Below are positions 1-64,000 of a DNA stretch of 64,000 nucleotides, in pieces. The translations under genes were made by a program, and so were the position numbers. How positions within the stretch are numbered: position 1 is the first letter of the stretch; each line of letters starts with the position of its first letter. The notes under the pieces were generated by a model, which did no database searches, was not told the origin of the DNA, and worked only from the letters and a program-made list of their open reading frames with translations. Source of the stretch: Candidatus Methanomethylicia archaeon (GTDB lineage: Archaea; Thermoproteota; Methanomethylicia; CALHIW01); assembly GCA_038845975.1 (NCBI GenBank), contig JAWBQF010000002.1, forward strand, positions 64,001 through 128,000, given 5' to 3'.

Positions 1-729
1 TTGACAGCTAGAATACTTAGTGTTAATGAGGCTGTAAGCTATGTTGATGAAATTGTGAAAAGAGATATTAGACTTAAAGTTATTGCTGTAGCTGGACCTG
101 GTGAGCCGTTATACAATAGGGAGACTTTTAATACTTTAAAAATAATTCATGAAAAATATCCTGATAAGATTATTTGTATAGCTACAAATGGACTTTCCTT
201 ACCTGAAAATATAGAAAGGCTTAAAAGCATTGGTGTAAAAACATTAACAATAACCATTAACACTATTAATCCTGAAGTTGCTTCTAAAATATATGAATAT
301 GTAATTATTAACGGTAAAAGGAGGAATGATATTGAGGCATATAGGGTTTTCATATTAAACCAGCTTAGGGGATTAGAGGCGGCAGTTAATGCTGGAATAA
401 CTGTTAAAGTAAATACGGTGTTAATACCTGAAGTAAACATGAATCATGTAGTTGAAGTAGCTAGAAAGACTGCTGAGCTTGGAGCATACATTCAAAACAT
501 AATACCTCTAATTCCACTATATAGATTTAGAAGACTTAGAACACCAACATGTGGGGAGCTTAGATTAATTCGTGAAGAATGTGAGAAATATATTAGACAG
601 TTTCGTCTATGTAAGATGTGTAGAGCTGATGCTTACGGTATACCTGGATTAGAAAGTAGCTACGTAAGCACACTATATAAGAACTACATGCTACTATTAC
701 ATGCTGGATATAGATCATTCCACGGCTAA
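1..729 (+). CDS. NifB-like radical SAM protein (5' part probably outside the window)
   Basis: Motifs AGPGEPL, IATNG, VKVNTVLIPEVN, NIIPLIP and C-terminal CKMCRADA are typical of NifB-type radical SAM domains. The CxxxCxxC motif is absent, consistent with truncation at the window edge. Confidence 0.8.
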   Translation: MTARILSVNEAVSYVDEIVKRDIRLKVIAVAGPGEPLYNRETFNTLKIIHEKYPDKIICIATNGLSLPENIERLKSIGVKTLTITINTINPEVASKIYEYVIINGKRRNDIEAYRVFILNQLRGLEAAVNAGITVKVNTVLIPEVNMNHVVEVARKTAELGAYIQNIIPLIPLYRFRRLRTPTCGELRLIREECEKYIRQFRLCKMCRADAYGIPGLESSYVSTLYKNYMLLLHAGYRSFHG

Positions 730-864
730 CTAATACTATAACTTAATATTAAACTTATAAAACAATGCTAGCAATCTATGGTTAGCTGAAGAAAATATTA
801 AGTTTACTTTATGAAGATTTAGTATTAGTTTTCCTCCTCATATTTTTGTATGTATACTTGTATT

Positions 865-2337
865 TTAGCTAATTTGCTTAGTATTCGGGTTAAGTTTTCC
901 CTTATATGGAAGAATGCAGCCCATACCTTTATTACCGCCTAGAGGATTCTGCGGGTTTCCAAATGCGTGCATGCATTTAGCCATTACAGCTGCTCCAAGT
1001 GCTAATCCATCTTCAACAAATACAACCATATCTTCAACTTTAAGGCTTTTATAAAGGTTTAAGTCATCAATGTATTTAAGGATAATTTTAGGTTTAAATC
1101 CTGTTATACCTGCTCTACCAGTAATTCCAATACTGTATTTTTCAGATATTATTCCACTAGATATTAGAATTTCAATTATTCTTTTTACAGCTATTGATTG
1201 AACGAAATCAAGAATTAATGGCATATTATTTGAGCCATAGTCTTCAATAAACTGTCTTCCAAGATCTCTAAGTTTAGGTATTTGATCACCATTATAACCA
1301 ATATCGCATCCAATAAGTAAAATATTTGCTTTAAAGGCAGCTGTTGAATTTATAGGTATCATTCCATATTTAAATACACCGGGAGGTATCTTTTCAATTC
1401 TAACATATTTATGTACTTCATTAGCTAGCTGTTCGGCAACTTCAAATTCTTCTATACTCTTAGCATTATGATGGGGGAATTCAATTACACTATCATATCC
1501 AGCTCCCTGAATAATGGAGTCACTAATAGCTCCACCTAGACCAGTTATGCTACCAATAGTTTCACCGTATGGTAGACAATCATTAATTACCCTACCTTTA
1601 AGAGTTGTTCCGAAATCCATTGTAATAACTGGATTCCTGAAATCAACATTAATCAATTTAGCACCTATCTTAATACCTGCTGTAGATAGTTCAGCCTCCA
1701 TTTCATTAGCCATTATTTCACTATAGGATTTAGGTGGTAGAGAACCGGCAATAGCTCCAGTAAATTGGGAGAGATTAAGTTTAGAGTATTCTCTAATGTT
1801 TAACGGTATATATTCCTTGGTAAGAGGAGCAATCATTCTTGATGGATGAATTTTAGCTTTTAAACATCCCTTAGCTAATGCCTTAATCATTCTACCAACT
1901 TCTTCAGGTGTATTGAAGCTTGATGTAACACCAGTAGATCTAACAACAAAGTGTATATCGTCAATACTTAAACCAGAACTAACTACTGTTTCAGTAATTA
2001 TATCTGCTATAAACTCAGCAATGGATTCTTCTGATAGTGGCTTACCCCATAGGGTTCTACTGAAAACATCTTCTCCAGCTTTAGGATTTCTAGCTTCCTT
2101 AGTTAACTTAACAGTTTTTCTAACGAGATATGTTCTACCAGTTTTTAAATCAGTAGCGGTTACAATACATTTAGTTGTAGTATTACCAAGTTCTACAGAT
2201 ACAACTATGAAGAGAGGGGGTTTGTATGTATTCTCTATACTTGATCTTTCTAGGCCTAAAATTTCACTAATACTATGGTATTTACTACGTGTAATTTTGG
2301 GATTGTATTTATCATATGGATTTCTTTTAAAAAACAA
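865..2337 (-). CDS. Methanogenesis marker protein 14 (DUF2114 family)
   Basis: Motifs SVELGNTTTKCI, HFVVRSTGV, ANEMEAELSTAGIK, DFGTTL and FVEDGLALGAAVMAKCM. Lies directly downstream of mtrH, a usual position for this family. Confidence 0.88.
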   Translation of the reverse strand: MFFKRNPYDKYNPKITRSKYHSISEILGLERSSIENTYKPPLFIVVSVELGNTTTKCIVTATDLKTGRTYLVRKTVKLTKEARNPKAGEDVFSRTLWGKPLSEESIAEFIADIITETVVSSGLSIDDIHFVVRSTGVTSSFNTPEEVGRMIKALAKGCLKAKIHPSRMIAPLTKEYIPLNIREYSKLNLSQFTGAIAGSLPPKSYSEIMANEMEAELSTAGIKIGAKLINVDFRNPVITMDFGTTLKGRVINDCLPYGETIGSITGLGGAISDSIIQGAGYDSVIEFPHHNAKSIEEFEVAEQLANEVHKYVRIEKIPPGVFKYGMIPINSTAAFKANILLIGCDIGYNGDQIPKLRDLGRQFIEDYGSNNMPLILDFVQSIAVKRIIEILISSGIISEKYSIGITGRAGITGFKPKIILKYIDDLNLYKSLKVEDMVVFVEDGLALGAAVMAKCMHAFGNPQNPLGGNKGMGCILPYKGKLNPNTKQIS

Positions 2338-2346
2338 TACTATTCA

Positions 2347-3306
2347 CTACTTCAATAATACAAGTTTTCTGAATGGATGGTTTTCAATAGGTACTATATC
2401 TTCAAACTCGCTATGTACTGCTTCAGCAACTATGGAGTCAGCCATGGCAATAATTGGGAAGACTAGGGGAGCATTCTCAATAGGTCCATAGAGTATAAAG
2501 TTTCCACCGGTTAAAACCTGGAGAATATTGCTTGCTACATCGCATGTCTTAGCTATTTCCCTACCTTCAGAAATGGATTTTTTAACTTTTTTAAGCCACT
2601 CCCAGGCAGATACTGCGTTATGTATACCACTACCTACGGGAAGACCGAGTTTAGCTTTAATTACATAGGTTGACATTAGGGATGGCCCTGCACCGGAGCC
2701 TAATGGTAGAATAGCTACATCTATGAGTGGTTTAGATATCCCAGTTTCCTTAGCTATTTCCAGTAGTCCTCTAGACGTAACTCCTGGAATGCTCTTAGTT
2801 AATAAGTCAATTTTACCCTTAACAGTTATATCTTTAGGATTAAACGCAAGAATGATTGAGGCTTTAATTTTAAGACTATTTAAGGTTTTAATCTCTTCAT
2901 CTGTGATTGATGGATTAATAGAATTGTATATTACTTTATCAATTAATCCGATTTCAGCCGCATAATTTACTCCTTCAATTCTTGTTTTAGCATCTGTTGA
3001 ATCGACTAGAAATGGTGTTTTAGATATTGAAGATATGAAGTCTATATATTTCTTCATAGCTTCAGGAGATTCGGAGAAGACTTGTATAAGATGTGGATTA
3101 CCTGTAATATCGGATATTTCCTCCTGCTTCTTGATAAGTGATTCGGCTATAGCTTTATCGAAAATACCCTTTCTAGGATCTGAAACAATTTTATGACCTC
3201 CATAAAATATTGTACCAGCAAGAACTGTTGGATATTCTCCTGGTTGACCTCCAATTTTAACATTACCAATTTCAAAAACAGCCTGCTCCCTACTAAACTT
3301 AAACAT
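2347..3306 (-). CDS. mtrH: Tetrahydromethanopterin S-methyltransferase subunit H
   Basis: N-terminus MFKFSREQAVFEIGNVKIGGQPGEYPTVLAGTIFY, plus GLPVGSGIHN, LYGPIENA and the C-terminal HPF motif. Last mtr gene of the operon. Confidence 0.96.
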   Translation of the reverse strand: MFKFSREQAVFEIGNVKIGGQPGEYPTVLAGTIFYGGHKIVSDPRKGIFDKAIAESLIKKQEEISDITGNPHLIQVFSESPEAMKKYIDFISSISKTPFLVDSTDAKTRIEGVNYAAEIGLIDKVIYNSINPSITDEEIKTLNSLKIKASIILAFNPKDITVKGKIDLLTKSIPGVTSRGLLEIAKETGISKPLIDVAILPLGSGAGPSLMSTYVIKAKLGLPVGSGIHNAVSAWEWLKKVKKSISEGREIAKTCDVASNILQVLTGGNFILYGPIENAPLVFPIIAMADSIVAEAVHSEFEDIVPIENHPFRKLVLLK

Positions 3307-3314
3307 TAAACCAC

Positions 3315-3542
3315 CTAGATTAATCCTAATAAATACTTAAGGATAATAGTTATTATGAATCCAGATAATATACCATAAATAAAGCCAATATGCATCCCTA
3401 TCTTTAAACCTTCTCTTTGAGATATTTCACCTAAGACAAATTCTACACGTTCATCTATCATGTTTAACTTATCTATTAAAGCTTTAAACTCATCTATTGG
3501 AGCAACTGTAACAGGTATTGTTTGTATTTCATCTTTAACCAT
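3315..3542 (-). CDS. mtrG: Mtr subunit G
   Basis: IDERVEF..GEISQREGLKIG..IGFIYG followed by a C-terminal TM helix. Lies before mtrH and has an AGGTGG RBS. Confidence 0.92.
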   Translation of the reverse strand: MVKDEIQTIPVTVAPIDEFKALIDKLNMIDERVEFVLGEISQREGLKIGMHIGFIYGILSGFIITIILKYLLGLI

Positions 3543-3550
3543 TTAACCAC

Positions 3551-3754
3551 CTACAAGTAGTGAAGTATAAGCCCAAATAATATAAGTGAAATAGTAATAC
3601 CTACTACAAACCCCTTAACAATTCCTGCATAAAAACCGGAGGCAAACCTTGTTTCACGACCAATCATCATAATTCTAGTTTTAATATCTGATATTCTAGC
3701 CTCAATTATGGATGTTTCAGCAGTATATATTGATTTATCCAGTTTATTAGACAT
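3551..3754 (-). CDS. Small Mtr stalk/membrane-anchor subunit in the mtrF position; sequence resembles a stand-alone MtrA C-terminal helix
   Basis: AETSIIEARISDIKTRIMMIG...SGFYAGIVKGFVVG aligns by eye with the MtrA tail (ETALIEARMRNI..VKMIG...GMYSGKVQGIMIG, recalled). Has its own GGTGA RBS and a single TM helix. Confidence 0.8.
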   Translation of the reverse strand: MSNKLDKSIYTAETSIIEARISDIKTRIMMIGRETRFASGFYAGIVKGFVVGITISLILFGLILHYL

Positions 3755-3758
3755 TTCA

Positions 3759-4496
3759 TCACCATATTATCGTTAAGAGTAGGGTAATGTATAGTAGAAG
3801 GGAGATTAATATACCTATCGATACGCCTAAACCTCTTAAATAGGTAATAGCGCTTGTAAGTCTAAGTGTTCTACCTAGAATTTGAACTCTATACCTAATA
3901 TCTTCAAGAAGCTGCTGAGCATTATCGATTACTGGATTTATAGATCCAGCTAGTGGAATTCTTACAGTAATGGGTTTAGCTATAGCCTCCTCAACCTTAA
4001 TGATTAATGGATCAGCAGGATATGCACCTGGATTCCTTAAGGCAAGATCTTCTATTGTTTTCCTTATTATATTTAAATCCTCAACATTAATAAGATTTAC
4101 AAGCTCTACTTGACTTCTAAATCTCTCAATAGCTTCAGGAGTTAAATGTTCAACGAAAGGTATAGCACCAGGTGCATTTTTAATTTTCTTGCTTTCATCA
4201 ATACCGTTCCTCCATAAAGCCTCAATACTTCCACCAGTAACATGACCAGTAACTTCTACTCCACATATTACTAGAAACCTAATATTAGGGTTTGAAATAA
4301 TGTTTGCAATCATCTTCTCAATTCCAATATTTTCGGTTTTACATGGACCAGCTATTGCAACACCAGGTATTGAAGCTACCTTCTTTACAAGTGCTTCACT
4401 AGATAATAGACATACTGCAACAGGTGCTTTAGGATCTGAAACTATAAATTCACCAGTTACTATAGGCCATTCCTGAGCAGGTTCAACCTTACTCAT
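3759..4496 (-). CDS. mtrA: Mtr subunit A corrinoid domain fused to an MtrF-like C-terminal stalk
   Basis: WPIVTGEF, GPCKTENIGIEKMIANIISNPNIRFL, EVTGH (cobalt-ligand His) and GAIPF. The C-terminus LEDIRYRVQILGR matches the MtrF signature EDI(R/K)YRxQLIGR. Confidence 0.95.
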   Translation of the reverse strand: MSKVEPAQEWPIVTGEFIVSDPKAPVAVCLLSSEALVKKVASIPGVAIAGPCKTENIGIEKMIANIISNPNIRFLVICGVEVTGHVTGGSIEALWRNGIDESKKIKNAPGAIPFVEHLTPEAIERFRSQVELVNLINVEDLNIIRKTIEDLALRNPGAYPADPLIIKVEEAIAKPITVRIPLAGSINPVIDNAQQLLEDIRYRVQILGRTLRLTSAITYLRGLGVSIGILISLLLYITLLLTIIW

Positions 4497-4500
4497 ACAT

Positions 4501-4809
4501 TTACCCTCTTAAGGAGATAAATAGGATAATTAAGCTGAAAACAAGAGACCCAATAAGAAAGCCTAAAGCAATATTACTGAGTAAACCTATACTTCTATAT
4601 AGACCGTTTCTACCAGGTCTTGAGGATACTAGTGGAGATGATTTTGGATTAAGAGATAGGAGAAGTTCTCTTGATAGAAGGTCAAGCTCATCAATAATTT
4701 TGTATAAAGGAGATAAGTTTAAGTAGGCTACATCAGATCTAGATTCTCCAATAAGCTTATAATCTTCATCAAGTACTATATTTATTCTAGAAGATATCAA
4801 TATCGTCAT
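4501..4809 (-). CDS. mtrB: Mtr subunit B
   Basis: SLNP...S.PGR.G motif and C-terminal TM helix (GFLIG). ATGA overlap with mtrC. Confidence 0.9.
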   Translation of the reverse strand: MTILISSRINIVLDEDYKLIGESRSDVAYLNLSPLYKIIDELDLLSRELLLSLNPKSSPLVSSRPGRNGLYRSIGLLSNIALGFLIGSLVFSLIILFISLRG

Positions 4810-5624
4810 TCTAAACCACCTCTACCAGGTATACCTGTCCATAGAGTTGAAGCTGCTTCTCTTCTACATGCATTGTAGAGGCTTATTAATCCATAAATCC
4901 ATATTAATCCCCCAATAGCGATCATTATTATTGCCTCATTAACCATCCATGGCCTTCCAAGTATTCCAGCATTTCCAAGCCTTACAATACCGGATAAACA
5001 TATTGTTACACCGGAAGTTACAGTAGCTATTCTTAAAGTTCTACCCTGCCTTTCATCAGCACCTAAACCTGCATTAAATGGATGGAATATGGCTAATGTT
5101 GAAGCCCAATATATAGCTGCAATAAATCCAGTCCAAAATAATGCTTTAACAACATCATCATTTAAAAAACCATTAAAAACCATCGGTAATAAATCGGTTT
5201 TAGCAACCCCTACTACTAAACATGTAAGTGTTAGGTACCCAGCTAGGGATAACTCAGTAATTAGTCTTGGAAAGTGAGGTATTTTAAGTATTTTAAGCCT
5301 TGATATTATAACGCCAAATATAAAGCCTGTAGCTGCAGCTATTAATACACCTAGTATTGGGCTATACTTTAATCCTACAAGAGAGGAGAGAATACCTATA
5401 CTTACTGAGAGATTACCTATTGATGGAACACCCGTACCTAAACCATAGGATGCGATTCTCCTTACAGTATCAGCTCCCCAAATAATCGATGGAATAGCGA
5501 GTATTGCTGCTAGAGATGGTATACCTAGACATATACTGAGTAAACTTAAAACTATAGCTATAACTGCTAAATAGCTGGAGCTTACTGAAATCCTTTTCTC
5601 AGTTAATACACTAATATGAGTCAT
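4806..5624 (-). CDS. mtrC: Mtr subunit C
   Basis: WGADTVRRIASYGLGTGVPSIG and HPFNA.LG..E...RTL motifs; polytopic membrane protein. Confidence 0.95.
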   Translation of the reverse strand: MTHISVLTEKRISVSSSYLAVIAIVLSLLSICLGIPSLAAILAIPSIIWGADTVRRIASYGLGTGVPSIGNLSVSIGILSSLVGLKYSPILGVLIAAATGFIFGVIISRLKILKIPHFPRLITELSLAGYLTLTCLVVGVAKTDLLPMVFNGFLNDDVVKALFWTGFIAAIYWASTLAIFHPFNAGLGADERQGRTLRIATVTSGVTICLSGIVRLGNAGILGRPWMVNEAIIMIAIGGLIWIYGLISLYNACRREAASTLWTGIPGRGGLE

Positions 5625-5633
5625 AAAACCACC

Positions 5634-6389
5634 TTACAGTATAAACAATAATGTAATACATCCAAAAACTATTGATGCTAGAAAACATGCTAAAGCGGTT
5701 CTCGGAGTATTCTTAAATTTCGGATCCCACCATCCCTCTATAACACCTCTAATCGCATAAGCTGTAATGTTTGCATTGATTAGAAACATTCCAAGTGCTA
5801 TAGTAGCTGCAATAACAATACTTGAAAGAACATTACTACTAGATACTTCAATTAGCTGTGAAAATATAGCTTCTATAGATGGTGTTAAACCTAAGGCTTT
5901 AATTACTAATAGTCTAAATACCGGTATAAAAGTTAATGCTCCACCAAGCCCACCTAGAAAGGCTCCAATAATGCCACTTATAAAGCACGCTGTTGGAATA
6001 CCGTGACCAGTTGTACCTGGTGTAATGTAGATTTTAACATTTTCACCAGTTATTGGATCCTTCTCCCTCGTATATAATGCTGGAGGAACACCACGTCCAT
6101 AAACAGCTAGGAAGTTACATATTAACATTACTGTTGACATCATTATAGCTGAGCTTAAACCTGCATTAACCATAACTATTAATCCATTCTCTCTAAACAA
6201 TACTGCTGACATTAAAATGCCTGTAATTCCGGATCCTGTAAGCATCATTTCAGCGCCTGTAGCGATTCCAGTTGAGGTAAACATAGCTGCTGGAGCTCCA
6301 CCAATAGGTAGAAGCATAGTACCAATGGAGATTAAGATACCTGCAATAGCTATAGCTATTAGGATAATTATCAGTATGAGGAAATCCAT
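5634..6389 (-). CDS. mtrD: Mtr subunit D
   Basis: PIGGAPAAM, KDPITG..YITPGT.GHGIPT.CFISGIIG and IEG..DPKFK motifs. Confidence 0.95.
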   Translation of the reverse strand: MDFLILIIILIAIAIAGILISIGTMLLPIGGAPAAMFTSTGIATGAEMMLTGSGITGILMSAVLFRENGLIVMVNAGLSSAIMMSTVMLICNFLAVYGRGVPPALYTREKDPITGENVKIYITPGTTGHGIPTACFISGIIGAFLGGLGGALTFIPVFRLLVIKALGLTPSIEAIFSQLIEVSSSNVLSSIVIAATIALGMFLINANITAYAIRGVIEGWWDPKFKNTPRTALACFLASIVFGCITLLFIL

Positions 6390-7336
6390 TACTTCCCACC
6401 TTCCAGCTTAATATTCTCCATGTATGGTCCAAACTTTCTACGAGCCCAAACCTCAATCCATCTATTAACTAGGAAAAGCATAAACACTATTACTAACCCT
6501 ATACATACATTTAAAAATACTTGCCCATATATATTACCTAGAAATATTCTAAAATTATCAAATAGTAGAATTAATCCGTAACATAAGCCAGCCATCATAC
6601 TACCATACTTAGTACAGAACCATACAGTATCAATACTATTCCTCCAGCCAAGTTCAGCTTTAATAGTTATATTTCCATAATACTTTGTAGATACACCCTC
6701 TCCATAAACTGTATGCTGGTAAAGTCTTTCACCACCATAGTGAGTATCACCTGTAGAAGATCCTATTGAACCGGAAATAATTCCAAGCATTAATGTAAGC
6801 ATTGGAATTGCTACTGGATAGCCTATATATCTACTAATATCAGCATTAAAGATAATGCTTGTTGAGGCTGTATACATTATATATGATATTGTTAAAATGG
6901 TTAGCGTAACCATGAAACCATGAGTACCTATCAACGGTAAGTGGCTTACTAGAACGTCAATATATATTGGCTGCCCAAATCTTCTCTGACTTGTTATTCT
7001 ACCTAGATAAGCTGTAGTAGCAAACGTCATATGGAATAGTGTTGTTAAACCACATGATAAAGGTATTGAAATTAATGGATGAATATTCCATCCAAGCCAT
7101 AAAGCTACAAAAATAGTTCCTGCAGTCATACACCACATACCATTCGATACAGGCTCCCCAGATATAGCCTTATTGAAAAATCTATGTATAGTACCTACTT
7201 GCGGTGCAAGCTGTACTTGAGAATTTGGATTACTTTGAGAACCTATATCGGATTCTGCATCCTCAAACCATCCAGCAATAGTAATTAAACCTACAATTAA
7301 TGCTAATACTCCAATAGCTATTAATATAGGCTCCAT
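6389..7336 (-). CDS. mtrE: Mtr subunit E
   Basis: ESDIGSQSNPNSQVQLAPQ, HRFFNKAISGEP, GSSTGD.HYG.ER and RNSID..WFC motifs. Confidence 0.96.
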   Translation of the reverse strand: MEPILIAIGVLALIVGLITIAGWFEDAESDIGSQSNPNSQVQLAPQVGTIHRFFNKAISGEPVSNGMWCMTAGTIFVALWLGWNIHPLISIPLSCGLTTLFHMTFATTAYLGRITSQRRFGQPIYIDVLVSHLPLIGTHGFMVTLTILTISYIMYTASTSIIFNADISRYIGYPVAIPMLTLMLGIISGSIGSSTGDTHYGGERLYQHTVYGEGVSTKYYGNITIKAELGWRNSIDTVWFCTKYGSMMAGLCYGLILLFDNFRIFLGNIYGQVFLNVCIGLVIVFMLFLVNRWIEVWARRKFGPYMENIKLEGGK

Positions 7337-7366
7337 AGCATCGCCTACATTCTAAAACCAGTAGAG

Positions 7367-7380
7367 TTATAAATCTTTCT
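7367..7380 (-). promoter_or_regulatory. BRE-TATA promoter of the mtr operon
   Basis: Minus strand reads AGAAAG-ATTTATAA about 30 nt upstream of the mtrE ATG. Confidence 0.55.
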
Positions 7381-7504
7381 TAACATATAAGACTTCATAG
7401 CTACTATTTTATTCTCCTTAGGGCTTCTTGATAATGTATAATTGGATATTAGCATTACGATTTGTATACCCTAAAATTTAATAATAGGCTACTACAGCTA
7501 GTTT

Positions 7505-8647
7505 GTGGATGGATTAAGTCTATATAGGAATATAGTTGATCTATGTGTTAGCTGTAGATGTGGGAAATGCTTAGATTCATGTCCAATATATAGAGTTGTA
7601 AGAAGGGAGATGGTAAGCCCTAGAGGGAAGCTGAAAGTAATACATGCATACCTTAAAGGGGAAATTTCTCCTTCAGAAAGCTTACTGGAAAGCATAGCGT
7701 ACTGTACCTTATGTTTAGCCTGTGAAGTCAACTGCGGGATAAATAGGTTAACAAGCATGCATATAAGTATGAGTAGGATAATACCCTCCTTTAGATGGGA
7801 GCTTATAAAGAATGGTTATGAGCTTCCACAATATAAATCTATTATAGATGCAGTATGGAAGACTGATAATATATTTGGTGATGTTAACCATAAGTCTAAA
7901 CAGCAAATTCATAGTGGAGATGTTGAAGTTATTTATTGGTCTGGTTGTGTAGCATCAGTTAGGAGAAGAAATATAGATATATCGATAAGCAGTATTTTAA
8001 GTAAGCTTAAAGTAGATTTTAAATCATTAAATAATTTATGCTGTGGATACCCATTATATCAGATAGGTTACTGGAAGGATTTAGAGGCTATAATCGATAA
8101 AAACATGGAAGTCATTAGGAGACTGGATTCGAATACTGTGGTTAGTAGTTGTCCAGCATGCATAGGGTTTATTAGAGATTTTTATCCTAAAATAGTTGAG
8201 GGAAAACTACCGTTTAGGGTTAAGCATATTTCTGAAGTATTTCAAGAATATGTTGAAAGCGGAGATTTAAAGCTAAATTTTGAGGATAGAGATATAGCTG
8301 TAGCTTATCATGATCCATGCCATTTAGCTAGATACTTAAATATTTATGATCAGCCTAGAAATATCTTAAAGAATATGAATATCAATCTTATAGAAATGGA
8401 GAAGAACAAGTTAGAAACTGAATGCTGTGGTGGTGGGGTTAGGTTAGTATTACCTGAATTATCAACAACAATCGCAGCTCAAAGAATTCTTACAATACCT
8501 AAGAATACAAATTACCTATTAACATCATGTCCAACATGTACGATAAATCTAGGTGATGGAGTAACTATTGCTAAGGTGCTTTACGATTTTAATACTGACG
8601 TTAAGGTTATGGATTTAGCTGAATTTATTTGTCAATTCATAAAGTAA
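7505..8647 (+). CDS. HdrD/GlcF-like Fe-S oxidoreductase (2x[4Fe-4S] plus two CCG domains)
   Basis: CRCGKCLDSCP and CTLCLACEVNC ferredoxin motifs; CCG domains SGC..LCCG..SCPAC and HDPC..ECCG..SCPTC. Confidence 0.88.
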   Translation: MDGLSLYRNIVDLCVSCRCGKCLDSCPIYRVVRREMVSPRGKLKVIHAYLKGEISPSESLLESIAYCTLCLACEVNCGINRLTSMHISMSRIIPSFRWELIKNGYELPQYKSIIDAVWKTDNIFGDVNHKSKQQIHSGDVEVIYWSGCVASVRRRNIDISISSILSKLKVDFKSLNNLCCGYPLYQIGYWKDLEAIIDKNMEVIRRLDSNTVVSSCPACIGFIRDFYPKIVEGKLPFRVKHISEVFQEYVESGDLKLNFEDRDIAVAYHDPCHLARYLNIYDQPRNILKNMNINLIEMEKNKLETECCGGGVRLVLPELSTTIAAQRILTIPKNTNYLLTSCPTCTINLGDGVTIAKVLYDFNTDVKVMDLAEFICQFIK

Positions 8648-8650
8648 AGT

Positions 8651-10057
8651 TTAGAAAAATATTCCAGGATTTAAGATGCCCCTCGGATCCAAAATATTCT
8701 TAATTTTCTTTAAGATTTCATAGCCGTATCCTAACTCCATAGGTATCATGTCCTTAGCATCTATTTTTACACCCATAGAGTGAGATATTGAGCCTCCAAG
8801 CTCTAAACCTACTTTAAGCATTTCTCTTATAGCTTTAATATAAATAGGATACTTCTCCCTATTTTCCTCATCAACCCTATAGAAGAAGTCAATATACATT
8901 GGATCAAGCTTTAATATAAGAGCACCAAGAGGCTCAACATCATATGTTTTAAGGATACTGTAGAGTTTATCTAATGCCTTCTTTACGTTTATTAATGGTA
9001 TAGCTATATCTATACATCCCCAGCCACCCTTACCTGTTGCTGCTAGAGCTGAGTAAAAATCTGAAGTATAGCCTGAAATATATTGAACAACTTCACCACT
9101 ACATATTTCCCCACCGAGACTTAGACATATCTTTAAAACCTCATTTCTAAGTAAGCTGTAGATTTCACTATTGTATCCTATGATATCTACTAATACAAGT
9201 ATGTTTGATAATGGTATTTTAGATCCGTAAACCATTCTCCTATGTTGATTAACTGCAACTTCATCCCAGACTGTAAAACAAGCTATAGGTAGATTTTTCT
9301 TCTTTATTTCATTAGCTAATTTAAGTGCATCATCAATACTGTTAAAAGCTATTAGAATACTATCCTTAACATTAGGCTTAGGATATATTCTTAATGTTGC
9401 CTCTGTTATTATTCCAAGTGTTCCACATGTACCTATAAATAGCCACTTCAAGTTAAAGCTTGAAGATGACTTCCTAATCTTACCTGAAGTTCCTCCACCA
9501 ACATTAAGAATATTTCCAGTAGGTAAAACTACTTTAAGACTTGAAATACGGTCACCAATAGATCCGTAAACCATTTGCAATCCATCAACTCCACAGTAGG
9601 CTATAGAGCCACCAATTGTAGCAGCATATCTACTTGCTGGAAAATGTGGAGGTATATAGCCCTTCCTTTCAAGTTCATATGCTAGTCTAGCACATGTTAT
9701 TCCGGCTTCACATGTTACATACATATTCTCCTCATCAATTTCAATAATTCTATCCATTTTCCTCAAGTCAATAACTATACCGCCATATCTTGGAATTGCG
9801 CAACCACTTATCCCTGTAAGCCCACCTACAGGTGTTATTGGAATTAACTTCTCATTAGCTAGCTTAACAATCTCACTAATCTGAGCAGTATTTTCAGGAT
9901 AGACAATTAATTCAGGAGGCTTAAACCTAGGATATGGCTTATAGAAGTCTTTAACATAACATAATAAATGAAAACTCTCCCTTAAAACATTTTCTTCACC
10001 TACAATTCCAGCAATTCTCCTAATAGCCTCCTCATCTACACGATTATAATACTCCAC
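8651..10057 (-). CDS. FAD-binding oxidoreductase (GlcD / D-lactate dehydrogenase / VAO-PCMH family)
   Basis: GGIVIDLRKMDRI, ATIGG, FIGTCGTLGIIT and C-terminal KNILDPRGILNPG. Confidence 0.9.
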   Translation of the reverse strand: MEYYNRVDEEAIRRIAGIVGEENVLRESFHLLCYVKDFYKPYPRFKPPELIVYPENTAQISEIVKLANEKLIPITPVGGLTGISGCAIPRYGGIVIDLRKMDRIIEIDEENMYVTCEAGITCARLAYELERKGYIPPHFPASRYAATIGGSIAYCGVDGLQMVYGSIGDRISSLKVVLPTGNILNVGGGTSGKIRKSSSSFNLKWLFIGTCGTLGIITEATLRIYPKPNVKDSILIAFNSIDDALKLANEIKKKNLPIACFTVWDEVAVNQHRRMVYGSKIPLSNILVLVDIIGYNSEIYSLLRNEVLKICLSLGGEICSGEVVQYISGYTSDFYSALAATGKGGWGCIDIAIPLINVKKALDKLYSILKTYDVEPLGALILKLDPMYIDFFYRVDEENREKYPIYIKAIREMLKVGLELGGSISHSMGVKIDAKDMIPMELGYGYEILKKIKNILDPRGILNPGIFF

Positions 10058-10079
10058 TAAACCCCCTAAACATTTATTG

Positions 10080-11138
10080 TTACTTATATTCAGTAAAGTA
10101 TGGAATTACCTTTTCCGAAATTAGCTTTATAGATTCCTCTATTGATAGTCCTCCCTTAATAGTCATTATTCTAAACCCTATACATTTAGCTCCTACCTTA
10201 CGGTATTTTTCAACCCTCTCAATAAATTCATCTATACCTCCAACTAAAATTGTTTTCTCAACTATCTCTTCAGGTATAGAAGAAGCTGCTTTAACGAGTT
10301 CATCTCCTGTTTTGAATGGTTTATGTGCTAGTAGATATGTATAATCCGGAGTTTCTAGTTTATATCCATGTTCTTCAAGTATGCTTTTCTCAACGTATAG
10401 GTAGGCTTTACCTATATTTATAGCTGTTCTCCTTATGTTTGAATCCTCGGTTAAGCATGTATAGATCCATATAACAGTATCTATATTATCAGGATTTCTA
10501 CCATGTCTTAATGCACTTTCCCTAATTACCTCAATATATTTCCCGCATTTTTCAGGTAGAACAATCCATGAAAACCATCCATCAGCTAATTCACCTATAA
10601 GTTCTAATAGCTTCCTAGATTTAATAGCTCCAATATATATTAGTGGATGAGGTTTTCTAACATGTTTCTGATCAATAAATGCCTCGTTTAAACTATAGAA
10701 TTTACCTTTATAGTATGCTAGATTATCCCTACTTGACATCCATAGTAGCTTAACAACTTCAATATATTCTCTCAATCTAGTAATTCTATCTTTAGGTTTT
10801 TCAAATTCAAGACCGAAAGGTATAATATTCATAGCTTCCCCTGCACCTACAGCTAGAATAGCTCTTCCAGCTGATAATTCATCAAGTGTAGCAACTATTT
10901 GAGCTGTTTTAGCTGGAATTATATGATGTATATCTGCTACACCTGGACCTAGTAGAATCCTACTTGTATTTGAAGCTATAGCTCCTAAAGTAGTCCAACA
11001 GTCGATTCTCGCCCCGTTAATATCTGTAAGATGATCAGGTATGAAGACAGCATGGAAGCCATACTTTTCAGCTAGAATACCGCACTTAACAGCTCGATCA
11101 GCAGGATACATATCGCCAAGTATTACTGCAAACCTCAT
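10080..11138 (-). CDS. LLM-class (luciferase-like) flavin/F420-dependent oxidoreductase
   Basis: AEKYGFHAVFIPDH, ATLDELSAGRAILAVGAGE, IYIGA and GELADGW motifs. Confidence 0.88.
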   Translation of the reverse strand: MRFAVILGDMYPADRAVKCGILAEKYGFHAVFIPDHLTDINGARIDCWTTLGAIASNTSRILLGPGVADIHHIIPAKTAQIVATLDELSAGRAILAVGAGEAMNIIPFGLEFEKPKDRITRLREYIEVVKLLWMSSRDNLAYYKGKFYSLNEAFIDQKHVRKPHPLIYIGAIKSRKLLELIGELADGWFSWIVLPEKCGKYIEVIRESALRHGRNPDNIDTVIWIYTCLTEDSNIRRTAINIGKAYLYVEKSILEEHGYKLETPDYTYLLAHKPFKTGDELVKAASSIPEEIVEKTILVGGIDEFIERVEKYRKVGAKCIGFRIMTIKGGLSIEESIKLISEKVIPYFTEYK

Positions 11139-11858
11139 TTAACCACCAGTTAATAGGAGTTTACCGTAGCCTTTTATGTTAACTCCTCTAACTCCACATA
11201 GTCTTAAAATATTCCAGAATGTTGCTGAATTACTTGAGATTACTGGTTTCTTGTATGTTTCCTCAAATTCATCGATTAAACCCATAGTTTTTAAACCGGT
11301 ACAGCTAATAAATATTCCTTGAGCTTCTGGTGTATTTGCTTTCTCAATAAGTTGCTTAATTTCACTACTTTCTACAGCACACATAGCTTCACTACTTGTT
11401 AGTGATAGATAGGAATCCTTAACAACTTTTACTCCGAACTGTAGTAAATACTCAGATTCTTTTTCATTCAATTCCTTAGTATATGGAGTTACAAGAGATA
11501 TCTTATTTAAATTTAAGTATTTTAAGGTTTCTACAACTGACTTCATAGTACTTATAGTAGTAACATTAAGTTTACTTCTTATTCTCTCAAGTATTTCCTC
11601 CTCCCATTTAGGACCTAGTATAAATGTACCGCTAGTACAGTGGTAGACAACTAGATTAACTTTAGGAGGAATTCTACCAAGAACAAAATCCACTTCCTCA
11701 GACATTTTCATTAAATCCTCTTTACTAACCGATTTTAGAAATATTCTTGTAGTATAGAATGCAACCTCATATGGTGCTAGCTTATTAAATTCATACTCTG
11801 TAGTGTAGTCTTCATGTGGAACTATAAGACCTATTCTACCCCTAATACCGTAAAGCAC
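11139..11858 (-). CDS. Asp/Glu racemase superfamily protein (maleate cis-trans isomerase / AMDase-like)
   Basis: RIGLIVP, YHCTSG, TPY, FISCTGL and PVISSN; both catalytic Cys present. Confidence 0.87.
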   Translation of the reverse strand: MLYGIRGRIGLIVPHEDYTTEYEFNKLAPYEVAFYTTRIFLKSVSKEDLMKMSEEVDFVLGRIPPKVNLVVYHCTSGTFILGPKWEEEILERIRSKLNVTTISTMKSVVETLKYLNLNKISLVTPYTKELNEKESEYLLQFGVKVVKDSYLSLTSSEAMCAVESSEIKQLIEKANTPEAQGIFISCTGLKTMGLIDEFEETYKKPVISSNSATFWNILRLCGVRGVNIKGYGKLLLTGG

Positions 11859-13168
11859 TATTTCCCTACCTCTCTAACAAATTTCTCAGTTAAAGCTAGG
11901 AAGTAGTTTATATCTTCTTCACTATGTGCTATTGAAAATATGAAGTGAGCTGTAGCTGGTGATGAATATGCAATCCTATTATTTAACATAAAGTCGAAAA
12001 GTCTTCTAGTAAGTTCTCTATTTTTAGTTCTTTCAGCTGTTAACCCATTTATTGGTTTCTCTCTTGTGAAATGTATAGCAAATAATGATCCTACACCAGT
12101 AGTATATGCTTCAAAATTGTTTCTAGCAAATATATCGTTTAAACCATTAATAACCTTTTCTCCAAGTCTATCTAGATATGGATAGAACTGATCAGCTTTA
12201 CTTTCAAGTTCTGTTATTAATGTGTAGCCAGCCCTCATCGTTAATGCGTTTCCAACATATGTTCCACCATGAAATGATCTCTCCCAAAAGTTAGGTATCT
12301 TGATTTGGTCAAGTTTCTCCATGATTTCAGCTCTACCACATATTGCACCTGCACCTGGAAAGTATTGACCTCCTACAGCTTTACCTGTTGTAATTAGGTC
12401 AGGTTTAACATTATAGTAGTGCTGTCCACCTTTATAGAATCTAAACCCAGTTATAACTTCATCAAGTATTAGTAATATGTTTTTCTCACTACATAACTCT
12501 CTAAGACCTCTTAGAAACTCTCTATCAGCAGGTATGAAGCCTGCAGCACCCATTACAGGCTCTATAATAATGCATGCTAAATCCTTATCCTTAATTCTCT
12601 CACGTACACCATCTAAATCATTATATGGAAGTAGAACAATATCTCTAGTTAGGGATTCCGTTAATCCTGATGATGATGGTTTATCATATGGATAACCAAC
12701 TCCCTTATGTAGACCATCGTATCCACCATGCCATCCACCTTCAAACTTACCTACCATCACCCTTCCAGTATATGTTCTTGCAAGTCTTACTGCATACATG
12801 TTTGACTCAGTACCACTATTAGAGGGTCTAGCCATATCCATATCAAACCATCTACATACAGCTTCAGCCCACTTAATCTCCCATTCATTACACCATCCGA
12901 AGTGGACTCCATACTCTAACTGCTCCCTTACAGCTTTAATTATAGGTTCATAGTTATGACCTGTTACTATTGCCCCATGACCCATCCAGAAATCAATATA
13001 TTCATTACCATCAACATCCCAAATCCTACTACCCTTAGCCTTAACAACATAGAATGGATATGGGCTGAAATATCTTAAGCCGTAAGAAACACCGCCAGGT
13101 AGATACTTCCTCGCCTTCTCGAATAAATTTCTAGATTTAGATGTAGAATCTATATACATATTTAACAC
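11858..13168 (-). CDS. Class III PLP aminotransferase (glutamate-1-semialdehyde aminomutase-like)
   Basis: LPGGVS, DVDGNEYID, NSGTE, GGWHG, DEVITGFR, TGK (PLP Lys) and HGGTY. Confidence 0.88.
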   Translation of the reverse strand: MLNMYIDSTSKSRNLFEKARKYLPGGVSYGLRYFSPYPFYVVKAKGSRIWDVDGNEYIDFWMGHGAIVTGHNYEPIIKAVREQLEYGVHFGWCNEWEIKWAEAVCRWFDMDMARPSNSGTESNMYAVRLARTYTGRVMVGKFEGGWHGGYDGLHKGVGYPYDKPSSSGLTESLTRDIVLLPYNDLDGVRERIKDKDLACIIIEPVMGAAGFIPADREFLRGLRELCSEKNILLILDEVITGFRFYKGGQHYYNVKPDLITTGKAVGGQYFPGAGAICGRAEIMEKLDQIKIPNFWERSFHGGTYVGNALTMRAGYTLITELESKADQFYPYLDRLGEKVINGLNDIFARNNFEAYTTGVGSLFAIHFTREKPINGLTAERTKNRELTRRLFDFMLNNRIAYSSPATAHFIFSIAHSEEDINYFLALTEKFVREVGK

Positions 13169-14184
13169 CTAAATACACCTAGATATGATGACGGAATAGC
13201 TATATCCTTCATTGTTAATAAGCCTGGTGGGGCTTTTAAAACTCTTGGAATAACATTGATAATCATTGCTGCAGTAGCTATATCACCAGCTGTTCCATAC
13301 TCATTCCTCCATTTAAGAGGGGGCTCACCATTTATTACAACTTCATCGTAATCTGTACGTCCAACAGCTGCTAGAAGCTCAAGTTTTATAAACTCTTTAT
13401 TATTTACGTATCCTGTACCGTAACCTCTTATACCACATACCTGTCCAGGCTGAATCTTGAAGTATTGGGTTTCCATGTATTTATCAGCTACTATAGGTTC
13501 CTGACCTTCAATAATCTTATCTATTTTTAAATCGAGCATACATGAAATAAGCATTATCGACTCTGCATATCCTACATGAGCTGTTATTTCTCCTCTAGAT
13601 ATTTTCTCCTGGAATTCCTGTACTGTCATGCTTAAACCATATTTCTTCTGGAATGAATACCTCCTCTTAGAAGCATCAATAGACCTAACAATATGTATTC
13701 CCTCTACATCAATACATACTGAACTTAAAAATGCCGGTAATGTATCGAATATAAATCCTGGATTAACACCAGTACCAAGAATTCTAACACAGTATTTCTT
13801 AGCCATTTCATCTATTAGGGTAGCGAGTTCAGGATATCTATACCATGGATAGGCTAAAGTTTCAGATGTAGATATAACATTTACCCCAGCTCTAATACAT
13901 TTAACTATTTGAGGATATATTTTATCGAGATATGTAGCTGTTGAATGAAGAACTACGTGTGGCTTAGTCTTTAATAGGAGATTTAAAGAATCACTATCAT
14001 GAACTACATTTACGCCTAGCTGTTTACCTAAACCTATAACCTCACCTAGATCTCTACCAACCTTGTCAGGAGCTATATCAACTCCACCAACAATTTCAAC
14101 ATTTCTCTTCTTTAAGATACTTCTAGCTATTAAAGCACCAATAGGACCTAAACCATAAACAACAACACGAAAATTTTCCGACAT
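13162..14184 (-). CDS. 2,4-diaminopentanoate dehydrogenase (Ord)-like NAD(P)-dependent amine dehydrogenase (DapB-related)
   Basis: GLGPIG Rossmann motif, KVGRDLG, NVISTSE, GTGVNPGF and GDIATAAMIIN.IP. Confidence 0.85.
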   Translation of the reverse strand: MSENFRVVVYGLGPIGALIARSILKKRNVEIVGGVDIAPDKVGRDLGEVIGLGKQLGVNVVHDSDSLNLLLKTKPHVVLHSTATYLDKIYPQIVKCIRAGVNVISTSETLAYPWYRYPELATLIDEMAKKYCVRILGTGVNPGFIFDTLPAFLSSVCIDVEGIHIVRSIDASKRRYSFQKKYGLSMTVQEFQEKISRGEITAHVGYAESIMLISCMLDLKIDKIIEGQEPIVADKYMETQYFKIQPGQVCGIRGYGTGYVNNKEFIKLELLAAVGRTDYDEVVINGEPPLKWRNEYGTAGDIATAAMIINVIPRVLKAPPGLLTMKDIAIPSSYLGVFRC

Positions 14185-14208
14185 AGCAATTACTAGAGAT
14201 AAATGAGC

Positions 14209-14223
14209 TTAATAAACTTTTCC
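14209..14223 (-). promoter_or_regulatory. BRE-TATA promoter of the five-gene redox operon (probably leaderless)
   Basis: Minus strand reads GGAAAAG-TTTATTAA about 25 nt upstream of the ATG at 14184. Confidence 0.5.
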
Positions 14224-14709
14224 TAAAGATTCATTGTTATTTAAACTTAGATGTAATAAGTACATGTAATTGATGGCTTAAGTTTACGTTATTCTATATG
14301 AATTGAGGAAGTTAAAACTTATTTTTATTGCTCATGGGTAATAGTTTATCTATTTCCTCAATTACTCTTTAGTATAGAGCTATTAGTATATCTATATTAA
14401 AATTGATGAAAACCTTAAACATAATGTAAGCAATATCCATTATCAATAAGTCAGTAATAGTGTTTACTGAAGAATATACTAAATATTTTATGTATGGTTA
14501 AAATATATGCTTATTCTTAAACTAAGGTATTATTGAATTACTTTAATGATTTATGTAAACTTTACTCCATGAATTGACTGTAGAGTTTAATAAGCCATAC
14601 TGCTTTACCAAGTAATGTAGGTTAAGTCACAAAATTAACTATGTAGGTTTCAATAAAATGGATTTAATATGTTAAGCTACATATCTGAAACATAATGGTT
14701 AGCTTGCAG

Positions 14710-15738
14710 TTAACCACTTCTTAATAACTTTTCCAGTAGGATTTTATAGGCTGGTATTTGCCATGCCCAATACTTACCTATACCAAGCTCTAAATCTGGA
14801 GGAATTTCCTTATCTGCTATGCTTTTATTAGGCTTATAAATGATGAGGTTATGTTTAATCAATATGTTTCTAAGTTCAAGTGTTTGAGGTGTAACTCTAA
14901 GTGAGAATACGTCAGAATCCTCAATAGCATCTTTAAGAGAATCTTTAAGCCCCCTACCTATAATCTCTTCAACAGCTCTCCTTACAGTATGATATTCCAA
15001 AGTATTAAGCCAGTCCTCTATGCACCATCTATAAGTAGTAGCTAACTCAATAAGTCTCCCTGGATTACCTCCGAAAAGCCTCCATAAATAGTCCGGACTT
15101 ACTGATTCCGGTGGATTTAAATATTGAACTAGCTTCTCAAAATCTCCTATTGGAAGATTCCATATGAATCTTATATAACTATGTCTATGCCTAGAAACTA
15201 AGTCTAAGCTTTCGCCTTCAGAAGTTGTTACTATAAAGAGTAATGAGTTTAACTTATACTCCTCCATTATCTTCCATTGTAATTCGTAAAGCCACTTAAC
15301 ATAACGTTCCACATCGTCTAATCCAATAGCTTTAACCACATCATCCACAGCTATAAATACACTATATCCTTCAAGTTTCCTCCTATATATTTTATTGAAG
15401 ATTCTACTTATGAATAGAGATATAGATTTAGCTAAGGCAGAGCCTAAAGGTATTTGAAGCTCCTTAACTACCTCGTAAGCTACCTCAAGAATATCGGATG
15501 AAAATCTAGGAGTAAGAATAGCTTTCCCTATTTCCCTTCCTTCTAAAGCATCAATATATACTGATACTGCCTTTCCATCAGCAAGCCTACCTAATCTATT
15601 AGTAAACTCTTTAAGAAGTCTAGTTTTACCGCAGCCTTCAGGACCATAAATGTATAGTGGAGTAGCAGGTGTATGCTCAACAAAGCTTTTTAACACTCTA
15701 AATTCATCAATTCTATCCATAAAGGGAATTTCAATCAT
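14710..15738 (-). CDS. Archaeal P-loop ATPase (ATPase_2 / AAA family)
   Basis: FMDR..E, Walker A GPEGCGKT, Walker B IAVDD, GGNP and AWQIPAY. Confidence 0.88.
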   Translation of the reverse strand: MIEIPFMDRIDEFRVLKSFVEHTPATPLYIYGPEGCGKTRLLKEFTNRLGRLADGKAVSVYIDALEGREIGKAILTPRFSSDILEVAYEVVKELQIPLGSALAKSISLFISRIFNKIYRRKLEGYSVFIAVDDVVKAIGLDDVERYVKWLYELQWKIMEEYKLNSLLFIVTTSEGESLDLVSRHRHSYIRFIWNLPIGDFEKLVQYLNPPESVSPDYLWRLFGGNPGRLIELATTYRWCIEDWLNTLEYHTVRRAVEEIIGRGLKDSLKDAIEDSDVFSLRVTPQTLELRNILIKHNLIIYKPNKSIADKEIPPDLELGIGKYWAWQIPAYKILLEKLLRSG

Positions 15739-16239
15739 AATTTTAACTAGTATAAAAGGTAATAAGTTTTACCAACTTACTTATCCTTAACATTACATAT
15801 CAAGCTAGTAGAATTGTGAGTAGCGTGATGAATTTAGGATTTATATTATTAGGAATAATATAAAGGTTTACGTAATCATAAATGAAGTCTTACACAATAG
15901 TCATAAGTTCTACAATACATATAATTCAACCATTGATTAATTAACAATTCTGAAACTTACTCAAAATACTCAGAATCTTCTATTCTAGATCCCTCAAAGC
16001 CCAAGAGGCCATAAATAATCAATACATGCAGTAAATATAGAGTAGAATAGAGGGTTAAATTCATGCATATAATACATTATAACTGGATAAGCTGTATAAT
16101 CAAAATGAGTTTATTTAGGAAGTTAAAATTGGGTAGAGAAAATATCCTAAATAAGAAGAGATGATAAAATAATGTAAACATCTAAAGCTGGTAAAAATTA
16201 CCTAGTAAGCTTTACATATTATGTGCTATAATGATATAA

Positions 16240-16424
16240 TTAAGAATGGAAGGTAATAGGAGGCGAGGAATGGAGAGAGAGTTTCTCATTAACATTTACA
16301 ATGAACTTAAAAAATTAGAAGGTTTAGAAGCATTTAAAAATCTAAGATAAATGATGTCTGAAAACGATCTAAAAACATTATAGAGTCTAGTAAGAAATTT
16401 AGGGAGGAGTTTAGTTTTGAATGA
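16240..16424 (+). pseudogene. Decayed VapB-type antitoxin (start approximate)
   Basis: Fragments EFLINIYNELKKLEGLEAFKNLR* and IESSKKFREEFSF lie in different frames and overlap the start of the vapC remnant. Confidence 0.5.
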
Positions 16425-16770
16425 GGATATTCAATGCAGAAGCTATTATTTAAATGCTGAGGATGAGTAAGTATGAGTATGGAAGTATATCAATTATAAC
16501 ACTAATTGAAATTTTGAGAGAAATAAAAGCTGGTAAGAGAGATGTAGTAAAAAGATTGTTAGAGAGAAGCTTTAACATTATATAGCTTGATAATGATATT
16601 ATTCGGATATATTGCCAGATTTATCAAGGCCTAAAAGAAAGGGAAGAAATAATTCTGGAGGCAGGTCTACTCATAGCAGCCACGACAACTTTAAAGGTTT
16701 CAGTCTCGTTTCTAACGATCCCCATCTTGAAAGAATCTCAAAGTTCGGGTTAAAACTAGTAAGGGGATAA
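16421..16770 (+). pseudogene. Decayed VapC PIN-domain toxin
   Basis: Manual translation gives SISIITLIEILR..LLERSFNII*LDNDII..YCQIY..LLIAAT, then SNDPHLERISKFGLKL, with an internal stop and frameshifts. Confidence 0.7.
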
Positions 16771-17232
16771 ATGTTAAACTGAAATTTAAAGGGAAAACAA
16801 GATGTGGAAAGTTAAAATTAATATTCAGTATATATGTCTTTAACCAATACTAAGGTAATATATTGAGGTTATGATGGTATGAACATTACATCTACCCTAA
16901 TGCCATCCAAGTACTTACCCTTATAAATACTGATTTAAGCTTAAAATTGATATGATAAAATACTGTTAAGGATAGCTAACTATTTGATGTTAACATACTA
17001 TACTAGGAAATACGGTGAAGAATATTTAGTAATGATCAGCGGTTTCCATGAAACAAGCATGGAGAGAATAAATAGTTATAACTCATAAATGAAGTTTACC
17101 TAGATAGAAGTGATTTGGTTAATAAAGCCACTTATGGAGTCCCGTAATTGTGAGCTACATATCTTTTATATTTTATAAGTTTATAAGCATTTACAGCCAT
17201 AAGATTTATTAATTGGAGCTTATCTAACCTTT

Positions 17233-18168
17233 ATGCCAGAATATAGATATGATTGGAAGGGTGAAAAGTGGGAGAAGGTTAAAGCTAGTAAGTGGCCTAT
17301 TATACTTATCGCTATCCTAATTATCTCTGTAGTGCTCGTAGCCTCCATAGCTAGTATGGTGATAATGATTAGTGCAGGTGAGGTTGTGGTTATTTCAGAC
17401 CCATTAACAAACACATTATCTGCTCCACGTAAGGGTCCAGCATACATTCTAAAAATGCCTTGGCAGGGGGTTATAAGGGATTTTCATACTATCGACTATG
17501 TATCTATGACAGCTGAAAAGGGAGCTGACTATTCGCCAGTTACAGTATTAACAAGAGATGGAGTTACTGTTTCCGTTGAGGTAACGTTTACGTATGAGAT
17601 TGAACCTGATAAATTCGATGTCTTAGCGAGGAATTATCCTAGAGTAGATTATGAAGAGGCAAGACTAGTACCATTAATGATGCAGGTAGTTAGAGACGTT
17701 ATATCTCAATACAGTACTGATGACTGTATTACTAAGCGTTCTGAAATTGCACGCTTAATTGAGCAGAGGTTTAGGGATGCTGTTTCCACAGATTTAACTC
17801 TTATCGCAATTAAGCTTCACGACGTTAATCTACGTGGAGTAACATTACCAAGCACTGTAGCTCAAGCAATAGAGAGAAAAATAGCTGCCCAGCAGGAAAT
17901 GCTTGCAGCTCAATATCAGAGGGAGAGGGAGATAACGTTAGCTAACGCTACAGCAATGAAACAGATAATCCAAGCAACAGCGGAAGCTGAAACATACAGA
18001 ATTAAGATCTCAGCATTATCATTGATACTTAGAGAACTTGTAAATGCAACAGGCGATTCCGAGCTTGCTAGACTATATATAATGATGGAATACTTAACTA
18101 GGCTCCAAAACGCAACACTCATAATTTCACCATCCTCCCCGATACCAACAATACCAATAATTAGATAG
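17233..18168 (+). CDS. SPFH / prohibitin (band 7) membrane protein
   Basis: N-terminal TM, VLTRDG.TV.V, VRDVISQY, and the AIERKIAAQQE coiled coil. Confidence 0.9.
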   Translation: MPEYRYDWKGEKWEKVKASKWPIILIAILIISVVLVASIASMVIMISAGEVVVISDPLTNTLSAPRKGPAYILKMPWQGVIRDFHTIDYVSMTAEKGADYSPVTVLTRDGVTVSVEVTFTYEIEPDKFDVLARNYPRVDYEEARLVPLMMQVVRDVISQYSTDDCITKRSEIARLIEQRFRDAVSTDLTLIAIKLHDVNLRGVTLPSTVAQAIERKIAAQQEMLAAQYQREREITLANATAMKQIIQATAEAETYRIKISALSLILRELVNATGDSELARLYIMMEYLTRLQNATLIISPSSPIPTIPIIR

Positions 18169-18311
18169 AGAACCTAACCAATTCCAAACCTAAACTACAT
18201 GAAAACACTACAAATAACATTTAGAGGCTTTCCACAGCATTAAGAAATGAAGACTTAAACTATAAGCTTTATCCTAAATAGGTATATAAGGTTGTTACAG
18301 TTTAAGCTCCT

Positions 18312-19136
18312 ATGAATTTGTTAAGAGATAGTATAGACATGCATATACATTCAGCTCCGGATATCTTTAATAGGAAGATAGATGCTTTTGAGCTTGCCAT
18401 AAGAGCTAAAAAAGCCGGAATGAAAGCTATAGTTTTAAAATCCCATCATACCCCTACCACTATGCTTTCATGGGCTCTAAGTAGAATGATAAACGGTATT
18501 GGAATCTATGGTTCAGTAACTCTTAATACCCCATCAACTGGAGGAATTAATCCTGAAGCAGTAAATGTAGCGTTAAAGCTAGGTGCTAGAGTAGTCTGGA
18601 TGCCGACTATATCGGCATCTAACCATTTAGCTCATGAAGGAAAGAAGGGAGGCATAAAAATACTTAGAAACGGTGAGGTTATAGAGGAAGTTAAGGAAAT
18701 CCTAAATATAGTTGCTGAGGAAAATAGGGTAATAGCTACTGGACACTTATCAGTAGAGGAAACAGTAGCACTAGTAGATACTGCTAAAAGTATAGGGGTT
18801 AAAAAGCTAGTAGTAACTCATCCAGAACTACACATTATAAATATGCCACTAGAAATCCAGAAGGAACTAGCAGGAAAGGGAGCATATATAGAGTATTGCT
18901 GCTACCTAACCACAAGGTTAGGAGGATTAGTAGAAGCTAAACTTATAGTGGAACGAATAAAATCTATTGGAGCTGAACATTGCATCTTATCCTCAGATCT
19001 AGGTCAGCCTGAAAACCCATATCCAGATGAAGGATTTGAACAGTTCCTTAAAAAACTAAGGGAAGAAAGTATATCTATGGAAGAGCTGAGAGTAATGACC
19101 GTTACTAACCCTACTAGGCTCCTAGAATTAACCTAA
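18312..19136 (+). CDS. Metal-dependent amidohydrolase-fold protein (DUF6282-like)
   Basis: DMHIHSAPD, LKSHH, VWMPT, ATGH, VTHP, SSDLGQ and NP..LL. Confidence 0.8.
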   Translation: MNLLRDSIDMHIHSAPDIFNRKIDAFELAIRAKKAGMKAIVLKSHHTPTTMLSWALSRMINGIGIYGSVTLNTPSTGGINPEAVNVALKLGARVVWMPTISASNHLAHEGKKGGIKILRNGEVIEEVKEILNIVAEENRVIATGHLSVEETVALVDTAKSIGVKKLVVTHPELHIINMPLEIQKELAGKGAYIEYCCYLTTRLGGLVEAKLIVERIKSIGAEHCILSSDLGQPENPYPDEGFEQFLKKLREESISMEELRVMTVTNPTRLLELT

Positions 19137-19360
19137 CACCTTACAGTTAAAAGGGGATTCAACAACACCATAATATTTCTGAATCTTAGAAAGCTTATAT
19201 ACAGGTCGGTTAAATATTTAGTAAAGAGTATTCTTAATGGGGAAGTGTAAATTTCTTATTATTTCCTACCCTAACATGCACTAAATCCCTAAAACTAGCA
19301 GTAAAACAAGATTAGAACATGGAGGAAACAAGTTTAAGCTGCATAAAAAGTTATGGATTA

Positions 19361-20077
19361 TTAAAGATGCTCTCTAAGTAACTTCCCATATCCAGTTATT
19401 GATTCATGTATTCCAAGTTTTCTAAGTGTAGCCCACATTGTTGCTTGATTACTTGTAACTACAGGTCTTCCAAAGTCTTTTTCTACAAGCTCTATTACTT
19501 CAATGGTTCTAAAATTCGTGCAACTTACAAATATTCCTTCAGCCTCCTGGGTAAATATCTCCCTTACTAACTTATAAGCTGTAATGGGATTCTGCCTTCC
19601 TATTTCAGTATTTCTTCGAATATTTAATCCCTTGATATTAATAACTTTAAATCCTCTCCCTTCAAGAAACTCCTTCTCCTTAACATTTAGAGAGTCTATG
19701 TAGGGAGTTGCAACAATAATTTTCTTTATCTTAAGCTCTCTTAAGGCCTCAACAACAGCTGTAGCTGTAGCCACTACTGGTAAGCGAGATATCGATTCAA
19801 GTCTGCCTGCTAGCTTTAAATCGAAGTCCAAACCTCCAATAAGGCTTCCAGTAGTACATCCATAGACAAGTATATTTACATCAGCATCCATAAGCTCTCT
19901 AGCAGCTTTCTCAGAATATTTCTCCATTTCCATAAGTTCTTCAGGTATTGCTTCTACAAGACGCATCCTCGCAGTATGTATTGATACTCCTTCAGGAGCC
20001 ATTCTATAAAACTCCGATTCCATTGTTGTATTTGATGATGGAACCATTAGGCCGATTCTAGCCCTCCATCCATACAT
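19361..20077 (-). CDS. Maleate cis-trans isomerase / Asp-Glu racemase family protein
   Basis: GWRARIGLMVPSSNTTME, YGCTTG, SCTNF and PVVTSNQAT. Confidence 0.9.
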   Translation of the reverse strand: MYGWRARIGLMVPSSNTTMESEFYRMAPEGVSIHTARMRLVEAIPEELMEMEKYSEKAARELMDADVNILVYGCTTGSLIGGLDFDLKLAGRLESISRLPVVATATAVVEALRELKIKKIIVATPYIDSLNVKEKEFLEGRGFKVINIKGLNIRRNTEIGRQNPITAYKLVREIFTQEAEGIFVSCTNFRTIEVIELVEKDFGRPVVTSNQATMWATLRKLGIHESITGYGKLLREHL

Positions 20078-20081
20078 ATCA

Positions 20082-21545
20082 TCACCTAGATGAGAAATAC
20101 ATTTTTAAACACTCTTCTGGAGGCGGCTTCGTAACTGCTGAAATAATGATTGTCAACAGTATGGACACTAGAACACCAACTCCAAACGGCTGTATTCCAT
20201 ATATTCTTGTACCCCATAACATCTGCCAAACTGCAAATACAATAAGCCCACCGAAAACACCACTAATAACCCCCCATTTATTAACTCTCCTCCAGTAAAG
20301 CCCAATCATCATCGGTGCAAAATATAGAACACCGAGAATACCCCAGCAATAAGCTGAAAACTCAATAATTATAGGTAGTGGATATAGTGTTATTAGAGTA
20401 CAAATAATCACTATAACAACAGCAAGAATCCGCGCAACAGCTAACATCCCCCTTTCAGAGAGCTTCAAGTACCTCAGCATATCTATGAATACTATTGAAT
20501 TACATATTTGAACTTCACTATCAATGGTGGACATAGCAGCAGCAAGAAGACAAGCATAAAATAGACCTACAACTATTGAGGGAAAGTATTTTCCAAATAT
20601 GAGAGGCATAATATAGTCAACACTCATACCTTCAGGCATTGTAGGTATAAATATTCTTCCTGCTAATGCTGTAAATGCCATACACGTATATATAATGAAT
20701 AAAATAGGCCAAGCTATAACATACATTTTTAGAGATAAATCTATATTCCTAGCAGCTAGTATCCTCTGAGTATATCTAACATGAGCTGCAACTCCAGGAG
20801 CCCAGTTAAGCCATAGAAACAGCAATGAAATGAATGTATAAGTACCAATAGCAGATGTAAGTAGTCCGCTAGGTGTTGGAGATGCTCCTGGGGTTGGAGG
20901 AGTACTTATTCTTGAAACCATAGTGTAAAGATTTCCAATTCCACCAGTAGTAAGTAAAGCCCATACCCCACCAATTATCAACATCACTGTAAACATAATA
21001 CCTTGAAATATATCAGTATAAGCAACGGAATAGAGTCCACCAGCTATAACGTAAATCAGTATTATAATCATCGATAGAAAAACCCCCTCTTCATAAGCTC
21101 TACCTAAAGCCATACTCCACACAATACCTGTAGACTTTATCTGGACGATAAGTGAAACCATTAATGCTACGACTGTAAGTAAACCTACAAATACTTGGAA
21201 ACCATATGGAAGACCAAACCTAACCTTAAAGTATTCATGCGGAGATATAAGCTTAACCCTTCTGAGTTTTAAAGCTATAAACATACCCATGATACTTCCT
21301 GTAGCCCAAAATACTGGAAGCCAGAGGCCAGACCAGCCACTCCTATATACTAAGCCAGTAAACCCGAATACTGAAACAGCACTAAAATATGTTGCAAAAT
21401 ACGTAAATGTAAGTGGAATTAATCCAAGTCTATGGCCAGCTATTAAGTAATCCTTCGAAGACTTAACATATCTTGCAGCATAGAAACCAATAAGGAGTAC
21501 AATAACAATATAGCTAATCATTATACTTAATATCTCAATACTCAT
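20082..21545 (-). CDS. Sodium:solute symporter (SSS family)
   Basis: DYLIAG, ATYFSA, GGLYSVAYTD and AAAMSTIDS; many TM helices. The ATG at 21545 has a GAGGTGA RBS and is preferred to the TTG at 21572. Confidence 0.92.
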   Translation of the reverse strand: MSIEILSIMISYIVIVLLIGFYAARYVKSSKDYLIAGHRLGLIPLTFTYFATYFSAVSVFGFTGLVYRSGWSGLWLPVFWATGSIMGMFIALKLRRVKLISPHEYFKVRFGLPYGFQVFVGLLTVVALMVSLIVQIKSTGIVWSMALGRAYEEGVFLSMIIILIYVIAGGLYSVAYTDIFQGIMFTVMLIIGGVWALLTTGGIGNLYTMVSRISTPPTPGASPTPSGLLTSAIGTYTFISLLFLWLNWAPGVAAHVRYTQRILAARNIDLSLKMYVIAWPILFIIYTCMAFTALAGRIFIPTMPEGMSVDYIMPLIFGKYFPSIVVGLFYACLLAAAMSTIDSEVQICNSIVFIDMLRYLKLSERGMLAVARILAVVIVIICTLITLYPLPIIIEFSAYCWGILGVLYFAPMMIGLYWRRVNKWGVISGVFGGLIVFAVWQMLWGTRIYGIQPFGVGVLVSILLTIIISAVTKPPPEECLKMYFSSR

Positions 21546-21546
21546 A

Positions 21547-21657
21547 CTATTCACCTCTAATAAGCTCGCCAAATCTCTTTCTAATTATATAGTATATAGG
21601 GATTGGAACAATGCAACATATAAGGAAAAATATCATTAAAGCTATGAAGTCTCCCAT
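21547..21657 (-). CDS. 36-aa single-TM symporter accessory protein (not in the ORF track)
   Basis: MGDFIALMIFFLICCIVPIPIYYIIRKRFGELIRGE*, preceded by a GAGGTG RBS. Its stop lies 1 nt before the SSS start. Confidence 0.7.
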   Translation of the reverse strand: MGDFIALMIFFLICCIVPIPIYYIIRKRFGELIRGE

Positions 21658-21942
21658 TCTTAACTACACCTCTAATATAGACTTTAGAGTTTTACTTAAA
21701 CTTTTCGCTATTTTACTTTGTGACCCAATCTTAAAGTTTGTAGATTCAAGACATGAAGTATGAGGAAGTAAATATTTCTATATATTGTAATATTAATGAT
21801 GTAGATTACGAGAACGGATATCAAGCTATAAACTGTTATTCTATTTGTAGCTTAATCACAAGCATAAATAAAGGGCTTATAAGGTATTCGTGACAGTAGA
21901 TAGGTTTATATGGTGGGTAACTGTAAGCTAGATTGATTAGAT

Positions 21943-22728
21943 ATGTATTCTAGAGTTTGGCTTCATGAGATGACTTGGCCTGATGTTGAGGATGCTTTAT
22001 CTAAAGGTAGAGATGTTGTTATTATTCCTATTGGTAGTGTTGAGCAGCATGGACGTCACTTACCGCTGGGTTCAGATAGCTATGTAGCTATAGCTTTAGC
22101 TGAAGATGCTGCATTAATGACTGGAGCTATAGTTACTCCACCTATATGGTTTGGATGGAGTCCTCATCATATGGCTTTACCTGGAACTATAAGTATAAGA
22201 CCTGAAGTACTTATTGAGTTTCTCCATGATGTTTTATCATCTCTTATAGAGCATGGATTTAGAAAGTTTATAATTGTTAATGGTCATAGAATTGTTAACA
22301 TACCCTGGATGCAGATAGCTGCTGAAAGAGTTCAGAAAGAGTATGGTGTTAAAATCGTTATTTTCGATCCTGCATATATGAGCAGGGAGGTTTCTGATAA
22401 GCTTGGATTTGGTCCTGTAGGGCATGCTGAGGAAATAGAGACCTCACACATACTATTCAAGCTTCCAAATCTAGTACGTATGGAGGAGGCTAAGAACTAT
22501 ATACCGCCTGAAAAAGTACTCTACCATGTTGATCCTAGAGTAAATAGAGATACGTTATGCTATATTCCAAGTAGAAGAGAGGATGTTAAGAAGCTTAAAG
22601 ATATTTCAGGTGGAGCCGTTGGAAAACCTACTGAGGCATCTATTGAAAAGGGTAGGAAATATCATGAATATCTTGTTTCAAGACTTATAGAAGTTATAAA
22701 TATGCTTAAGGGTGCTGGTAATGTTTAG
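21943..22728 (+). CDS. Creatininase (creatinine amidohydrolase) family protein
   Basis: GSVEQHGRHLPLGSD, SPHH, NGH and GHAEEIETS metal/catalytic motifs. Confidence 0.9.
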   Translation: MYSRVWLHEMTWPDVEDALSKGRDVVIIPIGSVEQHGRHLPLGSDSYVAIALAEDAALMTGAIVTPPIWFGWSPHHMALPGTISIRPEVLIEFLHDVLSSLIEHGFRKFIIVNGHRIVNIPWMQIAAERVQKEYGVKIVIFDPAYMSREVSDKLGFGPVGHAEEIETSHILFKLPNLVRMEEAKNYIPPEKVLYHVDPRVNRDTLCYIPSRREDVKKLKDISGGAVGKPTEASIEKGRKYHEYLVSRLIEVINMLKGAGNV

Positions 22729-24805
22729 GATTGGTATAGATATTGGAGGGACATTTACGGATCTAGTTGCAATAAATGATGAAACAGGAGAACTTATAAA
22801 TATTAAGGTTCCAACAACACCTAGAAACCCAGTTACTGGAGTTATAGATGCATTCAACAAATTCTTTAAGATGGAGAAAAATCCAAATATAGAAATATTA
22901 ATTCACGCAACAACAATAGCTACAAATGCTCTTCTAGGTCAGGCTGAACTAAATCTACCTAAAGCTGCATTAATAACTACATTTGGATTTAAGGATATAG
23001 TTGAGATTGGTAGACAGAGAAGAGCTGAACTATACAATTTATTCTTCCAGAAGCCTAAACAGCTTATTCCACGTAAGTATAGATTTGAAGTTAGGGAGAG
23101 AATAGATGCATACGGCAATGTAGTTACTTCACTTAATGTTGAGGATGTTAAACACATTATTGATAAGATTAAAAGCGAGGATATCGAGGCTGTAGCTATA
23201 TGCTTCCTAAACTCCTATATTAATCCAATTCATGAGATTAAGGTTAAGGAGATGATTTTAGAGACACTACCACATTTAAACATTTCATGTTCATCAGAAG
23301 TTGTAAAGGAATATAGAGAATATGAAAGATTTAGTACTGCAATTGTAAATGTTTTATTAATTCCTATAGTATCTAGATATCTAGGAATGCTTAGCAATGA
23401 GTTAAGGAGGATAAATGTTTCAGCTCCCCTCTTCGTTATGCAGTCTAGTGGTGGAATGGCTTCAGTAGAGTATGCATCAATGAAGCCTGTAGCAATTATT
23501 GAATCTGGACCAGCAGCAGGAGTTGTTGCATCATCCTTCTATGCTGAGGTATTAGGAGTTGAGAACATAATAAGTTTTGATATGGGTGGAACAACAGCTA
23601 AAGCTGGAAGTATTAGGAGAGGAATTATAGAGACGACGTTAGAATATGAGGTTGCTGGACGTGTACATAAGGGACGTATGGTTAAGGGAAGCGGATACCC
23701 AGTAAGAGGATGTTTCATAGATTTAGCTGAATGTAGTGCTGGAGGAGGGACAATAGCATGGGTTGATGAAGCTGGAGCATTAAGAGTTGGACCTATAAGT
23801 GCTGGTGCATATCCTGGACCGGCATGCTATGGTTTAGGTGGAAAGAAGCCGACAATTACCGATGCTAATCTAATTCTTGGAAGACTTAACCAGAAATACC
23901 TGTTAAATGGTGAAATGCCTATAAGCATAGATCTATCTAAAAGAGCTATAGAGGAGGAAATTTGTAATAAGCTAAACATATCCATTACTGAAGCTGCTTC
24001 AGGTATTGTAAGAATTATAAATTCAGAAATGGCTAAAATCATTCGTATAGTATCAGTAGAGAGAGGATACGATCCTAGAGAATTTACAATTATTGGGTTT
24101 GGAGGAGCAGGGCCAATGCATGTCTGTGCTCTAGCTGAGGACATAGGGGTAAAGTCAATAGTTATACCTCCAAATCCAGGATTATTCTCAGCTCTCGGAC
24201 TTCTTGTCTCAGACTTCAAATATGAGATTACAGAAGCTGTTATGTCTAAAGCCGATCTAGAAATAGCTAGCAAGCTAGAAAACATATTTAAAAGACTTGA
24301 GGAGAGAGGTTTAGAAACATTAACATCATTCTTTAAAGGAGATATAGCTGTAAATAGATATTTAGATATGAGATATATAGGTCAATCCTACGAGCTTATA
24401 ATACCAACTACAAAACCAGTAAGAAATGAAACAATCATAGAAGCCTTAAAATACTTCCACGATAGACATGAAGAGGCTTACGGATACTCGGCAAGAGAAA
24501 GTGAGGATGTTGAGATAGTGAATGCTAGAGTTGTAGTTACTGGAATTGTTAAGAAGCCTAAGTTTAAGATTATAGATAAAGGTGAAGAAGAACCACCTAT
24601 TGAGAGTATAATTGAGAATAGAAGAGTATTCTTTGAGGAGGTAAACGACTATATTAACTGTAAAGTATTTAGGAGGGAAAAGCTTAAAGATGGAAACATT
24701 ATTAATGGACCTGCTATTATTGAGCAGTATGATGCCACAACAATAATATATCCTAAATGGACTGCTGAAATAGACCGTTATGGTAATATACTAATGAGGT
24801 GTTAA
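22721..24805 (+). CDS. Hydantoinase/oxoprolinase subunit A (N-methylhydantoinase A-like)
   Basis: IDIGGTFTD, HATTIATNA, ESGPAAG, DMGGTT, AGGG and GGAGPMH. The ATG at 22721 is preferred as start. Confidence 0.93.
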   Translation: MFRIGIDIGGTFTDLVAINDETGELINIKVPTTPRNPVTGVIDAFNKFFKMEKNPNIEILIHATTIATNALLGQAELNLPKAALITTFGFKDIVEIGRQRRAELYNLFFQKPKQLIPRKYRFEVRERIDAYGNVVTSLNVEDVKHIIDKIKSEDIEAVAICFLNSYINPIHEIKVKEMILETLPHLNISCSSEVVKEYREYERFSTAIVNVLLIPIVSRYLGMLSNELRRINVSAPLFVMQSSGGMASVEYASMKPVAIIESGPAAGVVASSFYAEVLGVENIISFDMGGTTAKAGSIRRGIIETTLEYEVAGRVHKGRMVKGSGYPVRGCFIDLAECSAGGGTIAWVDEAGALRVGPISAGAYPGPACYGLGGKKPTITDANLILGRLNQKYLLNGEMPISIDLSKRAIEEEICNKLNISITEAASGIVRIINSEMAKIIRIVSVERGYDPREFTIIGFGGAGPMHVCALAEDIGVKSIVIPPNPGLFSALGLLVSDFKYEITEAVMSKADLEIASKLENIFKRLEERGLETLTSFFKGDIAVNRYLDMRYIGQSYELIIPTTKPVRNETIIEALKYFHDRHEEAYGYSARESEDVEIVNARVVVTGIVKKPKFKIIDKGEEEPPIESIIENRRVFFEEVNDYINCKVFRREKLKDGNIINGPAIIEQYDATTIIYPKWTAEIDRYGNILMRC

Positions 24806-24806
24806 A

Positions 24807-26531
24807 ATGGTAGACGTAGTAACTGTTGAAGTTATAAGAGGAGCATTAATATATGCAGCTGAGGAAATGGGTATTTCACTAAGAAATTCGTCATATTCAC
24901 CGAACATTAAGGAGAGAATGGATCACTCCTGTGCTATCTTCAATCCAGATCTAAAACTTATAGCTCAAGCTGAACATATACCAGCACATTTAGGATCCAT
25001 GCCTTACGGTGTAAGGAGAGGAGTTGAAACATATGAAGGGGAGCTTAAAGATGGAGATATACTTCTCTATAATGATCCATATATTAGTGGAACACATCTA
25101 CCAGATATAACTCTTGTAGCGCCTGTATACTTCAATAACAGTATTATTGCTTATGTAGCTAATAAAGCCCATCATTCAGACGTTGGAGGTAAAGCTCCTG
25201 GAAGTATGCCTGGAGATGCTTCAGAGCTATTCCAGGAGGGAGTAATTATACCACCAGTAAAATTCGTTAAGAATGGAGAGGTAGATAATGAAATTCTTAA
25301 AATCATTCTAAGTAATGTTCGTGAACCCTATATAAGAAAGGGGGATTTAAGAGCACAGGTAGCTGCAAATATGCTTGGAATACGTAGAATTAGAGAAATA
25401 TGCTCTAAATATGGAGTTAAAACATTTAATGAAGCTATCGATAAGATAATAGAGTATTCAGAACGTAGATTAAGAAGGGAAATAGCGAAAATACCTAAAG
25501 GAATATATGAAGCTGAAGACTGGATGGAGAGTATAGGGGTTAGAGAGGAGAAAGCAAGAATAAAGGTTAAGATTAAAGTGGAGGAGGATAAAGTAGGATT
25601 CGATTATACAGGTACAAGCCAACAGGTAGATGGACCTATAAATGCAGCCTATGGGGTAGCAGTAGCAGGAATATACTACACATTACTTTGTGTTACAGAT
25701 CCTGAAATACCAATGAATGAGGGATGCTTTAATCCAGTATCAATACACATACCTGAAGGAACAATACTAAACCCTAAAAAACCAGCTCCAGTAAGTGGTG
25801 GAAATACTGAAACATCCCAGAGAAATGTAGACACATTACTAAAAGCATTCTCCAAGGCAATACCGAATAAGGTATGTGCAGCATGCACTGGATCAATGAA
25901 TAACGTAGCTTTCGGAGGAATTGATGAATATGGAAGGACATGGGCATTCTACGAGACAATAGCTGGAGGCTATGGCGGGAGATATGGGCTTGACGGAGTT
26001 GATGCTATACATACCCACATGACGAACACGATGAATACACCTATAGAAGCTATTGAGAGAAACTATCCAGTACTCTTCCTAAAGTATGAAGTTAGAGAAG
26101 GAGGATGTGGAGCAGGTAAATGGAGAGGTGGATGTGGAGTTGAAAGAGCATGGAAACTCTTAGCACCATTAGCAACCCTATCAATAGTTTCAGAGAGGCA
26201 TGAAATACCTCCATGGGGTCTCCTTGGAGGAAAAGATGGAAAAACAGGGGAAGCATTCATAATTAAAGCTAATGGTGAAGTAGTAAAGCTAAAATCAAAG
26301 CAAACAGTTAGAATGGAGAAGGAAGATATATTCATAATAAGAACAGCTGGCGGTGGAGGATATGGAGACCCGTTAGAAAGAGATCCTGAACAAGTCCTCA
26401 TAGACCTAGAAAATAAATACATAACACCAGAGCAGGCAATTAGAGATTATGGTGTAGTAATTATAGATGGAAAAATAGACTATGAGGAAACATATAGGCT
26501 AAGAAGAAAACTAAGAGTAGATAAAAAATAA
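24807..26531 (+). CDS. Hydantoinase/oxoprolinase subunit B
   Basis: SPNIKERMDHSCA, HIPAHLG, NDPY..GTHLPD, AHHSDVGG, NTPIE and GGGGYGDP. Confidence 0.93.
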   Translation: MVDVVTVEVIRGALIYAAEEMGISLRNSSYSPNIKERMDHSCAIFNPDLKLIAQAEHIPAHLGSMPYGVRRGVETYEGELKDGDILLYNDPYISGTHLPDITLVAPVYFNNSIIAYVANKAHHSDVGGKAPGSMPGDASELFQEGVIIPPVKFVKNGEVDNEILKIILSNVREPYIRKGDLRAQVAANMLGIRRIREICSKYGVKTFNEAIDKIIEYSERRLRREIAKIPKGIYEAEDWMESIGVREEKARIKVKIKVEEDKVGFDYTGTSQQVDGPINAAYGVAVAGIYYTLLCVTDPEIPMNEGCFNPVSIHIPEGTILNPKKPAPVSGGNTETSQRNVDTLLKAFSKAIPNKVCAACTGSMNNVAFGGIDEYGRTWAFYETIAGGYGGRYGLDGVDAIHTHMTNTMNTPIEAIERNYPVLFLKYEVREGGCGAGKWRGGCGVERAWKLLAPLATLSIVSERHEIPPWGLLGGKDGKTGEAFIIKANGEVVKLKSKQTVRMEKEDIFIIRTAGGGGYGDPLERDPEQVLIDLENKYITPEQAIRDYGVVIIDGKIDYEETYRLRRKLRVDKK

Positions 26532-26532
26532 T

Positions 26533-28056
26533 TTATTTTTTATAGATTTCCTCCTCTAGCAGCTTATGAAACTTCTCTATTTTCTCCGGTGAGGGAGGCT
26601 TAGTAAATAGACTAACAATAAATGTAATTACTATATTTATCAGGAATGCAATCATACCTCCATGAAATCCAAAGGGTCTATACAGCCAAGCTGGAAGACC
26701 TAATCTCCCAGTAAACTCAGTAACTATCACTATTATTGAGCCGATAATAATCCCAGTAATTACAGCTGCTTTAGTTACCTTAAATCTTCTTGTAGGATAT
26801 ATAGCTCCTATTGTTGCTGGAAGTAATTGTAGAGTTCCAGCTCCTGCAAATGCAACTATGTCAAATATTATTCCAGGTCTATATATAGCAAGCCATGCTG
26901 AAAGTATGAAGGCAATAGCTATAAATATCCTACCAATATTTATTAGTGTTTTATCTGATGCTTTAGGATTAATTTTCTGATAAATATCTCTAGTTAAAAC
27001 AAGACTGAAAGCATGGAATTGACTATCCATAGTTGACATAGCTGCAGCTGCAGCACCAGCTAATAATACTCCTGTAAACCATGGTGGGGCAAACTTTGTA
27101 AGCATTGCAGGCAGCGTTGCATCTACTGTTCCATATGTTTTAACAATTTCAGGCATTAATCCCTTAACTACAGCTGCAGCCGCTGTAAATCCAATGAGAG
27201 CTGCAGGAATATATATAAACATTAAGTATAGAGGTGTTGTTGCACCAAGCCACTTCAACGTTTTCGGATCACGAGCAGTATAGTATCTAACCCATAAGTG
27301 TGGCTGTAATACAATCCCGAAGGAGAAGACAAACGTCATACTTAACCAGTACGTGTAAGGTACATTAATGGTTAAAAGTGTTGGTTTTTCAGTAGCTAAG
27401 ATACTAAATACTTCAGCTATCCCACCCTTAAATACCGTAAATGCTAAGAATAATCCAGCCACCCATAAAGCAACAAACATCCATATTCCTTGGAAAACAT
27501 CAGTCCAATATACAGCTCTTAAACCACCTGTCAAGCAGTATAGAGCTGTAAAAAGGCTTAAAGCTATCATTCCATAAGTATAGGGGATAACATTTTCACT
27601 AGCAACACTTATAATGTATCCTAAACCCATAGCCTGCACTACTATGTATGGTACTAGAAATATAGCCATGATTATAGCTACGAGAAAACCTATAAAGCGG
27701 CTATCATAGAAGTCGGAGAGTAGATCGCTTGGAGTCATATAGCCATACTTCTTCCCAAGTATCCAGAACCTATAACCTAATATATATGAGCATAAACCTG
27801 TGAGGAAGGTCCATGTACCAGCATCCCAGAAAAACACTCCAGTACCATAAAAAGTACCACAAGACGTAAGTATAGCATATGCGCTATGATATGTAGCTAC
27901 AATAGTTAGGTAAAGCACAAAGAAGCCTGCAAGACGACTTATAAGAAAATAATCCTCAATATTTACTCTCAATCTCCTAAATGCTAAAACTCCAAGCATC
28001 CCTACAAGGATAATGTAGGCAAGTATTATTGATGTGGATATAATCCATGCCTCCAT
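26533..28056 (-). CDS. Sodium:solute symporter (SSS family)
   Basis: EDYFL, GGLRAVYWTD and AAAMSTMDSQ. The ATG at 28056 has an AGGTGA RBS and avoids overlap with the upstream small gene. Confidence 0.92.
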   Translation of the reverse strand: MEAWIISTSIILAYIILVGMLGVLAFRRLRVNIEDYFLISRLAGFFVLYLTIVATYHSAYAILTSCGTFYGTGVFFWDAGTWTFLTGLCSYILGYRFWILGKKYGYMTPSDLLSDFYDSRFIGFLVAIIMAIFLVPYIVVQAMGLGYIISVASENVIPYTYGMIALSLFTALYCLTGGLRAVYWTDVFQGIWMFVALWVAGLFLAFTVFKGGIAEVFSILATEKPTLLTINVPYTYWLSMTFVFSFGIVLQPHLWVRYYTARDPKTLKWLGATTPLYLMFIYIPAALIGFTAAAAVVKGLMPEIVKTYGTVDATLPAMLTKFAPPWFTGVLLAGAAAAAMSTMDSQFHAFSLVLTRDIYQKINPKASDKTLINIGRIFIAIAFILSAWLAIYRPGIIFDIVAFAGAGTLQLLPATIGAIYPTRRFKVTKAAVITGIIIGSIIVIVTEFTGRLGLPAWLYRPFGFHGGMIAFLINIVITFIVSLFTKPPSPEKIEKFHKLLEEEIYKK

Positions 28057-28064
28057 AATCTCAC

Positions 28065-28292
28065 CTAGGGCCTCCAGACAAATAAAGCTGTAACTATAAC
28101 TCCAATAGCCATCAGTACATACCAGAATGTTAGCCAAAAGTATATGAATGGGAATCCGCTGATGAAAGGCTCGATTCTATTAGCCCAGCTTAATACAGGC
28201 CATTCAACCATTATGAAGCATATGAGGACCCATAATAGCATTACTAAGCCCTTCAAAGTTCTCGGAAATAAGTGTGTTCTTTCTGCACACAC
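28065..28292 (-). CDS. Small two-TM symporter partner (DUF3311-like)
   Basis: WANRIEPFISGFPFIYFW motif; lies immediately upstream of the SSS gene. Confidence 0.8.
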   Translation of the reverse strand: MCAERTHLFPRTLKGLVMLLWVLICFIMVEWPVLSWANRIEPFISGFPFIYFWLTFWYVLMAIGVIVTALFVWRP

Positions 28293-28339
28293 AAAATCTA
28301 AATATACTACTAATATTTAAATCTTATTAGGAAGCTAAG

Positions 28340-28630
28340 AGAATTCATATAGGTCTGGTTTTATCAGTCCTAGAAACTCCCATTCTCTACATGTAAATGT
28401 ATTTGCAGCTTAAGCCCATACGTAAGCAACCTCCTTGATAAGGCTTAAAACAACATACATAATCCTACCATCTATGTTAGCAGCATCATAAACAATACAA
28501 TTCTAACCTCTCCTCTACTAAGCTCATAATAAAGAGTAAATATATTCTCCCCCAACAAACTTAACAGTTTAACCATTGTTTCACCATAGGCAAGGAGAGA
28601 GTATCAAATAGAGCTAGAGTTTACAAGGCT
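28340..28630 (-). mobile_element. Heavily decayed IS6-family fragment (bounds approximate)
   Basis: The minus-strand sequence resembles the element copies at 42132-42814 and 49740-50283. An end-like motif CTAGAGTTTACAAGGC lies at about 28615. Confidence 0.4.
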
Positions 28631-28843
28631 TTTTAAAGATTAATTTCGGTTTTGATTATATATTTAGTAATAAAGGACTCTAGATATGTGTACATAGCAA
28701 TACCTTAATTAGTAGCATATGAATATTCATAAATAAAATCGATAAATTAATAATTCAGCTTAATAGACTGGAACCTACACAATATTTATAATATGGGATT
28801 TTTATTAGAATTTTCTTAAATAAAGAGGTAAAAAATGGTAGTA

Positions 28844-30232
28844 TTATTTTAGTTCAGGAGGTATTTCAAGTTTTGCTTCTGCATATTCTTTAGGCCATAT
28901 TACAGTGCTTTTTCCACCTTTCCATTGTAGAAGTGGGAAGAAGAAGTGGTCTTTATCAACGAAGACCTCCATATAATGTACAGTGCCCGTTGGTCCTGGA
29001 GTTTCAACTTCTTTGTTAAACTTAATCCCCATGAATAGCCCACGATAATCCATTCCTAGTAATGTATCTCTTAACTTATCAGGATTTAATGTGCCTGCCT
29101 TATTTAAACCTTCTATTAACATACAGAAATTGTCATGAGCCCAGTATCCGGAAACAACTACTGATGGCTCGTAACCATATTTAGCCTTAAACTTTGATAA
29201 CCAATCTTTCTGCTCCTTGGTTAATGCTACACAACCATCCATGCTAAGTACATAGTCTGAAGCCTCTTTAAGAGTTGGATACCACTCATCAGGTGAGAAC
29301 CATCCTATACCGAATACTCCTTTAAATGCTTTGATTTTCATCTCGTATGCTTGCTTTAGAAATGCGTTCATACTTGGTAGGCTTGTAGATACGATATAGA
29401 CAAGGCTTACATCAGCGTCCTTGTATTTCGATATGAATGGTGTAAACTCGGTTTCTGGTGGGGAGAGAGTGAAAACATCATAGTAAACAACAGTCCAACC
29501 ATATTTTTCAAGAGCTGCCTTTAAAGCATCTCCCATACCTCTACCATAGTCTGTTTCCTCAACAATTACCGCTGCCTTCTTATTCCTTAATGTATACCCT
29601 ATATCCTTTATAACTTCTTCGAAAGCTGGTACAAATAGGCTTCCATAGAGAGGTGGACATGGCCAGCTCTTAAACCAATACTTGCTTTCAGGAGGATTCT
29701 TTATTCTCTCATAGCATAGGAATTGAGTTTCACCCACATCTCCAAAATGTATTTTTCCATATTTAGTAGATATCTTATATAATGCCATAGCAACTGAGCT
29801 ATGCCAATTCCACCCAAGTATATCAACCCCCAGCCTTACTATAGCATCCTCATATGCTTTAACAGCTTCAGCAGGATCCGACTTACTATCAAGCCATATA
29901 AGCTCTATATCTCTAAGCTTTCCATCAACTAGAATAGGAATTTTTCCTGCAGCTTTAAGCTCTGCATAGGTAAACTCTATAGCATCCTTAAACTCCTTAC
30001 CAGTTCTAGCAGCAGGACCAGTTAATGGGGGAATAAATGCTATCTTGATAGGGGGACCGACAGGAGTAGTAACAGGAGTAGGAGATGTAGGGGATGTAGG
30101 AGTAGTAACAGGAGTAGGAGTGGTTGGTTTAGGAGCTGTAGCAAAGTAGTATGCTAAGGCTGCAATAATTATTATTATAACAATTGCTATAGCTATATAT
30201 GGTACCTTCCCAGAGGATTTACCTCTACTCAT
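28844..30232 (-). CDS. ABC transporter substrate-binding protein, branched-chain amino acid/amide (LivJ-like) family
   Basis: N-terminal TM anchor, Pro/Thr linker, IKIAFIPPLTGPAA, DSKSDP and ETDYGRG. Confidence 0.9.
   Translation of the reverse strand: MSRGKSSGKVPYIAIAIVIIIIIAALAYYFATAPKPTTPTPVTTPTSPTSPTPVTTPVGPPIKIAFIPPLTGPAARTGKEFKDAIEFTYAELKAAGKIPILVDGKLRDIELIWLDSKSDPAEAVKAYEDAIVRLGVDILGWNWHSSVAMALYKISTKYGKIHFGDVGETQFLCYERIKNPPESKYWFKSWPCPPLYGSLFVPAFEEVIKDIGYTLRNKKAAVIVEETDYGRGMGDALKAALEKYGWTVVYYDVFTLSPPETEFTPFISKYKDADVSLVYIVSTSLPSMNAFLKQAYEMKIKAFKGVFGIGWFSPDEWYPTLKEASDYVLSMDGCVALTKEQKDWLSKFKAKYGYEPSVVVSGYWAHDNFCMLIEGLNKAGTLNPDKLRDTLLGMDYRGLFMGIKFNKEVETPGPTGTVHYMEVFVDKDHFFFPLLQWKGGKSTVIWPKEYAEAKLEIPPELK
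30062..30120. repeat. 23-bp direct repeat encoding the Pro/Thr linker
   Basis: AGGAGTAGTAACAGGAGTAGGAG occurs at 30062-30084 and 30098-30120. Confidence 0.85.
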
Positions 30233-30284
30233 AAGAGTCCATACTTAAGTACAAAACTAACTTATAAATCTATCCACTGAAATT

Positions 30285-31037
30285 ATGTGTCCTGTCAACT
30301 TTAGATGTTTACACCATTTTTATTATCTCTCTTGTTAGAATTCTTTATTTTACCTATATCTCTAATTTTTCATTTCCCACATGGTGTCTGATTGTTTATT
30401 GATACATGTGATCTTATTCAGTTGTAGTATACTACGCAACATAAAATTAATCTCCTAGCATATTCTAATGGCTTTCCACATTTACTGCATGTATTGATCA
30501 TTCTTCTATTAAAATCTCTATAATGTTTCATTAGTTCTCTTAAGAATTTTGCATTTATCAACTTAATAATCTCTTAATCCATTAGCCTTAGCTGCATAGC
30601 ATTTTAAATAATCATTAATAACTATTTTAACACCGTATTTTTCCTTAAAATCCTTAGAAACTTACGGGCATTAAAATCGATATGTGAAAATGATGGGTGA
30701 ATATATACTATTCTTCTACACTCTCAAATGCAAACCATATTCATACAATGAATGTACCTATCTTAATAGTGTATTCATTAACATATATCTTCCTAACATG
30801 ACTAAATAGAATAATTGATATTAAATTATAATCTACGAATTCACCTACATACTCATAACTATGATCAATAGCTAAAAGTCTATTTGCCCTCTTAAACAAC
30901 AACCATAGAAATAGATTAATGGCATAAAGTACAAATATAAATGGTATTCCTACCTACTAAAGAATCCATAACTACAAACCGTATCAGCATATGATAAGAA
31001 CACTCCTACTTAAAACCTTGAAGTTGGCAGGACACAT
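30285..31037 (-). mobile_element. Decayed IS6-family element
   Basis: 17-bp terminal inverted repeats ATGTGTCCTG(T/C)CAACTT with one mismatch. Minus-strand fragments TIKIG..IWFAFE and ..KKYG resemble IS6 transposase. Confidence 0.7.
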
Positions 31038-31096
31038 CTTATTAAGCATAAAGTATAAATATCTCCTCAAAACTTAGAGGTGAGGTGTGATATGAG

Positions 31097-31984
31097 TTGA
31101 TTACTCCGATGGATATTGTGTTGACCTTAATTAGAGGATCTTTGTATGTACTTGTTTCAGCAAGTTTGGCTTTGCTTTTCGGGATAATATCTGTAGCAAG
31201 CTTTATGCATGGAGACTTTGCAATGCTTGGAGGATATGTATCATTCTTTCTGCTAGTTAGCTTGGGATTGGATCCTATTTTGGCTCTAGTAATAACAGGG
31301 GTTTTAATGTTTTTTTTAGGATGTACTATTGAGAAAGCTTTATTATTACCACTACGTAAAACTAGTGGGAAGTTATGGATGTTTAATACATTTGTGTTAA
31401 CACTTGGAATTTCCCAAGTATTTCAGAATGGAGCTCTTGCTGTTTTCGGACCTATATTTTATGGTGTTAGAAGTCTCTGGGCTGGAGAGGTAAGCATTTT
31501 TGGAGTATCTATATCTATAGATCGCTTAATTATACTGGTTTTAAGCATTACGATAATAGCTGGTTTATGGGCTTTTCTAAAGTATACGAGGATAGGTAGA
31601 GCTATTTTAGCTACTGGAATGAATGAGGAGGCAGCATCCATTTATGGAGTTAATGTTAATAACATATATACATTAACATTTGGTATATCAGCATTACTCT
31701 CCGGTATTGCAGGAGTATTCTATATGGCTTTATTTACAACATATCCATTAATGGGGGTAAGCTACAATTTAAAGGCATGGATTGTTGTATTGATAGCTGG
31801 TTTAGGAAATATAAAGGGAGCAATATACTGTAGCTTCCTATTAGCATTTATTGAGATAGTAGCTACGAAAACCCTAGCAGCTGGATGGCAGAATGTTTTA
31901 CCAGTTATATTTGTTATACTTGTATTGCTGTTTAAGCCGACAGGTATTTTTGGAACAGAGGTTAAGGGAATATGGGAAAGATAG
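31097..31984 (+). CDS. livH: Branched-chain amino acid ABC permease (LivH-like)
   Basis: LLFGI...FMHG.F.MLG, TRIGRAI.A....AA..GVN and GLGNIKG. Confidence 0.85.
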   Translation: MITPMDIVLTLIRGSLYVLVSASLALLFGIISVASFMHGDFAMLGGYVSFFLLVSLGLDPILALVITGVLMFFLGCTIEKALLLPLRKTSGKLWMFNTFVLTLGISQVFQNGALAVFGPIFYGVRSLWAGEVSIFGVSISIDRLIILVLSITIIAGLWAFLKYTRIGRAILATGMNEEAASIYGVNVNNIYTLTFGISALLSGIAGVFYMALFTTYPLMGVSYNLKAWIVVLIAGLGNIKGAIYCSFLLAFIEIVATKTLAAGWQNVLPVIFVILVLLFKPTGIFGTEVKGIWER

Positions 31985-32937
31985 CGATCTCTAAAGGGAG
32001 AATATTCCTATATGTATTGACTGCTTTAGCATTTATCTTACCATTAATCTTTAGAAATGAATACGTATATAGTGTACTTATATCTATTATTCTTTGGGCT
32101 GCTATCTCATCATCATTTGATCTAACAGCAGGATTTATTAAGGTTACAAATTTTGGATATGCAGGTTTCTTCGCAGCTGGAGCGTATACTTCAGGTTTAC
32201 TTGCTCTATATTACGGGGTTTCACCATGGATAGGCTTAATACCTGGAACACTAGTAGCTTCATCCCTGGCTGCTGCTGTAGGTTTTCTAACATTGAGGCT
32301 ACACGGCATATTTGCTGCTGCCTTCAGCTGGTTTATAGCTGAAGCGTTGAAATATACATTAGCAGCACTTACTGATATAACACGTGGATATCATGGATTA
32401 GCATGTCCACCATTCTTTCCAGGTATAACTAGATTACCATACTACTACATGATACTACTTACATATATAGTTGAACTTCTAATAATAATGAGGATTGTTA
32501 ATGGAAAGATGGGGTTTGCCTTTAAAGTTATAGGAGAGGATGAAACAGCGGCTAGAACTATAGGAGTGAATGTAACTTTCTATAGGGTTTTATGCTTTGT
32601 AATATCATGTGCATTTGCAGGCTTCTTAGGGGTTTTCTATGCTCACTACTATAATGTAATAACACCTGATGTCAGCAGTTTATCTGTAACTGTTCCTGCA
32701 TTAGCTATATGCTATGTTGGTGGTAGAGGATCAATATGGGGTTCCCTTCCATCAGCTGCTATAATACTAATGATATTTGAACTTCTCCGACCATATGAAG
32801 CCATAGGAATCATATCATTCGCACATAAATACATAGTTTACGGTATTTTATTGATAATTGTAATGATATGGGTACAGGGAGGATTAGCTGGAGCTGTGAA
32901 GAAACTTATGGAGAAATATGTGAGAACCACAAGTTAA
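31972..32937 (+). CDS. livM: Branched-chain amino acid ABC permease (LivM-like)
   Basis: NFGYAGFFAAGAY, LRLHG, GEDETAA..GVN and GGRGS.WG. Confidence 0.85.
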   Translation: MGKIAISKGRIFLYVLTALAFILPLIFRNEYVYSVLISIILWAAISSSFDLTAGFIKVTNFGYAGFFAAGAYTSGLLALYYGVSPWIGLIPGTLVASSLAAAVGFLTLRLHGIFAAAFSWFIAEALKYTLAALTDITRGYHGLACPPFFPGITRLPYYYMILLTYIVELLIIMRIVNGKMGFAFKVIGEDETAARTIGVNVTFYRVLCFVISCAFAGFLGVFYAHYYNVITPDVSSLSVTVPALAICYVGGRGSIWGSLPSAAIILMIFELLRPYEAIGIISFAHKYIVYGILLIIVMIWVQGGLAGAVKKLMEKYVRTTS

Positions 32938-33082
32938 AACATAATTTCTCTATTTATAGTTGTATGCTAACTTTAACCATAGTAACTCTCATCCAGTGTC
33001 ATGATGTGTTCTTATCTTTTACTAATACATTCTCATTTTATAGATTTCATCTCTTTATTTTTCATTAATGGATTTTAAGAAA

Positions 33083-33172
33083 GAACCCATCTGGAAACTC
33101 TTTAAATGTTTTTAAGACCTGATTAGGTTAATAAGTTAACTACCAATAATTATGAAGTTTTCAGACAAGCTC
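33083..33172. mobile_element. ~90-bp MITE, copy 1
   Basis: Imperfect TIRs GAACCCATCTGGAAACTC and GAAGTTTTCAGACAAGCTC. The body is shared with 38935-39020. Confidence 0.7.
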
Positions 33173-33478
33173 AAAGATAAAAGCTCCCCTATACCTCCAC
33201 CGTATACTGCCATAAATCTTTCAGATTTACCTCATCATTATTAGTTACAAAAATGTATAGTCCATCTATTCTGAAAATGCTGATTCTTCTACTTATGCTT
33301 ATTACTTTTTGAACTCTATCTATTCCTTCTAAGTTATTCTTACCTAACTTTACAGATCTATGGACTTTAAATATAGAGGTATACGTAGCTGATAGCTTAA
33401 TCCATAAGGTAAATCTATAGTTTCCTACTATTCCATTATGATGCTAACCAGTTATCGAAATATGGGAATATAATATTA

Positions 33479-34657
33479 TTAATTCAGGTTGTATTTTATT
33501 AGCCATTTCCATAATGAAATGAACCTTACTTCTTTGTTTTCAATTTTAATATTGTCTTCATAATCCCATGTTATGATAAGTAGTTTTTGACCTTTAGTAT
33601 TTCACCTGCCTTAATTAGAGAGTTAACTTCTCTCTTCTCGACTTCATCTCTTCATGATGCATATGTTACTTGTATTAGTTGTTTTGTTTCTTGACCATCT
33701 CTTATTAGGAAGTCAACTTCTTTATTGTTAGTTTTGAAGTAGTAGATTTTCCAGCTTTTAAACCAGTAGCTTTTCCTTCTCAAGAGTTCTATAGCTACTA
33801 AATTTTCTATTAGTCTACCAATATTTTCTGATATCTTGAATCCTATTGTATTTATGATTTCAGTATCTATGCAGTAGACTTTTACGGTACAAGTACTCCC
33901 TATGTTTAGAATATTCTTAATTTTATTAAAGGATATTTCCTTCGAGCAATTTGAGATAAGATATTTTGACAGTTCTTTTAGTTTGTTTTTGAATTTTATA
34001 TTATATCTTTGGATTACATCTATTTCTATTATGTCTCTATAGTTTTCTGCTATAAAGCTTCTTCCAAGCTTATAGACTAAGGGGATCCGCCCATGTTTAA
34101 GTATTCAATGAGCATATTCTTTGTTTTTACAATGTCCCTTGTTAGATAAATGTTTGGTTTAAAGTTGTTGAATACTAAGTATTCACGGAAGCTAAAGGGA
34201 AACAATTCAAAGTTAATATGTCTCCCTGTTAGAAATGTTGCAAACTCTTTACTTATTAACCTTGCATTACTTCCTGTAATAATTATTTTCTTGGTTGGTA
34301 ATATTCTGGAAATGAATCTCTCCCCATCCTTCTACATATTGAATTTCAATCAAAAACTATGAACTCCACATTTCCCTTTAGCGAGATTATAGCTTCTAAT
34401 ATGGAGTTTAGTTCTTGCTGTTTCATCTGTAGTCTCCCATCTTCGAAGTTTACATATGCAGCATTTTCCTGCTGTGTTAAAAGGAATGCAAGTATTGACT
34501 CACCACATCTTTTTACTCCCATAATTATACTAGATACATCAGCACTAAGCGTTTCTATCTTAAGCTCTCTTTCTATAATATGTTCTGTTTTAACTTTACT
34601 TCTTAACTCCTCTTTCTTATCTACTATTGCTGACTTTATTACTTCTATACTTACCAT
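33479..34657 (-). pseudogene. AAA_14 / DUF4143 ATP-binding protein pseudogene
   Basis: Degenerate Walker A GVKRCGES and a stop after FIVFD. Further fragments: ITGSNARL..EFATFLTGRH, KVYCID, GRLIENLV, KEVDF, LIQVTY and SLWKWL. Confidence 0.85.
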
Positions 34658-34946
34658 GCTTAAAGCGGTGCAAACTTTAACATGAATCTATCCTGCTGTA
34701 AAGAGCTAAGATATAATGAAGAGTTCTTTGTAAGTCTTCATTAATCTATTACCGAATATAACCATAAGGAATTCCTAAACAATTTGATTATTATTTAATG
34801 CTTTGATATCTACTTGCCTTTCTATAGAGTTTAAGGCTTTCTTTACGATGCTTCCTCTAAATATCTATTCTTAACTAATACATGTTACAATAGATAACGT
34901 ATAGCTTAATGATTCTCAGCAGCTTTATGTAGGATTATTAGGAGTT

Positions 34947-35795
34947 CTAGGATTTGTAGAATTCAGTATGGTTTATGTTAATCTTATGTTTTAATGTTTT
35001 ATTCATGCTTCCAGGATTATAACCGCTTAAATCTAGAGTTACATATATAAATCCTATTGATTTAAGGGATTCATTGATTCTATTCATTACATCAATATTG
35101 AAGAATTTAGACCTCTCCTCAGGATTTACTTCAATTCTAGCTATACCGTCATGATCTCTAACTCGGATTTGTTTAACATCCACTATATCCTTCACCATTC
35201 TTTCAGCTTCATCAATTCTCCTAAGTCTTTCCTCTGTGATTTCTGATTCGTACGGTATTCTAGATGCTAAGCATGCCATTGATGGCTTATCCCAGTTTGG
35301 TAGTCCTACATTTTTAGCTATATTCCTAATATCCATTTTAGTAAATCCAAGTTCTACATATGGCGTTTTAACTCCTTCCTCGATTTCTGCTATATGGCCT
35401 GGTCGATATTCTCTTAACTCATCAGCATTAGTACCGGTAACTATGGTTTCTATGTTGAGTTTAGAGGCTAAATCCTTAAGTTTACGGATTAGAGACTTCT
35501 TACAGTAGTAGCATCTATTTGGAGGGTTTCTAGTGAAGTTGAAGTCTTTAAGCTCATCAGTTTCAATAACTATATGTCTAATATTGATTATTGAGGCTAT
35601 CTTAGTAGCTTCGTTAAGCTCTCTTGATGGGAGAATAGGGGATTTTGCAGTAACAGCAATAGCATTACTGCTAAGAGCTTCTTTAGCAGCTAGAGTGAGA
35701 AGTGAGCTATCAACTCCTCCGGAGAACGCGATGATAACGGATTTAAACTGTTTAAACCATGAAGTTAACATCACCCATTTCTCAGAAGCACTCAT
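34947..35795 (-). CDS. larE: LarE-family ATP-dependent sulfur transferase (PP-loop)
   Basis: SGGVDS, RCYYCK, GTNAD, RPG, ACLASRIPY and RVRDH. Confidence 0.85.
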   Translation of the reverse strand: MSASEKWVMLTSWFKQFKSVIIAFSGGVDSSLLTLAAKEALSSNAIAVTAKSPILPSRELNEATKIASIINIRHIVIETDELKDFNFTRNPPNRCYYCKKSLIRKLKDLASKLNIETIVTGTNADELREYRPGHIAEIEEGVKTPYVELGFTKMDIRNIAKNVGLPNWDKPSMACLASRIPYESEITEERLRRIDEAERMVKDIVDVKQIRVRDHDGIARIEVNPEERSKFFNIDVMNRINESLKSIGFIYVTLDLSGYNPGSMNKTLKHKININHTEFYKS

Positions 35796-35882
35796 AAACT
35801 AGTTAGGATTAAGACTTATTTAAACATTTATAAGATAGTATTATACATGCTTAGTAAGATATGTTGAATTTACTGCTGTCTT

Positions 35883-37169
35883 ATGATGGAGACATATTCA
35901 GGTATTGATAGGGAGATTGGATTAGAATACTATACAACTAATACTGTAGGGCTTAATGGAGTTTTAAGAAGGGAGTTCAGTGATTTTATCGTAGAAGAAA
36001 TTATTAATGAAAAATATATTACATCAAATTTAGAGGCACCATACATTCTATGTAGGCTAAGTAAGATTGGAATGGATACGTTTGAGGCTTTACGTAGAAT
36101 TTCTAGAGCTATAGGTATTCCAATAAGTTCTATAGGTTATGCTGGCTTAAAGGATTCAAGAGCAGCTACAACACAATACATAACGGTAAAGTATACAGAT
36201 AGAAACCTTAAGATGTTAAGTATGGTTACTGATGATAGATTGAAAGTAGAGGTTATTGATAGATGTTATGAAAGCCTTAAGCCTAGAATGATTCTTGGAA
36301 ATAGATTTAGAATAACTATAAGAGAAATAGATTTAAAGCCAAGTATAGTTAGGGAATATGTTGAGACTACTATTAGCCAGATAGAGAGTATTGGTGGGGT
36401 GTTAGCCTACTTCGGCTATCAAAGGTTTGGATCTAGTAGACCTAATACACATAAAATAGGCTACTACATAGTTAAAGGGAGATGGAAAGAAGCTGTCTAT
36501 GAGCTTCTTGTAAATACGTATCCTTACGAAAATGAGGAGATTAAGAGTATTAGGGGGAAAATAGCTAAATACCTAGAAGGTTATGGTAAACCTCCAGAAA
36601 TCCCATCTAAACTATATTATGAAGCCATAGTTTTAAGAAATCTTAGGAAAACATTAAACTACAGGAAAGCTATACTTAAATTACCAAGATATGTATTAAG
36701 ACTATTCATCAATTCTTATCAAGCATATCTATTCAATAAAATACTCTCACAGAGAATTAGGAATGGTATTTTACCAAACATAGCTATTCAAGGTGATAAA
36801 ATACTATCCCTAAAAACAGGTAGAATAACTAGAGTAGATAGTGAAATAATGATTGGGAAGGACTATGTAACTCTAATAGATATTCCAGGTTATAATACAG
36901 TACTTAATGATACAGATTCCTCAATAATTATACTGCAAATACTTAAAAGCGAAAATATAAATATATTGGATTTTAAGCAGTCTATAGAAGCTAAGGGATC
37001 ATTAAGACCGGCTATAATGAAAATTAGGGATCTAAAATATAAGGTAGAATCTGAAAACAACAGCTCAACTATTCATTTAAGCTTTACCCTTGATAGGGGG
37101 ATGTATGCTACAGTTCTATTAAGAGAGATTGTAAAGCCTGAGAATCCAGTAACATGTAATCTAGCATAG
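35883..37169 (+). CDS. truD: tRNA pseudouridine(13) synthase
   Basis: DFIVEE, YAGLKD, GNRFRI, YFGYQRFG, YQAYLFN and G.YATVLLRE. Confidence 0.95.
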   Translation: MMETYSGIDREIGLEYYTTNTVGLNGVLRREFSDFIVEEIINEKYITSNLEAPYILCRLSKIGMDTFEALRRISRAIGIPISSIGYAGLKDSRAATTQYITVKYTDRNLKMLSMVTDDRLKVEVIDRCYESLKPRMILGNRFRITIREIDLKPSIVREYVETTISQIESIGGVLAYFGYQRFGSSRPNTHKIGYYIVKGRWKEAVYELLVNTYPYENEEIKSIRGKIAKYLEGYGKPPEIPSKLYYEAIVLRNLRKTLNYRKAILKLPRYVLRLFINSYQAYLFNKILSQRIRNGILPNIAIQGDKILSLKTGRITRVDSEIMIGKDYVTLIDIPGYNTVLNDTDSSIIILQILKSENINILDFKQSIEAKGSLRPAIMKIRDLKYKVESENNSSTIHLSFTLDRGMYATVLLREIVKPENPVTCNLA

Positions 37170-37895
37170 CAATAAAAGTACATGTAGCTTTAATTTACGT
37201 TGTAGACTTCTATCTAGGTTTCATTGCTTTCAGCAGTTTACATTTACAATGTTAAAGTATACTAATGTTCATATCTCTAAGCTCAAAGTGTAGAAACTCT
37301 CTGTAAAGCCGCATTTATAGTACTTATTTATCCTTAGCTTTTCCACTCTTTCGACATGGATGCGGCAATTCTAGAAAGATTTCTCATGAAGTCATAATAT
37401 TAGAGGTATAGGCTTAATCATAGGTCTTCTATAAAACCAGCTCAGTATAAATTCAGGAATATATTAACCACAATACTTCATGATCAAATTCGCTGGTTTT
37501 AAAATGTTCAAGCCTTGTTGATTCATGATTTACATAGAGCTTCATGAGCTTAGTAATGGTAAATGGAGGTTTATTAGGTCTTCATCCCCTAGACCTATTA
37601 GGAGTAAGGAGATAAAGTTAACAATAAGTTTTGATTAACAGTATCCTGCACATGGTTACTATTAGCTGTAAGTAGAGTAATGATGGATAGAGGCGAAGAT
37701 GTTAATCAATTTAATGTTCAAAATAGTAACATTCACATACATAATAATAAACATAAAATATGAGTAGTGAAAGACTTAAATATTTTGAAACACTCCATTA
37801 TAGCCTAATACTTCATCCTTAACTTCAATTACACTAATATTTAGTTACAAGCTACTGTAACTTGTAGAATGAGAAATCAAATATGATTTAACAAG

Positions 37896-38330
37896 TTAGC
37901 TTATATGCTTCCTTATTATCCATCCATTCTTTTTTTGAGTTAATTGCTTATTAGCAATCAACTCGTTAAAGATTCTTCTTAAATCACTCCAAAAACCTCT
38001 ATCATAAATTACTAAACCATCTTTTAATGAATCTAGAATTAATGGGTTGAAGTCTTTAAACATAAGCTCAACTTCCTCCTTACTATATATGAATGCTTCA
38101 ACCCAACCATTTGAAAACTTGGAATATTTATAAAGCCTATCTTTAAAACTTAGTTCTTCATGCGAAACAACAATTAGAAGATCGTAATCACTATGCTTAG
38201 TATAAGTGCCTTTAGCCATAGAGCCGAAAAGTACTATAGAGAGAATTCTACCACCCTCCTTCTTCAGTATTGAGTTTACAAATTTTTTAAGAGATGTAAA
38301 TCTAGGTAATTCCTGTAATTGATTTAGCAA
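37896..38330 (-). CDS. Minimal nucleotidyltransferase (MNT), partner of HEPN
   Basis: LFGSMAKG....SDYDLLIV motif. Confidence 0.9.
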   Translation of the reverse strand: MLNQLQELPRFTSLKKFVNSILKKEGGRILSIVLFGSMAKGTYTKHSDYDLLIVVSHEELSFKDRLYKYSKFSNGWVEAFIYSKEEVELMFKDFNPLILDSLKDGLVIYDRGFWSDLRRIFNELIANKQLTQKKNGWIIRKHIS

Positions 38331-38333
38331 GAT

Positions 38334-38693
38334 TTAACACTCCTCAGCATATTGGAGAGCTTCTCTTGCATCATCTTCATTAAACATGTGTACTGGTGCT
38401 CCGCTTGGAAAAGCATTAGGATATCTTGTTGGAATATAGTATCGGTTAAGTATTCTACATGCATTCTCTATATTTTTAGATATACTTACGAACTTTGAGA
38501 CTTCAGCTAATAAAACCAATAGATTACGACCTATTGTTGGACTACCGAAGTGTTCTAAAATAGCTTTTAATGCTTTCTCAGCTGCTTGATGACATGTAAA
38601 GCAACACCATGCATAATTAGCCGTTACAAAAAGGTCACGTGCAGCTTTAAACTCACCCTTAGCCTGCTCCATCCAATCAACAGTTCGATGCAA
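38334..38693 (-). CDS. HEPN-domain protein (C-terminus possibly frameshifted)
   Basis: WCCFTCHQAAEKALKA and YIPTRYP motifs. Confidence 0.88.
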   Translation of the reverse strand: MHRTVDWMEQAKGEFKAARDLFVTANYAWCCFTCHQAAEKALKAILEHFGSPTIGRNLLVLLAEVSKFVSISKNIENACRILNRYYIPTRYPNAFPSGAPVHMFNEDDAREALQYAEEC

Positions 38694-38934
38694 AACACCA
38701 CCAATACTAATAAGAAAAACCTAAATATTTACTTTACCAACTTCCTAATGACTCTGTAAACTTTAGATATGAGAAGTATATGTAGTTAATGGTTTAATTT
38801 CATAGGATGTTCCTAACTATTTCTGAATGTTATTGAGTTATCTTATAATAGACTTTGAAAGTTACTCATGAAATATTCCATCAAGATTTCTTAAAGTTCC
38901 TTAAGAATAGTAGTTTCCGAAACTAATCTACATA

Positions 38935-39020
38935 GAACTCATCTGAAAACTCTTAAATGTTGTTAAGACTTAATTAGGTTATAAGTTAACCATCAATTAA
39001 TCATGGATTTCAGACTCATT
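38935..39020. mobile_element. ~90-bp MITE, copy 2 (right end eroded)
   Basis: GAACTCATCTGAAAACTCTTAAATGTTGTTAAGACTTAATTAGGTTATAAGTTAAC aligns with 33083-33140. Confidence 0.65.
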
Positions 39021-39359
39021 GTTTACTTAACTAATTGTTCATATTCACTTTAGGTTTAATGTTTATATTTCATGTTGATTTATAATAGGTGCATCATTTA
39101 GGATTAGAAGTTCCCTCTAGGTTAAGAGGCATTTACTAAACCTATTATAGGGCTTTGTAGAGCTTTTATTGAGGCTTATAATTGCTTTAAGAAAACATGA
39201 TATGAAAAGTTTTATTCATCAAACTGAAATGATGAGAAAACCATAACTCTACTTATAAGCTGAAATATTAAGCTACTGACTAGGTAATAATATATGTAAA
39301 CATAACAATCGGCTAAGTACTCCCAATTAAGCTTCAAAGTTAGTGGAATAATGTAGTTT

Positions 39360-41828
39360 ATGGAAAAGTTTTTATATTTTCCTCTATCCTTGATTTTGGT
39401 GGTAGTTTTTGGTGGTGTAGTAAGCTCTAAGCTTAAGGATCATAGGTGGAATATTAATAGGGAGGAAGAGTTAATAAGCATATGGGATAAAGAAGAAATC
39501 TACAAGTTTGTTTTTGATCCATCCTCAAATAAGCCATTAATGGCTATTGATACACCACCCCCTTATACTTCGGGTAAATGGCATGTTGGAGCAGCAGCGC
39601 ATTACGCTCAGATAGATATGATTGCTAGATTTTACCGTATGTATGGTTGGGGGGTTTTAGTACCATTCTATGCTGATCGTAACGGTTTACCTGTTGAAGT
39701 GCTTGTTGAAAAAACTTATGGTATAAATCCATTTGAAGCTGCTTCAACACCTGAAGGAAGATTGAAGTTTCTAGAGATGTGTAGAGTATTTCTAGATCGT
39801 GTTGAGGAGGAGCTTGTAAGAATATGGAGACGACTTGGATGTAGCTTTGAGTATTGGAGAAATGGTACTGATAGCCCAGAGTATAGGAGGATATCTCAAG
39901 CAACATTCATAGAACTATGGAGAAGAGGATTAATATATGAGGCTGAAAGACCTGTAATATGGTGCCCACGATGTAGAACAACACTTGCAGAAGCTGAGAT
40001 TGATAGAGTTGAGGAATACACGAAGCTATACTATTTAAAGTTTAGGGTTATGGAAGATAGTAGGGAAATAGTTATTGCTACGACTAGACCTGAACTCCTT
40101 AATGCATGTGAGGCTGTAGTATATAATCCTGAGGATGAGAGATATGGAAAACTATATGGACTACATGCAGTTATACCATTATACAGTAGAAGCGTACCTA
40201 TACTTAAACATAGCTATGTTAAGCCAGATTTCGGTACAGGTCTTGTAATGGTGTGCAGCTATGGCGATGTAAGTGATGTAAGGATGTTTAGAGAGCTTGG
40301 ACTTAAGCCACGTATCATAGTAAATCCTGATGGAACAATGAATGAAGAGGCTGGAGAATACTTAAAAGGGTTAAATATACGTGAAGCCAAATCCAGAATT
40401 GCTGAAATTCTAGATAGAGAGGGAGTTATAGTTAGGGTTGAGGAGATAAAGCATGAAGTACCTACATGCTGGCGTTGTAAAACCCCGATTGAATATATAA
40501 ATATGAGGGAGTACTTCCTGAAACAACTTGAATTCCACGATGAACTACTAAGGCTAGCTAGAGAGCTTAAGTTTTACCCTGAGGAACATAAGTTAAAACT
40601 TATAGATTGGATTAATTCGTTAACAATGGATTGGCCAATATCTAAAACAAGATTCTACGCTAACGAAATACCACTATGGAAATGTAGTAGATGTCTAGAA
40701 ACATTAGCTCCTGAGCCTGGAATATATTATAGACCATGGATTGATAAGCCGCCATGGAATAAATGTCCTAAATGCGGTGCACCTCAAGAACTTTTAAGAG
40801 GAGAAGTAAAGGTTTTCGATACATGGTTCGACTCCTCAATATCACCACTCTACATCTCAGGATATCTTAGAGACAAGGAGCTATTCAATAGAGTATTTGG
40901 AAACATTCTTAGACCACAGGGATACGATATTATTAGAACATGGTATTACTACACTATACTTAGAGTATACTTACTAACTGGAAAACCTGCATTTAAATGG
41001 TCTAGAATAACAGGTATGGGTCTAGATGATAAAGGAAGGGCAATGCATAAAAGCCTAGGTAATGTTGTAGACCCGGAACCTATAGTTGCAAAGTATGGTG
41101 CTGATGCATTTAGATACTGGGCTGCAATATCAGCAAAGCTTGGAGGGGATTATCGATGGTCTGAGAGACATGTTAAATCAGGAGCCTTATTCATTACGAA
41201 GATATGGAATATTGCAAGATTCATATCATCATTCCCAGAACCTAAAGAAGGATTTAAGCTTAAACCAATAGATGAATCAATACTTACATTAGCATCAGAA
41301 GTAGGTATTAAAGTTATTGAATCATATAAAAATTTCGATGTTTATGAACCTATAAATCAACTCTACAACTTTACATGGAATATCTTTGCAGACCACTACA
41401 TTGAAGCTGTAAAACCTAGAGCATATAATACACTAAAAAAATATTCAGAGGAGGAATGTAGAGCTGCATGGTATACACTTCATACAGTACTTAAAGCCAT
41501 ACTGAAACTATTAGCTCCAATAATGCCCTTTGTAACAGACCATATATGGAGACAAATATATGATTCAAGGGGAGTACATATACAGAAAATAGATGAAAAA
41601 GAGTTTACATATACTTCAAGCTATGGAAAACTATTTCCGAAATTTATGGAATTAAACAGTAAAATCTGGAAGTATAAGAGGGAAAATAAAATTAGACTTT
41701 CAGAACCGTTAAATATTACAGTACACATACCTGAAGAACTTAAACCATTCATAGATGACATAAGAGATCTACATAGGGTAAAAGAAGTAAAAATAGGCGT
41801 ATCTGAATCAGACCAGCTACTACTATGA
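39360..41828 (+). CDS. valS: Valine--tRNA ligase (true start probably a few codons downstream)
   Basis: DTPPPY.SG.WHVG (HIGH-like), WCPRCRTTLA, ATTRPE, DTWFDS, PQGYDII and AMHKS (KMSKS-like). Confidence 0.95.
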   Translation: MEKFLYFPLSLILVVVFGGVVSSKLKDHRWNINREEELISIWDKEEIYKFVFDPSSNKPLMAIDTPPPYTSGKWHVGAAAHYAQIDMIARFYRMYGWGVLVPFYADRNGLPVEVLVEKTYGINPFEAASTPEGRLKFLEMCRVFLDRVEEELVRIWRRLGCSFEYWRNGTDSPEYRRISQATFIELWRRGLIYEAERPVIWCPRCRTTLAEAEIDRVEEYTKLYYLKFRVMEDSREIVIATTRPELLNACEAVVYNPEDERYGKLYGLHAVIPLYSRSVPILKHSYVKPDFGTGLVMVCSYGDVSDVRMFRELGLKPRIIVNPDGTMNEEAGEYLKGLNIREAKSRIAEILDREGVIVRVEEIKHEVPTCWRCKTPIEYINMREYFLKQLEFHDELLRLARELKFYPEEHKLKLIDWINSLTMDWPISKTRFYANEIPLWKCSRCLETLAPEPGIYYRPWIDKPPWNKCPKCGAPQELLRGEVKVFDTWFDSSISPLYISGYLRDKELFNRVFGNILRPQGYDIIRTWYYYTILRVYLLTGKPAFKWSRITGMGLDDKGRAMHKSLGNVVDPEPIVAKYGADAFRYWAAISAKLGGDYRWSERHVKSGALFITKIWNIARFISSFPEPKEGFKLKPIDESILTLASEVGIKVIESYKNFDVYEPINQLYNFTWNIFADHYIEAVKPRAYNTLKKYSEEECRAAWYTLHTVLKAILKLLAPIMPFVTDHIWRQIYDSRGVHIQKIDEKEFTYTSSYGKLFPKFMELNSKIWKYKRENKIRLSEPLNITVHIPEELKPFIDDIRDLHRVKEVKIGVSESDQLLL

Positions 41829-42131
41829 GATTCATAGATTCCACTATTTGCATAGGAATTAGTACGTTAAAAAATTATCAAGCACTTTTAGAAATATATT
41901 TCTGCATCCACAGGTTTTGCTTAACTTGATATGTTACATAGACAAGATATGTTTAGTAGATCTAATAAATTTAGATTTGAATTCTGCCATAGAGATCATT
42001 GGTATGTGAGCTAAATCTTTATGAAGCATAATGTGAAATTCTAAATCTATTTTCTATCTTCTCCAATATTCTTTGAGAACACCATAAGCTTGCTCATCTT
42101 CTGAAACATAAATGTTATTTAATCAATTAGA

Positions 42132-42814
42132 GCTTTACGAACTAGGTCTTATTTTGAGGTTTCCCTTCTACTTATGATGAAATTACAGTTAGGGTTACTA
42201 GGTTTATTAGAAGGATATCTCTTATTGTTATGATACGTATACATGTTTATTTAGGATGACCTAAGATATAGACTTATTTATTGTAGGATTTATACATCTA
42301 TACATGGTTTATTTTAAGATATTAAGTTTGATAAAGAGGAGCTAGAATTGCTAGTTGATGATACCATTGTTAGTTAGGTTCCAGAAATAGGATTATTATG
42401 CTGTTTTCAAATCCCTTACTAGGAAGAATGTTTACATACATTTACAACGCTACAAATACGTTTACATCTTCATCATCCCCTAAAAGAATTAGGACTATAT
42501 ATAGATCTAGGATAATTGTATTTAGCGATGCCTTACCATTAAAGCTATGTAGAATAATACTAGCTAGCAAGTATATAGTTTAGAAGTTAGAAACTTAATG
42601 AGGAGGATAATACGGTTAGAATAGGAATATGTTCTTCGATAATTATATGTATGTAAAGGATAATGGTAAACACGTTATCTATGCTTATAAAATTAATAGT
42701 ATACATACTAAACAAACATGAATTAATGAAAATGTAAACGCATAAAATATAACTTTTCCAAAATTCATAAAAACAATCAAAAATAGAGGGGTGAACATGC
42801 TAAGCTCATAAAGC
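42132..42814 (+). mobile_element. Decayed IS6-family element
   Basis: Imperfect TIRs GCTTTACGAACTAG and CTAAGCTCATAAAGC, about 680 bp apart. Colinear similarity to 49740-50283. Confidence 0.6.
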
Positions 42815-42857
42815 TTATGGAAAAGTTTATATAATTGTATACATGAAGTATACATAG

Positions 42858-43085
42858 ATGTTTATGCCTGTTATTAGTGTGAGAGTTGATGAGAAAGTTA
42901 AACAAGTTTTAAAGGAGGCTAATATAGATATTAGTAGAGAGGTAAAGCTGTTTTTGGAGAATTTGGCTTGGAGGATTGAAGTTAAAAAAAGAATTGAGAG
43001 ATTAAATAGTATATTAAGTGGAATTAAACCAGCTGAGGAAGGGTTCTCAACGGCTTCAATAAGGGAGGACCGTGAGAATAATTGA
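42858..43085 (+). CDS. VapB-type antitoxin (RHH)
   Basis: VISVRV.....K RHH N-terminus and C-terminal IREDRE; overlaps the PIN gene. Confidence 0.85.
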   Translation: MFMPVISVRVDEKVKQVLKEANIDISREVKLFLENLAWRIEVKKRIERLNSILSGIKPAEEGFSTASIREDRENN

Positions 43086-43467
43086 TGCATCCTCTCTAGC
43101 CAAGTATGTTAATCATGAGAAAGGTTGGAAAAACATAGAATCCTATTTAATTGAGGGATGTGTTACATTAGATTTAGCTGTTAAGGAGGTTTTAAACTCC
43201 ATCTGGAAAAGATACTTAAGAAGTGAGTTTAAGATTGAACAAGCACAGAATATTATGTTTGAATTCCTAAATAATATTCCTGTAAAAACAATAGCTCAAA
43301 ACAAATATTTAGCTGACGCTATTAAGATTTCCTTAAAGTATAAAATTACAATATATGACTCACTATATTTAGCTTTAGCTATAAGGGAAGGATTGGAGCT
43401 AATAACTTCTGATGAAAAACAATATAAAGTAGCTATAAGTGAAAATTTAAAAACAATCTTAGCTTAA
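43072..43467 (+). CDS. vapC: VapC PIN-domain toxin
   Basis: IIDAS, KEV.N, ITIYDSLYLALA and LITSD. Confidence 0.9.
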   Translation: MRIIDASSLAKYVNHEKGWKNIESYLIEGCVTLDLAVKEVLNSIWKRYLRSEFKIEQAQNIMFEFLNNIPVKTIAQNKYLADAIKISLKYKITIYDSLYLALAIREGLELITSDEKQYKVAISENLKTILA

Positions 43468-43616
43468 TAATCTCATAGTACTTCAATTTTAAATCCTCTT
43501 AAAGTTAATAGAAAATTAAGCTTTACAATATGCTGACAGAAAGTTTAGAACTTTAATTCTAGAATGTTAGACGTGACCACATATTCATAATTCTCATTAT
43601 TATAATCTTCAACTAA

Positions 43617-43634
43617 GAACTTGTCTGAAAACTC
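43617..43634. repeat. Isolated TIR of the 90-bp MITE family
   Basis: GAACTTGTCTGAAAACTC is a near-perfect reverse complement of the right end at 33154-33172. Confidence 0.55.
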
Positions 43635-43979
43635 TTAGGAGGGATTCTAACCGGCTAAATTAAATAATGAGTTTAAATAAGCTCTATAAAAGAAATTAAT
43701 GACTTAGGAATAATTAAACATCACTTAAGATACTGGTTTAGAATATGTCTCTATACTAGATTTTGAGTTGGACGCTTATATGTGGCCTAAATATTTAAAG
43801 CCCAAATAAAGTTCAAAGCCAAGATAGAAGGTTTGGTAGTGTTTTACATAAGTTTTCCGTGATGTATCTCTCCGTACCAATTTGGTTATAATCTATATTA
43901 TTATGATCTAATTTATATTCACCTTGCTTCTTATTAAATGATAACTCTTATCAACATAGATTTAAAATTAGTTGACAGA

Positions 43980-44396
43980 ACTTCGTGAACTTAAGCATGT
44001 TTATCATCTCTATTTTGTTATTGCTTCCATGAATTCTAGCTTTACCTTCTTATCAATCAATGTTTGTTAACTATACTATTGATTTTATAAGATGAGTACA
44101 TGTCCACCATTACATTTATCCTTCATGTTATTGAATAGTCTATATATCTTACTGTATAATTAACTATAACAATTCTAACCTTCTAAACTCAAATAGGAAG
44201 CCTAAGATAAATCATAACATCATAGATACATAACTTCACAATAATGAAGCTTAAAATATATGAAGCAATCCTAAATGAACAAATATATAAGAATAATTAA
44301 AGTAAATGGAGCTCTTTAATAAACCTAATAACTTTAGCCATATTACCCCATAAATAAGGAAATGGAACTTCCAAATAAAGCTAAAGTTCACAGAGC
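43980..44396 (-). mobile_element. Internally deleted IS6-family copy
   Basis: 44072-44103 is a perfect 32-bp reverse complement of 50153-50184. Ends read CTTCGTGAACTTAAG and CTAAAGTTCACAGAGC. Confidence 0.65.
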
Positions 44397-44452
44397 AACT
44401 AGTAACATAGAGAATTTATATATTACGTTGGTTAAACTAATTAGGTGAAATT

Positions 44453-45625
44453 ATGGGTATTTATCCATCTAGGAAGCTTATAATGCTACCTGGACCAACA
44501 AATGTTCCTGAACGAGTTCTGCATGCCATGGTTAAGCCGGTAATAAACCATAGGGGACTTGAATTTAGAAAGCTATATAGAAGCATTGTTGAGAAGGCTA
44601 AGCTAGTATTTGAAACAAATGGTGATGTAGTTATACTTTCATCCTCTGGAACAGGAGGTGTTGAGGCAAGCGTAGCTAACATTGTTAGGAAGGGAGATAA
44701 TGTAGTAGTCCCTGTTTTTGGTGAGTTTAGTGGAAGACTTGCTGAACAGATTGCTTTAGCTGGAGGGAATGTTATAAGAGTTAATGCACCATTAGGATCA
44801 GTTCCTACCCTAAGCGAAATTGAGGAGACAGTAGAGAAGACTAGAAATATTAAGGCTATATATGTTGTCTATAATGAAACATCTCCTGGAGCAACATATA
44901 GACAGCTTAAAGAGGTTTCAGATATAGCTAGTAAATATGGTGCGTTTATGGTAGTTGATGCCATATCCATTTTTGGAGGTGATGAGCTTTTACAGGATAA
45001 ATGGAATATAGATATTGTTATTGCAGGTAGTCAGAAATGTTTAAGTATGCCTCCCGGCCTAGCTTTACTTGGAGTAAGCGATAAAGCAAGAAAATATATA
45101 CAGTCAAATCCTCCTCCAACAGCTTACTTCAATATTGCAAGATATATAGAGTATGGAGAAAAGGGGGAAACTCCATACACACCCGCAATTCCTTTATTCT
45201 ATGCCTTAGAGGAGGCTTTAGAAATAATTCTTGAAGAGGGATTACATAATAGAATAAGAAGACATAGAGTTACAGCTGAAGCATTCTATGAGGGATTAAT
45301 ATCGATTGGACTTAAACCCTTTGTAAAGCCAAATGCAAGATCAAATGTAGTTATTTCAATAGAGTATCCTAATGGAATAGATGATAAAAAATTTAGAGAA
45401 GAGTTAGATCAAAAATTCGGAGTTGTGATTGCTGGCGGCTTTGGAGAGCTTAAGGGTAAAATATTTAGAATTGGAAACATGGGTGAAGTATCAAGATACC
45501 ATGTATTAACAACTCTTAACGCTATAGGAGCTACACTAAATCTGAATGGATTCAACGTAGACATGGAGAAAATGATTTCAATAGCTGAAGATAAGCTTAA
45601 AACATTAGGTAGCCCAAAACATTAA
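44453..45625 (+). CDS. Class V PLP aminotransferase (alanine-glyoxylate / serine-pyruvate type)
   Basis: MLPGPT, HRG, SGTG, NETS, VDAIS, GSQKCLSMPPG and FRIGNMG. Confidence 0.92.
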   Translation: MGIYPSRKLIMLPGPTNVPERVLHAMVKPVINHRGLEFRKLYRSIVEKAKLVFETNGDVVILSSSGTGGVEASVANIVRKGDNVVVPVFGEFSGRLAEQIALAGGNVIRVNAPLGSVPTLSEIEETVEKTRNIKAIYVVYNETSPGATYRQLKEVSDIASKYGAFMVVDAISIFGGDELLQDKWNIDIVIAGSQKCLSMPPGLALLGVSDKARKYIQSNPPPTAYFNIARYIEYGEKGETPYTPAIPLFYALEEALEIILEEGLHNRIRRHRVTAEAFYEGLISIGLKPFVKPNARSNVVISIEYPNGIDDKKFREELDQKFGVVIAGGFGELKGKIFRIGNMGEVSRYHVLTTLNAIGATLNLNGFNVDMEKMISIAEDKLKTLGSPKH

Positions 45626-45703
45626 TAGAATACCATACCAATACAGTGTTCTAATAGATAGCTCTACAAGATGAAAAGAGGAGGCTTTACATGAATATAT
45701 TTC

Positions 45704-46333
45704 TCAGCTAGATTCTCCAGACATCCTGTAAACAACTTCAGAACAGAAGCTCCTAACAGGACATTCAATACACCTCCTTTTTTTACAGTATTCAATCCCT
45801 ATCCTTACAAGTTGCGATTCAAAGCTTTTAACATCACTAAACCCTATTTTCTGAGCAGTTATAATAGCGATACTTGATGGTTTTGGATCTGCTTTAACCC
45901 AAATACCTCTCAACTCTCTTAGAAATATGTTTATAGCTACAGGACCTACACCTTTAAGCTTCATTAATCTCCTCTCCAAATCCTCTGAATCCTTAGAGTG
46001 TTTATGAAGCTCTTCAAGATTCCCATAAATATTTTTTAATGTATTTAAAGCTTCAAGAATATTGGAGGCTGTTGAAAAATCATATCTTACATATCCCCCC
46101 TCATCAAGAACTTCAACAAGTCTATTCCATCCAGCATTAAGAATATTATCAGGACTGTCAAGCTTATACTCTATGAAGAGCTTAAACGTTCTCTTAGCTA
46201 TATCTGATGAAATCCTCTTAGCAAATAATATAGAGGCAATAAACCATTTAAACCTATCTTCAACCTTCCTTAAATCCAATCCAAGCTCTACCGAATAAGT
46301 TGGAATCCTAGATAAAACCTCTGGAATACTCAT
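45704..46333 (-). CDS. HhH-GPD superfamily (endonuclease III-related) protein with C-terminal Fe-S motif
   Basis: FKWFIASILF, GGYVRYD, LKGVGP (HhH) and CKKRRCIECPVRSFC. Confidence 0.8.
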   Translation of the reverse strand: MSIPEVLSRIPTYSVELGLDLRKVEDRFKWFIASILFAKRISSDIAKRTFKLFIEYKLDSPDNILNAGWNRLVEVLDEGGYVRYDFSTASNILEALNTLKNIYGNLEELHKHSKDSEDLERRLMKLKGVGPVAINIFLRELRGIWVKADPKPSSIAIITAQKIGFSDVKSFESQLVRIGIEYCKKRRCIECPVRSFCSEVVYRMSGESS

Positions 46334-46692
46334 AATTAATAGATTAATAGATTCAAATAAACCTAATTTACAAATTAAATATTCTTGCGAACTTAAACCA
46401 TCAACTACATTTATCGTCCATATCTAAAGTTCACAGAGCCAAATTAAACCTATCATATTTAACATAATGAATAATAACTAATTCATCATCATGGATCCAT
46501 GGATTTTACTCCCCATCTCTTACAATTTCAAAAATTTCATCATTAACAAAGATCTACATAATAAACATGTTTTATAGAGGAAAGCCAGTATTAGCTTGAT
46601 AATGCCTAAATATCTATTTAGGAACTTTTGGTAAGCTGGCTTAATTGGAAATATTTAGCATTAAATACAAGGTTAGAGTAGGATTTAGGTTA

Positions 46693-48840
46693 TTAGGTAC
46701 TTCTACTCCTTCCTAGAAGGACTACTAGAAAAGCTATTATGATTATTAGTATAAGTATGGTAGCTATTACTTCTAGAGTAGGGAATGTGGTGGTTGGTGA
46801 TGTTACTAAAGGACTAGGAGTTGAGCTTACTGGTTGAGTTAATAGTTTAACTTCTATTGGAGCTATGTAGGGTTTTAATCTTGAAGCTATGGGTATGCTT
46901 ATTTCAGCTATTGGTTGCTCCTCCTCCACTTCTACTCCTAGACTTGGATCATGCTCTAGCATTCCATCATTAAAGTATGGGTAGCATATATATAGCTTCA
47001 GAAATCCAGGTGCTTCAAGATAACTTGCATAAACGTTAGTAATATTATATGTACCATTAGGATATCGAACTATTGCTTCACCCATAAATTTAAAGAAGCC
47101 TTTAAGCATTCTATCCCTGGATATAAAGTTGAATTTTACCGGTAGTTTCCCTACTTTAATTTCTACTTCATTCTCAGCTTCAGCATTAATATCTATACTT
47201 AAGTTTAAATCCTTTAGTAAAATGGTATCTGAAGCAGATAAATCACTACCATACTGACCATGCCATACATTCCTAATACGTGTCATATTAATCGATGCTA
47301 AATTAACCCATAATGCTAATGCACTAAATAGATTTATTGAAGTATTAACCCTCCTATCTACTGCTTGAGTAACCATATCTCTTATCGTTGGCGTAATCCA
47401 TATCCAATTTTGAACTATAAGATCTATTTTAAGTTCAGCTTTTGAAACATTATACTTTAAACCATTAATCCTCTCAACTACAGGGAATGTGTAGAGTCTA
47501 CATCTAATCATTATGTTTCCTTCAGTAAACCCAAATCTTAATGGAGCTGACTTAAGCATATATGTAAATGCTAAACCAGTAGCTTCACTACTTCTCGATG
47601 GAATATATTCTAAATCCATTAAGGACCATTCACACTCCTGAAAGCTTAGAAATGGGGGATGTGTAAATTCCATTATTTGATTTACATTCTCAATAATTCC
47701 ACTTATCCTACTGTTAATGTTCTTCCTCAATACTAATAGTCTAGATTTAAGCTCTACTAGATTACTAACTAGTAAAACTCTACATTTAAGATAGTTTTCA
47801 ATACCTCCTTCTAAACATTCTTTAACCCTCTCTACTATGGATTTACATGATGAATCTAAGGAATCCATGATTGGAGTAATAGTAGCTAGTAGATTACTGA
47901 GAATTAGTAGTTCCCTATCTAAATCTACTTTATTCATGAATGTTTCTACGTATATATTAAACTTTTCAATAGATATGTTTAGATCATTAAATTTACTTAT
48001 TAAACTATATAGTAGGATTAAACAATCGTTACGTGTAGAGTTCATTACGTTTCTACATGATGAACAATATTCATTCTCAATAAGATCATCAATATATTTA
48101 CTTAAATCTATAGATTGATTCTTCAAATCATTTATTAAACTATTTAGCCTATTAGTTCTCTCATCAACTTCCCTAATATATAAGGATATAGCCGTTAAAT
48201 TTAAGCTAGCCATATCCGAAAGGATCAGTAATAATTTATCTAGGTTAAATAGTATCTCACTAATTGTTTTCTGTTTTACATATATGTATGGATCAAAACT
48301 ACGATATTTTATCTTTAGAGATCTTATGGAGTCTCTAAGAGTAGTAAGTGATTTATTATATAGTTCAACATCTTGAATAATATTGTCAATCTTAAACATT
48401 ATAGCTACTACCTGATTTTTAAAATCCTCTATGCTAACTCCAACTTCCTCGTATTGATCTATAATGTTAATGATGTTATTAATACAAATACTTAAACCTA
48501 TAAACTCATCAATAACTGGCTTAACTAACGTTACATTTATGTTTGTAGTATTTGCTACATGTATTCTTCTAAACGGGCTTGGTGTAGAATTAACTACAAA
48601 ATACTCCCATAAACCCACAAAATCAACCAAATACTTAGTATTGCTACTATCGTTACACCACCATATAAACATTGGACGTGAACCATTAGAAGTAAACATA
48701 ACCGTTAAATCATTAGTCTTAACAATACGCCAACCATTACCCTCTACAACCTGAATACTAGATGCACTAACATTTAAATGCAATTGTAGAAGTAAAACAG
48801 CCAATATAGATACAATAATTACTCTACAATTTCTACTCAT
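46693..48840 (-). CDS. Secreted, C-terminally anchored surface protein with a long central helical/coiled-coil insert
   Basis: Signal peptide, beta-rich N- and C-terminal regions (PMFIWW, LKID, HDPSLGV), Ser/Thr/Pro linker, TM helix with basic tail, and many N-x-S/T sequons. Confidence 0.8.
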   Translation of the reverse strand: MSRNCRVIIVSILAVLLLQLHLNVSASSIQVVEGNGWRIVKTNDLTVMFTSNGSRPMFIWWCNDSSNTKYLVDFVGLWEYFVVNSTPSPFRRIHVANTTNINVTLVKPVIDEFIGLSICINNIINIIDQYEEVGVSIEDFKNQVVAIMFKIDNIIQDVELYNKSLTTLRDSIRSLKIKYRSFDPYIYVKQKTISEILFNLDKLLLILSDMASLNLTAISLYIREVDERTNRLNSLINDLKNQSIDLSKYIDDLIENEYCSSCRNVMNSTRNDCLILLYSLISKFNDLNISIEKFNIYVETFMNKVDLDRELLILSNLLATITPIMDSLDSSCKSIVERVKECLEGGIENYLKCRVLLVSNLVELKSRLLVLRKNINSRISGIIENVNQIMEFTHPPFLSFQECEWSLMDLEYIPSRSSEATGLAFTYMLKSAPLRFGFTEGNIMIRCRLYTFPVVERINGLKYNVSKAELKIDLIVQNWIWITPTIRDMVTQAVDRRVNTSINLFSALALWVNLASINMTRIRNVWHGQYGSDLSASDTILLKDLNLSIDINAEAENEVEIKVGKLPVKFNFISRDRMLKGFFKFMGEAIVRYPNGTYNITNVYASYLEAPGFLKLYICYPYFNDGMLEHDPSLGVEVEEEQPIAEISIPIASRLKPYIAPIEVKLLTQPVSSTPSPLVTSPTTTFPTLEVIATILILIIIIAFLVVLLGRSRST

Positions 48841-49129
48841 ACAAGTTATCTCATTATAAACGGGGATAATTAAACATTTCCATATTGCATGCTTTTATTT
48901 CAGGAATATAAAATTTGCCTTACAACAAGTAAATGAAAAGGTTTAGTCTTTACTTATGCTAAATTAGTATACATTGTTGAGCTAGTCCAGAAATGAAACC
49001 CGATAGTGCATAGAGCTTTTGATTTAAAATGAAACTGCTACAAGCATAAATTATGCTAGTTAAACTATTACTTCTTAAAACTAAAAATTGTTAATATACT
49101 TTAAGCATACGTTGATAAGTTTCCCTAGC

Positions 49130-49740
49130 GCCATTTGTATTGTAAAGACCTGCTTATAACAACCAAAGCTAAAACATCAAAGCAGCCAGGCCACTAACAC
49201 AGACTCATTCCAAACTGTCGACTATCTCCCCACCTATAGATGAAGCTAGCTTAATGGCAATTGTTACTTCGTTTCTACATGCATTATCATCCATATCCAG
49301 TTCGCCCTTAACGAGTAGCGTATATGCGTCTATGTAGCATATTCTAGACGGAATACCTTATGCCCCAAGTAAAAGTTAATGTCCTAGCCTTGTCTGGATT
49401 AAACTCTATGAAATCCTGCATAGGCCCAACTTCAAGCCCACCATATTAATAGCATCTTAACTCAAAGGATTCTATTCTGCTTCCATCATTTTCCACTATA
49501 ACCTTTATGGTTACGGCTTCACTTCGAAATACATCTGTCAATTCTGGGACATGACTTGTAATCACTATAGTGTGAGTCATTACCTTCATGTATGCAGTAG
49601 AGGTGAAGATATTGTTGGTTTCATCACTTTCATTTATTTCATATCCACTATATACAAAGGTCTTTATGTAATGGATGTATGCTCATTTGAAAGATGGTTA
49701 TGTGTTTTTCGTTCATGTAGGATGTCTTCAATATTCTAAG
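49130..49740 (-). pseudogene. Remnant of a CARDB (Ig-like) repeat surface protein
   Basis: Manual translation gives INESDETNN..., VTIKVIVENDG..ESFELRCY*, RTLTFTW and GELDMDDN, with stops and frameshifts. Confidence 0.65.
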
Positions 49741-50283
49741 CTTCATTATTTTAGGTTATGCATCCATACTTTCACGGCTTAGATCTTTAGCTTATATTAA
49801 TTATGATAAGAGAAATGTTAGGGTCGTTATGGTTTATGAATACTATTATTAATATTAGTTCTAAAGTAGGATTGTTGTTTTGAGCCATTATTGAGGGATA
49901 CTATATGTATGGATTTATGATGTTGTAAATACGTCTACATATTTAGTATTCATTAGGGATTAGAGCTGTTTACAGCTCTAAATGGGTGTATTAACTATGG
50001 TGCTCAATATTATAGGGCTTCACGTAAGATATTGAATTTAAACATCAAGTATATAGTTGAGGTAGGAATCTAATGGAGGGAATAATTCAGTATGTTAAGG
50101 ATAAATAAGCTATTCGATAACTACATATTATGAAGGATAAATGTGATGGTGAACATGTACTCATCTTATAAAATCAATAGTATACATACAAATGAAACAT
50201 GGATTGATGGGAAGATAAAAGCAGAAGGGTTCATAGAAAACACAATACAATAGAGGTGATCAACATGCTTAGGTTCACAAGAC
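49740..50283 (+). mobile_element. Decayed IS6-family element (left bound approximate)
   Basis: Fragment MEGIIQYVKDK..FDNY resembles the IS6 C-terminal motif. Similar to 42132-42814 and 43980-44396; right end CTTAGGTTCACAAG. Confidence 0.6.
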
Positions 50284-50690
50284 ATCAAAGATCATCCGAA
50301 GCTTACATCATCCTAGCTAGTTTATGCCTTCATAAATTGGAGAATGGCAATATATGTTTAAGTTAAGTCCAGTTTATATCTGCTTTTAAGATATTCCCTC
50401 TTTAATATCTCTAATTCTTTTGAGAACTGATATCGTTTATTTATATTCATCATTTAGTGTTTTACATAGCATCATTGAGCATAAACCCTAAAGAAACAAC
50501 GTATGTGAGCATTGCTGTTAATAGACTTATTTAAGCTTATCTATTCTGATCGTGATACTGTCAAGTTAAGCCTTAAATTTTATAATTTTACTCACACTAA
50601 CTTGATGGACCTCATAGCTGCTGTGTAAGATATGCTTAAAGAATATTTCTTTCAAAATAATGAGTGAAATTTAGGTTATTAAATATATTT

Positions 50691-51236
50691 TTAGTTAGAT
50701 ATATTACTTAGCTTACTTCTGAATATTGGTAGTGTAACTCCACTCTGATACTGATACTTACCTAGATATGGCTTACTTGTAGGATTCGTTAGTTTTGCGA
50801 AGATTAAATGTAAAATTCTATCACCGACATACAGTTTAATAGGGAATGCAGTACCAGTAATTCCTACGGTTAATTGTCCTTCAAAATTTGCATCAACAAC
50901 TGTTGGCGGGATCATTAAGCCTAGCCTAGCATAGGTGCTTCTTAACTCTATAAAAGCCATAACATCAACTGGAAGCTTAATTTTTTCAAGAGTTGTTATT
51001 AGTATATGTTCGTGAGGATTTATTGTAAAGCTTTCACCCTTCTCAACTTGATAGTAGCTTTCTAAATCTACATTAATCTTATAGTCTAAAATCATATTGG
51101 AACTCTTTATCCTCGCAATCTCGCCTCCAAGCCTTAGATCAATACCATTCTCTCTTAAGCAATCCTCAGTAAATGGAGTTATAACTATACGTTTATTTTC
51201 AATATAGCTTTTTAAGTCGGAATCGCTTAAAATCAT
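50691..51236 (-). CDS. dcd: dCTP deaminase
   Basis: MILSD, IDLRL, RST.ARLG, VDA.FEG.LT and Y.GKYQ.Q. Confidence 0.93.
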   Translation of the reverse strand: MILSDSDLKSYIENKRIVITPFTEDCLRENGIDLRLGGEIARIKSSNMILDYKINVDLESYYQVEKGESFTINPHEHILITTLEKIKLPVDVMAFIELRSTYARLGLMIPPTVVDANFEGQLTVGITGTAFPIKLYVGDRILHLIFAKLTNPTSKPYLGKYQYQSGVTLPIFRSKLSNISN

Positions 51237-51324
51237 ATAAACACCAAAATAAAATCTACTATAAATATTTTATCTACCAGTAAATTTATAAAGAATGATG
51301 ATTAGGTAATTAATTGGTGTTAGA

Positions 51325-52488
51325 ATGGATTTTGAAATTTCAAAGGAACATAAATTAACCATTGAAGTTGTTAGGTCCTTCGCTGAAAAAGAGTTTAAGC
51401 CTGAAATTGCTAGGAAATATGATAGAGAAGAAAGGTTTCCATGGGAGATCCATAGGAAAGCTGCACAACAAGGATTTGTAAGACCTCACTGGAGGGAGGA
51501 GTATGGTGGTCAGGGAGCAGACTTCATAACTACAGTACTTGTTGTTGAAGAGCTTTGTAGAGCAGATTCAACGCTTGGCCAAGCAATACATACAGCTCAA
51601 TTTGGAAGTGAACTTATTAACATGTATGGAAATGAAGAACAGAAAAGAAAGTATCTACCTAAAATAGCATCTGGAGAATGGACTTCAAGCGGTGCAGCAA
51701 CAGAGCCTGCACGTGGAAGCGATATTACGATGCTGGATACTACTGCTCAGCGAAATGGTAACTACTATATAATTAATGGACGTAAAACATTCATAAGCAA
51801 TGCACCTATATCTCAGTTTGCAGTTGTCCTATGTCAAACAAATCCCCAGCTTAAACATAGAGGACAAAGCCTAATTATTGTTGAGAGGGGAACACCAGGA
51901 TATGAAACAACAACACTTCACGGTAAACTAGGTATAAGAGCATCTGAAACTGGTGAATTAATCTTCAATAATGTGAAAGTTCCAGTAGAAAACCTTGTAG
52001 GACAGGAGAATCAAGGCTTCTACTACTTTCTAAACTTTCTAAACCTTGGACGTGTAGAAGTATCTGCTGAAGCATTAGGTATGGCTCAAGGCGCTCTAGA
52101 AAGAGCTTTAAGCTATGCTAAGGAGAGAGTATGCTTTGGGCAGAAAATCATAAACTTCCAAGTATGGCAGCATAGACTTGTAGATGCTGCAACACAGCTT
52201 GAAGCAGCTAGACTACTCGTATATAGAGCAGCATACTACGTAGATAAGTATAGGAATCAGCCTCGAATACCGCCAGAAGTTACTTCCATGGTCTCTATGG
52301 CGAAAATATTTACAACAAGAACAGCCATACATGTTATTGATGAAGCTTTACAAGTATTTGGAGGCTACGGATACTTTGAAGAATTCGATATTGAAAGACG
52401 TTATAGAGACATAAGAATAACAGACATATATGAGGGAACAACAGAAATAAATAGAAATATAGTTGCATCCTATCTAATAGGAAAATAA
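51325..52488 (+). CDS. Acyl-CoA dehydrogenase
   Basis: TEPARGSD, NGRKTFISN, KLGIRAS, QVFGGYGY and IYEGT. Confidence 0.95.
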   Translation: MDFEISKEHKLTIEVVRSFAEKEFKPEIARKYDREERFPWEIHRKAAQQGFVRPHWREEYGGQGADFITTVLVVEELCRADSTLGQAIHTAQFGSELINMYGNEEQKRKYLPKIASGEWTSSGAATEPARGSDITMLDTTAQRNGNYYIINGRKTFISNAPISQFAVVLCQTNPQLKHRGQSLIIVERGTPGYETTTLHGKLGIRASETGELIFNNVKVPVENLVGQENQGFYYFLNFLNLGRVEVSAEALGMAQGALERALSYAKERVCFGQKIINFQVWQHRLVDAATQLEAARLLVYRAAYYVDKYRNQPRIPPEVTSMVSMAKIFTTRTAIHVIDEALQVFGGYGYFEEFDIERRYRDIRITDIYEGTTEINRNIVASYLIGK

Positions 52489-52734
52489 ACTTTAAAATAA
52501 ACTTATTTCTTTCATGTCAATTTAAGCCTCACTACTATTATAAGTCTTAAGCGCTTATCCTAACATAGTTTTCAAACACAGTAATTAGATTTAATAAGTT
52601 ACTCTCTATAACCATCCCTCAATAAGTAAGCTATAACATGAAACTAATTAAACACTACTAATAAATCACTTAAACACAACTATAATGCATCTATAGCTTA
52701 GTTAAGTTTCATTTAGTTAAGTATGCTTAAACAT

Positions 52735-52980
52735 TTAACCATTTATTTTAGTTAGATAGCTTAATACAAATCTATTATATGTTCTCGTTTTCCTATCAAT
52801 TATCTCTTTAATATCTTCAATATATTTCCTCTGCAGTACTTCATACTTCATCACGTCAATCACTCCGCTTTTAAGTTCCTCCTCAGCTTTAATTAAGGCT
52901 CCTAATGGTTCTCTTAGCTCCCGCCACTCATCAGGAATAATAAAAAGATTAATATCGATATCTTTAATCCTTAATTCCAC
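52735..52980 (-). CDS. Hypothetical protein
   Basis: 81-aa ORF with GTG start, GGTG RBS and an upstream TATA-like element; no family recognised. Confidence 0.55.
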   Translation of the reverse strand: MELRIKDIDINLFIIPDEWRELREPLGALIKAEEELKSGVIDVMKYEVLQRKYIEDIKEIIDRKTRTYNRFVLSYLTKING

Positions 52981-53130
52981 AGCACACCCACCAGTAATTC
53001 TACTAGAAAATTTAAATAAAGATATCTTTAGTAGGTTAATAAATAATACTATTGTATTACGTTAAGTTATTAAACTAATATAGTGTATTTAAGCGAAAAA
53101 TTTAAGCTTAGAGAATACATAGAACTAACT

Positions 53131-53481
53131 ATGGAGAGGAAGAGGAGAAAAACAATATTTGACGAGTTCTTCGGAGAATCTATATTTAAGGATTTAGAAA
53201 ACATATTTGAAGAGGGATTTCCAGTTAGGGGAGGATACTCAATATCGATTCAGCAAGTAGGTGGTAAAACGATTGTAAATGCTAAGGTTAGTGAAGAAGT
53301 TGATGTAGAACAGCTTGAAAAAGAACTTAGAAGAAAATATCCTAATGCCCAAATAAATATTGAAGGAGGAAAACCGAGAATAAGAGAAGTAACTGAGGAA
53401 AAGGAGGAGAAAGGCAGGGATACGAAAACACTTATGCAAAGAGAAGCTAGAAAGCCAAGAATAATAGTAGAGGATGAATAA
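53131..53481 (+). CDS. Small charged protein with an archaeal Hsp20-like N-terminus
   Basis: RRKTIFDEFF...F..GGYSISI resembles sHSP N-termini, but no full alpha-crystallin domain is evident. The ATG at 53131 is preferred as start. Confidence 0.6.
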   Translation: MERKRRKTIFDEFFGESIFKDLENIFEEGFPVRGGYSISIQQVGGKTIVNAKVSEEVDVEQLEKELRRKYPNAQINIEGGKPRIREVTEEKEEKGRDTKTLMQREARKPRIIVEDE

Positions 53482-53501
53482 CTAACAAAAGCTTAGCTAT
53501 T

Positions 53502-54143
53502 ATGGTTAAGATTGTTTCATTTGATCTTGACGGTACACTTATTAAGAAGAGTTTTGCAGACTATTTCTGGCTTGAACTAATTCCAAAACACTACTCTAAA
53601 AAATATGGATTAACAATTGATGAAGCTAAAAGAATAGTTATTAGAGAGTATGAAGCTGTAGGAATGGATGATATTAGATGGTATATACCTGAATATTGGA
53701 TAAATCTTTTTAGACTTAACTTCAACGTGGAGAAGGAGCTTAATAGTATTAAGCATCTTGCTGAACCTTATCCTGACGCTATTGAAATACTTGAAAGCCT
53801 ATATGGTAGATATGATCTAGTAATTGCAACAAATGCACATAGGAAATTCATTGAGGTTGAAATCAGAGTAATTGGCGAGAAATATTTTAAACATGTATTT
53901 TCATGCGTTTCAAACTATAACCTACCTAGAAAAACAGAGGAATTCTACATTAATATAGCTAGAGAACTAAACGTGGAGCTAAACGATATAGTTCATGTTG
54001 GAGATGATGAAAAATACGATTTTATAATTCCGAGAAGAATTGGAGTTAAAGCATATTATCTAAATAGAAACTGTAAGGAAAGCTCTCAATACATAATTAA
54101 AAGCCTACTAGAGCTGAAAAACATATTGATAGATAATCTATAA
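53502..54143 (+). CDS. HAD-superfamily hydrolase
   Basis: FDLDGTL, ATN, K and HVGD...D motifs. Confidence 0.92.
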   Translation: MVKIVSFDLDGTLIKKSFADYFWLELIPKHYSKKYGLTIDEAKRIVIREYEAVGMDDIRWYIPEYWINLFRLNFNVEKELNSIKHLAEPYPDAIEILESLYGRYDLVIATNAHRKFIEVEIRVIGEKYFKHVFSCVSNYNLPRKTEEFYINIARELNVELNDIVHVGDDEKYDFIIPRRIGVKAYYLNRNCKESSQYIIKSLLELKNILIDNL

Positions 54144-54932
54144 CTTAGCTAATCTACTTAAAACCATTTCTAACATTACATCTTTCCAAAGCCTACTAGC
54201 ATCTTCAAAATACGCCCATCTTCCTCTTATTCTTTCTATGACCTCTATATTTACATTATATATTCCAATAGCTTCATCCTCGTTAAGCTCATATACGATT
54301 TCACCTTCAGGCGATGCTATATAGCTATGCCCATTTACCAATCTACCATCAGGATATGTGGTTCCAGTATTATTTACAAATACATAAAAGACAGTATTTT
54401 CAGCAGCTCTAGTACATCCTAAACTACGCCATAAACTTATCCTATTATATGGTATATTTGATGGATTAAATATTATTGATGCTCCTTTAATAGCTAGAAT
54501 TCTTGATAGTTCAGGATACATAGCATCAACGCATATTAAAACTCCAAAACATATATTACCGGCTGTAAATACTTGAATATCCGTATATGAAGTAACATAA
54601 TCACGTTCCCCTACAGCTCTTGATGGAAAATGCTTACCAGCATATCCTATAATCTTACCGTTTAAAGCTACATGACATAAATCATAAATTCTACCATTAC
54701 AATCTATGAAGAGCCCACCAGTAATAATTACTTTACCAGTACTCTCCTCCAAAATTCTTGGTAGTATTTTTTCCTCTAATACCTTAACAGATATCGTATT
54801 TCTTGAAACCCAGGCTTCAGGGAAACATACAATATCGACGTTATCTATGGAGTGTAGTATTTCATAGGCATGTTCCAAATTAGCTTCTAAATCCCTACTT
54901 CTTCTAAACTGTATAATTCCAATTTTAACCAT
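54138..54932 (-). CDS. Carbon-nitrogen hydrolase (nitrilase superfamily)
   Basis: E-K-C triad in FPE, GKHF and ICVD; also RAAEN and GHS.I..PEG. Confidence 0.9.
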   Translation of the reverse strand: MVKIGIIQFRRSRDLEANLEHAYEILHSIDNVDIVCFPEAWVSRNTISVKVLEEKILPRILEESTGKVIITGGLFIDCNGRIYDLCHVALNGKIIGYAGKHFPSRAVGERDYVTSYTDIQVFTAGNICFGVLICVDAMYPELSRILAIKGASIIFNPSNIPYNRISLWRSLGCTRAAENTVFYVFVNNTGTTYPDGRLVNGHSYIASPEGEIVYELNEDEAIGIYNVNIEVIERIRGRWAYFEDASRLWKDVMLEMVLSRLAKL

Positions 54933-54939
54933 ATAGACA

Positions 54940-55911
54940 CTATCTTAAATGCTCAAATCCTCTTCTCTCAATTTCAAACTTTACAGCTCCATCATCATAA
55001 TATATTCTCCCACCATCTATTACCCTTCCTATTTCTATTAAGACACCGTTTAAAGCCTTAACAGCTTCAACCCACTTCTCAGGCTTCACTGTTACTACAA
55101 GTTCATACTCTTCTCCACCGTAGAGTGCAAGATCTATAGGATTCAATCTATTAGCTTCTGCAAACAGTTTAACTTCTTCTGCTATAGGTATATTATGTAT
55201 ATGGAATCCAATATTTCCAGCCTTTGAAAGCTCATGTAGACTCCAAGCTAAACCATCACTACTATCAATACTTGAAGTTAATGCGTCAATACTTGATAGC
55301 TTTAACCCCTCATTAAGTCTAGCCTTAGGCTCATATATAGATCTTAACAGTTTCCCGGCAATATTCATTGGGGCAAAATATCCTTCAAGAGCTATCTTTA
55401 ACCCTGCAGCTGATCTACCAAACTCTCCAGTGACAGCTACAATATCTCCTGGCTTCGCCCCTCTCCTACCTACTATTCTATTTTTGAATCCGATACCAAA
55501 TAGAAAGCCGGCTAGAATAAGATTTAGAGATTCATTAGTATCACCACCTAAATAGTTTATAGAATAGTATTTACATGCATCTCTAATACCTTCAATAAGC
55601 TCTCTAAGAGGCTTAACTTCAAATCCTCTTGGAATCCCCATGGAAAGCAGAAATACCTGAGGCTTAACTCCTTTAGCTGCAAAATCACTTACATTCATTG
55701 TTACTACCTTCCATCCTGCCTGATAATAACTCATACCGGGGGGAATATCAGTATAGTCTACAAGCATATCAGTTTTAACTACTGCAAGTATATCTCCTCC
55801 TAAATCATAGGCAACAACATCATCGCCAAATCCTAAAAAATCCCCTTTAAAATCTTCTACAATTCTTGAAATAATCTCTATAATCCCTCGTTCTCCAATA
55901 CTTAAAACCAT
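54940..55911 (-). CDS. thiL: Thiamine-monophosphate kinase
   Basis: GDD, KTD, NVSDFAAKG, GGDT, IDSSDGL and GGEEYEL. Confidence 0.94.
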   Translation of the reverse strand: MVLSIGERGIIEIISRIVEDFKGDFLGFGDDVVAYDLGGDILAVVKTDMLVDYTDIPPGMSYYQAGWKVVTMNVSDFAAKGVKPQVFLLSMGIPRGFEVKPLRELIEGIRDACKYYSINYLGGDTNESLNLILAGFLFGIGFKNRIVGRRGAKPGDIVAVTGEFGRSAAGLKIALEGYFAPMNIAGKLLRSIYEPKARLNEGLKLSSIDALTSSIDSSDGLAWSLHELSKAGNIGFHIHNIPIAEEVKLFAEANRLNPIDLALYGGEEYELVVTVKPEKWVEAVKALNGVLIEIGRVIDGGRIYYDDGAVKFEIERRGFEHLR

Positions 55912-56122
55912 AAATGAAATTTAGAAAGCAGAATTTAAGCTTAATCTCTTAAAGATTAAAATATTACTATATCTAAGTGGAAGGATAATACCGTATTAAA
56001 TCTTTAACAACTCAGTATGGCTTATGAATTTTAGATATAAAATCATGTATAGCTAATGGTTTAAGTTTGTAAAGCTCTCAATATTAAGGAAAAGTTTTTA
56101 AGAGATGAAGTCAGGTTAATCT

Positions 56123-56683
56123 ATGCATTTTAGAGAAATTACATTAATGCTTATTGTTAGCACTTTAATTTTCATCATGTTTATTTTCATAGGATATGAA
56201 GCTGAATCATTTCTAGATGTTTTTGAATCATTAGGTGAAACCTTCAAATCTCTAGCGAGACTTAACCCATACCTACTAGCTCTAATAATATTTCTAAACA
56301 ATGCTATTAAGATGTTTATAACAATAGTTTTAGGAGTTACTATAGGTATATTTCCAGTAATATTTATTTCTCTTAATGGATTAATGCTTGGCTATGCTAT
56401 ACGTATAGCACTACCTGAATTAGGAGTATTAGGTGTAGCATCATTAATTCTACCCCATGGAGTTTTAGAAATTCCAGCAGCACTACTCTCAACAGCTCTT
56501 GGGCTTTTAGTAGGTTTAGAAACAATTAAGAAGATAATACATAAAGAAGCATCCATTAAGGAGACTTTAAAGCATAGTCTAAAAATATATGTTAAATATG
56601 TAGTACCAATGCTTGCTATTGCAGCAGTAGTAGAGGGATTTATAACGCCATATATTTCAAGACTAGTTATTCCAGGAAGATGA
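56123..56683 (+). CDS. SpoIIM / DUF95 family membrane protein
   Basis: IFLNN, NG..LG, ILPHGVLEIPA and AAVVE. Confidence 0.9.
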   Translation: MHFREITLMLIVSTLIFIMFIFIGYEAESFLDVFESLGETFKSLARLNPYLLALIIFLNNAIKMFITIVLGVTIGIFPVIFISLNGLMLGYAIRIALPELGVLGVASLILPHGVLEIPAALLSTALGLLVGLETIKKIIHKEASIKETLKHSLKIYVKYVVPMLAIAAVVEGFITPYISRLVIPGR

Positions 56684-57144
56684 TTTAAACTATTAATAAA
56701 CTCGATATTCTAACATACAACGTCCTAACGAGAAACTTTTAAACTCTAGATATGGTTTTGAAGGATTTCAAAGATTATTACAATTATAAAGATAGATTGT
56801 AAGATATAGTTTAAATATTAAGAGAATATTCCAAAATTTAGTTTAAGCATAAATAATTCATAGAGTTAAGTGTTGAGAAAATAGTTGTTTAGAAGTTTTC
56901 AGGTAAAAATAGGAGAAGTTTCTACAAGCATTATTCATTGAGAATAGAATCACTCCATAAATGGAAGCTTAATAATGTCTATGAAGTCGGTAAAGTAAAC
57001 AAGTAACTAAAATTGTTAGAGGAATGGTGAAAACCTAATTTATGATAAAACAATGAAGCTTAAACGAAGCGATTTAATTCCTAGTAATAATTTATCCTCA
57101 TGGTTAAAATCAGTAATATATAGTAGACATTAATACTCTACAAA

Positions 57145-59049
57145 TTATTGATTATTCATTGTATTATTGAGAATTGTTTGTTTATTATTAAGTTGACTAC
57201 TAGCTAATAGAATGGAAACAATTTTTCTAACTAGTTGGCTAGCTATTGGACAGTTCCTTAAGCAATTCCTACAGCTAATACATGATTTTTCATTTACTGA
57301 AACATAGCTATTAACCGTTATAGAATTTGTTGGACAACTATATGTACACGATCCACATTTAACACAGTGTAAGCTACGATAAATAATTCCTAATACATCA
57401 GCAATATTTATAATAGAGCAGTTTCCCTTGATATTTAATGTAGACCCGTTAAATTTAAATGTATAGTTTAAGCCTTTAAGAGTAATTGTTTCACAATCAT
57501 ACTGGTTGAGAACACCTAGAATTCGATGTTGTTTAAGAACTAGGCTAGGATCTATTCTACTACCTAACTTTACATATGCTTCATCTACTCCCAGTTTAAA
57601 CTCTAGAATTACTGGATTTAACCATTTTAAGAGGGAACTATTCCAGTCTTGAATTCTTATCTTCACTTTTCTTGCTATTTTTATTTTTGGAGATGTATTA
57701 CTTAGCCATCTCCATAATCCAAAATCAACCCATTCCTCACTATAGCCTAATTTACGAGCCCAGTTAGAAAGTAGGCTTCTCCATTTAGACCATAGTTCAG
57801 GATATGTTTCCTCAACATGTTTAAACTCAGATAGTCTACTTGCAGGACATAGGAAACATCCGATTCTATCAAATCCTTTAAAGTATAGCTTATTCACGTC
57901 AAGTCTTTTAAAATGTATATATAGCCAAACTGCTAGTGAACTCCATCTATATATTGGACTTGTACATATAAGATTTGGTACCCATTCATTCCTCCATACT
58001 GGTGGATTTTTAGATCTTTCTATGGATTCAAATGATCTTTGACCTAGAATGTTTAAGGCTTCATTAGGCCAATGTTTTAAAGCAGTTCTAGCAGCAGGTA
58101 TTAGCTTACATATTTTACAGCACCATCTATAATCCCTACCTGGAGGACCGAAAACACTAAACGACCTCCAGAAAGCATCTCCTGCTGAAGCAACTACAAG
58201 ATTTAAACCCATTGAATCCGTAACTCTATAAACATTGCTTACCGTTTCCGGAAGTTCAATACCTGTATCGTTGAAAAGTACTTGAACACCACCAACAGTT
58301 GAAACCGTTAGATGTAGGGAAACTAGACTATCCTTACCTCCAGAATATGATACTACAATAGGCTTCTTAAACTTCTCCCATAAAACATATATGTGTTTAC
58401 ATGCTCTAGATTCAAGCCTATAAATATAGCTGGAATTACATTTATAAACATCATCTAGAAATGTATTCCTAGATGGAATATTATTCTCTCTTGATCTAAA
58501 TTTAAAAACATTTAAAACTCTAGCTTTACCATTTTTACCAACATAAGCTATAGCTATAGGCTCACCATTAAAAACAATAATAACCTGATCCCCATTAGAA
58601 AACTTTGAGGCATCTAGAAATACTCCACGTTTAACCATCCAGTCAACATTTAAAACCTTACTAAAACCAATTTCTAAAGCTCTTAAAGCACCGGTATATG
58701 AAAACCTAAATCTCCACCTTCTCTCAACAGGATTATAAAATATCTTACCTAGCCTAACACCATTAACAAAAACTTCTTTCATATCGTCAATATACATAAG
58801 CTTGTTTAGAAGAATAAAGCTATTATAACCGATAAACTTATCAAACATATTAAATCCAGACTCTAACTCTAAAGCATTCCTTAAAATCTCCACATCATAG
58901 CTGAAAGCAGGCCTAGCATCACCAGGATCAGCTAAATCAATCCTAAACCCATGGCCACCACACTTACAGCATAAACTATCCAGAAGAGGGGAATTACATA
59001 CACTACACCACCAAAGCTTTACAGTTTCACCAGGCCATCTTACAGCCAT
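57145..59049 (-). CDS. PAPS-reductase-family (PP-loop) protein with N-terminal Zn ribbon and C-terminal 2x[4Fe-4S] domain
   Basis: SYSGGKDS, DTG.E.PET, RWCCKICK, RIGCFLCP, CVKCGSCTYSCP and CISCRNCLRNCP. Confidence 0.88.
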   Translation of the reverse strand: MAVRWPGETVKLWWCSVCNSPLLDSLCCKCGGHGFRIDLADPGDARPAFSYDVEILRNALELESGFNMFDKFIGYNSFILLNKLMYIDDMKEVFVNGVRLGKIFYNPVERRWRFRFSYTGALRALEIGFSKVLNVDWMVKRGVFLDASKFSNGDQVIIVFNGEPIAIAYVGKNGKARVLNVFKFRSRENNIPSRNTFLDDVYKCNSSYIYRLESRACKHIYVLWEKFKKPIVVSYSGGKDSLVSLHLTVSTVGGVQVLFNDTGIELPETVSNVYRVTDSMGLNLVVASAGDAFWRSFSVFGPPGRDYRWCCKICKLIPAARTALKHWPNEALNILGQRSFESIERSKNPPVWRNEWVPNLICTSPIYRWSSLAVWLYIHFKRLDVNKLYFKGFDRIGCFLCPASRLSEFKHVEETYPELWSKWRSLLSNWARKLGYSEEWVDFGLWRWLSNTSPKIKIARKVKIRIQDWNSSLLKWLNPVILEFKLGVDEAYVKLGSRIDPSLVLKQHRILGVLNQYDCETITLKGLNYTFKFNGSTLNIKGNCSIINIADVLGIIYRSLHCVKCGSCTYSCPTNSITVNSYVSVNEKSCISCRNCLRNCPIASQLVRKIVSILLASSQLNNKQTILNNTMNNQ

Positions 59050-59058
59050 AAAAGCTAC

Positions 59059-59316
59059 CTAAAGCATGGAGATATCTAAAACCTTTAACGCTATTAGTCT
59101 CTCTTTTTCTCCATAGTATAATGTAATCAATCCATCCCAAGTTATATCCCAATATTTAGGTTTCCCTCTCTTAAATCTTATAAGAAGAGTTCCAGTATAC
59201 CTATTATACTTAGCTGTAGTAATTCTTCTAGGAAGAACTAAACTGTATTTTTCTTCAATTCTAGTTAAGACATCGCCTAAATCTATGTATAGTAGATTAT
59301 ACGTACTCCTATTCAT
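59059..59316 (-). CDS. Small protein, DUF2283-like
   Basis: Y....GTLLIRF ... G.I.L.Y....LIALKVLD pattern. Confidence 0.55.
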   Translation of the reverse strand: MNRSTYNLLYIDLGDVLTRIEEKYSLVLPRRITTAKYNRYTGTLLIRFKRGKPKYWDITWDGLITLYYGEKERLIALKVLDISML

Positions 59317-59361
59317 TTAAACCCCTAGTAAATTAATAATAAATTCTTCCATTATCTTAAC

Positions 59362-60432
59362 CTATATCCTCCAATACCTTCCAATAATTTGTCTAATATC
59401 TTTCATTAATTTATCTATATGTTCTAAAGCTCTCTTTGATGAATTTGTTAATCCCTCACCAACCTCATACATTAATCCAGCCATCTCTGCAATAACAGCT
59501 ACAATCGATATCTTTAAGCCGTATCCATAGCCACCTTCAAGAACAGCAGCAACCCTACCACTACATGTTTCTGAAGCAACATTAAGAATCTTATTGAAAG
59601 CATATCTATATCCATGAGCTGATAGATTCATATTCGTTATCGGATCACCTGAATGAGCATCAAAACCAGTAGATACAAGTATAAATTCCGGCTCATACTG
59701 TTTAAGTATAGGTACTACAACAGTATCGAAAACCATCATATACACATCATCACCAGTACCTGGAGGTAAAGGTATATTGATGTTGTATCCCTCACCATCA
59801 CCCTCACCAACTTCATCGATATATCCTGTTCCAGGATATAGTGTACGTGGGTCTTGATGTGTACTAATAAATAAAACCTTAGATGTATTGTAAAATATTT
59901 CCTGTGTACCGTTTCCATGATGACAGTCAACGTCAACAATAGCAATTTTACTGAAACCTTCTCTAAGAAGTTTTGAAGCAGAAATAGCAACATTATTAAA
60001 TATACAGAAGCCAGCTGAAGGAGCTGTAAGAGCAGCTCCATTAAAACCTACATGATGACCAGGTGGTCTAACCAATGCGAAAGCATTAGAAAGCCTACCT
60101 TCAACTATAAGTCTACAAGCCTCCAACAACCCACCAGCAGCAAACAGAGCAGCATTCCAGCTATCTTTAGACACTACAGTATCAGAATCTAATGCTCCAC
60201 CACCACGTTCAGCAATTCTCCTAACGAGATCTATATAATCGCTACTATGAACAAGCTTAATCTCATCAATAGATGCTTTCCTAGGCTTAACAATCTCTAC
60301 GGAGCCTGAAAACAACAATCCAGATTCTCTAAGAGACTCCAAAGCATCTCTAAGCCTCTTCGGAGATTCAGGATGACCAAAACCAGTATCATGAAGTAAA
60401 TAAACATCATCATATATTATTCCAGCCTTCAT
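59362..60432 (-). CDS. Zn-dependent histone deacetylase / acetoin-utilisation family protein
   Basis: HPE, RPPGHH, GFCIFNN, DCHHGNGTQ, GFDAH and LEGGY. Confidence 0.94.
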   Translation of the reverse strand: MKAGIIYDDVYLLHDTGFGHPESPKRLRDALESLRESGLLFSGSVEIVKPRKASIDEIKLVHSSDYIDLVRRIAERGGGALDSDTVVSKDSWNAALFAAGGLLEACRLIVEGRLSNAFALVRPPGHHVGFNGAALTAPSAGFCIFNNVAISASKLLREGFSKIAIVDVDCHHGNGTQEIFYNTSKVLFISTHQDPRTLYPGTGYIDEVGEGDGEGYNINIPLPPGTGDDVYMMVFDTVVVPILKQYEPEFILVSTGFDAHSGDPITNMNLSAHGYRYAFNKILNVASETCSGRVAAVLEGGYGYGLKISIVAVIAEMAGLMYEVGEGLTNSSKRALEHIDKLMKDIRQIIGRYWRI

Positions 60433-60753
60433 AAATAGCTATAGAGGAAGAAATATATATTCTTAACTAGCATCAATCTACAAGATTCTCGCTAGAAACC
60501 TACGGAGTAAAGGATGCTTCAAGTAAATATAAACTAAAAATAATATTTCAACCTTAAAGGAGACTATATATGAACTAGATGAATCCTCAAAACCCAATAG
60601 CTATAGTATTATCTAGTATTTGAAAACTAAGTATTTCTACTATTATTTTCCCGCATATAATGGTTAAGTATGGGAAATTCAGCATGTTTTACTTATTTCA
60701 TTCAGTGCAGAGTTCTAGCTTAGTATTGTTATTACTATTGGATATGAAGTTCT

Positions 60754-61668
60754 CTATGAAGCTAATCTATCAACGGCATCTATAATCCCTATGAAGGACT
60801 CATATTTTCCCGGTGGAGTATATAAACAGTGGCATAAACCTTCAAAAACATAAATTGGGAAAACATATGTTCTCTGGGGATATCCTCCTCCAACTTTATA
60901 TCTTATATTTATTTTGTTTATGATTAGATTATCAATGTCTTTATAGTTTACGAAGCAAACTAAGGGTCCCTTTGGTGGATGGCCGTACCTTATGTATTTT
61001 AGAAGGATTTCGTATGCTTCTTTAGGTTTTATTATTTTAAATTCTTTATCTGGTTTGAATCTGTATATTAGCCCCTCAATACATAGGACTTCGCCTCTTT
61101 CACCGAGGGATATATATACTCCTAGAGTATCAGCTGTATAATTTCCTATTCTCATTCTGAAGGCTACCGCTGTTGCTGATCCCCCTCTATTTACACTTAT
61201 AACGGTATCTGGTAGTGTAAGGTTTAACTCCTCTATGATTGACTTAGCTTTAGCTATTGCTTCCTCCTCAGATAATGGTTGAGGTCTTAGCAATCCCCAA
61301 TCACCTCTCTTCATATATCTAAACCATCCAAGAGGTACATTAACCTCAAGCTCACTAGTTTCATCGGCAAAACAATAGACTTCACCGTCTGTTGCGTTAT
61401 GTATAAGATTTTTAAAGAGTTTACGTGCAAGATCATAGGCAAACATATTTGCCTCCTCCTGATTTACCGGTATTATCTTATAAACCATGAGGTTCTCAGG
61501 CACTTCAGGAAATGATGTATTAACTACAACATTAAATAATAATGAATTACCACCACCTAGACCAAATATTCCTTCTTGAAGAGTTTCTGAAGGTAGATAT
61601 AAAATAACTATGGATGTAAATATAGCTATAATTATAATTGGAAGAATAAGTTTAGCTTTCATATCCAT
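60754..61668 (-). CDS. Membrane-anchored extracellular protein (PepSY/YcdB-like repeats)
   Basis: N-terminal TM, VYKI, LSEEEAIAKAK, I.P.EAY, P.YVF.G and IDAV. Overlaps the upstream DUF6345-like gene. Confidence 0.65.
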   Translation of the reverse strand: MDMKAKLILPIIIIAIFTSIVILYLPSETLQEGIFGLGGGNSLLFNVVVNTSFPEVPENLMVYKIIPVNQEEANMFAYDLARKLFKNLIHNATDGEVYCFADETSELEVNVPLGWFRYMKRGDWGLLRPQPLSEEEAIAKAKSIIEELNLTLPDTVISVNRGGSATAVAFRMRIGNYTADTLGVYISLGERGEVLCIEGLIYRFKPDKEFKIIKPKEAYEILLKYIRYGHPPKGPLVCFVNYKDIDNLIINKINIRYKVGGGYPQRTYVFPIYVFEGLCHCLYTPPGKYESFIGIIDAVDRLAS

Positions 61669-62462
61669 CCACCTTCACCTGTGTAGTTGCCATCTGATCC
61701 GAGCCACCAGGTCTGCATGTATTTACTTGAATCAACGGTTATGTATGGATTATACTGATCTATATAGTCATTATAGGCTACATTATTATCTTCAGCTATA
61801 ATACGTACAACATTATTTTTATGAGCATCGTCGTTTGCAATAAAGGTTTTTATGAATGCCCATCTAACACTATCCTTTGGGTATGGGTAAACGCCTGTAA
61901 GTCTTTTGGCGAGTGTTCTACAATCTATTGATGTAACATTGGTTACTTCGCTTTTAAATGATAGTATCATGTGGGCTCCGTTTAGAGCCCATTTCCAGTA
62001 TCCAATAGCTGTATCTCTAAGTATACCGCACTGTACTATGAATGTGAATATTGATTTTCCTTGGTATGTTTTGTAGCCGAGATATACCTCGTCAGCCCAT
62101 GCATTCCCATTAGGAGCAAAACCTATAGATGTCTTTCCCCCTAAGACAGAGCCTGCATGACCAAGTATTAGTGATGCTTCATAGTAGTCAGCATATAAGT
62201 GGTCTAATCCACCCTCATACGTATCTATCCACATGTATGGGTATGGATTATATGTTGAGAAACCCTCACTATAACCACTAGCATACTGCCTAATTATAGA
62301 TACAAAACCGCTTACATCATAATACCACTGAGTATTATTCTCATAAAGCTCCCTAGTACAAGCACCCATTACGCCTCTTGCATGAAGTTCCATACAGCAA
62401 AGTGATGAAGTAAGGAAAGACAATACAAACAATACAGTAAATAACTTAACCTGCCTCTTCAT
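61659..62462 (-). CDS. Secreted DUF6345-like protein
   Basis: Signal peptide; YAD.....ILGHAG, FIVQCGIL and W..AL.GAHMIL.F pattern. Confidence 0.65.
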   Translation of the reverse strand: MKRQVKLFTVLFVLSFLTSSLCCMELHARGVMGACTRELYENNTQWYYDVSGFVSIIRQYASGYSEGFSTYNPYPYMWIDTYEGGLDHLYADYYEASLILGHAGSVLGGKTSIGFAPNGNAWADEVYLGYKTYQGKSIFTFIVQCGILRDTAIGYWKWALNGAHMILSFKSEVTNVTSIDCRTLAKRLTGVYPYPKDSVRWAFIKTFIANDDAHKNNVVRIIAEDNNVAYNDYIDQYNPYITVDSSKYMQTWWLGSDGNYTGEGGWI

Positions 62463-62579
62463 ACTACTATAAATTATTCCTTACTCGAATTTATATTTTT
62501 TGAAAAAAAAAATTCCAATAGGAATCATACATTAATAAGATATATGGGTTGTTTTAAGATGTTTACGGCTTACTCTTTA

Positions 62580-63275
62580 GATACTGTTACTTTTAGATTT
62601 TTGAGGGGCTTTGAGAAGTTATTCTTTGGAGGTGATATTAATAGATAAGCTTCTCAAAGCCCTAAGAGATAAAGGAGTTTTCAGATAAGGTTTCGCTTAA
62701 AAGAAGCTAGGGCATGTATTCCCTACATGGCTTAGCTATAGGGATATTGCTACGTCTGTCTGGTTGTTGATGTGGGCCATGTATCAATATGGCGTTGGGT
62801 TCAAAAGATTGAAAGCGTAAGAATTGATGTGAATCCAATAGAGGGATGGTAGCTATTGATGAGACGAAGCTGAGGAGGCTGGGCATCATTTCTACGTATG
62901 GGCTGCAATAGACGTTAAGACCAAAGAACTCCTAGCCATAAGGGCTTCATGGCGGAGAAGCATACTGGATGCGGATCTTTTCCTGAAGCAAGTCCTTAAG
63001 GCATTAATAAGCTTCTAATCCTAGTAGGGGCCTTGGTATCAGGCATTGTATAACCATGGTCTAAGATGGAGGCATCAATCCTTCGCTAGGAATACTATAG
63101 AGTGATGGTTTCGAACACTTAAGGATCGAACAAAGATTCTACACAACTTCAGACAAGAAACTCATAAAGATCAACCTATTCCTAAACTTCTTCATACTCT
63201 GGTATAACTGGATAAGACCTCATCAAACCATAGGAAAACCACCAGCAATAACATAAACCTAAAAGTAACAGTATC
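62580..63275 (+). mobile_element. IS6-family insertion sequence with pseudogenised transposase
   Basis: Perfect 17-bp TIRs GATACTGTTACTTTTAG and a 9-bp flanking direct repeat TACTCTTTA. Transposase fragments VAIDETKL, YVWAAIDVKTKELLA, GPWY and IE*WFRTLKDRTK. Confidence 0.92.
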
Positions 63276-63522
63276 TACTCTTTAAGTTTTTCAATATGCT
63301 TTAATTTATGGATTAGGAAGTTGTTAATGAAGGGGTTATTAAGTAAGTTTCTTTAAGCCTTGAGTTTGCTAATGGTTACAGTATTGAGTTTGAATTTATT
63401 ATGGTATGATGTTTAACGATAATATTGATGTAATCTTTTATTATTCTAGGTTTTCCCATTGAATTTTGTAAAGAAATATTTATGATGTTAAGTCATTGAT
63501 TATGGAGTAGTATTAGTAGTAT

Positions 63523-63999
63523 TTAATGTAGTAGGTCTAGTATATGTTTTAATGTTTTTCTAGAATCCTCAATATTATAGTTTTCCGCTGTAATCCATCC
63601 TTTAAACTCTCTAAACAAATCCTTTAGTAGGTTTTGCGGAGCTTTACCTGAGCCCAATGGATTATGTGTGTCTTTAACTCCATCATTATCATGTACATGT
63701 AGATGAATTATCTTATCTCTAAGCTTATAAATAATATCTGTAAGAGAGTTTGAAATTATGGCATGACCAATATCTAAGCATAAACCGACGTTATCTAGGT
63801 TTAAACTATTAACTATACGTAATCCATCATCACTATTTCTAAATAGATCAGTTCTACCTGAACCGTTTTCAACAGCTATGTTTAAGCCATGTTTATAAGC
63901 ATATCTAGCAATATGATTAAGAGATTTTATAAGAGAATTCCATGCAAGCTCGGGGTAGAAGTAGGTTAGAGATGTTAAGCTTCCAGAATGCAGAATGTA
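63523..63999 (-). CDS. Sugar-phosphate isomerase/epimerase (AP endonuclease 2 TIM barrel), 5' end outside the window
   Basis: Open frame from the window edge with IAVEN, LCLDIGHA, HLHVHDNDG..D.H.PLG.G and ITAE. Confidence 0.88.
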   Translation of the reverse strand, partial: YILHSGSLTSLTYFYPELAWNSLIKSLNHIARYAYKHGLNIAVENGSGRTDLFRNSDDGLRIVNSLNLDNVGLCLDIGHAIISNSLTDIIYKLRDKIIHLHVHDNDGVKDTHNPLGSGKAPQNLLKDLFREFKGWITAENYNIEDSRKTLKHILDLLH

Positions 64000-64000
64000 A

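Follow-up and report, generated by a model that had tools for sequence, protein, structure and literature searches.

Mtr, the N5-methyl-H4MPT:coenzyme M methyltransferase, is a membrane complex that performs a sodium-pumping, energy-conserving step of methanogenesis and, in ANME-1, forms part of the reverse pathway. The mtr locus of a hot-spring Candidatus Methanomethylicia archaeon (contig JAWBQF010000002.1) raises the question of which stalk helix tethers its mobile corrinoid domain, and which helix is encoded by the small gene in the mtrF position. We addressed this question in a 64,000-nucleotide stretch of that contig (hereafter the window, to which all coordinates refer). An earlier note, written from the sequence without database searches, had proposed that the corrinoid domain is fused to an MtrF-type helix and that the MtrA anchor helix is encoded as a separate gene. 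The results presented here make it likely (probability of roughly 0.8) that two paralogous stalk-helix modules of ~60 residues have been swapped relative to the characterized euryarchaeal enzymes.

The mtr operon and the integrity of its assembly

The window contains a complete mtrE-D-C-B-A-(67 aa)-G-H operon on the minus strand (2347-7336), in which all eight Mtr subunit families scored above their Pfam cut-offs (PF04206, PF04207, PF04211, PF05440, PF04208, PF09472, PF04210 and PF02007). The operon begins with mtrE (315 aa, 6389-7336; PF04206, 323 bits), mtrD (251 aa, 5634-6389; PF04207, 218 bits), mtrC (272 aa, 4806-5624; PF04211, 159 bits) and mtrB (102 aa, 4501-4809; PF05440, 60 bits; TIGR04166, 62.5 bits), and ends with mtrG (75 aa, 3315-3542; PF04210, 67 bits; TIGR01149, 61 bits) and mtrH (319 aa, 2347-3306; PF02007, 416 bits). 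Between them, both minus-strand open reading frames on which the earlier note was based were recovered as described, namely mtrA (245 aa, 3759-4496) and a gene of 67 aa (3551-3754). The helix encoded by the latter is a separate open reading frame with its own ATG and has no covalent link to the corrinoid domain. The ribosome-binding site reported for it is also present, as direct reading of the minus strand places a GGTGA Shine-Dalgarno-like motif (3755-3763) 4 nt 5' of the ATG, overlapping the TGG-TGA end of mtrA.

In a metagenome-derived genome of 76 contigs, an arrangement of this kind could also arise from an assembly or gene-calling artifact at the junction of mtrA and the small gene. Contigs of 12.5-13.7 kb from four runs belonging to four studies each span positions 3300-4900, however, and are identical to the window across this region (0 differences, 0 gaps), although the source sample may be among these runs and the comparison is between assembled contigs. 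The same layout also recurs across many independent assemblies, as 46 distinct sequence pairs. Hence, no misassembly was apparent at the junction, and an artifact is extremely improbable.

MtrA ends in an F-type helix

The corrinoid-binding domain occupies residues 1-171 of MtrA (3984-4496; PF04208, 229 bits over residues 3-171). It is the only cobamide domain detected, with a single PF04208 match in the whole genome (93% complete, 76 contigs), as had been supposed for the operon. The column of H85 is invariant in 16 aligned MtrA sequences, including that of Methanothermobacter, and this residue is by alignment the predicted cobalt ligand of the window MtrA (the cobalt-ligand histidine described for M. 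marburgensis MtrA in PMC10998594 is His84). The following linker (approximately residues 172-185, AIAKPITVRIPLAG; 3942-3983), delimited by alignment and linker statistics, lacks the usual acidic character. Between the PGA motif and the helix module lie 17 residues with a net charge of -1, compared with medians of 25 residues and -9 in canonical MtrA. A Glu/Gly-rich linker in the canonical protein contrasts with a shorter, nearly neutral one in the window. The 'PLA' motif of this linker was also found in the TACK and ANME-1 rows of the alignment.

Residues 186-245 together with the stop codon (3759-3941) encode a stalk helix of the F type, in agreement with the MtrF signature that the earlier note had seen at the end of MtrA. 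Within the full-length protein, residues 185-237 matched the MtrF family PF09472 at 44.6 bits (cut-off 22). The isolated tail (residues 175-245) scored 47.9 bits against the same family, 36.9 bits against TIGR02507 and 50.0 bits against NF009776, the last value falling under the equivalog cut-off of that model (64). In this curated HMM search, the tail matched MtrF models only and no mtrA model. Likewise, a comparison with PDB sequences matched the tail to MtrF chains (8q3v_F, 29.5 bits; 9qtp_P, 25.5 bits) and to not one MtrA chain. The tail positions aligned to the glycines G28 and G44 of PDB MtrF, at which helix kinks are described in PMC10998594, are both glycine. HMMs built from other lineages (see below) gave the same assignment (MtrF, 52.8 bits; A-anchor, 5.1 bits), as did a maximum likelihood (ML) tree.

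The gene in the mtrF position resembles the MtrA anchor

The identity of the free gene can be read in two ways. According to its position, the operon would be written EDCB[AF]FGH, i.e., mtrA would have lost its anchor and gained a fused mtrF duplicate, and the free gene would be a genuine mtrF, giving two F-type helices and no A-anchor. The gene position fits this reading, as does the wording of PMC9982363, and the precomputed Pfam label of free homologues is PF09472 (MtrF). Moreover, the 67-aa protein clears the gathering cut-off of this family (31.1 bits vs 22). The competing proposal, made in the earlier note, is that the 67-aa gene encodes the canonical C-terminal helix of MtrA.

Every similarity test performed favored the A-anchor. 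The best match of the 67-aa protein was to the mtrA model TIGR01111, over its last 54 positions (185-238 of 238), at 45.5 bits, compared with 32.9, 31.1 and 24.7 bits for MtrF models. Among PDB sequences, it matched MtrA (8q3v residues 184-235, 36.1 bits; 9qtq_A residues 185-237, 35.0 bits) above MtrF chains (22.5 and 18.8 bits). An exhaustive phmmer search, in which 1.84 billion representatives were scored, returned 16 matches, of which 4 were free homologues and 11 were proteins with canonical MtrA C-termini; the remaining match was a 1184-aa protein aligned over ~30 residues, and canonical MtrF accounted for none of the 16. A homologue search at near lengths yielded five close relatives. 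In held-out HMMs, the protein scored 64.6 bits for the A-anchor and 37.4 bits for MtrF. Since it also passes the Pfam MtrF cut-off, the A-anchor preference seen in these sequence comparisons is a margin (6-37 bits) rather than an exclusive match.

Individual residues can be followed in the alignment as well. The MtrAc core layers described in PMC10998594 (P185, A188, A192, N196, T199 and M203) correspond to A, S, A, D, T and M in the 67-aa protein, and the residues at these positions are small or hydrophobic. The likeness to the MtrA anchor runs from end to end of the module and takes in the N-terminal E-T-x-x-I-E-A-R stretch. This extent bears on a further alternative, in which a lineage-specific duplication was followed by convergence: the free copy would have taken on A-anchor-like residues as a result of its move to the axis position, and the likeness would be functional rather than orthologous. 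Such convergence is conceivable because the modules are short (~60 aa) and helix packing constrains them strongly, but similarity along the entire module argues against it.

Held-out models and phylogeny of the stalk modules

Groups for the held-out HMMs were defined in two ways. Groups taken from the tree separated all free and all fused modules (56/56 and 56/56), as did the reverse test (107/107 and 105/105). Tree-defined groups are partly circular, and the comparison was therefore repeated with groups based on record titles. In this second version, models were trained on loci with titles containing the stems Methanobacteri or Methanotrich or the name Methanobrevibacter (23 tails, 20 free genes), and were then applied to held-out loci whose titles name TACK, ANME-1 or Methanoliparia, as well as to the window. 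All 31 free proteins preferred the A-anchor HMM (31/31; median +14.7 bits, minimum +6.4), and all 31 fused tails preferred the MtrF HMM (median -37.0 bits). Across both versions, the median preference of fused tails for MtrF was 37-50 bits, which is above what packing constraints would be expected to produce. This excess, and the margin of +6 to +37 bits in 31/31 free proteins, also argue against convergence. A strict search for diagnostic columns between A-anchor and F modules gave four columns only, a number too small to supplement the HMM scores.

An ML tree of 127 module representatives (62 columns) is divided by one branch of 0.79 substitutions per site (UFboot 100, SH-aLRT 99) into an A-anchor side, which comprises canonical MtrA tails and the free genes of swapped lineages, and an F side, which comprises canonical MtrF, the fused tails of swapped lineages and A2::F tails. 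None of the loci in the 127-module tree has both modules on the same side. The nearest relatives of both window modules are TACK loci. In this tree, the 67-aa module groups with canonical MtrA tails and the tail of MtrA with MtrF. No locus in the set or tree is named as Methanococcales or Methanopyrales, and most of the genomes carry no taxon name. Genome searches at phylum level aimed at these two orders yielded canonical-type loci alone in one phylum, and a second phylum comprised just six genomes.

Approximately unbiased (AU) tests did not reject a tree in which all free genes are held together (delta lnL 25.5, P = 0.168), nor one in which the free and fused modules of swapped lineages are held together (delta lnL 22.8, P = 0.193), both having little power with 62 columns. 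The reading by gene position is compatible with both results, and convergence with the second. Nonetheless, the phmmer matches, the well-supported split in the tree and the preference of the free protein in profile, PDB and held-out comparisons all weigh against a genuine mtrF in this position, which we consider unlikely; convergence appears less likely still. Our preferred reading remains that the corrinoid domain sits on an F-type helix and that the A-type anchor is encoded separately, in agreement with every similarity test that was run. At the level of sequence, these comparisons establish to which type each module belongs and that the layout is conserved.

Distribution of the layout and comparison with described Mtr types

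The swapped layout was common to all TACK, ANME-1 and Methanoliparia loci sampled, with its 46 sequence pairs set against 90 distinct canonical pairs. A survey of related TACK mtr operons, as suggested in the earlier note, found it in every sampled TACK locus. Within the phylum of the window, 8 of 301 sampled genomes were MtrF-positive, and in all eight the best MtrF match lay in a frame of 249-269 aa. The layout is therefore a clade-wide Mtr architecture of TACK, ANME-1 and Methanoliparia and no peculiarity of the genome studied here. Culexarchaeia, a group considered for the window genome, are described as encoding MtrH alone among the Mtr subunits (PMC9723716).

This architecture is already represented in the literature. 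Mei et al. (2023, PNAS Nexus; PMC9982363) wrote the TACK-type Mtr operon as 'EDCB[AF]FGH', with the same gene order and MtrA-MtrF fusion as in the window and in the same lineages (TACK orders, Methanoliparia and ANME-1), and the window operon is a member of this type. In that account, the fused helix is a duplicate mtrF and the free gene is mtrF, whereas here the free gene groups with the MtrA anchor. Hence, the fusion itself is in print, and the new reading concerns the free gene alone. If this gene encodes a detached MtrA anchor, the rearrangement is a swap rather than a duplication, and such a module exchange without an extra F copy appears to be new relative to the description in PMC9982363.

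The window also shares all eight families with the canonical mtrEDCBAFGH operons of Methanothermobacter marburgensis and Methanosarcina mazei (structures 8Q3V/8Q54 and 9QTQ; described in PMC10998594 and PMC12774963). Like these enzymes, it has one corrinoid domain and all four types of stalk helix (Ac, B, F and G). It differs from them in that an F-type helix tethers the corrinoid domain, while the Ac-type helix stands alone as a 67-aa protein. A third arrangement is mtrA-2a, described as an MtrA-MtrF fusion that occurs beside a full-length mtrA-1 in Methanococcales and Methanocella arvoryzae (Wang et al. 2015, PMC4632066); a fusion of this type was present in 5/5 Halobacteriota loci that we fetched. 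The mtrA-2a protein resembles the window MtrA in the fusion of an MtrA domain to an MtrF helix. However, the genomes described with it also keep mtrA-1, which has an anchor of its own and precedes the fusion (A::T then A::F), whereas only one MtrA domain was detected in the window genome, and its A-anchor carries no corrinoid domain.

A proposed stalk and the direction of the enzyme

The cytoplasmic stalk of the solved structures has a core of three MtrAc helices on the threefold axis, and a short beta-sheet joins the N-terminal segment of MtrAc to that of MtrF, as described in PMC10998594; the MtrF helix is peripheral and is paired with MtrB. A complex with two F-type helices and no A-anchor would be missing this axial core, which is hard to square with the solved stalk and further disfavors reading the free gene as mtrF. 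In the swapped arrangement, all four helix types (A-anchor, B, F and G) are still encoded, as had been claimed, because the modules only changed places; this follows from the sequence affiliation of the modules and from the family matches. The only cobamide-binding MtrA domain would be joined by its short, non-acidic linker to an MtrF-type helix, and the MtrAc-type helix would be made separately, as 67 residues, from the gene in the 'mtrF' position, with its start translationally coupled to the mtrA stop. The complex would then assemble as (A::F)(Ac)BCDEGH, and the change would lie in the starting point of the tether of the mobile B12 domain. We infer the positions of the helices in the assembled stalk by analogy with the solved structures. 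On the same grounds, any functional shift caused by the altered tether, such as the change in shuttling suggested in the earlier note, would probably be small, since the N-terminal segments of MtrAc and MtrF lie next to each other in the beta-sheet.

McrABG was not found in the window genome (93% complete), and MtaB and Mch are present. Based on this gene content, the probable direction of the enzyme is from methyl-CoM to methyl-H4MPT. A broader and doubtful idea is that the Mtr of TACK, ANME-1 and Methanoliparia is differently wired, with a stand-alone axis helix and the B12 domain carried on the peripheral F helix through a short neutral linker, either as the ancestral state or as an adaptation to the reverse, sodium-gradient-consuming direction. 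The latter is suggested by the carriers, which include methane and alkane oxidizers as well as lineages without Mcr (e.g., Hecatellales and the window genome).

Implications for Mtr annotation and evolution

Database labels for these genes conflict: one homologue of the free gene is 'subunit A' at JGI, and some fusions are 'subunit F' at NCBI. The inconsistent JGI, NCBI and Pfam labels call for a naming rule. MtrF alignments assembled by gene position mix paralogues across the split between TACK and Euryarchaeota, and alignments of full-length MtrA do likewise in their C-terminal columns. When the Mtr of ANME-1, Nezhaarchaeota or Methanoliparia is modeled on 8Q3V or 9QTQ, subunits need to be mapped by helix type and not by gene order, provided that the free gene does encode the axis-forming anchor. 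The layout also offers a discrete rearrangement character, and it lends support to the published proposal that a TACK-type Mtr was acquired by ANME-1 and Methanoliparia. Finally, the exchange provides a natural experiment on whether shuttling between MtrH and MtrCDE depends on where the tether is attached and on its acidic linker.

Organization and assembly of the mtr operon

The operon is encoded on the reverse strand, and each of its genes matched its Pfam family above the cut-off, in the order mtrE (6389-7336), mtrD (5634-6389), mtrC (4806-5624), mtrB (4501-4809), mtrA (3759-4496, 245 aa), a small free gene (3551-3754, 67 aa), mtrG (3315-3542) and mtrH (2347-3306). The mtrA gene ends in TGG-TGA, and the GGTGA thus created sits 4 nt upstream of the ATG of the 67-aa gene, where a ribosome-binding site of its own had been described. 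A single PF04208 match in the genome (2.77 Mb, 76 contigs, 93% complete) agrees with the claim that this MtrA carries the only cobamide domain. Misassembly at the junction is improbable, as contigs (not raw reads) of 12.5-13.7 kb from four runs of four hot-spring studies spanned 3300-4900 with 0 differences, with the caveat that some may represent the source sample.

Neighboring genes include one for a 490-aa DUF2114 protein (865-2337, reverse strand; PF09887, 555 bits) immediately 3' of mtrH; a similar 507-aa open reading frame (5112-6635) follows mtrH in a Hecatellales locus (L010). An HdrD-like protein with two CCG domains and a 4Fe-4S dicluster domain (7505-8647, forward strand) is divergent from mtrE, and a FAD-linked oxidase gene (8651-10057, reverse strand) converges on it.

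Identity of the two helix modules

The MtrA corrinoid domain (residues 3-171; PF04208, 229 bits) is followed by a match to PF09472 MtrF at residues 185-237. In isolation, the tail (residues 175-245) matched MtrF models only (PF09472, 47.9 bits; NF009776, 50.0; TIGR02507, 36.9), and none of the curated mtrA models. Likewise, in the two solved Mtr structures (Methanothermobacter marburgensis 8q3v and Methanosarcina mazei 9qtq), its matches were to MtrF (29.5 and 25.5 bits) and to no MtrA chain. The 67-aa protein, by contrast, had its best match to positions 185-238 of the 238-position TIGR01111 mtrA model (45.5 bits), above all MtrF models (NF009776, 32.9; PF09472, 31.1; TIGR02507, 24.7), and aligned with solved MtrA chains (8q3v residues 184-235, 36.1 bits; 9qtq residues 185-237, 35.0 bits) better than with MtrF chains (weak alignments, 22.5 and 18.8 bits). 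Thus, the C-terminal stalk helix of canonical MtrA (the A-anchor, or MtrAc) appears to be made by the free gene, as the earlier note had proposed. The free gene could instead be read as mtrF, given that its product also exceeds the Pfam MtrF cut-off; the A-anchor and F helix types are paralogues, and the MtrF scores are the lower ones.

The motifs on which the earlier note relied are visible in a 16-sequence MtrA alignment, where Methanobacteriales tails read ETALIEARMRNIQTQ...AGMYSGKVQG and the tail in the window is the MtrF-like LLEDIRYRVQILGR. The reported lack of an acidic linker also stands: 17 residues with a net charge of -1 separate the PGA motif from the module, compared with a median of 25 residues and -9 in canonical MtrA (module starts are approximate). 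Methanogen Connectase recognizes KDPGA and cleaves between D and P. At this site (residues 153-159; 4020-4040, reverse strand), the MtrA of the window has RNPGA, with Asn replacing the scissile-bond Asp, and other TACK sequences in the alignment have DPGA or DLGA.

A phmmer search of 1.84 billion cluster representatives with the 67-aa protein (E <= 0.001) gave 16 matches, of which four were free homologues, 11 carried a canonical MtrA C-terminus (several retaining part of the corrinoid domain or acidic linker) and one was a 1184-aa protein matched over ~30 residues; canonical MtrF accounted for 0 of the 16. A 69-position HMM, applied to open reading frames of 177 loci (including the operon of the window) at a threshold of at least 30 bits, yielded 329 modules, 168 fused to an MtrA domain and 161 free. 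Distinct sequence pairs comprised 46 swapped, 90 canonical, five with mtrA-1 plus an mtrA-2::F fusion, six with F only and three with the anchor only. With held-out HMMs based on groups defined in a tree, the A-anchor model was preferred by 56/56 free and 0/56 fused modules (reverse test, 107/107 and 0/105); the free protein of the window scored 64.6 (A-anchor) versus 37.4 bits (MtrF), and its tail 5.1 versus 52.8 bits. As these groups are partly circular, the test was repeated with groups defined by locus titles, the training sets being 23 tails and 20 free genes from loci titled Methanobacteri-, Methanobrevibacter or Methanotrich-. Free proteins of TACK, ANME-1, Methanoliparia and the window favored the A-anchor model in 31/31 cases (median +14.7, minimum +6.4 bits), and fused tails in 0/31 (median -37.0 bits).

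Phylogeny of the helix modules

The modules were reduced to 127 representatives by clustering at 80% identity; the set contained no loci under the names Methanococcales or Methanopyrales. In the resulting tree (IQ-TREE, LG+C20+F+G4, 62 columns), a single branch, 0.79 substitutions per site long (UFboot 100, SH-aLRT 99), parted the modules into an A-anchor side of 52 rows, to which the free gene of the window belongs (18 free genes, 34 fused tails), and an F side of 75 rows, to which its MtrA tail belongs (41 free genes, 34 fused tails). The two clades root one another, and the anchor clade divides at its base into swapped and canonical lineages (88/86). In a quick tree with the same split, 28 loci combined an A-anchor-side tail with an F-side free gene, and 17 had the opposite pattern: the window, another genome from its phylum, and loci titled TACK, ANME-1/Methanophagales, Methanolliviera, 'Halobacteria archaeon' and 'Methanosarcinales archaeon'. 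Two loci had mtrA-1 on the anchor side and mtrA-2 on the F side, and none had both modules on one side.

Position alone would make the free genes of all lineages one group, and the best tree holding all 59 free rows together was not rejected by the AU test (delta lnL 25.5, p 0.168; 62 columns, low power). Nor was a tree in which the free (18) and fused (31) rows from the swapped lineages form one group (delta lnL 22.8, p 0.193; 62 columns, low power), as duplication within those lineages would produce. The 100/99 branch and the title-defined HMMs point instead to a swap. Overall, we regard the observation as confirmed and the swap interpretation as supported, with a probability of about 0.8.

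Distribution of the putatively swapped layout

Among 80 named related loci, the pattern of the window recurred without exception in those whose titles give Nezhaarchaeota/-ales, Hecatellales, Thermoprotei, Methanophagales/ANME-1, Methanoliparum or Methanolliviera, with an MtrA tail of ...DI.Y+.QLI.R..+L and a small downstream gene of (T)PE.A.I.A+I.D...IG...RFA.G...G.VKG; Methanobacterium, Methanobrevibacter and Methanotrichaceae loci had the opposite arrangement of motifs. The architecture is therefore clade-wide, covering all sampled TACK-titled loci as well as ANME-1 and Methanoliparia.

In the phylum of the window, eight of 301 sampled genomes (including that of the window) had an MtrF match, with the top match always within a 249-269-aa frame and, in 7/8, a weaker second match in a 67-123-aa frame directly downstream. 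In the phylum of a Methanotrichaceae locus (251 genomes sampled, 143 with a match), the top match fell in a 61-189-aa frame in 103 and in a 243-305-aa frame in 31 (47-67 bits; sequence verified for one Methanoliparum genome only, G005, locus L036); eight had a 70-82-bit match in a 250-258-aa frame, and one was unlisted. All five of these eight loci that were retrieved were of the known type, mtrA-1 with its own anchor plus mtrA-2::F.

Two loci of the mtrA-1 plus mtrA-2::F type (L171 and L173) have a second mtrG-like gene (107-108 aa) after mtrG, whose N-terminal part resembles the MtrB start. In three loci (L051, L066 from Methanobacteriota archaeon 4559-240, and L117), mtrA and mtrG have no small F-type gene between them; in the six genomes of the L066 phylum, the sole MtrF match (31-37 bits) is on another contig or distant from mtrA. 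No mtrH was found within ~4 kb 3' of mtrG in five Nezhaarchaeota-type loci (L003, L004, L005, L008 and L009); the window, like Hecatellales and ANME-1 loci, has it directly after mtrG.

The A::F fusion is already known, and the architecture is partly published, as 'EDCB[AF]FGH' with the free gene taken as mtrF (PMC9982363); the phylogenies of that study leave out F and G. MtrA-2 fused with F or G alongside full mtrA-1 has been described (PMC4632066), as have MtrA paralogues whose anchor is of the A, F or G type (PMC7980362). In the passages considered from the literature, the free gene of swapped lineages is nowhere called an MtrA anchor; hence, this reading appears to be new. Labels in databases are inconsistent (P0121, P0025 and P0051): JGI lists one 67-aa protein homologous to the free gene product as 'subunit A', NCBI calls two ~250-aa A::F proteins 'subunit F', and the precomputed Pfam label of free homologues is MtrF.

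Implications for Mtr function

The genome encodes Mch and MtaB; no matches to MCR alpha, beta or gamma, or to ComA, were found in this 93% complete assembly. It looks like that of a non-methanogenic, Mtr-bearing TACK archaeon of hot springs, similar to what is known of Hecatellales, although its class also contains the Mtr-bearing family f5. Hecatellales have a complete Mtr without Mcr, proposed to feed methyl groups into an oxidative H4MPT pathway (bioRxiv 10.1101/2021.08.02.454722), and by analogy such a role is plausible here.

In the M. marburgensis stalk, as described in PMC10998594, three MtrAc helices on the threefold axis form the cytoplasmic core, layered at P185, A188, A192, N196, T199 and M203, and are encircled by MtrB, MtrF and MtrG. 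MtrF, kinked at G28 and G44, partners with MtrB, and its N-terminal segment pairs with that of MtrA in a short beta-sheet. A Glu/Gly-rich linker connects MtrAc with the mobile domain. At the aligned layer positions (read off the PDB alignment), the 67-aa protein has A, S, A, D, T and M, and the MtrA tail has Gly at both kink positions. Based on these alignments, the free protein would occupy the axis core and the MtrA tail the F position, and the tether of the mobile domain would then begin one strand from its usual origin. This suggests only a modest change in tether reach, perhaps offset by the shorter, neutral linker, and a shift of one strand would explain how A-F fusions could arise repeatedly and be tolerated.
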